From: Breznakia blatticola
GTDB taxonomy: Bacteria > Bacillota_I > Bacilli_A > Erysipelotrichales > Erysipelotrichaceae
Assembly (NCBI RefSeq): GCF_004365815.1
Contig: NZ_SODD01000022.1
Span: 4,949-36,948, forward strand
DNA: 32,000 nucleotides
Direction of reading: 5' to 3'
Shown: piece after piece, positions 1 to 32,000 of the stretch
Layout of the letters: each line of letters opens with the position of its first letter
Position numbering within the stretch: the first letter of the stretch is position 1
The notes under the pieces: generated by a model
Databases searched by the model: none
What the model saw: only the letters and a program-made list of their open reading frames with translations
What the model was told of the DNA's origin: nothing
Program-made: the position numbers and the translations under genes

Positions 1-210
1 AAATTGATCATATCGACGAAAGAGAGTTTATTTAAAAACATCGGAGATTTTAGTATTCATTTATCCGTGAATTTAATTTTAGATGTATTATATTCATCAT
101 ATTTTTTACTAGACTATGATACGAATTATCAGTCAAAGCTTGCCTCTGCAAGATTATTAGAAAACTTACGAAGTTCTTCAAATCCAATTATTATGAACGA
201 TGAAGATTGA
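1..210 (+). CDS. 3' end of an unidentified CDS that runs in from the window edge
   Basis: Frame 1 is open from nt 1 to the TGA at 208-210. I recognise no motif in the ~69 aa visible. Confidence 0.3.
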   Translation, partial: KLIISTKESLFKNIGDFSIHLSVNLILDVLYSSYFLLDYDTNYQSKLASARLLENLRSSSNPIIMNDED

Positions 211-222
211 AACGCTGTTTAA

Positions 223-1749
<1,527 letters not shown>

Positions 1750-1755
1750 ACACTT

Positions 1756-2325
1756 ATGGATAAAGAACTACTAATAAAAAGAGGGATTGCATTCTTTATT
1801 GATTTCTATCTTGGTGCATTAGTAAGTACCATACCCATTTCTATCATTTCAGTAACTACAATAAAAACAATGACTCAAAATGTTTTTTTACTGGAAAAGG
1901 ATATAGCAATAATTGCTGTGATGTTAGGATTATTTATGTTATGTATTTATTATTTTGTAGTTCCAAGTTATATATTTCCATCACAAACAGTTGGAAAAAA
2001 GATAATTGGGATTACCATTGATTTAAATCAGAAGAAAAAGCAAAAATCACTATTTAAACGTCAAGTAATAGGATATATGCTACTTGAAGGATCATTAACG
2101 CCTACAGGAAAATTAGTATTTCAATTAATCAGCTTACTTAGTGGATACAATATTGTATCGATTGGACTAGATGTTGGTAACTACATTACAATAGCATCAG
2201 TAGGATTATTACTGTGTGGAAGAAGACATCTCATGATTCATGATTATTTAGGTAAATCAAATGTTATTATCAATAATTCTGAAAAAGGAAAACGGATTGT
2301 GAAATTAAAGGAGAAGAAAATATGA
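1756..2325 (+). CDS. RDD-family integral membrane protein
   Basis: It has 'KRGIAFFIDFYLG' (R..A..ID) near the N-terminus and 'IHDYLGKSNVI' near the C-terminus, with hydrophobic helices between them, which is the typical RDD-domain layout. An AAGGAG RBS lies 9 nt upstream. Confidence 0.65.
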   Translation: MDKELLIKRGIAFFIDFYLGALVSTIPISIISVTTIKTMTQNVFLLEKDIAIIAVMLGLFMLCIYYFVVPSYIFPSQTVGKKIIGITIDLNQKKKQKSLFKRQVIGYMLLEGSLTPTGKLVFQLISLLSGYNIVSIGLDVGNYITIASVGLLLCGRRHLMIHDYLGKSNVIINNSEKGKRIVKLKEKKI

Positions 2326-3632
2326 ATAATATAATGAATAAATTTGAAAGTTTCTTGATGCCGATTGCTGAGAAGATTACAAGCAATCGATATTTAAGTG
2401 CAATCAAAGAAGGATTTTTTGGAGCGACACCAATATTGATTGCCGGATCAATATTTCTATTATTTACAAGTATCCCTATTGATGGATACGCAGCTTTTAT
2501 GGAGAGAACATTCTCATCAAATTGGATGGATTTCTTCTATATTCCATATCAAGCTAGTTTTAAATTAATGGCAATTTTTGTAGTTATTGGAGCTGCAAAA
2601 TCATTAGCTGATTACTATAGTGTTGATGTGAAATTGGCTTGTGCATTGACTTTGGTTGGTATTTTTATTTTAACACCAATTATTGTTACTGAAGAAGGTG
2701 TAAAAGGATTTCCGTTAGATAATTTAAGTGCTGCAGGATTATTTGTCTGTTTACTTGTTACATTTATATCGGTGGAAATATATCGATACTGTGTACAACG
2801 CGGATTTACAATCAAAATGCCTGAAACAGTACCTCAAAATGTATCAACAGCATTCGCTGCAGTTATTCCAGCTTTTGTGATTATCATGGTATTCAATGTC
2901 ATTCGATTAATTTTTAGTTTAACTGATTATGCATCAGCACAAACATTTATTTTTACTATTTTACAACAACCTTTACAATCACTTGGTGGAACACTACCTG
3001 CAACAGTATTTGTTTTATTACTAGAAAGTGTAATTTGGTGTTTTGGATTACATGGATCAAGTATTGTATCTTCAGTTATGAATCCAATTTGGTATGCACA
3101 ATCTGCAGAAAACTTGGCTGCTGTTGAAGCTGGACTAGCAATACCTAATATTGTGAACTATCAATTCATCGCTCACTTTGTAAAAATTGGAGGGGTTGGA
3201 GCAACACTAGGATTATCCCTTCTTTGTTTATTCAAAGCAAAGTCAAATCAATACAAGGCTTTAGGAAAACTCTCTGTAGGGGCATCCATTTTCAATATCA
3301 ATGAACCAGTGATATTCGGATTCCCAATTATCTTAAACCCAATGATGATGATTCCATTTATATTGTCTAATGTGCTTGTTGGAGTGGTAACATATCTGGC
3401 TATTTCAACAGGACTTGTACCGATGATTAATGGAGTAAATTTACCATACACATTACCAATCATCATTTCTGGGTTTATGTTATGTGGTGTGCAAGGGGCA
3501 ATTCTTCAGGTAGTATTATTGGCAATGACCACTATTATTTACTACCCATTCTTTAGTGTACAAGATCGCCAAGCATATCAACGTGAGTTAGAACAGGAAA
3601 AAATGAAAGAACTTGAAGCAACAAATGCATAA
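2322..3632 (+). CDS. celB: PTS lactose/cellobiose-family EIIC permease
   Basis: A 436-aa polytopic membrane protein whose N-terminus 'FLMPIAEKITSNRYLSAIKEGF' and motif 'NEPVIFGFPIILNP' are typical of cellobiose-family EIIC. There is an AAGGAG RBS and a 4-nt overlap with the upstream gene. EIIB and EIIA lie downstream. Confidence 0.92.
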   Translation: MNNIMNKFESFLMPIAEKITSNRYLSAIKEGFFGATPILIAGSIFLLFTSIPIDGYAAFMERTFSSNWMDFFYIPYQASFKLMAIFVVIGAAKSLADYYSVDVKLACALTLVGIFILTPIIVTEEGVKGFPLDNLSAAGLFVCLLVTFISVEIYRYCVQRGFTIKMPETVPQNVSTAFAAVIPAFVIIMVFNVIRLIFSLTDYASAQTFIFTILQQPLQSLGGTLPATVFVLLLESVIWCFGLHGSSIVSSVMNPIWYAQSAENLAAVEAGLAIPNIVNYQFIAHFVKIGGVGATLGLSLLCLFKAKSNQYKALGKLSVGASIFNINEPVIFGFPIILNPMMMIPFILSNVLVGVVTYLAISTGLVPMINGVNLPYTLPIIISGFMLCGVQGAILQVVLLAMTTIIYYPFFSVQDRQAYQRELEQEKMKELEATNA

Positions 3633-3659
3633 AAATGAATGTGTAAAGAGTCGTTGTAA

Positions 3660-4577
3660 ATGAATTTAATAGTGGTAGCAAGTCAAATGATGAAATTGTT
3701 TAGTGTAATTTTATTTGGTTATGGCGTTGGTAAATGTTTTCATTTTCATGAAATGTTCAATCAAGATTTAACGAAATTTGTATTACATATTACAATGCCA
3801 CTTATGATTATTGGTTCTGTACTATCGTTGGAGCAAATCACGCATATAGAAATAAAGGACATCGCATATTCCATAGTGATTTTAGTTGTAATTCTTCCAA
3901 TTGTATCTTGGATCATTATAAAGAATATTCCTAAAGTAGAAGAAAAGGGGTTGATTATATTTCTATTAATGTATCCTAATGTTGGATTTATGGGCTTTCC
4001 TGTTATCCAATCAATACTTGGCAAGGAAGCATTATTTAATGTTGCGATTATCAATATGGCATTTAATGTATCACTATTTACCATAGGTCAGTTGGTGATA
4101 GGATATCAATCAACAGATAAAGTGAAAATACGACTATCACAATTATTATCACCAGGAATCATTGCATCACTATTAGCCATATGTATTGTTAGTTTTCAAA
4201 TAGAAATACCAGAAATTATAGGAGAAGTTATATTCAGTATTGGTGATATGACTACACCTTTAGCAATGATAACTATAGGATTGACACTTTCCAATTACAA
4301 TATCAAGAAAATACTATGTGGGTATAAAGGGTATTTACTTTCAGTAATCATCGATATTGGCATTCCATTATTATTTTATCCACTAGTATCACTTTTGATT
4401 ACTGATGTATTGATTCGCCAAATCACAATCATTATATTGTCACTACCTGTGGCAAATGCAGTAGTGTTAATTGCAAAAAAACAAGGAGCAGATGAATTGC
4501 TTGCGACACAAACTGTACTGTTGTCAACGTTATTATCGATTCTGACAATACCACTGATAATATATATTCTGCTCTAA
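3660..4577 (+). CDS. AEC-family (auxin efflux carrier / malate permease-like) membrane transporter
   Basis: A 305-aa protein with about 10 hydrophobic segments. Its N-terminus 'FSVILFGYGVGK' and overall layout resemble the AEC 'membrane transport protein' family. It is embedded between PTS EIIC and EIIB. Confidence 0.7.
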   Translation: MNLIVVASQMMKLFSVILFGYGVGKCFHFHEMFNQDLTKFVLHITMPLMIIGSVLSLEQITHIEIKDIAYSIVILVVILPIVSWIIIKNIPKVEEKGLIIFLLMYPNVGFMGFPVIQSILGKEALFNVAIINMAFNVSLFTIGQLVIGYQSTDKVKIRLSQLLSPGIIASLLAICIVSFQIEIPEIIGEVIFSIGDMTTPLAMITIGLTLSNYNIKKILCGYKGYLLSVIIDIGIPLLFYPLVSLLITDVLIRQITIIILSLPVANAVVLIAKKQGADELLATQTVLLSTLLSILTIPLIIYILL

Positions 4578-4589
4578 AATGGAGGAAAC

Positions 4590-4892
4590 ATGACAAAAAT
4601 AGTATTAGTATGCGCGGCTGGGATGTCAACAAGTTTATTGGTTGAAAAAATAAAAAAGGCTGCAGAAATGAAAGGACTAGATTATGAAGTAAGTGCACAT
4701 CCAGTTGCTCAAGTTGTCGAAAAAGCAAGTGGTGCAGATGTAATATTACTAGGACCACAAGTGCGTTTTCAATTAAATAAGGTAAAAGATTTATTACCTA
4801 AGATTCCAGTAGAAGCAATTGATATGGCTGCATATGGAACAATGGATGGAGATAAAGTTATTGAGCAAGTACAAAGAATGGTAGGAAAATAA
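4590..4892 (+). CDS. celA: PTS lactose/cellobiose-family EIIB
   Basis: 'KIVLVCAAGMSTSLLV' contains the phospho-cysteine loop of cellobiose-type EIIB. The protein is 100 aa, with a GGAGG RBS. Confidence 0.92.
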   Translation: MTKIVLVCAAGMSTSLLVEKIKKAAEMKGLDYEVSAHPVAQVVEKASGADVILLGPQVRFQLNKVKDLLPKIPVEAIDMAAYGTMDGDKVIEQVQRMVGK

Positions 4893-4893
4893 G

Positions 4894-5205
4894 ATGGAAG
4901 GAATGGAATTAATATCGTTTCAAATTATCTCGTCAGTTGGCACTGCACGCAGTATGTATATTGAGGCAATTCAAGCTGCAAAAAATAAAGACTTCGCTAA
5001 AGCAAAAGAATTAATAAGTGAAGGTGAAAAGATTTCTATCGAAGGCCATCATGCACACGCTGCATTGGTCCAAAAAGAAGCTGATGGTGAAAAAATACAG
5101 ACAACATTGTTGCTTATTCATGCAGAGGATCAATTGATGAGTGCAGAAGGATTTAAAATTATAGCTGAAGAGTTAGTTGAACTATATAAAATGCAAACTG
5201 TATAA
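4894..5205 (+). CDS. celC: PTS lactose/cellobiose-family EIIA
   Basis: A 103-aa helical protein with 'EGHHAHAALVQKEA' and 'LLLIHAEDQLMSAE', the conserved His region of cellobiose EIIA. Confidence 0.9.
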   Translation: MEGMELISFQIISSVGTARSMYIEAIQAAKNKDFAKAKELISEGEKISIEGHHAHAALVQKEADGEKIQTTLLLIHAEDQLMSAEGFKIIAEELVELYKMQTV

Positions 5206-5418
5206 ATGATCGAAAACACCAAAAACATGAAATTGGATAAAAATCTAAAATACGTGTTTGGCATTGTGCAATTGTTTAAGTTTGAACACGAGATAAATGA
5301 TTTAAAAAGATGGGTCAGAGCAAAAGACTCATCTTTTTTACGTACTAATGCTGATAATTTTGCTGAAATGCTATTGTAAGAAAGAAATCATGCAAAATCA
5401 GATAAACATGCTAGATAG

Positions 5419-5745
5419 TTCTATGAGTGGTGTCACGGTAATGATTGGCAATCAATTGTAGACAAAGATACAAAAGCACTAGTTGAATTATCAAATTCTG
5501 ACTATTTGTTTTGTAAGCCCATAGAAAAGTTACATGTTCCATTATTAATGATTGGTAGTAAAGACGATGAAATGTGTAGAGATGATATTGAGGACGAATA
5601 TAATGAATTATCAAAGATTGTTCATGATGCAACAATCGAAATGTTTGATAATGGAAATCATCTATTGATTTTATCTCGAGCTATCGAAGTAGCCGACAGT
5701 ATCAAGAGATTCATTCATACAAATGATATAAAAATGAGTACATAG
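5419..5745 (+). pseudogene. C-terminal remnant of an alpha/beta-hydrolase (N-terminal nucleophile part missing)
   Basis: The frame is open only from 5419, after a TAG at 5416-5418. It encodes '...KLHVPLLMIGSKDDEMC...MFDNGNHLLIL...', the Asp/His end of an alpha/beta-hydrolase fold. There is no upstream GxSxG region and no credible RBS or ATG (the ORF track uses TTG 5506). Region 5206-5418 holds only short broken frames. Confidence 0.45.
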
Positions 5746-5870
5746 TGCGAGTAATGTTTTTGTACGATGATGTAGAGTCTTTGTCGGTTTGCCAAGTGTA
5801 AAGAGCGAGTATTTGTTTAGGATGTAAACCTTTAAAGTTTAGATCTTATGCAAGTTCAAACAATATATAT

Positions 5871-5906
5871 ATTAGCAAGAACATGTTCTTGCTAATTTTA
5901 TTTTCT
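5871..5906 (+). terminator. Rho-independent terminator
   Basis: The perfect palindrome ATTAGCAAGAAC-AT-GTTCTTGCTAAT (5871-5896) is followed by TTTTATTTTCTTT. Confidence 0.7.
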
Positions 5907-5996
5907 TTATATGCATAACGTATTTTTGTTCTTGTTGTGTAGCGTCATAAAAAGTGTAGATATTGCAATAGACTATCTACTTGAATCAATTTGTCA

Positions 5997-6005
5997 TGGT
6001 ATACT
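5997..6005 (+). promoter_or_regulatory. Candidate extended -10 promoter element for the SNF2/SWIM pair
   Basis: TGgTATACT at 5997-6005, about 24 nt upstream of ATG 6029. No good -35 at 17-nt spacing (CTACTT). Confidence 0.3.
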
Positions 6006-6028
6006 ATAGGTAAATATATGGGGGTTGT

Positions 6029-8656
6029 ATGACAAAACATAATAAATTAGAATTCATTTTTACCACAGATAGTTTTGTGGTTGATCAACCGCAAATCGTT
6101 CTTAGTCATGAACAAGAAAAATGGAAACAAGCTTTTTTGAAAAATCGCTACTATGCATTATATCAATTTGGCTTGCATAACACTGAGGATTCTATTAGTT
6201 TCTCTGCATATTACTTGCGAGAAATAGTACAGACTTTTTTTAGAGAAATAACGAATAGTCCTGACCTGGAATTGTTAAGAGATAAAGCAAAACTTAAGTT
6301 ATCAAAAAATGCGATGAATGACTTATTAAGTAAGGTACCATTTGTTGTTGGTAATGAATATGTTGATAAGAAGTGGATTGCAAATATAATTAAAGAATTG
6401 CTAAAAATATTCAGAACTGAGATTAAAGCTTATAAAGGTTCTGTAAATTTATATATTACTGAAAAAAGCCAAAATTTACGAGTGCCTGAACGTGTCTTTT
6501 TTCATTTGGTCGAAAACAAGGAGGGGGAATATCCATTTGCATTTTTAGCTACATATGCTACAGAAGAAAGTAAAGGAAAAGTAAAACATGTACCTTTGGC
6601 GTATGCACTGACAGAGTTTAAGAATGACCGTTCAAAACTTTTGCAGCTTCTAGGTTGTTTAAATAAAGTCGCAGATGTATCAAATCTAATTGGTGGGTTT
6701 ATTGAAAGTGGTGAATTATTTCATTCACTTGGCTTAGACGAACAAGAAGCATATCAATTTTTAAAAGATATACCGGCAATTGAACAAGCTGGTGTCTTGT
6801 GCCGAGTTCCAGATTGGTGGAAGCAGAAGAATGCGTCGGTTTCGATGAATGTGGTATTAGGAGAAAAGGAACCTACACTACTTGGGGCTGATTCATTGTT
6901 GAGTTTGCAACCAAAACTTATGGTTGATGGAGTGGAACTGACAAGACAGGAAGTGGAACAACTTTTAAAGGAAAGTGAAGGACTTGCATTACTAAAAGGA
7001 AAATGGGTAGAAGTCAATCATGAGAAGTTACAAAAATTGTTAGATCAAATTGACGAAGTTGATCGTGATGATGTAAGTTTATTTGAAGCATTACGAATGG
7101 GATTGCATGGAACAGACGACACAGAAGATCCAGATGGCAATGTATATATAAGTAATGGAATGTGGATGAATAAATTCTTGCATAAATTGAGAACACCATC
7201 AATTATCAAAGGGGCAAAAGAACCGAGTAGTTTTCTAGCAACCTTACGTCCATATCAAAAAAATGGATTTCACTGGCTCGATTATATGCATCAACTAGGT
7301 TTAGGAGCATGTATCGCTGATGATATGGGGTTAGGTAAAACGGTACAAGTTCTAGCTTATTTAGAGCGTTTACGTACTACAAAAACGGACGCAAAAGTAT
7401 TACTTGTGGTTCCTGCATCATTATTAGGAAACTGGGAAAAAGAGATCAATAAATTTGCACCTGAAATGGATTACTATATTTTGCATGGGAAAAGTGCAAA
7501 ACTGTTAGAACTTGATTTTAAAGAACAATCATCATTTTTGGTGATGACAACATATGGAATGGCTAGTCGTATAGAAAGTATCAAAGACGAAGTATGGGAT
7601 ACACTTGTACTAGATGAAGCGCAAGCGATTAAAAATCCATCGACTAAACAAACAAGAGCGATTAAGAAACTACAAGGAAGAATGCGCATTATAATGACAG
7701 GAACACCAATTGAGAATAACTTGACAAACTTATGGTCATTATTTGATTTTCTTAACAAAGGATTGCTTGGGACTTCAACAGAATTTGGTGATTTCTGTAA
7801 GGAATTAGCTAAAGAAGCTTCTGGTTATGCACGTTTAAAATCTATTGTTTCACCATTTATGTTACGTCGTTTAAAATCTGATAAAAAGATTATTAGTGAT
7901 TTACCGGACAAAATCGAAATGATTGATCATATTAATTTGTCGAAGAAACAAGTGGTATTGTATCGTAAACTTGTTGATGATTTAGGTAGAACTTTACATG
8001 AAGTGGAAGGAATCAATCGACGCGGGGTAGTACTTGCATATTTAACAAAGTTTAAACAATTATGTAATCACCCAGATCAATATTTAGGACAAGAGATTTA
8101 TACACCAAACGAAAGTGGAAAGTTTGAGTATTTACGCGAGTTATGCGAGACGATTTATGAAAAAAGAGAACGTCTATTAATTTTCACGCAGTTTACTGAA
8201 GTGATACCTCAACTGCAAGATTTTCTAACAGGTATCTTTAAACAAGAAGGACTTGTATTGCATGGAAAGACTTCAATTAAAAAACGCCAGGAAATTGTTG
8301 ATACATTCCAAGGGGAAGCATATGTTCCGTATGTAATTTTATCTTTAAAAGCAGGAGGGACTGGTTTGAATTTGACCAAAGCAAGTCATGTCATTCATTT
8401 TGATCGTTGGTGGAATCCAGCAGTTGAAAATCAAGCAACAGATCGTGCTTACCGTATTGGTCAAAAGCAAAATGTAATGGTACATAAATTTGTTTGTAGA
8501 GGCACGATTGAAGAAAAAATCGATGCATTAATTAATTCAAAAAAAGAACTTGCTGAAAATGTAATTGGATCTGGCGGAGAAAACTGGATTACCGAGATGA
8601 GCAACCAAGAATTAATGGATATGTTAAAACTAGATACAGGAGCAGGATATGAGTAG
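6029..8656 (+). CDS. SNF2/Rad54-family helicase-like ATPase with a long N-terminal accessory region (YwqA/RapA-like)
   Basis: Motif I is 'ADDMGLGKTVQ' and motif II is 'LVLDEAQAIKN' (DEAQ at 7613-7624). 'MTGTPIENN', 'LKAGGTGLNLT' and 'WWNPAVENQATDRAYRIGQ' (motifs V/VI) are also present. About 400 aa precede the ATPase core. Confidence 0.92.
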   Translation: MTKHNKLEFIFTTDSFVVDQPQIVLSHEQEKWKQAFLKNRYYALYQFGLHNTEDSISFSAYYLREIVQTFFREITNSPDLELLRDKAKLKLSKNAMNDLLSKVPFVVGNEYVDKKWIANIIKELLKIFRTEIKAYKGSVNLYITEKSQNLRVPERVFFHLVENKEGEYPFAFLATYATEESKGKVKHVPLAYALTEFKNDRSKLLQLLGCLNKVADVSNLIGGFIESGELFHSLGLDEQEAYQFLKDIPAIEQAGVLCRVPDWWKQKNASVSMNVVLGEKEPTLLGADSLLSLQPKLMVDGVELTRQEVEQLLKESEGLALLKGKWVEVNHEKLQKLLDQIDEVDRDDVSLFEALRMGLHGTDDTEDPDGNVYISNGMWMNKFLHKLRTPSIIKGAKEPSSFLATLRPYQKNGFHWLDYMHQLGLGACIADDMGLGKTVQVLAYLERLRTTKTDAKVLLVVPASLLGNWEKEINKFAPEMDYYILHGKSAKLLELDFKEQSSFLVMTTYGMASRIESIKDEVWDTLVLDEAQAIKNPSTKQTRAIKKLQGRMRIIMTGTPIENNLTNLWSLFDFLNKGLLGTSTEFGDFCKELAKEASGYARLKSIVSPFMLRRLKSDKKIISDLPDKIEMIDHINLSKKQVVLYRKLVDDLGRTLHEVEGINRRGVVLAYLTKFKQLCNHPDQYLGQEIYTPNESGKFEYLRELCETIYEKRERLLIFTQFTEVIPQLQDFLTGIFKQEGLVLHGKTSIKKRQEIVDTFQGEAYVPYVILSLKAGGTGLNLTKASHVIHFDRWWNPAVENQATDRAYRIGQKQNVMVHKFVCRGTIEEKIDALINSKKELAENVIGSGGENWITEMSNQELMDMLKLDTGAGYE

Positions 8657-9380
8657 AAATTATTGGAAGTCTGAATCATACTATGATCAACCATCAGAGA
8701 GTACCTTAAAAACTAATTCATCTAATTCGCAGAAAAAGATGAAAGAAAAAGGTGTGGAATTAGAACCTATCATTATTACTGGTAGAAGTATTGCCAATAA
8801 CTGGTGGGGGAAAGCATGGTGTATGAATCTTGAGAGATATGCTGATTATGATTCTCGATTACCAAGAGGAAAACGTTATGTTCGAATGGGAACGGTTATT
8901 GACTTGAAAATCGAAAAAGGAAAAATTGCTGCAAGAGTACAAGGAAATCGCAAAACTCCATACAAAATTGAAGTTCGAATCAGCCCACTTTCAGAAGCAA
9001 AGTGCCAAGCAATTATTCAAAAAAGCAGCCATAAAATTGAGAATTTAGAAGCCCTTGTTAGTGGGCAATTCCCTGAAGAATTAAAAGATGTTTTCCTTTC
9101 AAGCGAAGGCCTATTTCCATCACCAAAAGAGATAAGCTTTAACTGCAGTTGTCCTGATTGGGCAAATATGTGTAAACATGTTGCAGCTGTATTATATGGG
9201 GTGGGAGCTCGCTTTGATAATGACCCACTATTATTCTTCCGTTTGCGTGGAATTGAAGTTGACCGCTTTATTGATGTTGCAATTGCTAATAAAGTAGAAA
9301 GTATGTTAGAAAATGTTCATGTGAAAAGCAAGCGAATTCTTAATGAAGATGATATATCTTCGTTATTTGGTATCTTATAA
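8649..9380 (+). CDS. SWIM zinc-finger domain protein
   Basis: 'NCSCPDWANMCKHVAAVLYG' is the CxCx(n)CxH SWIM signature (9144-9179). The start overlaps the SNF2 stop by 8 nt, and an AGGAGCAGGA RBS lies inside the SNF2 3' end. Confidence 0.85.
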   Translation: MSRNYWKSESYYDQPSESTLKTNSSNSQKKMKEKGVELEPIIITGRSIANNWWGKAWCMNLERYADYDSRLPRGKRYVRMGTVIDLKIEKGKIAARVQGNRKTPYKIEVRISPLSEAKCQAIIQKSSHKIENLEALVSGQFPEELKDVFLSSEGLFPSPKEISFNCSCPDWANMCKHVAAVLYGVGARFDNDPLLFFRLRGIEVDRFIDVAIANKVESMLENVHVKSKRILNEDDISSLFGIL

Positions 9381-9667
9381 AAATATACATAACTGAACAA
9401 ACAATTGAAAGAGTTGTAGTAGATCCTATCGTGCTTAGTGTTTTACACGATGATAGACGAGAGATTTGAATTTGAAACACTTACAATTTGATGTCAGTTT
9501 GTTAGGTGAAAAGTGTCCATATTTGTTCTCTAGTAACAATGATGGATACTTTTCTTATATCGAATACGTAGTAAAAAATTGAAATTATCTCATAAATAAG
9601 GATATATGACGAGTTTTCTTCTGCAAGTGATTATATTTATTTATCGGTCCAAAGTATATAAGCCACA

Positions 9668-9696
9668 TTCACATCCTATCTAATCTTTGATATAAT
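9668..9696 (+). promoter_or_regulatory. Strong sigma-A promoter of the jetABCD-like operon
   Basis: -35 TTCACA (9668-9673), a 17-nt spacer ending in TGa, then -10 TATAAT (9691-9696), giving an extended -10. It lies at the end of a 314-nt intergenic gap. Confidence 0.55.
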
Positions 9697-9718
9697 GCAA
9701 ATGAAAAGCGAGAGTATT

Positions 9719-11203
9719 ATGGAAATTTATGAGAAACTAATTAAACAAGTTACAGAAGTAAAATACTTACAGGCGGAGAATGCAGATCGATATCGTGTAA
9801 TTATCCGTCATTTTTTTAATGAATATGAAAGTATACAATATTGGTTATTTAAAGAAGATGTATATGAGATGATGATGGACACTGGCTTTTTTAAAGACTA
9901 TACAATTGAAAAATGTCAAAGCGATTTGGAAGCATTAATCGAGTGGGGAAATTTGAGCGCCATTCAAGATACGTCCAAAGTAACAACAATTGATGAATTT
10001 AAGAATAAAAAGTATCGATACCAACTAAATGAATATACTGTAGAGATTGAACGTATGATTTTACGTTTAGAAAATTTGGAAATAGAAGGAGCGTCACTAG
10101 AACCAACCTTGTTGGAACGATTGGCTACTTCTTTACGTAATTTTCCTAAAATCTTACAAAAGAATAGTGAAGGAATTAGTGTTTGGTGGCGTGATGTAAA
10201 CAATGATTTCATGAGATTGAATCAAAACTACCAAGATTATTTGAAAACCTTAAACTCACAACGAGCAGAAGAATTGATGCAGTCTGAAGAGTTTCTTGTC
10301 TACAAAGATCATTTGATTTCATATTTACGTAACTTCGTGTTGGGGTTACAAAAGCATGGGTCGATTATTGGAGGATATTTGCAACATGTAAATACAAAGG
10401 ATGTAGATTCCATGGTAGCAGAAGTAGTTGCCTATGAAATGTCAATCCCACGTTTGGATCGTATCATTGATGAAGAAGAATTAGAAACTTCCATTCGTAA
10501 ACGTTGGAATAATCTCATACATTGGTTCGTGGATGGCATAAGACAAAGTGAGTTATCAAGACTGTATGATACGACTAATGAAGTCATTCGCAAAATTACT
10601 CGTTATGCACAACAAATTAGTGAGAGTAAACACCGTAATGCAAATCGTAAGCAAGAGTATAAACATATCGCCAACATTTTTGGAAAATGTGATTCCTTAT
10701 TTGAAGCACATTGTTTGAGTGCACAAGTATTTGGTGTACGAGATATGTTTCATTTTGTGGATTTAGATGCGCGTAGTACAGATAATATAGATAGTGGTGT
10801 ATATGATGAAAAACCAAGTATGAGAAAACTTGAACCTCGTGCACGTATCGCAAGGAAAACAACGACACGTGAAGTAGCAAGAGATTACGCATTAGAAAAA
10901 CAGATGTATCTACTACAGGTGGAAGCAGAAAAAAAGAAACAACAAGATACACTTAATGAACTTATGCAAGAAGGAAAGATAACATTTCAGGAACTCCCTT
11001 TAATTTCTGCGTTTACGCGTAAAATGTTACTTACATGGGTTTCCAAAGCACTGCAAAATAAAAACAAGCAAGCAAAGACTGAATTTGGTACACGCTATAA
11101 AGTACATGTACCTGATGTTGAAGATACATGCAAAGTAGAGTGTGAAGATGGAATATTTCACGCACCTAATTTTGTGATTGAGTTTATGGAGGATGTACAA
11201 TGA
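9719..11203 (+). CDS. jetA: Wadjet type II JetA-like protein (DUF2397 / TIGR02677-type, kleisin-like subunit)
   Basis: It is the first gene of the four-gene cassette and about 494 aa long. The N-terminal 'VKYLQAENADRYRVIIRHFF' resembles the conserved start of the TIGR02677 family, as I recall it. The start is set at ATG 9719 because ORF-track ATG 9695 lies inside the -10 box. ATG 9701 remains possible if the mRNA is leaderless. Confidence 0.7.
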   Translation: MEIYEKLIKQVTEVKYLQAENADRYRVIIRHFFNEYESIQYWLFKEDVYEMMMDTGFFKDYTIEKCQSDLEALIEWGNLSAIQDTSKVTTIDEFKNKKYRYQLNEYTVEIERMILRLENLEIEGASLEPTLLERLATSLRNFPKILQKNSEGISVWWRDVNNDFMRLNQNYQDYLKTLNSQRAEELMQSEEFLVYKDHLISYLRNFVLGLQKHGSIIGGYLQHVNTKDVDSMVAEVVAYEMSIPRLDRIIDEEELETSIRKRWNNLIHWFVDGIRQSELSRLYDTTNEVIRKITRYAQQISESKHRNANRKQEYKHIANIFGKCDSLFEAHCLSAQVFGVRDMFHFVDLDARSTDNIDSGVYDEKPSMRKLEPRARIARKTTTREVARDYALEKQMYLLQVEAEKKKQQDTLNELMQEGKITFQELPLISAFTRKMLLTWVSKALQNKNKQAKTEFGTRYKVHVPDVEDTCKVECEDGIFHAPNFVIEFMEDVQ

Positions 11204-12315
11204 AAGAACTACAAAGCTTAATCGCAAAACAGTGGATAATCAAGGCAGATGATCCAGAATTGTACTATAAGATTAAAGACCAACTGAAAATACTCCGCAA
11301 TTTTGTGCAGGAGAAATTAGGATATCAAATCATAGTGAGTCCTTTGATGATTAAACTTGAGAAACTACCAGCAAAAGCGGAACCTTGGATGGGGATTCAA
11401 GAATTTCAAAGTATTAAAGAATATCAAATGCTTTGTTTCGTATTAATGTTTTTAGAAGACAAAGAAAATGAGCAACAATTTGTACTTTCGGAAATTACAG
11501 AGTTTATACTTGTGCAGTTCCAAGATGAAAGCATTGATTGGACAAAATTCACAACACGTAAGCAATTGATTCGAGTACTTAAGTTTTGTGTTGATATGGG
11601 AATGTTAGTTGTTAATGATGGAGATGGGGAATTGTTTTCAAAAGATGTTGAAATTGAAGTGTTGTATGAAAATACTGGAATTTCACGCTATTTCCTGCGT
11701 AATTTTTTTAGTGATGTGTTACGTTTAAATCAGCCAAGAGATTTTCATGATTCGACATGGTTTGATGTTGATGAAACCAGTGGTATTGTACGTCGACAAA
11801 GAGTGTATCGTCGATTATTGCTTTCACCAGGAGTCTATCGTGAAAACGATGCATTAGAAGATTTTGCTTATCTTAGAAATAAAAGAAATCAAATTGAACG
11901 TGATTTTCAAAGTTTCTTACCTTGTGAAATACACTTACATAAATCTAGTGCCTATTTAGTTTTGGAGGACTATAAAAAAAGTTCATACTTCCCGAAAACC
12001 CAAGCCAAAGATGAAGTGCTTTTGTGTATATGCAAAGCTATTCAAGAGTATGCAGGTGAGCAAGTATTAGCAGAACATGAAATACTGTCTTTATCATTTA
12101 AAGATTTTGAACATCTTGTATTTCAATGTATTACACGAATTATTAAAGCTTTACCCAAAACGTATCGTGATAAAACAGTTTCATTACTAAGCAATGAGGC
12201 AATTGAACACTTAATTAACTATGGGTTTGTCGTAGTGGAAAATGAAATAGTGAAGATCCAACCAATTGTGGCGAAAATTGGTGGTAGCTATGAAGGAGTA
12301 GATGACAATGAATAA
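11200..12315 (+). CDS. jetB: Wadjet type II JetB-like protein (DUF2398 / TIGR02678-type, KITE-like subunit)
   Basis: A 371-aa protein in second position. It overlaps jetA by ATGA (11200-11203) and has a GGAGGA RBS. The call rests on size, position and operon context rather than a sharp motif. Confidence 0.65.
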   Translation: MKELQSLIAKQWIIKADDPELYYKIKDQLKILRNFVQEKLGYQIIVSPLMIKLEKLPAKAEPWMGIQEFQSIKEYQMLCFVLMFLEDKENEQQFVLSEITEFILVQFQDESIDWTKFTTRKQLIRVLKFCVDMGMLVVNDGDGELFSKDVEIEVLYENTGISRYFLRNFFSDVLRLNQPRDFHDSTWFDVDETSGIVRRQRVYRRLLLSPGVYRENDALEDFAYLRNKRNQIERDFQSFLPCEIHLHKSSAYLVLEDYKKSSYFPKTQAKDEVLLCICKAIQEYAGEQVLAEHEILSLSFKDFEHLVFQCITRIIKALPKTYRDKTVSLLSNEAIEHLINYGFVVVENEIVKIQPIVAKIGGSYEGVDDNE

Positions 12316-15300
12316 GAAATGGAAAATGCATCGGTTTGGACTTATCGATTTTTGGTATTATGTAAATGAAGAATTCTACTTTTCTGATGGACATATGCTT
12401 CTTAGAGGGAGTAATGGTAGTGGGAAATCTGTAACGTTACAAAGTTGTATTCCTTTGCTACTGGACGGAAATCGTAGTAGCGAAAGAATCGATCCGTTTG
12501 GAACACGCGCAAGAAAAGTAGACACTTATTTAATTGATGAAGACAGTGATCGTGAGGAACGCATTGGCTATCTTTACTTGGAATTTAAGAAAAGTGATAG
12601 TGAGTTATATACAACTATAGGAATGGGACTTAGAGCACGTAAAAATAAACCACTTGAAAGTTGGTATTTTGTGATTGAAGACAATATGCGTGTCAATAAA
12701 GACTTGCAACTTATCAAACACGGTCTTGCGCTGACGAAAAAAGAATTACGTAATATCATTGGTAATCAATTAATTGAGCAACAAAAACAATATATGGAAA
12801 AAGTTAATAAAGTACTTTTTGGTTTTGAGACAACTGAAGAATATAAGGAAGCAATTGATTTGTTACTTCAAGTACGTCGTCCAAAATTAAGTAATGATTT
12901 TAAGCCAACAATGTTAAACGAGGTACTTAATCAATCTTTACAACCACTAAGTGAAGAAGACTTACGTCCTATGAGTGAAGCGATTACCAACATGGACAGC
13001 ATCAAAGACCAGTTGGATACACTCAAGATTAATATTCAAGCTGCAAATGTTATTGAAAAAGAATACGATTTACATAGCTATTACAATGTGTTTAGAAAGC
13101 TTGAACTTTATGAGCAAGAACAAAAACAACTAAAATCTTTGCAAAATGAATTGGAATTCAAAGGAAAAGAAATTCAACGTATTCAACAAGAAAGAGAGTA
13201 TTTAGATGCGCGTCAAATCGATTTAGATAATGAGCGTAGTATCTTAGAAGAAGAACGTCGAAGTTTAGCTAGTGACGACATACAAGCAAAACAAGATACT
13301 TTACAAGATGCAAATCATAAACATGGTGATTTAGTTATTGCTTTGGCCAATAAAGAAAAGAAAATAAACGCACTTGATAGTGATCTGTGGGATCAACGCA
13401 AGCGCGAAAAACAAAAACAAGATGAGATGGATGCTAAGTACGCACAACTACAAATATATATTCAAGAATTGGATGGACTTCATGAATCCTTTGTTTTTGG
13501 TGAACACGAATCCATGAAAGAATCCGTCTTTCCAAAACTTGAAAGACAATATGATTTAAATCATGAACGTACACAACTACAAAATCTGATAACGAAGACA
13601 AGAGAAGGATTGCAACACTTTAAAAATCTTTCGATTTACCAAATGCAAAAGAATAATATTCAAGAAGCTTACGAACTTGATAAAGAGGTATATACGATAC
13701 AAGAAAAATTGTTGGTGCAACAACAACAAAACTATCAAAATGTAGTGGAAGACTATAAAGCAAATATCGTCAGTTGGAATTATGAAAACCATTTACTAAA
13801 ACTAAGTGATGAACAAAAACAACAAATGATGAAAGCTTTACTTGCTTATGAAGATCAGCAAGATTATCACACCATACGTGATTGTCTCGATACGCTCTAC
13901 AAGAAACAGGAAAAAGAATTTCTACATAAACAATTATTCCTAGACAATAAAAGCAAAGAAATTCACCAACAAAAAAGTCAAATGGAAAGAGAGATGGAAG
14001 TTTGGCAAAATAAGCAAGATATTCAGCCAGAACTACACCAAGAAGCTCTAGAAAATCGTAAGTTGTTGCGCAAAATGAAGATTCCATTTGTGCCGTTTTA
14101 TAGTGTGTTGGAGTTTGATCCAAACATGCAAGACTCACAGCGAAATTATTGGGAAGAAGTGATTGATGCAACTGGCTTACTTCACGCAACAATTGTTGAA
14201 GAAAAGTACCGTGAACAAATCTTATCTATGGATGAAGCGTATGCAGATGTCTATGTCTTTACAGAACGCACTTTAGAGTCTATTGATTCTTATGAAATTA
14301 AAGCAAACACAACGCTTGCTCAAATCATGGATACATTACAGATTGTAGAGAAAAGTAAAGTCATTGTACACGAACAGACAATTCAGTTAGGATATCTTGA
14401 GAAACGAATTTCACAAAGAAATCAATCCAAATACATTGGAAGTAAGGCGCGTGAAGCATACCGTAAAAAGATGTTGATGCAAATGCAAGAGCAACTTGAT
14501 GCAATAACTTTATTGATGGAAGAAAATCAAAAAGAGTGGCAAACATTACAAGATGATAAACAACAACTAGAAAATGAGTATCATGGATTTCCTAGTGAAA
14601 CGCGATTATATGATTCCTATAAAGCAGTACACAATGTAGAAATTGCATTAGAGAATCTACAGTCCCAAATGGATATTAAAAACAAGAACTTACAAGAGAT
14701 TCATGCAAAAATGCAACCGATTGTTTTAGAAATCAATAAGATTGCTAAACTTGTGGATATCGAAGAAAATGAAGTAGTTTTTCAAGAAAAATTGGAAGTA
14801 ATGAAGGACTATGAAACAGTATTCACAAGATTTAGTGACTTGCAAAATAAATACTATAGTGATTTTGAGATTTTGCAGACACGAAAAGAAATGTTAGAAA
14901 GTACGCAACTACAATTAGATGAAATACAAGGTGATGTGATACGTATAAAACAAGATATTACGAAAGTAGAAGGTCAAATTTCAATACTTGAGGAACAACT
15001 TCAAGACTTGGGAATTGCAGATATCCAACAACGCTTAGAAACAATTGGTAATCGACTTTTCTCAATTGGAAAAGAGCGAGATAACAATCAATTAACGATT
15101 GGAGATCACAATCGAAATATTCTTAATTTAAATGATGCAAAAAATGAGATAGTTGAGCAAATCAAACAGCAAGAAGTAAAAGTTGTGCAATATCAAGATG
15201 TTCTTATCGAAGAATTACAAATTGGATATTTTGAACATCCTATTAATTCCTTTCAAGAACTTAAAGCGTACAAAACAGAAGATCATGAAAAACGTATGTT

Positions 15301-16306
15301 ACTGGGAAAAAATACTGCGAAGATGCAAGATATTTTCCATAATAATAAGGCACCATTAGCTGAATACCATTTATCAAATACACCATTACAAATAATGGAT
15401 GGTGTTGAAGGAGTACCAACACGTTTTGTGATTGATGCTAAATTTGCTGGAAAACAAGTGAATTTCTTCAAACTAGTTGAAATTTTGAAAGAAACGATTG
15501 AGGAACATGAAAAACTACTACTCGATAGTGATCGTCAATTATTTGAAGATATATTGATTCACACGATTAGTAGTAAGGTAAAATACAAAATTAATCAAAG
15601 TCGACGTTGGGTCGAACAAATGAATGTATATATGGATGCAATGAATACAAGTAGTAATTTGAAATTGCAACTTGTATGGAAGGCAAAAAAAGCTGACGAT
15701 GATGAACAAATGCATGTAAATGAGTTAATTAAGTTATTAGAAATTGATGCAGCAATTATCAAGCCAAGCGACTTAACAAAAATTTCTCGTCATTTCCGTT
15801 CAAAGATTAACCAAGCACGGACCATCGCAAATAGTACAGAAAGCTTTAGTAGTTTTCATCAAATTATGAAAGAAGTAATGGACTATCGTTCATGGTTTGA
15901 ATTTACTATTATTTATGAAAAAGACTTAGTAAAAGATAAGGAACTAACGAATAATAAATTTGCGACTTTCAGTGGTGGAGAGAAAGCAATTTCGATGTAC
16001 ATTCCTTTATTTTCAGCCGTGGCTGCAAAGTTTAGTAGTGGAAAAGCGGATGCACCAAGTATGATTGCTTTAGATGAAGCGTTTGCGGGAGTTGATGATA
16101 ACAATATCGAATCAATGTTCGAATTAATAGAAAAGTTTAACTTTGATTATATTATGAACTCACAAATCTTATGGGGAGATTATCCAAGTGTTAAGTCTTT
16201 AAATATATATGAATTACATCGACCTGAAGGAGGTAAGTTCGTTAGTATATTTAGATACCACTGGAATGGACAAGAAAAAAGTTATATTGCAGGAGATGTT
16301 GCATGA
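12308..16306 (+). CDS. jetC: Wadjet JetC-like SMC-family ATPase (TIGR02680-type)
   Basis: The N-terminus 'WKMHRFGLIDFWYY..FYFSDGHMLLRGSNGSGKS' carries Walker A (12407-12430). A roughly 1000-aa E/K/Q/L-rich coiled-coil-like middle follows. The C-terminus has 'FSGGEKA' (15968-15988) and Walker B 'MIALDEAF' (16061-16084). GAAGGAG (12292-12298) is optimally spaced for ATG 12308. ATG 12302 is the alternative start. Confidence 0.85.
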   Translation: MNKKWKMHRFGLIDFWYYVNEEFYFSDGHMLLRGSNGSGKSVTLQSCIPLLLDGNRSSERIDPFGTRARKVDTYLIDEDSDREERIGYLYLEFKKSDSELYTTIGMGLRARKNKPLESWYFVIEDNMRVNKDLQLIKHGLALTKKELRNIIGNQLIEQQKQYMEKVNKVLFGFETTEEYKEAIDLLLQVRRPKLSNDFKPTMLNEVLNQSLQPLSEEDLRPMSEAITNMDSIKDQLDTLKINIQAANVIEKEYDLHSYYNVFRKLELYEQEQKQLKSLQNELEFKGKEIQRIQQEREYLDARQIDLDNERSILEEERRSLASDDIQAKQDTLQDANHKHGDLVIALANKEKKINALDSDLWDQRKREKQKQDEMDAKYAQLQIYIQELDGLHESFVFGEHESMKESVFPKLERQYDLNHERTQLQNLITKTREGLQHFKNLSIYQMQKNNIQEAYELDKEVYTIQEKLLVQQQQNYQNVVEDYKANIVSWNYENHLLKLSDEQKQQMMKALLAYEDQQDYHTIRDCLDTLYKKQEKEFLHKQLFLDNKSKEIHQQKSQMEREMEVWQNKQDIQPELHQEALENRKLLRKMKIPFVPFYSVLEFDPNMQDSQRNYWEEVIDATGLLHATIVEEKYREQILSMDEAYADVYVFTERTLESIDSYEIKANTTLAQIMDTLQIVEKSKVIVHEQTIQLGYLEKRISQRNQSKYIGSKAREAYRKKMLMQMQEQLDAITLLMEENQKEWQTLQDDKQQLENEYHGFPSETRLYDSYKAVHNVEIALENLQSQMDIKNKNLQEIHAKMQPIVLEINKIAKLVDIEENEVVFQEKLEVMKDYETVFTRFSDLQNKYYSDFEILQTRKEMLESTQLQLDEIQGDVIRIKQDITKVEGQISILEEQLQDLGIADIQQRLETIGNRLFSIGKERDNNQLTIGDHNRNILNLNDAKNEIVEQIKQQEVKVVQYQDVLIEELQIGYFEHPINSFQELKAYKTEDHEKRMLLGKNTAKMQDIFHNNKAPLAEYHLSNTPLQIMDGVEGVPTRFVIDAKFAGKQVNFFKLVEILKETIEEHEKLLLDSDRQLFEDILIHTISSKVKYKINQSRRWVEQMNVYMDAMNTSSNLKLQLVWKAKKADDDEQMHVNELIKLLEIDAAIIKPSDLTKISRHFRSKINQARTIANSTESFSSFHQIMKEVMDYRSWFEFTIIYEKDLVKDKELTNNKFATFSGGEKAISMYIPLFSAVAAKFSSGKADAPSMIALDEAFAGVDDNNIESMFELIEKFNFDYIMNSQILWGDYPSVKSLNIYELHRPEGGKFVSIFRYHWNGQEKSYIAGDVA

Positions 16307-17592
16307 TTGAACAATTTGTCCGATATCTAAAAGATACACCAGGACTAGTTCGTTTTATGGATGCGTGGAAGGAAAAATATATCAAACTAAATACACTAGG
16401 TGGCACTATTAAACTAGATGATTTAAGCACCGAAGAGAAAAGTGCGATCGGTGCTTTAATCGGACGTGACTTAAGTCAGCAAAATTCTATCGTATTAAGT
16501 TATACAAAACTTATTAAAGCTTTGCGCAATACAAGATTTGAGGAAGTTGATTTTCAAGATGTTGTACTTGCATATTATGATGGATGTATTGTTTCCAAAA
16601 AAGAGGAAAATGCGGTACAACAAGAAAAAAGGAAAATATTAAAACATAAACTATTTAATGATCTTAAGGCGACTATAGCTTATGGGTGGTTAGTAAAGAT
16701 GGAAGTAGAAAATCCATCTTTATTCACACAAATGCTTCAACAATATAAACGAAATCCACAAAGAATTATGATGATTACCCAAGCACTTAATACACTACCC
16801 ATTTGGGAAAATAAGGTACGTTCTTTAAGTGTGTTTGCTAGCAGTGTTGCACAAGATCCACATTTTTTTGATGGTGGTAGCAACCTTAATTTCTTGTTGC
16901 ACGCCATTCAATATGCATTAGATGTACAAGAAACACCAACAAGTCGTATTGAAAAAAATGAAATACTTGCAAGAGCTGGGTTGCTAAAGGAAGAAACCAC
17001 AAATTACATTACCGTATTTCAAGTACAAATGAAAAACAAAAAGAATATTGAAGATGTTGGTCTTACTTGGTTTACAAAACAAGGACAGTCGATAAATCTA
17101 CATATTGGAAATTTACAGACATATCAAGAAGCTTATGGTAGTACCCATATTCTTATTTTAGAAAATCCTTCAGTATTTCAAGTGCTTCAACAATATTTAA
17201 TTGATCAAAAAATCAAGAATGTAGGGATTGTTTGTACATATGGAGAGTTAACTTTAGCTGCCTATAAACTTTTAGATATTCTCAAACTATGCGATGCACA
17301 TTTGTATTACGCAGGAGATTTTGATCCTGAAGGAGTACTTATTGCACAAAGAGTAAGTCAACGTCTAGAAGGGAACATCTCATTTCTTCACTATACGAAA
17401 AGTGATTTTGAATGTGCAAGTGCGAAAGCTATTCACTCAGATTCACGTCTGCAGAAATTAGAAAATGTTTCATTAAGTGATTTAAGTGTAATTAAAGAGT
17501 GTATACGAGAGTTTCAAACTGTTGGGTATCAAGAAGCATTACTTACTAAATATATGCGGACAATTGATGTGTGGAATATGAGTATGAAGTAA
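16303..17592 (+). CDS. jetD: Wadjet JetD-like protein with a C-terminal Toprim-type nuclease domain (TIGR02679-type)
   Basis: 'HILILENPSVF' (Glu codon 17161-17163) plus 'LYYAGDFDPEG' (DxD at 17317-17325) form a Toprim E...DxD arrangement in the C-terminal half. It overlaps jetC by ATGA and has an AGGAGA RBS. Confidence 0.8.
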   Translation: MIEQFVRYLKDTPGLVRFMDAWKEKYIKLNTLGGTIKLDDLSTEEKSAIGALIGRDLSQQNSIVLSYTKLIKALRNTRFEEVDFQDVVLAYYDGCIVSKKEENAVQQEKRKILKHKLFNDLKATIAYGWLVKMEVENPSLFTQMLQQYKRNPQRIMMITQALNTLPIWENKVRSLSVFASSVAQDPHFFDGGSNLNFLLHAIQYALDVQETPTSRIEKNEILARAGLLKEETTNYITVFQVQMKNKKNIEDVGLTWFTKQGQSINLHIGNLQTYQEAYGSTHILILENPSVFQVLQQYLIDQKIKNVGIVCTYGELTLAAYKLLDILKLCDAHLYYAGDFDPEGVLIAQRVSQRLEGNISFLHYTKSDFECASAKAIHSDSRLQKLENVSLSDLSVIKECIREFQTVGYQEALLTKYMRTIDVWNMSMK

Positions 17593-17719
17593 ATGATGAT
17601 GCAATTGTGTCATAGAAAATACGTAAATGATACTATCGAAAGTGTATTGGAAAGACAAAAACATCGAAAATTTGAGTTTATTGTCCATGCATATACTCTT
17701 TCAATGAAAATATACAAAA

Positions 17720-17780
17720 GATAGATACTGTCATTCGTTTTACATCAAACGAGTAGATGACAATAGCTATCTTTTCTTTT
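17720..17780 (+). terminator. Rho-independent terminator closing the jet operon (possibly bidirectional)
   Basis: A long imperfect hairpin pairs GATAGATACTGTCAT (17720-17734) with ATGACAATAGCTATC (17757-17771), with 2 mismatches. An inner CGTTT/AAACG pairing extends it. TTTTCTTTT follows. Confidence 0.6.
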
Positions 17781-17925
17781 ACAAATTTGTAGAATTACTA
17801 AAAAATTTCAAACTTCACTTACAAGTTGAATTGTATGTCGATACATAACACGTATGTCTATTTATATCCCACATGTATATTATTATCTATTCTTATTTAT
17901 GACAACTAAAGCAAATAATCACAAC

Positions 17926-18486
17926 TTACTTTTTGGTGTAAATATCACTTTCTGCAGGCATCGCTTGTCCTGAAGTCATTCTAATTTTATCGTTATTAGT
18001 AGATACGATGATTGTTTTTTCACTTCCATCATCCGTAGGTACATAGCACTCAATGTCTGTTCCAGGAAGATAAATTCCAACAGCAAATCCGCCTACTGAA
18101 TCTTTATTACCAATACCCCACCAGAAATAATTATTCATTTCATTGTAGTCGATAGATGATGCAATCTGACTGCTTGAATCATCACCAAATTCAGGATCGT
18201 GGAAATATACTGTTCCATCCATGTTTATCGTAACTACATCGCCGTTAGAGTTTACGTAATCTCCAGCAATCGAAGTTCGGTCGTTATTAAGCAACTCATT
18301 CTTTATTGTTTCATTATCTTTAGTTGGATCAGTTTCAACTGGTTGTTTTGATTCTTCATTATTTGAGTCCTCTTTTTTTACCTCATTTGCTTCTTCTTTC
18401 TTATCCGTTTCATTTGCTGATTTCCCATTTGCAAAACATCCTGTACTCAATAATAATACTAGGACCAATAATAATTTCTTTTTCAT
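17926..18486 (-). CDS. Secreted lipoprotein of unknown function
   Basis: 'MKKKLLLVLVLLLSTGC' is a signal peptide with a lipobox-like STGC. It is followed by an acidic low-complexity linker and a ~110-aa globular C-terminus. A GGAGA RBS is present. Confidence 0.7.
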   Translation of the reverse strand: MKKKLLLVLVLLLSTGCFANGKSANETDKKEEANEVKKEDSNNEESKQPVETDPTKDNETIKNELLNNDRTSIAGDYVNSNGDVVTINMDGTVYFHDPEFGDDSSSQIASSIDYNEMNNYFWWGIGNKDSVGGFAVGIYLPGTDIECYVPTDDGSEKTIIVSTNNDKIRMTSGQAMPAESDIYTKK

Positions 18487-18647
18487 AGATTATCTCCTTT
18501 ACATATGATTGTTCTTCTATAATCATAATATCACAAAAACAATAAAGTTTTGACGTTAAAAGTATCTATGATAGGAAGCAGCTATCGTTAATGATGATTT
18601 AAAGTTATTGCAAAGTATTGATTATTAAAGTGAAAGTGCTGGCTGTG

Positions 18648-18680
18648 AAAAAAGAGTCTATAAGCTTATTTTAAAGACTC
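18648..18680 (-). terminator. Weak candidate terminator for the small membrane-protein gene
   Basis: On the minus strand, GAGTCT-(15 nt)-AGACTC is followed by TTTTTT. The hairpin spans the stop codon. The stem is only 6 bp. Confidence 0.3.
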
Positions 18681-19013
18681 ATTTGAAAATCGTTGTTTTA
18701 GTTTCTTATCTTCGTGTAAATACCAAGTTACATACAGTAAATAAGAAGCAATTAGTAGTACTAAACCGATGGTATCGTTCGTGATATACGCATTAATAAC
18801 AAATGGAAAATTTAGCACAATCCCTAAAGCGATTAGTGCTTTTTTTACAAGAATTCTAGATTCATCCATATATTTTTCTTTTTTTTCATCATCCAATTTG
18901 TAATAAAATGTATAATCACCAAAAATCAGAGCCTTTTTGCTTGATAATCGAATCCCATAAATTACAAATGCAATTGTCCAATATGCAATGTTGGTAATAA
19001 CCATCCCTAACAT
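18666..19013 (-). CDS. Small integral membrane protein of unknown function
   Basis: About 115 aa with three or four hydrophobic helices. The start is moved to the ATG encoding 'MLGMVITN' because GAGGGG lies 8 nt upstream of it. The ORF-track start at 19031 overlaps that RBS. Confidence 0.55.
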   Translation of the reverse strand: MLGMVITNIAYWTIAFVIYGIRLSSKKALIFGDYTFYYKLDDEKKEKYMDESRILVKKALIALGIVLNFPFVINAYITNDTIGLVLLIASYLLYVTWYLHEDKKLKQRFSNESLK

Positions 19014-19109
19014 GAATTCACATCCCCTCAATGTTTGAAATTATTATAGCATTGTCATTTTATGTCATCAACATTGGAAAGCTTGTGATGCGTTGATTAC
19101 ATAAACAAC

Positions 19110-19126
19110 TAACATTTTGACTGTTT
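19110..19126 (+). promoter_or_regulatory. Shared 17-nt promoter/operator motif, copy 1 (upstream of alpha-galactosidase)
   Basis: TAACATTTTGACTGTTT is identical to 22384-22400. It contains a TTGACT -35-like hexamer (19117-19122). Confidence 0.45.
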
Positions 19127-19156
19127 CTTACAACGAAGCTAACTCTTCGAAAGAAA

Positions 19157-19170
19157 TGAAAGGGATTACA
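19157..19170 (+). promoter_or_regulatory. Near-consensus cre (CcpA) site
   Basis: TGAAAGGGATTACA has one mismatch (central C to G) against TGWAANCGNTNWCA. It lies 33 nt upstream of the alpha-galactosidase ATG. Confidence 0.3.
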
Positions 19171-19202
19171 ATCAACATATAGCTACAAGGAGGCATTATA
19201 TA

Positions 19203-21422
19203 ATGATTGTAATCAATGAAAAGACAAAAGTGTTTCACCTACAAAATCATGAGATGAGTTACATTTTTGAAGTAATGAAAGATGGTTCATTAGGCAATTT
19301 ATACTTTGGAAAAAAAGTACATGTTAGAGATCATTATGACTATCTACATGAAAGCGAATATCGTCCAAATACAGCATATGTGTATAAAGGAGAAGTTGAC
19401 TTTTCTAGAGAGCATTTGCGGCAAGAGTTTCCTGTTTATGGATCTACTGATTTTCGACAACCAGCCATAACCGTTCAACAAGAAAATGGAAGTACGATTA
19501 GTGCATTTGTTTATGAAAGTCACAATGTGCTAAAAGGAAAACCAACATTAAAAGGGTTGCCTGCTACTTATGTTGAAAGCGATGATGAAGCAGAGACATT
19601 AGAAATCACACTGAAAGATCCAGTGACAAAATTACGTGTAGTATTGTCATATTCAATTTATGAAAATTTACCAATCATCACTCGTAGTGTTCGTGTTCAT
19701 AATGAGGGAACACAAAAACTTCATTTGCAACGATTGATGAGTATGTCATTAGACTTACCAGATATGAAATATGAAATGTTGCAGTTATCAGGGGCATGGT
19801 GTCGTGAGAGAGTACCACACTTTCGTCCGTTAACTAGTGGTATTCAAGCAATCGAAAGTAATCGAGGATCATCAAGTCACTATCAAAATCCATTTCTTGC
19901 ATTGAAACGAGAAAATGCTACAGAACATTATGGAGAAGTAATTGGATTTAGTTTTGTGTATTCTGGTAATTTTCTAGCACAAGTTGAAGTAGATACATAC
20001 GACGTTGCGCGTGTAAGTATGGGAATTAATCCGATGACCTTTGATTGGGTGCTAGAGCCTAATCAAAGTTTCCAAGCACCAGAGGTTGTCATTGCCTATA
20101 GTCAAAGTGGATTAAATGGCATGAGTCAGGCATTTCATACACTATATCGCACACGATTAGCTAGAGGTGTATGGAGAGATAAAGAACGTCCAGTCCTGAT
20201 CAATAATTGGGAAGCAACTGGAATGAACTTTACTGAAGACTTACTTGTTACCTTTGCCAAGCAAGCTTACGAAGATGGTGTAGAATTGTTTGTGCTTGAT
20301 GATGGTTGGTTTGGCGGCCGTCGTCATGAGCGTGCTGGTTTAGGTGACTGGGTAGCAAATAGTGATCTATTACCAAATGGAATACATGGATTAGCAAATC
20401 GTATTGAAGAGATAGGATTGAAATTTGGATTGTGGTTTGAACCAGAAATGGCAAATGAAGACAGTGATTTGTATCGCAAGCATCCGGATTGGATTATTCA
20501 AACGCCAGATCGTTCTTGTTCACATGGCCGCCATCAATATGTTTTAGATTATTCTCAAAAACAAGTAGTTGATGCTATATATGAAATGATGGCGAAAATT
20601 CTTCGTGAATCAAAAGTTTCTTACATTAAGTGGGATATGAATCGATGTATTACAGAACCATATACATCATCTTTACCACCAGAGCGACAAGGAGAAGTGT
20701 TCCATAGATATATACTAGGTGTCTATGATTTGTATGAACGACTTACAAGTGAATTTCCTGATATTTTATTTGAGTTTTGTGCATCAGGAGGTGGACGTTT
20801 TGATCCAGGAATGCTGTATTACTCGCCACAAGGTTGGGCAAGCGATGATTCGGACGCAATTGAGCGTTTAAAGATTCAATATGGTACTTCTATGGTATAT
20901 CCACTTAGTTCGATTGGTGCACATGTATCAGTGAGTCCAAATGAACAAGTATTTAGGGAAACACCAATTTCTACACGTGGAAATGTTGCCTACTTTGGTT
21001 CTTTTGGGTATGAATTAGATCCAACGAAATTATCGAAAGATGACCGCGAAATGGTAAGACAACAAATTTCATTTGTGAAGCAATATCGAAAAATTATACA
21101 CCAAGGTACCTTCTATCGACTGATGAGTCCATTTGAAGGAAATTACACTGCTTGGATGGTGGTTTCACAAGATCAGAAAACTGCAATCGTTGGATATTAT
21201 AAAGTATTAAATGAAGTAAATGGACCATTTTCACGTTTATACTTACAAGGGTTGAATGAACAATATATGTATGAAGAAATTTCAAGTAAACAAGTTTACT
21301 ATGGGGATGAACTACAAAATATTGGATTTGTAAGTAGTGATGCTTCTTGTGGGCAGGTGATTGATGGACGTCCAACATCACATGATTTTGATTCTAAGGT
21401 TTGGGTTTTCCAAGCAAAATAA
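19203..21422 (+). CDS. aga: Alpha-galactosidase, glycoside hydrolase family 36
   Basis: A 739-aa protein with 'LFVLDDGWFG', 'GLWFEPEM', 'YIKWDMNR' (nucleophile region) and 'FCASGGGRFD', all GH36 hallmarks. There is an AAGGAGG RBS. Confidence 0.93.
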   Translation: MIVINEKTKVFHLQNHEMSYIFEVMKDGSLGNLYFGKKVHVRDHYDYLHESEYRPNTAYVYKGEVDFSREHLRQEFPVYGSTDFRQPAITVQQENGSTISAFVYESHNVLKGKPTLKGLPATYVESDDEAETLEITLKDPVTKLRVVLSYSIYENLPIITRSVRVHNEGTQKLHLQRLMSMSLDLPDMKYEMLQLSGAWCRERVPHFRPLTSGIQAIESNRGSSSHYQNPFLALKRENATEHYGEVIGFSFVYSGNFLAQVEVDTYDVARVSMGINPMTFDWVLEPNQSFQAPEVVIAYSQSGLNGMSQAFHTLYRTRLARGVWRDKERPVLINNWEATGMNFTEDLLVTFAKQAYEDGVELFVLDDGWFGGRRHERAGLGDWVANSDLLPNGIHGLANRIEEIGLKFGLWFEPEMANEDSDLYRKHPDWIIQTPDRSCSHGRHQYVLDYSQKQVVDAIYEMMAKILRESKVSYIKWDMNRCITEPYTSSLPPERQGEVFHRYILGVYDLYERLTSEFPDILFEFCASGGGRFDPGMLYYSPQGWASDDSDAIERLKIQYGTSMVYPLSSIGAHVSVSPNEQVFRETPISTRGNVAYFGSFGYELDPTKLSKDDREMVRQQISFVKQYRKIIHQGTFYRLMSPFEGNYTAWMVVSQDQKTAIVGYYKVLNEVNGPFSRLYLQGLNEQYMYEEISSKQVYYGDELQNIGFVSSDASCGQVIDGRPTSHDFDSKVWVFQAK

Positions 21423-21424
21423 AG

Positions 21425-21464
21425 AAATGACAACAGTCTAAGTTGATGGCTGTTGTCATTTTTT
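21425..21464. terminator. Bidirectional rho-independent terminator between aga and the AraC gene
   Basis: AAATGACAACAG, a 13-nt loop, then CTGTTGTCATTT, a perfect 12-bp stem. It is T-rich on both sides and abuts the AraC stop codon at 21465-21467. Confidence 0.7.
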
Positions 21465-22358
21465 CTATTTCATGATTTTTGCGTCTTCATTGAGCATTAA
21501 GGATTCACCAGTTCTAGCAAACTCCTGTTGCTTTTCATACTCTTGTTTTCGATATGTACTTGGTGTAACGCCTGTTTTTCTTTTGAAGGCTTTGGAAAAG
21601 ACTAAAGGATCAAGATATCCACTATTTTCAGCAATTTCTTCAATCGTGAAATTACTTAAACCAAGTAGTTCCTTTGCTCGAGTCAAACGATAGTCGGTTA
21701 TATACTGTTGAAGTGTCACATTCATTTCTTTTTTAAATAATGAAGAAAGATAACTTCTATTTAAGGATAAACTGTTTGCAAGTTCACTAATAGAAATCTT
21801 TGTTGCATAGTTTTCCTTTATGTAGTTAATAGTATCTTGGATGTAAGGATTGGCACTTTGATCTTTTGCGATAGTTGTGTGATCATCACTCAATTTAATA
21901 ATTGAAAGCAAATGATATAAATGTGATGTTAACATGAGCTCATCTTGAATGAGAATTTGATCTATGCATAATATCTCTTCAATAATTGATTGAATACTTT
22001 CTATTTGGTCTACATGAAAGACAGGATGATACATATCATATCCCAACGCTTTCATGTATGCACTCGCATGTGTTCCAGAAAAAGCAATCCAGTAATACTC
22101 CCAAGGGTCGTCTTTATCAGCTTGATAAAAGGTTTGTATTTCTGGGGGAATAAGAAATCCCATGCCGCTTTCTAATTCAAAACGTTGATTTTCTAAATAG
22201 TAGACACCTTTTCCTTTTGTGATGACATGAAAAATGTAGTTTGGTCGAACTGCAGGACCATAACTATGGAGTGGACTACATTCTGCTTTACCTGCAAACA
22301 AAAGATTCAAATCACGGTGTTCATCAAAACCAAAAGTCTTTACATAACTTCTTTCCAT
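21465..22358 (-). CDS. AraC-family transcriptional regulator (MsmR/RafR-like, cupin sensor plus HTH)
   Basis: The C-terminus has the dual helix-turn-helix of AraC/XylS ('ISELANSLSLNRSYLSSLFKK...', 'IEEIAENSGYLDPLVFSKAFKRKTGVTPSTYR'). The N-terminus is an AraC-type sugar-binding beta-barrel. The gene is divergent from a GPH sugar symporter. Confidence 0.9.
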   Translation of the reverse strand: MERSYVKTFGFDEHRDLNLLFAGKAECSPLHSYGPAVRPNYIFHVITKGKGVYYLENQRFELESGMGFLIPPEIQTFYQADKDDPWEYYWIAFSGTHASAYMKALGYDMYHPVFHVDQIESIQSIIEEILCIDQILIQDELMLTSHLYHLLSIIKLSDDHTTIAKDQSANPYIQDTINYIKENYATKISISELANSLSLNRSYLSSLFKKEMNVTLQQYITDYRLTRAKELLGLSNFTIEEIAENSGYLDPLVFSKAFKRKTGVTPSTYRKQEYEKQQEFARTGESLMLNEDAKIMK

Positions 22359-22383
22359 ACACGTATCCCTCTAACACAAAATA

Positions 22384-22400
22384 TAACATTTTGACTGTTT
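22384..22400 (+). promoter_or_regulatory. Shared 17-nt promoter/operator motif, copy 2 (upstream of the GPH symporter)
   Basis: TAACATTTTGACTGTTT is identical to 19110-19126. It lies in the divergent AraC/symporter intergenic region. Confidence 0.45.
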
Positions 22401-22420
22401 ATGAAAACATTATACTCTAC

Positions 22421-22434
22421 TGTAATCGCTTTCA
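22421..22434 (+). promoter_or_regulatory. cre (catabolite responsive element, CcpA site)
   Basis: TGTAATCGCTTTCA matches TGWAANCGNTNWCA at all constrained positions. It lies 57 nt upstream of the symporter ATG. Confidence 0.55.
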
Positions 22435-22490
22435 CAATACTATACTTTAGTTAAGGATAAGCGCGCACCTTGATTAGGAGGAAATGTATT

Positions 22491-23918
22491 ATGAAAGTAC
22501 CTTTTAGACAAAAATATTCCTTTGGGCTAGGAGCCTTAGGGAAAGATGCAGTTATATGTTTTGTGGGAACCTTTTTATCGTATTACTTAACAGATGTATT
22601 ATATTTAGCACCAGCATTTGTTGGATCACTATTCTTTGGTGCTCGTATTTGGGATGCCATTAATGATCCGATTATGGGGATGTTTATTGACAACACACGT
22701 ACTCGATTTGGAAAGTTTCGAATTTGGTTAACGATTGGAACATTATTAAATGCGGTGGCATTTATCTTATTGTTTACTAACTTTGGATTAACTGGAACCA
22801 ACTTGTATATCTATATTGCAGTTGCATATGTTGTGTTTGGAATGACATACACGATTATGGATGTTCCATATTGGTCATGGTTACCTAACTTAACAAATGA
22901 TCCTGAAGAACGAGAAAAAGTATCCGTAATTCCTAGAATCTTTGCAAGTTTGGCAGGGTTATTAGTTGGAACATTTGGATTACAAGCAGTTCAAAGTCTA
23001 GGAAATGGAAATGAGCAAACAGGATTCTTTATCATTTCAATTCTTATTAGTATCTTCTTTATTATCACAATTGGAATTACAGTAACCAATGTTCCAGAAA
23101 AATCTACACTTAACCAAGAAAAGGGAGCAAAGATTACATTAAAGAAGATGATTCAAGTTATCACGAAAAATGATCAATTATTGGCTTTTATTGGCTTGTT
23201 GTTAACATTTAACTTAGCAATTCAAATATTGAATGGATTTATGATTTACTACTTTAAATATGTAGTAGGAAATGAAACATTCTTCTCACTATTCTTCTTT
23301 ACGATTTTCGCAGAAATGTTAGGTTTAATGTTATTTCCAAAAGTTAGTCAATTATTATCAAGAGAAAAAACCTATGTTGTAGCATGTGGAATGCCAATTA
23401 TTGGAATGTTATTGTTATTTATCTCTGGAATGTATGCACCAAATAATGTAGTACTTGTCATGGGGTCAGGTCTTATTTTGAAATTTGGTTCAGGTCTATC
23501 TTTAGGGGTTACAACAGTTGCAATTGCCGATTGTATTGATTATGGGGAATTAAAATTTGGAACAAGAAATGAAAGTATTATCTGTTCAGCACAAACATTC
23601 TTAATGAAACTTGCACAAGCAGTTTCTGGATTATTAACAGGAGTTGGATTGTCGTTGGTTGGTTATGTACCAAATGTACAACAATCAGCATCTGCAATTA
23701 CTGGAATTCGTGTGTTAACATGTATTGTCCCAATAATCTTTGTTATTTTGAGTTTAGCAATCTACCGTAAGTTCTATAAATTAAAAGGAGCACGTCTACA
23801 ACAGTTATCTTTAGATGTTCAAGAATTACACGAAAAAGAACAGACTAAAACTGAAAATGTAGAAATGCCAAGTGAAGCAAACGTTGAATCAGGAACACTT
23901 GCAAGTGAATCTCAGTAA
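22491..23918 (+). CDS. Glycoside-pentoside-hexuronide (GPH) family sugar:cation symporter (melibiose/raffinose-type)
   Basis: It has 12 TM-like segments. 'GARIWDAINDPIMGMFIDNTRTRFGKFR' is the classic GPH/MelB N-terminal loop motif. The start is moved to ATG 22491, 7 nt after AGGAGG, rather than TTG 22470. Confidence 0.9.
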   Translation: MKVPFRQKYSFGLGALGKDAVICFVGTFLSYYLTDVLYLAPAFVGSLFFGARIWDAINDPIMGMFIDNTRTRFGKFRIWLTIGTLLNAVAFILLFTNFGLTGTNLYIYIAVAYVVFGMTYTIMDVPYWSWLPNLTNDPEEREKVSVIPRIFASLAGLLVGTFGLQAVQSLGNGNEQTGFFIISILISIFFIITIGITVTNVPEKSTLNQEKGAKITLKKMIQVITKNDQLLAFIGLLLTFNLAIQILNGFMIYYFKYVVGNETFFSLFFFTIFAEMLGLMLFPKVSQLLSREKTYVVACGMPIIGMLLLFISGMYAPNNVVLVMGSGLILKFGSGLSLGVTTVAIADCIDYGELKFGTRNESIICSAQTFLMKLAQAVSGLLTGVGLSLVGYVPNVQQSASAITGIRVLTCIVPIIFVILSLAIYRKFYKLKGARLQQLSLDVQELHEKEQTKTENVEMPSEANVESGTLASESQ

Positions 23919-24537
23919 TAAGATTTTACAAGTACGACTTGTCATTAGCGGTGTAATTATACTAAGTTTAGGAATTGCTTGTATGCGTTATAGTATGCAA
24001 GGAACTGATCCATTTGTGACGATGAATATAGGAATTGCACAATCACTTCAAGTTAACTTTGGTACAGTTCAAATGATTGCAAATGTTATCTTACTTTTAG
24101 TGATGATTCGATATGCACGTTCCATGATTCATCTGGGAACATTTCTAGGAGTATTTACTGTTGGATATTTAGCGGATTTCATGTTTAGCTACATTCAACA
24201 AATTCCATATTCCACAGTAACAATAATTTGTTTTTGCGCATTTGGTTTACTTGCATGTTGCTTTGGTGCAGCATTATATATGTCGGGGGACTTAGGGATA
24301 GCACCATATGATGCATTTGGACTTATTATTGAAACAAAACTTCATGTAAAAATCCCATTTCGATGGATTCGAATCATTAGTGACTGCATTTGTGTGATTA
24401 TTGGTTTTGTTTTAGGTGCTCCAATCGGAGTAGGAACACTTATTACAGCATTCTGTACAGGTCCTCTTATTACGTACTTTCGAACACTTATTAATCAACG
24501 AATAAAAGAGAGAACAAAATGTACAGTAGTCGTATAA
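23872..24537 (+). CDS. YczE/YitT-like polytopic membrane protein
   Basis: About 210 aa with five or six hydrophobic helices. 'LVISGVIILSLGIACMRYSMQGTDPF' and 'GDLGIAPYDAF' resemble the duplicated motif of YczE-type proteins. The start is uncertain: ATG 23872 overlaps the symporter by 47 nt, and GTG 23905 (AGGAA 9 nt upstream) is an alternative. Confidence 0.5.
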   Translation: MKQTLNQEHLQVNLSNKILQVRLVISGVIILSLGIACMRYSMQGTDPFVTMNIGIAQSLQVNFGTVQMIANVILLLVMIRYARSMIHLGTFLGVFTVGYLADFMFSYIQQIPYSTVTIICFCAFGLLACCFGAALYMSGDLGIAPYDAFGLIIETKLHVKIPFRWIRIISDCICVIIGFVLGAPIGVGTLITAFCTGPLITYFRTLINQRIKERTKCTVVV

Positions 24538-24592
24538 ATAATTATAGTAAGCAAAAAAGCACTATAGTGTGGGTTGCTTGAATATTAAAGAA

Positions 24593-24626
24593 AGGGCACT
24601 TGACAGAAACGTCGAGTGTCCTTTTA
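24593..24626 (+). terminator. Candidate rho-independent terminator
   Basis: AGGGCACT, a 14-nt loop, then AGTGTCCT (one G-U pair), followed by TTTT. Confidence 0.45.
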
Positions 24627-24775
24627 GAAATATTTATAATGCATGTTTACAGCAATCATCTATTGCATTAACTTTGACATCTAACAAGACGATTTTTCAC
24701 AAGCACTTTAGATGCAACAAAAGATATATAATGCTATCCTTTATATATAGATAAAGAAATATATAGGAGGAAGAT

Positions 24776-25141
24776 ATGCAATTTGTTAAATGTGAAGGTT
24801 GCGATTCAATCGTAGCTGTGTTATCAGAAGGAAATGTTTGTGCAGGTAAGGAGAATGAAGTATTAGTACCTAATACATCAGATGGGGCTGGTGAAAAACA
24901 CGTTCCATATATTGTTTCAAATGATGGAGACGTCTTAAAAGTACAAATCGGTGAAGTTGAACACCCAATGGTTGATGTTCACTGGATCGAAATGATCGTT
25001 GTAGAAACAAAGGATGGAATGATGATGAAACGTTTACACCCAGGTGATAAACCATATGTAGAATTCAACATCAAAGGTGAAGAAGTTGTTGCTGTATATG
25101 AATACTGTAACATCCACGGACTTTGGAAATTAGAAATGTAA
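24776..25141 (+). CDS. Superoxide reductase, desulfoferrodoxin-like (2Fe-SOR architecture with a degenerate N-terminal site)
   Basis: The centre II ligand motifs are all present: 'GEKHVP', 'VEHPM', 'DVHWIE' and 'YCNIHGLW'. The N-terminal desulforedoxin-like segment 'KCEGCDSIVAVLSEGNVCAG' has only 3 Cys. There is an AGGAGG RBS. Confidence 0.85.
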   Translation: MQFVKCEGCDSIVAVLSEGNVCAGKENEVLVPNTSDGAGEKHVPYIVSNDGDVLKVQIGEVEHPMVDVHWIEMIVVETKDGMMMKRLHPGDKPYVEFNIKGEEVVAVYEYCNIHGLWKLEM

Positions 25142-25147
25142 TATAAA

Positions 25148-25170
25148 AGAGGCGGTTTCACACTGCCTCT
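25148..25170. terminator. Hairpin terminator between convergent genes
   Basis: AGAGGC, an 11-nt loop, then GCCTCT, followed by TTTGT. It sits between the stop codons at 25141 (+) and 25179 (-). Confidence 0.5.
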
Positions 25171-25178
25171 TTGTCTAT

Positions 25179-26012
25179 CTATTGGTTAATTTTACTGATT
25201 TCTACATCAAGAACTTCCACTTGGAAGTTTGAATATAAATCATCGTAGTATTCCACATGTTTTAGTTGATCATGGTGATCCACAATGAATACTGCTTTGA
25301 CAAGGTTTTCAATCTCGTAAATATACGTACCTGTATATCTTGCAAAATTACGTAATTTAAAGTCTGATAGCAACTCGAAACCTTTGAGTTGTTTTTCTTT
25401 AGCAAGACGTAATTGTGTATACACGGGTTCATTTGTGATGAGATAAAACTTCACATCTGGATATTTTTCGAGTAGAACTTCTAAGCGTTTGGCATCTTTG
25501 ATCATTGCATTATCTTCAAGTGAAGGTAGTGTAATGTATACTTTTGGTTCGCGAATGTCATGTAAATCAAGCACTTCTTCCAGCGGATTCATAATTTCAA
25601 TACTTGGAAATACAAAACCTGTTTCTAAAGGTTCAAGATTTCGAGTGTAAAATACCTCAGTTGTTTTTAGCGTCACATCTTTATGCTGACGTTGTTTGCT
25701 TTCCTTTGGCTTTTGCACAGGTGCTTGTTTTTGTGGTTGTGGTTTACGATTTTGTTTCTGCTGTGGCTTTTGATTTGGATGATTGGATCTACGTTGCTGT
25801 GGATTGACATTTGATTTGCTTAATTTCGTTCCATTGCTACGACTATGTTTTGGTTTAGTCTTTACTGGTTGTTCCTGTTTTGTAGGCTGTTGTACCTTTT
25901 TTTCAGGTTTAGCAGTACTTGTTTGTTTCTTTTTATCTGTATGATATTTCTTATTTTTATTATAAGATTTTTGATTCTTGTTTGACTTTTGTGTAGTCTC
26001 TTTCTTTTCCAT
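25179..26012 (-). CDS. Cysteine-free thiol-peroxidase (Tpx)-like thioredoxin-fold protein with a ~110-aa basic K/Q/P-rich N-terminal extension
   Basis: By eye, the C-terminal ~165 aa aligns with Tpx. 'KVYITLPSLEDNAM' corresponds to Tpx 'KVLNIFPSIDTGVC', 'ELLSDFKLRNFARYTG' to 'ITLSTFRNAEFLQAYG', and 'AVFIVDHHDQLKHVEY' to 'AVVVIDENDNVIFSQL'. The whole protein contains no Cys. The N-terminus is low complexity. Confidence 0.5.
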   Translation of the reverse strand: MEKKETTQKSNKNQKSYNKNKKYHTDKKKQTSTAKPEKKVQQPTKQEQPVKTKPKHSRSNGTKLSKSNVNPQQRRSNHPNQKPQQKQNRKPQPQKQAPVQKPKESKQRQHKDVTLKTTEVFYTRNLEPLETGFVFPSIEIMNPLEEVLDLHDIREPKVYITLPSLEDNAMIKDAKRLEVLLEKYPDVKFYLITNEPVYTQLRLAKEKQLKGFELLSDFKLRNFARYTGTYIYEIENLVKAVFIVDHHDQLKHVEYYDDLYSNFQVEVLDVEISKINQ

Positions 26013-26108
26013 GAATACGTCTCCTGTTAATGTTATTATTATACACTAAAATAGGCGATGTTTGAAATGTGAATAAATTCGCAAAGCACTTTAATTACAA
26101 AAAACAAA

Positions 26109-26117
26109 GTGATATAA
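26109..26117 (+). promoter_or_regulatory. Candidate extended -10 promoter element for pgk-tpiA
   Basis: TGaTATAAT at 26109-26117, 29 nt upstream of the pgk ATG. The -35 is weak. Confidence 0.4.
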
Positions 26118-26145
26118 TAAACACGTTACGAAATAGGAGGCTATT

Positions 26146-27324
26146 ATGGCAAAAAGAACTGTTAAAGATTTAGATGTAGCTGGAAAGCGCGTCATTTGTC
26201 GTTGTGATTTCAACGTTCCTAGAAAAGATGGAGTAATCACTGATGACAACCGAATTGTACAAGCATTACCTACAATTCAATACCTAATTGATAATAAAGC
26301 GAAAGTTATCTTAATGTCTCACTTAGGAAAAATTAAAACTGAAGAAGACAAAGCAAAAAACTCATTAGAAGTTGTTGCTGCTGACTTAGCAAAAAAATTG
26401 CCTGGAGTTAATGTTACATTCTGTCCAGTAACTCGTGGTGCAGAATTAGAAGATATGGTTGCCAACTTAAAAGATGGTGACGTATTACTTATGCAAAACA
26501 CTCGTTACGAAGCAGGAGAAACAAAAAATGATCCTGAATTATCTAAATACTGGGCAAGCTTAGGAGACTTATTTGTTGAAAACGCATTTGGTTCTGTTCA
26601 CCGTGCTCACGCTTCAACAGTAGGAATCCCTTCAATTTTACCAAATGCATTAGGATTCTTAGTAGAAAAAGAAGTAGATATGCTTGGTAAAGCAGTAGAT
26701 AACCCAGTTCACCCATTTGTTGCTATCATTGGGGGAGCAAAAGTATCTGATAAAATCATGGTAGTTGAAAACTTACTTAAAAAAGCTGACAAAGTTATTG
26801 TTGGTGGAGGTATGGCTTACACATTCCTTAAAGCACAAGGAATTGAAGTTGGTAACTCATTAGTAGAAGAAGATAAAATTGAATTAGCTAAAGAATACTT
26901 AGCAAAAGCTGGAGACAAACTTGTATTACCTGTTGACAGTGTATGTGCTGACAAATTTGCTGCTGATGCAAACACACAAGTAATCGAAGGAAACATTCCT
27001 GAAGGATGGATGGGACTAGATATTGGACCTAAATCAATCGCATTATTTGAAGAAACACTTAAAGGTGCAAAAACAGTTGTTTGGAATGGACCTATGGGTG
27101 TATTCGAAATGGAACCATTTGCTAAAGGAACTTTAGCAGTATGTACAGCAATCTCTGAACTTCCAGGGGCTACTACTGTTATCGGTGGTGGTGATAGTGC
27201 TGCTGCTGCAATCCAATTAGGATTTGCTGACAAATTCTCTCACATCTCAACAGGTGGAGGGGCATCATTAGAATACATGGAAGGAAAAGAATTACCTGGT
27301 ATTGCGGTAATTTCTGATAAATAA
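26146..27324 (+). CDS. pgk: Phosphoglycerate kinase
   Basis: '[10 protein letters not shown]', 'LMSHLGK', 'GGAKVSDKI', '[10 protein letters not shown]' and 'GGGDSAAA' are canonical PGK motifs. There is an AGGAGG RBS. Confidence 0.97.
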
Positions 27325-27333
27325 GGAGATATC

Positions 27334-28080
27334 ATGGCTAGAAAACCTATTATTGTTGGAAACTGGAAAATGAACAAAACAATCGCGGAAGCAACTGCTT
27401 TTATTCAAGCATGTGATGCTAATGCACACGATGGAGCTGACTTTGGAGTTGCTACATCATACTTAGCTTTAAATGAAGCTAACAAACTTGCAAAAAACTT
27501 AATTGTTGCTGCAGAAAACTGTCACTTTGAAGAAAGTGGTGCATTCACTGGAGAAGTAAGTGTTCCAATGTTAAAAGAAATCGGTATTACACACTGTATC
27601 ATCGGACACTCTGAAAGAAGAGAAATGTTCGGAGATACTGATGAAACAGTAAACAAAAAAGCGAAAAAATTAATCGATAACGATATGACACCAATCTTAT
27701 GTATCGGTGAAACTGAAGCACAATATGATGCTGGAGAAACAGAAAAAGTGATCCGTGAACAATTAACTGGATCATTAGCAAACCTTTGCGCAAACTGTGT
27801 ATCTAACATGGTTATCGCTTACGAACCAATCTGGGCAATCGGAACTGGTAAATCAGCAACTAAAGAAGATGCACAAAACTGTTGTGCAATCGTACGTGAC
27901 CAAGTTAAAGTTATGTACGGAGATGAAGCAGCTGAAAAAGTACGTATTCAATACGGTGGATCTGTAAAACCAGAAAACATTGTTGAATACATGGCTTGTC
28001 CTGATATTGATGGGGCATTAATTGGTGGAGCTTCTTTAAAAGAAGATTCATTCAATGACATCATGTCAAAAGTAAAATAG
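27334..28080 (+). CDS. tpiA: Triosephosphate isomerase
   Basis: 'IIVGNWKMN', 'IIGHSERR', 'IAYEPIWAIGTGK' and 'YGGSVKPEN' are canonical TIM motifs. Confidence 0.97.
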   Translation: MARKPIIVGNWKMNKTIAEATAFIQACDANAHDGADFGVATSYLALNEANKLAKNLIVAAENCHFEESGAFTGEVSVPMLKEIGITHCIIGHSERREMFGDTDETVNKKAKKLIDNDMTPILCIGETEAQYDAGETEKVIREQLTGSLANLCANCVSNMVIAYEPIWAIGTGKSATKEDAQNCCAIVRDQVKVMYGDEAAEKVRIQYGGSVKPENIVEYMACPDIDGALIGGASLKEDSFNDIMSKVK

Positions 28081-28092
28081 TATATTACTTAG

Positions 28093-28124
28093 AAACGTCT
28101 GGGGTTATCCTGGACGTTTTTTTT
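28093..28124 (+). terminator. Rho-independent terminator after tpiA
   Basis: ACGTCTGGG, a 5-nt loop, then CCTGGACGT (two G-U pairs), followed by T8. Confidence 0.75.
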
Positions 28125-28194
28125 GCGTGTCATTATTTTTTTGTGTATGATTATAGATAAGTAAGTGTGTCAATTTCGAAAAGAGGAAGAATGT

Positions 28195-29085
28195 ATGAAT
28201 GTATTAGAAGTAAAAGGATTACATAAAAAATATGGAAGTCGTGATATTTTACATGATGTCAACTTTCATGTGGGTCTTCATGAAATTGTAGGGTTTGTTG
28301 GTCCAAATGGAACAGGAAAAAGTACAACGATGAAATGTATTGCTGGTTTAACAGAGTTTCATCAAGGACAAATTTTGATTCATGGACATGATATTCAAAA
28401 AGATCGAATTGCTGCATTAAGTGAGCAATCTTCATTTATCGAAGGTCCCGCACTATATCCTGAACTGAGTGGAAAAGATAATATTAAGTTATTTGCTTCA
28501 CTTCGTGGTGTGAGTAAAGAACGCGTACAAGAAATGATTGATATGACAAAACTAGAAAAGCATATCAATCGAAAGGTTGGTCAATACTCAATGGGGATGA
28601 AGCAACGTGTGGCACTTGCAATCGCACTAATGAGTAAACCTAAGCTAATTATGTTAGATGAACCAACGAATGGTCTAGATCCTTCAGGTATTTTAGACTT
28701 ATTAAGTATGGTAAAAGAAATTACCCAAACAGAAGAAGTTGGCTTTCTTTTTTCATGTCACACATTATCAGATGTTGAGAAAATTGCTGATCGTGTCATC
28801 TTTATTAAGGATGGGTCGATGGTAGATGCATCAACTTATGAGCAATCACAAAAGATTTCATATCATGTAAAAGTAAGCAAGAAAGCACATGAAGTGTTTA
28901 CGCAGTTAGGTTTAATCTATCAATATCATGATTTGTTTCAAGCATATACAGTGGAAATTAAAGACATAACTCTTGATACTTTATTGAGTGCACTTCAAGA
29001 TGCACAAATTGAAATACTAGAAATTACGAAGATTGAACAAAGTGTAGAAACGATGTATAAGGATATTTATCATGAAGAGAGCTAA
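28195..29085 (+). CDS. ABC transporter ATP-binding protein (ABC-2/DrrA-like exporter type)
   Basis: It has Walker A 'GPNGTGKST', signature-like 'YSMGMKQR' and Walker B 'LIMLDEPTNGLD'. The start is moved to ATG 28195, downstream of GAGGAAG. Confidence 0.92.
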   Translation: MNVLEVKGLHKKYGSRDILHDVNFHVGLHEIVGFVGPNGTGKSTTMKCIAGLTEFHQGQILIHGHDIQKDRIAALSEQSSFIEGPALYPELSGKDNIKLFASLRGVSKERVQEMIDMTKLEKHINRKVGQYSMGMKQRVALAIALMSKPKLIMLDEPTNGLDPSGILDLLSMVKEITQTEEVGFLFSCHTLSDVEKIADRVIFIKDGSMVDASTYEQSQKISYHVKVSKKAHEVFTQLGLIYQYHDLFQAYTVEIKDITLDTLLSALQDAQIEILEITKIEQSVETMYKDIYHEES

Positions 29086-30319
29086 TATCTTTGCCTATGA
29101 ATTTCGTAAGTTTGTGGCAAGCAAACGAATGATTGCGCTGTTTTTAGCGATTCTTTGTTTATTTGGTTACAATATGATGCAAGCCAATCAACAAACAAAA
29201 GAATATGATCGACAGTTATTGTGGGATTTACGCCCTTATCGAACAAGCGTATCGAATTTATCTGATTCTGCAGTTATGACAATTATTGAGATGGAACGAG
29301 TGTTTAAAGAAGAAGGAATCGATCCATTATTGTGGTACCAAAATGAAGAGTATGCAAAGGTAAAGGAAACCTATGATAAATATAATGATGCATACTTTGT
29401 GTTAGATGAAGAATTTCAGATGGTATTTGTTCCATTGATGTATAACTATGAGCCAGCTCGTTACAGTGAAAAAGAACGTTGGGTAGAAACTCGACTAAAA
29501 ACCAACGCACTGAAACAAGAACTATTTGAAGAAGGTAGTGTAGGTACATTGGATCGCGTCCAAACAGAGTTAAAAGCTCAAGGGTATTTTTATCAATATT
29601 TAAAGGATCATCAAATGACAGAATACGATAGTCCAAATGAAATAAATGGTGCAAACTTTTTAGTGAATATGTTTAAAGGATATAGTTTATTTATTATCTT
29701 CTGTTTGTTTGCATTTCACATGGTGTATGCTTATACAATCGAAAATGACAATGAAACGTATAAACTATTAATGGGTGCTCCTATATCAAGAACACGATTA
29801 GCGATCTCACGGTTTATCTTTCATACCGTTTGTATGATTGTAATGATTACAGTTTGTGCACTTATTGGATTTACAGTTGCATCAATTATTGGTGGACTTG
29901 GTAATTTTGGCTATCCGCAGATCATCAATCGTACGGAAATTATTCCGACATCCACATATTTACTTTATGCAATAGGAACATCACTACTAGCAATTCTTTC
30001 GTTTAATGCGCTAGTTGCTTGTATTACAACCCTACTTTCGTTTTTCGAAAATGCGATGATTGCAACAGGAATTGTACTTGTGATTTTGGTGTTTATGCGT
30101 TTGTTGAATGTTACAGAGCCAATCTTATATTACATTTTCCCATATTTATTTGTGTTTGGTGATATTTTCATTGCACAAATCAATCAAGTTTCGATTCTAC
30201 TTGTTGTGGCATGTGCATGCATTCATATTGCAGTATTCGTCTTTGCAAATATCTGGATGTTAAAACGAAAAGACTTTGGGAATTTCCAAGTATTTGATAA
30301 GCGAGGTGCACGTGTATGA
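29072..30319 (+). CDS. ABC-2-type permease-like membrane protein with a large extracytoplasmic loop
   Basis: It overlaps the ATPase gene by 14 nt. It has one N-terminal TM, a ~170-aa hydrophilic loop, and about 5 C-terminal TMs. Confidence 0.6.
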   Translation: MKRANIFAYEFRKFVASKRMIALFLAILCLFGYNMMQANQQTKEYDRQLLWDLRPYRTSVSNLSDSAVMTIIEMERVFKEEGIDPLLWYQNEEYAKVKETYDKYNDAYFVLDEEFQMVFVPLMYNYEPARYSEKERWVETRLKTNALKQELFEEGSVGTLDRVQTELKAQGYFYQYLKDHQMTEYDSPNEINGANFLVNMFKGYSLFIIFCLFAFHMVYAYTIENDNETYKLLMGAPISRTRLAISRFIFHTVCMIVMITVCALIGFTVASIIGGLGNFGYPQIINRTEIIPTSTYLLYAIGTSLLAILSFNALVACITTLLSFFENAMIATGIVLVILVFMRLLNVTEPILYYIFPYLFVFGDIFIAQINQVSILLVVACACIHIAVFVFANIWMLKRKDFGNFQVFDKRGARV

Positions 30320-31797
30320 AAACGTATTTTTTCTATGAATGCAAACGCATTATAAAAAGTAAGAAGTTCATTATCGCTTTGGTATTTGTGTTACTTGTAT
30401 ATGTATTTACGATTGTCGAGTTAAAGAATGAAGATCAAAAACGCATGATGAATGATGAAATCATGGACATTGTGCAACAACAAACAAATGGAAACATACA
30501 AAAAGATGACAATATAGATGGAGTACTCAGTGATTTATTGATCCAAAAAGAAATGGATTTTTATCTTTTTAAAAATGATATAGGGATTTATGACGAATAT
30601 GGAGAAATTGTTCAATTAACAAAATCACAAAAAGTCATTAATGATTTTCTAGATGGCGAAATTGAACATATTCAAACAATGATCAATAATAAAGAAATTG
30701 ATTATGAAGTGCTCGGTGAAATGAATATGAAGGAATTTATTTTTCAAACACTTTACGAATACCAAAGAATCCCAAAAATGAGTGATATGGATTATTCATA
30801 TCAAATTGCAGAAGTGAATAAAATTGCTGCTGCGCATGGAATGAAAGATGTTCAACTTGCTTTGGAAGACTACAAAGAAGATATTCGTAATGCCAATGCT
30901 GGATTTGGATACTATGAAAATAACTTCTATACATTTCAATTTATTCTTCGATATACGGATACATTAAATCGACTGAAAATCCGCGATTTAACTCCATACA
31001 GTGTCAATAGTTCGACCGTATTATATCAGCTTGTATCAAATAGTATTCAAATTGCAGTACCAGTACTTATTATGTTGATGTTCTTTAACTTGTTTGATAA
31101 AGATAGAAAACAAGGAACATTAAAATCCATATTGATTCAACCAAAACGAAGAACACTTAGTTATGATGGAAAGATTATTTCTGGATTATCGAGTAGTTTA
31201 CTTATGGTCTTTATTCCGATTATACTAATTGCGGGAATATTGTTTGTAAGTGATCATGGAGCATATACATCCTATCCAATGATCATGAGAACTAGAGATA
31301 CGATGCGTGTCAACGTTGTCACAAATACGAGTGATTTATTAGAGGATTTATACTATTCCGGTGAAATTGATTCAAAAACATTACACTATGGATTAAGCGA
31401 GTATTCACCAGAACGTTATGATTATTACAATCAAAAACCAGCGTTGAGTTCGGATTTACTACCGCTATGGCAATTCAATTTATTATTGGTTGCAGCAGTG
31501 ATTTGCTATGTAGCATTTACCTGTATGTTATTTGTTTTCATCAATACACTTATCAATAATCGGTTGATTGGATGCTTAGTATTTATGGCAATTGTTGTTA
31601 TTGGACATGTAATATGTCCGATAGGGACACTAGAGAAAATGAATGTCATCAATCCGTTTGCTTATAGTAATCCAATTCATAACTTGCAAGGTACATCATC
31701 TTTTGGATGGCCGTATATTTATATCGTTTTGCCAATATATACACTACTTATGTATATTGCAGGAAAACTAGTTTATCGATTTAAAAAGTTTTATTAA
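30316..31797 (+). CDS. Second ABC-2-type permease-like membrane protein with a large extracytoplasmic loop
   Basis: It overlaps the upstream gene by 4 nt (GTGTATGA). The topology is similar: an N-terminal TM, a ~210-aa loop, TMs, a second ~80-aa loop, then more TMs. Confidence 0.55.
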   Translation: MKTYFFYECKRIIKSKKFIIALVFVLLVYVFTIVELKNEDQKRMMNDEIMDIVQQQTNGNIQKDDNIDGVLSDLLIQKEMDFYLFKNDIGIYDEYGEIVQLTKSQKVINDFLDGEIEHIQTMINNKEIDYEVLGEMNMKEFIFQTLYEYQRIPKMSDMDYSYQIAEVNKIAAAHGMKDVQLALEDYKEDIRNANAGFGYYENNFYTFQFILRYTDTLNRLKIRDLTPYSVNSSTVLYQLVSNSIQIAVPVLIMLMFFNLFDKDRKQGTLKSILIQPKRRTLSYDGKIISGLSSSLLMVFIPIILIAGILFVSDHGAYTSYPMIMRTRDTMRVNVVTNTSDLLEDLYYSGEIDSKTLHYGLSEYSPERYDYYNQKPALSSDLLPLWQFNLLLVAAVICYVAFTCMLFVFINTLINNRLIGCLVFMAIVVIGHVICPIGTLEKMNVINPFAYSNPIHNLQGTSSFGWPYIYIVLPIYTLLMYIAGKLVYRFKKFY

Positions 31798-31800
31798 CAG

Positions 31801-31830
31801 AAAAGTCATCTCAGTGCTGGGATGACTTTT
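31801..31830 (+). terminator. Rho-independent terminator after the ABC operon
   Basis: AAAAGTCATC, a 10-nt loop, then GATGACTTTT, a perfect 10-bp stem ending in a T-run. Confidence 0.7.
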
Positions 31831-31858
31831 AGATTATGACTGATAGTTATAGATAGAT

Positions 31859-31904
31859 GATAGATAAAGTGATAGATAAAGTGATAGATAAATGATAGAT
31901 AAAA
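31859..31904. repeat. Four phased tandem copies of GATAGATAAA (period 12, 12, 11 nt)
   Basis: Exact copies lie at 31859-31868, 31871-31880, 31883-31892 and 31894-31903. Degenerate copies (TGATAGTTATAGATAGAT) lie at 31841-31858. Confidence 0.85.
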
Positions 31905-31983
31905 GGTAAGCGTAAAATAATACACGGATTTTCAAAATAGCATACAAATGATAGGGTATCTCTATAAAAGGAGGTACCTTATT

Positions 31984-32000
31984 TTGAAAGAAACAACAAT
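31984..32000 (+). CDS. Possible 5' end of a CDS running out of the window
   Basis: AAGGAGG (31968-31974) is followed after 9 nt by TTG 31984 ('MKETT...'). Only 17 nt are visible. Confidence 0.25.

What the first reader, a model, noticed from the sequence alone, without database searches (positions are those of the whole stretch)
9668..17780. Complete four-gene SMC-family cassette matching a Wadjet type II (JetABCD) anti-plasmid system
**Operon structure (seen in sequence).** Four co-directional genes of about 494, 371, 1332 and 429 aa have their own strong promoter (9668-9696) and terminator (17720-17780). They are tightly coupled, with ATGA overlaps at 11200-11203 and 16303-16306 and an 8-14 nt overlap at 12302-12315.

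**Motifs (seen in sequence).**
- Gene 3 has an N-terminal P-loop 'LLRGSNGSGKS', a roughly 1000-aa heptad-like E/K/Q/L-rich middle, and a C-terminal 'FSGGEKA' plus 'MIALDEAF'. That is an SMC/Rad50-type ABC ATPase head split by a long coiled coil.
- Gene 4 has a Toprim-like E (ILILENP) and DxD (GDFDPEG).
- The gene 1 N-terminus ('AENADRYRVIIRHFF') looks like the DUF2397 family.

**Established knowledge.** This order and these sizes match the TIGR02677/02678/02680/02679 cassette (accessions from memory), which was classified as Wadjet type II. In that system JetABC is an MksBEF-like loop-extruding complex that senses small circular DNA, and JetD is the Toprim nuclease that cleaves it.

**Inference.** This locus is a functional plasmid-restriction system. 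It would be a barrier to transforming this organism.
Basis: partly seen in the sequence, partly recalled or inferred. Interest (0 to 1): 0.85.

Follow-up and report, generated by a model that had tools for sequence, protein, structure and literature searches.

The report
Type II Wadjet anti-plasmid operon
This is an intact four-gene Wadjet type II (JetABCD) system, a known bacterial defence that finds small circular DNA and cuts it, so it is an ordinary, correctly identified example that probably makes this gut bacterium hard to transform with plasmids.

Summary
Window 9668-17780 carries four co-directional, translationally coupled genes: jetA (494 aa), jetB (371 aa), jetC (1332 aa) and jetD (429 aa). 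A near-consensus promoter precedes them and a hairpin with a U-run follows.

All four proteins match the Wadjet type II models:
- Pfam: DUF2397, DUF2398, SbcC_Walker_B/SMC_N, and DUF3323 plus DUF2399.
- NCBIfam: TIGR02677/02678/02680 score above cut-off. TIGR02679 scores below it (159.9 vs 196 bits).
- PADLOC: JetA2, JetB2, JetC2 and JetD2 are the best models (E 1e-190 to 0).

JetA, JetB and JetC are full-length homologues of the cryo-EM chains of the Neobacillus vireti type II complex (PDB 9QE0/9QE1). A high-confidence JetD model (pLDDT 94.8) matches MksG, type I JetD, topoisomerase VI-A and Spo11. The Toprim E and DxD residues are invariant in 40 homologues, and the JetC ATPase motifs are intact.

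The A-B-C-D order is kept in all 71 related loci that hold all four genes, while the neighbouring genes differ. The sequence comes from Breznakia blatticola. Activity itself is inferred, not shown.

Verdict: a new member of a known kind, of low interest.

The parts
9668..9696 (+). Putative sigma-70-type promoter: -35 TTCACA (9668-9673), 17-nt spacer, extended -10 TG-a-TATAAT (9688-9696)
   Evidence: It scores 11 of 12 and is the best site in 9300-18000. About 0.014 such sites are expected by chance in the 314-nt intergenic stretch, and 0.0007 with the TG. No transcript data exist, so it is predicted only.
9719..11203 (+). jetA, type II kleisin subunit (494 aa; the longest ORF starts at 9695 and gives 502 aa)
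   Evidence: Pfam DUF2397 E 7e-137. TIGR02677 327 bits against a cut-off of 166. PADLOC JetA2 E 9e-191. PDB 9qe0_E JetA E 4e-79 over residues 6-489.
11200..12315 (+). jetB, type II KITE subunit (371 aa), the size of the tandem-KITE form
   Evidence: Pfam DUF2398 E 4e-88. TIGR02678 188 bits against a cut-off of 125. PADLOC JetB2 E 7e-126. PDB 9qe0_D JetB E 1.5e-56, residues 7-364 against 20-378 of 389.
12308..16306 (+). jetC, SMC-type ABC ATPase (1332 aa). Walker A GSNGSGKS at nt 12407-12430, signature FSGGE at 15968-15982, Walker B MIALDE at 16061-16078
   Evidence: TIGR02680 702 bits against a cut-off of 463. PADLOC JetC2 1233 bits. Pfam SbcC_Walker_B. PDB 9qe0_A JetC E 1e-167. Motif positions.
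16303..17592 (+). jetD, CAP-like plus Toprim nuclease (429 aa). Toprim E287 at nt 17161-17163, D339 at 17317-17319, D341 at 17323-17325
   Evidence: Pfam DUF3323 E 1.5e-32 and DUF2399 E 2e-18. PADLOC JetD2 E 6e-99. E287-N-P and G338-D-x-D-P-E-G are invariant in 40 homologues. The AF2 model has pLDDT 94.8. Its best PDB matches are MksG 8b7f, JetD 7til, Topo VI-A 1d3y and Spo11 8uru.
17716..17780 (+). Putative intrinsic terminator: a long imperfect AT-rich hairpin followed by UUUUCUUUU. An A-run precedes it, so it may work in both directions
   Evidence: RNA fold gives -18.8 kcal/mol, z = -3.4, and 1 of 200 shuffles folds as well. The simple terminator scan did not report it.

Best explanation
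Window 9668-17780 is a complete, intact Wadjet type II operon (jetA-jetB-jetC-jetD) in the chromosome of Breznakia blatticola.

**Proposed mechanism.** All the steps below are inferred from homology to the reconstituted type II complex of Neobacillus vireti.
1. JetC dimers (an SMC-type ATPase) are bridged by the kleisin JetA, which carries the tandem-KITE protein JetB. Together they form a dimeric DNA motor.
2. The motor loads on DNA and extrudes loops using ATP.
3. On a small closed circle, up to a few tens of kb, extrusion runs to completion and the motor stalls.
4. The stalled state recruits and activates the JetD dimer. Its Toprim site (E287, D339, D341) cuts the DNA without sequence specificity.
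5. The linearised plasmid is then degraded by host nucleases.

Linear DNA and the chromosome are spared. The expected result is fewer plasmids established after transformation or conjugation.
For: **Shown here.**
- All four proteins match the type II families.
- JetA, JetB and JetC align over nearly their full lengths with the N. vireti cryo-EM chains.
- The JetD model has the Topo VI-A/Spo11/JetD fold, and its Toprim residues are invariant.
- The Walker A, signature and Walker B motifs of JetC are intact.
- No frameshift or internal stop is present.
- The genes are translationally coupled, each with a Shine-Dalgarno sequence.
- A near-consensus promoter and a terminator flank the operon.
- Gene order A-B-C-D is kept in 71 of 71 related loci that hold all four genes, while the neighbouring genes differ. 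The cassette is therefore the unit.

**From the literature.**
- nvJET-II cleaves circular but not linear DNA, needs JetABC, JetD and ATP, and restricts plasmids in B. subtilis (10.1101/2025.03.10.642339).
- Deleting a native jetABCD raised plasmid uptake in Clostridium cellulovorans (PMC12287153).
Against: - Nothing here shows that the locus is expressed or active.
- JetD scores below the curated TIGR02679 cut-off (159.9 vs 196 bits).
- JetD is only 43% identical to its nearest relative found.
- JetD has no sequence-level match to any solved structure. Its link to characterised JetD proteins therefore rests on HMMs and a predicted fold.
- The Shine-Dalgarno sequence before ATG 9719 is weak (GAGAG, 4-nt spacer), and the leader would be only about 15 nt.
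- All mechanistic steps are transferred from a homologue. By tblastn, related loci share a median of 46% (JetA), 41% (JetB), 35% (JetC) and 29% (JetD) identity with these proteins.
Confidence: 0.9

Rival explanations
1. The cassette is a correctly identified Wadjet II operon, but it is silent or inactive in this organism. On this view it is a cryptic locus that does not limit plasmid uptake in practice.
For: No expression or activity data exist. The Shine-Dalgarno sequence before jetA is weak and the leader is short. Degraded cassettes do occur in relatives: L057 and L079 keep only fragments of jetA and jetC.
Against: All four ORFs are intact over 7.9 kb and their catalytic motifs are preserved. 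The operon has a near-consensus extended -10 promoter. An unused locus of this size would be expected to accumulate stop codons.
Confidence: 0.08
2. The complex acts mainly as an MksBEF-like chromosome-organising condensin rather than as a defence system.
For: JetABC belongs to the MukBEF/MksBEF branch of SMC complexes. The resting geometry of the N. vireti type II complex resembles MukBEF.
Against: The nuclease gene jetD is translationally coupled to jetC and keeps its catalytic residues. It is present in all 84 loci, although those loci were retrieved through their JetD match. The characterised type II system cleaves plasmids. The locus is patchily distributed and sits among different neighbours in different genomes, as accessory genes do.
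Confidence: 0.02
3. The system also, or mainly, restricts other circular invaders such as circularised phage genomes, phage-plasmids or excised integrative elements.
For: Target choice depends on DNA shape and size, not sequence. The closest relative sits next to a Cas9-Cas1-Cas2 locus, which is a defence-island setting.
Against: A review states that Wadjet targets plasmid DNA directly and describes it as an anti-plasmid system (PMC10586767). From my own recollection of Doron et al. 2018, which I did not read here, no phage protection was seen for Wadjet. Nothing in this window bears on the question.
Confidence: 0.05

Closest known systems
Wadjet type II of Neobacillus vireti LMG 21834 (nvJET-II; PDB 9QE0/9QE1; bioRxiv 10.1101/2025.03.10.642339)
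   Same: It has the same four genes in the same order. JetA, JetB and JetC align nearly end to end with the solved chains (E 4e-79, 1.5e-56 and 1e-167). Subunit sizes are similar: 494/371/1332 aa here against 500/389/1371 aa for the chains. JetB has the long form described there as a tandem KITE.
   Different: The sequences have diverged. JetC residues 918-1037 do not align at all. JetD could not be compared directly, because no type II JetD structure or sequence is in the PDB. The host is an Erysipelotrichaceae gut anaerobe rather than a Bacillus relative. No biochemistry exists for this locus.
Wadjet type I / MksBEFG (E. coli GF4-3 and P. aeruginosa PA14 JetABCD; Corynebacterium glutamicum MksG)
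   Same: It has the same overall logic: kleisin, KITE, SMC and a Toprim nuclease. The JetD model matches MksG 8b7f (E 7e-8) and P. aeruginosa JetD 7til (E 1e-6).
   Different: Type I models score far lower or not at all. JetC1 reaches only E 1e-13 over the C-terminal head, and there are no JetA1, JetB1 or JetD1 hits. Type I has a shorter SMC and a 242-aa KITE that dimerises. Type I and II JetD are not interchangeable in vitro.
Topoisomerase VI subunit A / Spo11
   Same: The CAP-like plus Toprim architecture of JetD matches. Topo VI-A 1d3y gives TM-score 0.61 normalised to the target over 298 columns, and Spo11 8uru gives E 1e-5. The acidic E and DxD metal site is present.
   Different: Sequence identity is only 12-15%. 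The cited paper says the JetD CAP domain lacks the catalytic tyrosine, so JetD hydrolyses DNA rather than forming a covalent intermediate. I did not check the tyrosine position in this protein.
MukBEF / MksBEF bacterial condensins
   Same: JetABC is an SMC, kleisin and KITE complex of the same branch.
   Different: Condensin operons have no jetD nuclease gene. Here jetD is coupled to jetC and conserved.

Membership tests
Wadjet type II (JetABCD-II) | Four genes in the order jetA-jetB-jetC-jetD on one strand, tightly linked | tested here: met
   The ORFs run 9719-11203, 11200-12315, 12308-16306 and 16303-17592, with overlaps of 4, 8 and 4 nt. The same order is seen in 71 of 71 related loci that hold all four genes.
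Wadjet type II (JetABCD-II) | JetA of the DUF2397 / TIGR02677 kleisin family | tested here: met
   PF09660 458 bits against a cut-off of 28.5. TIGR02677 327 bits against a cut-off of 166. PADLOC JetA2 E 9e-191.
Wadjet type II (JetABCD-II) | JetB of the DUF2398 / TIGR02678 family, long form (about 370-390 aa, the tandem KITE with four winged-helix domains) | tested here: met
   PF09661 297 bits and TIGR02678 188 bits against a cut-off of 125. JetB aligns at 7-364 with 20-378 of the solved tandem-KITE chain 9qe0_D, E 1.5e-56. The four-domain fold itself is inferred from that homology. A profile comparison of the two halves found no detectable internal repeat, in line with the strong divergence between lobes reported for nvJetB.
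Wadjet type II (JetABCD-II) | JetC of the TIGR02680 family: an SMC-type ATPase of about 1330-1370 aa with Walker A, signature and Walker B motifs | tested here: met
   TIGR02680 702 bits against a cut-off of 463, aligned end to end. PADLOC JetC2 1233 bits. GSNGSGKS, FSGGE and MIALDE are present. 9qe0_A E 1e-167.
Wadjet type II (JetABCD-II) | JetD of the DUF3323 + DUF2399 / TIGR02679 family | tested here: met
   Both Pfam domains score above their cut-offs, 113.6 vs 26.6 and 66.9 vs 23.4 bits. PADLOC JetD2 E 6e-99 over residues 3-421. One qualification: the NCBIfam equivalog model TIGR02679 scores 159.9 bits, below its cut-off of 196, so this is a divergent member.
Wadjet type II (JetABCD-II) | JetD has a Toprim fold with a conserved acidic metal site (E and DxD) | tested here: met
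   E287 and D339/D341 are invariant in 40 homologues. They sit at the ends of predicted strands 282-286 and 333-337. The model matches JetD, MksG, Topo VI-A and Spo11 at probability 1.00.
Wadjet type II (JetABCD-II) | ATP-dependent, shape-selective cleavage of circular DNA, and reduced plasmid establishment in vivo | not testable with these tools
   This is known for the N. vireti homologue only. It needs transformation assays or biochemical reconstitution for this locus.
MksBEF / MukBEF condensin (no nuclease) | A three-gene SMC, kleisin and KITE operon without a Toprim nuclease gene | tested here: not met
   A fourth gene, jetD, overlaps the jetC stop codon (ATGA at 16303-16306) and encodes a Toprim protein.

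The most novel reading that the evidence does not exclude
The nuclease JetD is the fastest-evolving subunit. It is the least conserved of the four in all 70 related loci compared (median identity 29%, against 46% for JetA), and here it falls below the curated family cut-off. The most novel reading is that this lineage of type II systems is diversifying JetD, and its docking surface on JetABC, under pressure from plasmid-encoded anti-Wadjet inhibitors. On that reading this divergent Breznakia JetD would have an altered activation interface or inhibitor resistance. A weaker variant is that the adjacent SNF2-SWIM pair, or the 43-codon ORF after jetD, is a lineage-specific accessory of the system.
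Probability: 0.07. Interest if true: 0.45.

Novelty: new member of a known kind. Interest (0 to 1): 0.15.

Why it matters
**Practical value.** Breznakia blatticola is a little-studied member of the Erysipelotrichaceae. I recall it as a cockroach-gut isolate, but no tool confirmed that. Anyone trying to develop genetics in it should expect small replicative plasmids to be cut. Possible workarounds are to delete or inactivate jetABCD, use linear or integrative DNA, or use very large replicons. Removing a native Wadjet system greatly improved plasmid uptake in Clostridium cellulovorans (PMC12287153).

**Scientific value.** The locus adds one divergent sequence to a family whose first structure and biochemistry appeared in 2025. 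It does not change what is known about the system.

Tried and rejected
1. **JetD against solved structures by sequence.** The only match was a chance hit to aspartokinase (E 0.33). The link to characterised JetD needed a predicted structure instead.
2. **Internal duplication in JetB.** I ran hhalign on profiles of the N- and C-terminal halves, built from 70 orthologues. It gave probability 0.25% and E 0.24. The tandem-KITE nature therefore cannot be shown from sequence repeats. It rests on full-length homology to the solved tandem-KITE chain.
3. **A larger unit including the upstream SNF2 helicase and SWIM protein (6029-9380).** Rejected. The pair is next to the cassette only in this genome. 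Two of the other 83 loci carry an SNF2 match, in both cases downstream of jetD, and none has a SWIM match. The high PADLOC scores to ZorD and DpdE are general SNF2 similarity. No NCBIfam model reaches its cut-off.
4. **The 43-codon ORF (17593-17724) as a fifth gene.** It fills the gap between the jetD stop and the terminator and is called as a gene on the public contig. It has no tblastn match in the 83 other loci and no PADLOC hit, so it is probably not a gene.
5. **Signs of a mobile island.**
   - G+C is flat at 0.30-0.35 across the operon and its flanks.
   - There is no tRNA gene and no Rfam match.
   - No integrase or transposase is among the ORFs scanned.
   - The neighbours are sugar-uptake and glycolysis genes.
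6. **Other defence systems in the window.** None was found. The PADLOC hits of the ABC-transporter ATPase at 28165-29085 are generic ABC similarity.
7. **Cross-phylum sharing of the cassette.** I checked whether bins labelled Bacteroidaceae or Segatella share the DNA of the Bacillota loci. They do not: identity is at most 78% over less than 1 kb.

Full report

Yes, in every particular. Listing ORFs over 8500-19000 gives four co-directional ORFs on the + strand:
- 9695-11203 (502 aa)
- 11200-12315 (371 aa)
- 12302-16306 (1334 aa)
- 16303-17592 (429 aa)

Three lines of evidence favour those starts:
- The PADLOC profiles begin to align there, at residue 9 of JetA and residue 3 of JetC.
- The gene calls on the public contig use them.
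- The predicted -10 box (9691-9696) overlaps ATG 9695, so a transcript starting near 9703 could not include it.

The junctions are as described:
- ATGA at 11200-11203, preceded by GGAGG.
- GAAGGAG, then ATG 12302 and ATG 12308, overlapping the jetB stop at 12313-12315.
- AGGAG, then ATGA at 16303-16306.

The promoter is TTCACA, 17 nt, TG-a-TATAAT at 9668-9696. It is the only 11-of-12 site in the scanned region. In first-order Markov simulations of the window, about 0.014 such sites are expected by chance in the 314-nt intergenic stretch on that strand, and 0.0007 if the TG is required.

The simple terminator scan missed the terminator. Folding 17700-17790 gives a long imperfect hairpin at 17716-17775 followed by UUUUCUUUU, at -18.8 kcal/mol and z = -3.4. 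All quoted peptide motifs are present at the expected places.

**2. What is it?**

| Gene | Pfam | NCBIfam | Best PADLOC model |
|---|---|---|---|
| jetA | DUF2397, E 7e-137 | TIGR02677, 327 bits (cut-off 166) | JetA2, E 9e-191 |
| jetB | DUF2398, E 4e-88 | TIGR02678, 188 bits (cut-off 125) | JetB2, E 7e-126 |
| jetC | SbcC_Walker_B; a sub-threshold SMC_N match spans both ends | TIGR02680, 702 bits (cut-off 463) | JetC2, 1233 bits |
| jetD | DUF3323 and DUF2399 | TIGR02679, 159.9 bits (cut-off 196) | JetD2, E 6e-99 |

JetD therefore falls below the curated NCBIfam cut-off. In PADLOC, type I and III models score very weakly or not at all.

A sequence search of the PDB finds a single strong partner for each of JetA, JetB and JetC. 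These are chains E, D and A of 9QE0/9QE1, with E 4e-79, 1.5e-56 and 1e-167. Those entries are the cryo-EM structures of the type II Wadjet complex of Neobacillus vireti (bioRxiv 10.1101/2025.03.10.642339).

JetD has no sequence match in the PDB, so I tested its fold. Forty homologues were collected and aligned. E287-N-P and G338-D-F-D-P-E-G are invariant among them. AlphaFold2 on that alignment gave a confident model, with mean pLDDT 94.8 and pTM 0.75. Foldseek against the PDB returned, all at probability 1.00:
- the C. glutamicum MksG nuclease 8b7f (E 7e-8)
- P. aeruginosa JetD 7til (E 1e-6)
- topoisomerase VI-A 1d3y (TM-score 0.61 normalised to the target)
- M. mazei Topo VI
- Spo11

**3. 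Origin and context**

JetD is 100% identical to an NCBI protein of Breznakia blatticola, which the source names 'uncharacterized protein (TIGR02679 family)'. The next-best homologue is only 43% identical.

The rest of the window encodes ordinary chromosomal functions:
- a GH1 glycosidase
- cellobiose-type PTS components
- an alpha-galactosidase with an AraC regulator and an MFS transporter
- phosphoglycerate kinase and triose-phosphate isomerase
- an ABC-2 transporter

G+C is flat across the window. There is no tRNA gene or Rfam match, and no integrase among the ORFs scanned.

Immediately upstream lies an overlapping pair: an SNF2 helicase (DUF3670 + SNF2 + Helicase_C) and a SWIM zinc-finger protein.

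I gathered 83 related loci and ran tblastn with all window proteins against them and the window's own public contig:
- Every locus that holds all four genes (71 of 71) has them in the order A-B-C-D on one strand.
- The loci lacking jetA or jetB are mostly contigs cut short upstream.
- The SNF2-SWIM pair and the 43-codon ORF after jetD occur only in this genome.
- The neighbours of the three closest relatives are all different. One sits beside Cas9-Cas1-Cas2.

The four-gene cassette is therefore the functional and evolutionary unit.

**4. How it most likely works**

Shown here: intact reading frames, intact ATPase motifs, an intact Toprim metal site, translational coupling, and plausible transcription signals.

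Taken from the literature on the homologue:
- nvJetABC is a dimer of A1B1C2 motor units with ATPase activity.
- Plasmid cleavage needs JetABC, JetD and ATP, and Mn2+ in vitro.
- Linear DNA is spared, while artificially circularised DNA is cut.
- Cuts fall at random positions and leave short 5' overhangs.
- Restriction in vivo fades for circles of about 50 kb and larger.
- The system restricts plasmids when moved into B. subtilis.
- JetD of types I and II cannot be swapped.

Inferred for this locus: the same extrusion-then-cleavage mechanism, and hence a barrier to plasmid establishment in B. blatticola. A native Wadjet system, compared there with the B. cereus Q1 system, has been shown to limit conjugative plasmid uptake in Clostridium cellulovorans (PMC12287153). 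That makes the practical inference reasonable but not proven here.

**5. Rivals**

- A silent or inactive locus cannot be excluded without expression data. It is disfavoured by 7.9 kb of uninterrupted coding sequence with conserved catalytic residues.
- A purely chromosome-organising MksBEF-like role is contradicted by the coupled, conserved nuclease gene.
- A role against other circular invaders is possible in principle, because recognition depends on shape. Nothing here supports it.

**6. Comparison, novelty and score**

This is a member of Wadjet type II by every feature that could be tested. The one qualification is that JetD is a divergent member, below the NCBIfam equivalog cut-off. No paper in the library mentions Breznakia together with Wadjet, so the locus itself is undescribed. 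However, any standard defence-system finder would name it. It is a new member of a known kind.

The only mildly interesting pattern is a consistent conservation gradient across 70 related loci. Median identities are JetA 46%, JetB 41%, JetC 35% and JetD 29%, and JetD is the least conserved in all 70. This fits the reported type-specific JetD-JetABC interface and could reflect an arms race, but I did not test that.

Interest is low (0.15). The value is practical, for anyone wishing to transform this organism.

Noticed in passing
window 6029-9380 (+): An overlapping gene pair lies directly upstream of the operon: an 875-aa SNF2-family helicase (DUF3670 + SNF2 + Helicase_C) and a 243-aa SWIM zinc-finger protein. 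The best NCBIfam match is the SCO1167/SCO6262 helicase family, at 583 bits and far below its cut-off of 1200. The PADLOC hits to ZorD and DpdE look like general SNF2 similarity. The pair is not a conserved neighbour of the cassette: the SWIM protein matches only this genome's own contig among the 84 loci.
   Followed up: partly
window 17593-17724 (+): A 43-codon ORF (MMMQLCHRKYVND...) starts on the base after the jetD stop codon and ends at the foot of the terminator hairpin. It fills the 128-nt gap and is called as a gene on the public contig. It has no match in 83 related loci and no PADLOC hit, so it is probably spurious, but a lineage-specific small protein is not excluded.
   Followed up: partly
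loci L002-L084 compared with window 9719-17592: There is a consistent conservation gradient along the operon. Median tblastn identities are JetA 46%, JetB 41%, JetC 35% and JetD 29%, and JetD is the least conserved subunit in 70 of 70 loci. The kleisin is the slowest-evolving subunit and the nuclease the fastest.
   Followed up: partly
window 5206-6028: An 820-nt stretch between the PTS IIA gene and the SNF2 gene has only short ORFs in several frames. One of them (5506-5745, 79 aa) looks like the C-terminal end of an alpha/beta hydrolase, but the Pfam match is not significant (Hydrolase_4, E 0.2). It may be a decayed gene.
   Followed up: partly
L002 11529-16601: In the closest relative found (a metagenome contig; JetA 70% identical), the type II cassette is followed directly by Cas9, Cas1 and Cas2 genes. 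That is a defence-island arrangement, which is absent from this window.
   Followed up: no
L057 and L079: Two related loci, from a Blautia MAG and a Parabacteroides distasonis bin, keep a full jetD but only fragments of jetA and jetC and no jetB match. This suggests decayed or rearranged cassettes.
   Followed up: no
L007, L009, L013, L028, L076, L079: Several bins labelled Bacteroidaceae, Segatella or Parabacteroides carry type II cassettes whose proteins resemble those of Bacillota (JetA 43-49% identical to the window). Two spot comparisons with Bacillota loci showed little or no DNA similarity (at most 78% over less than 1 kb). The choice between horizontal transfer and mis-binning was not resolved.
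   Followed up: partly
window 6363-6390 (+): This is the only other 11-of-12 promoter-like site in the 32-kb window (TTGATA, 16 nt, TATAAT). It lies inside the SNF2 coding sequence and is probably a chance match in AT-rich DNA.
   Followed up: no
window 17716-17780 and 17926-18486 (-): The terminator hairpin has an A-run before it and a U-run after it. It faces the 3' end of a convergent 186-aa gene for a probable secreted or lipoprotein-like protein (weak DUF6287 match), so it may terminate transcription from both directions.
   Followed up: no
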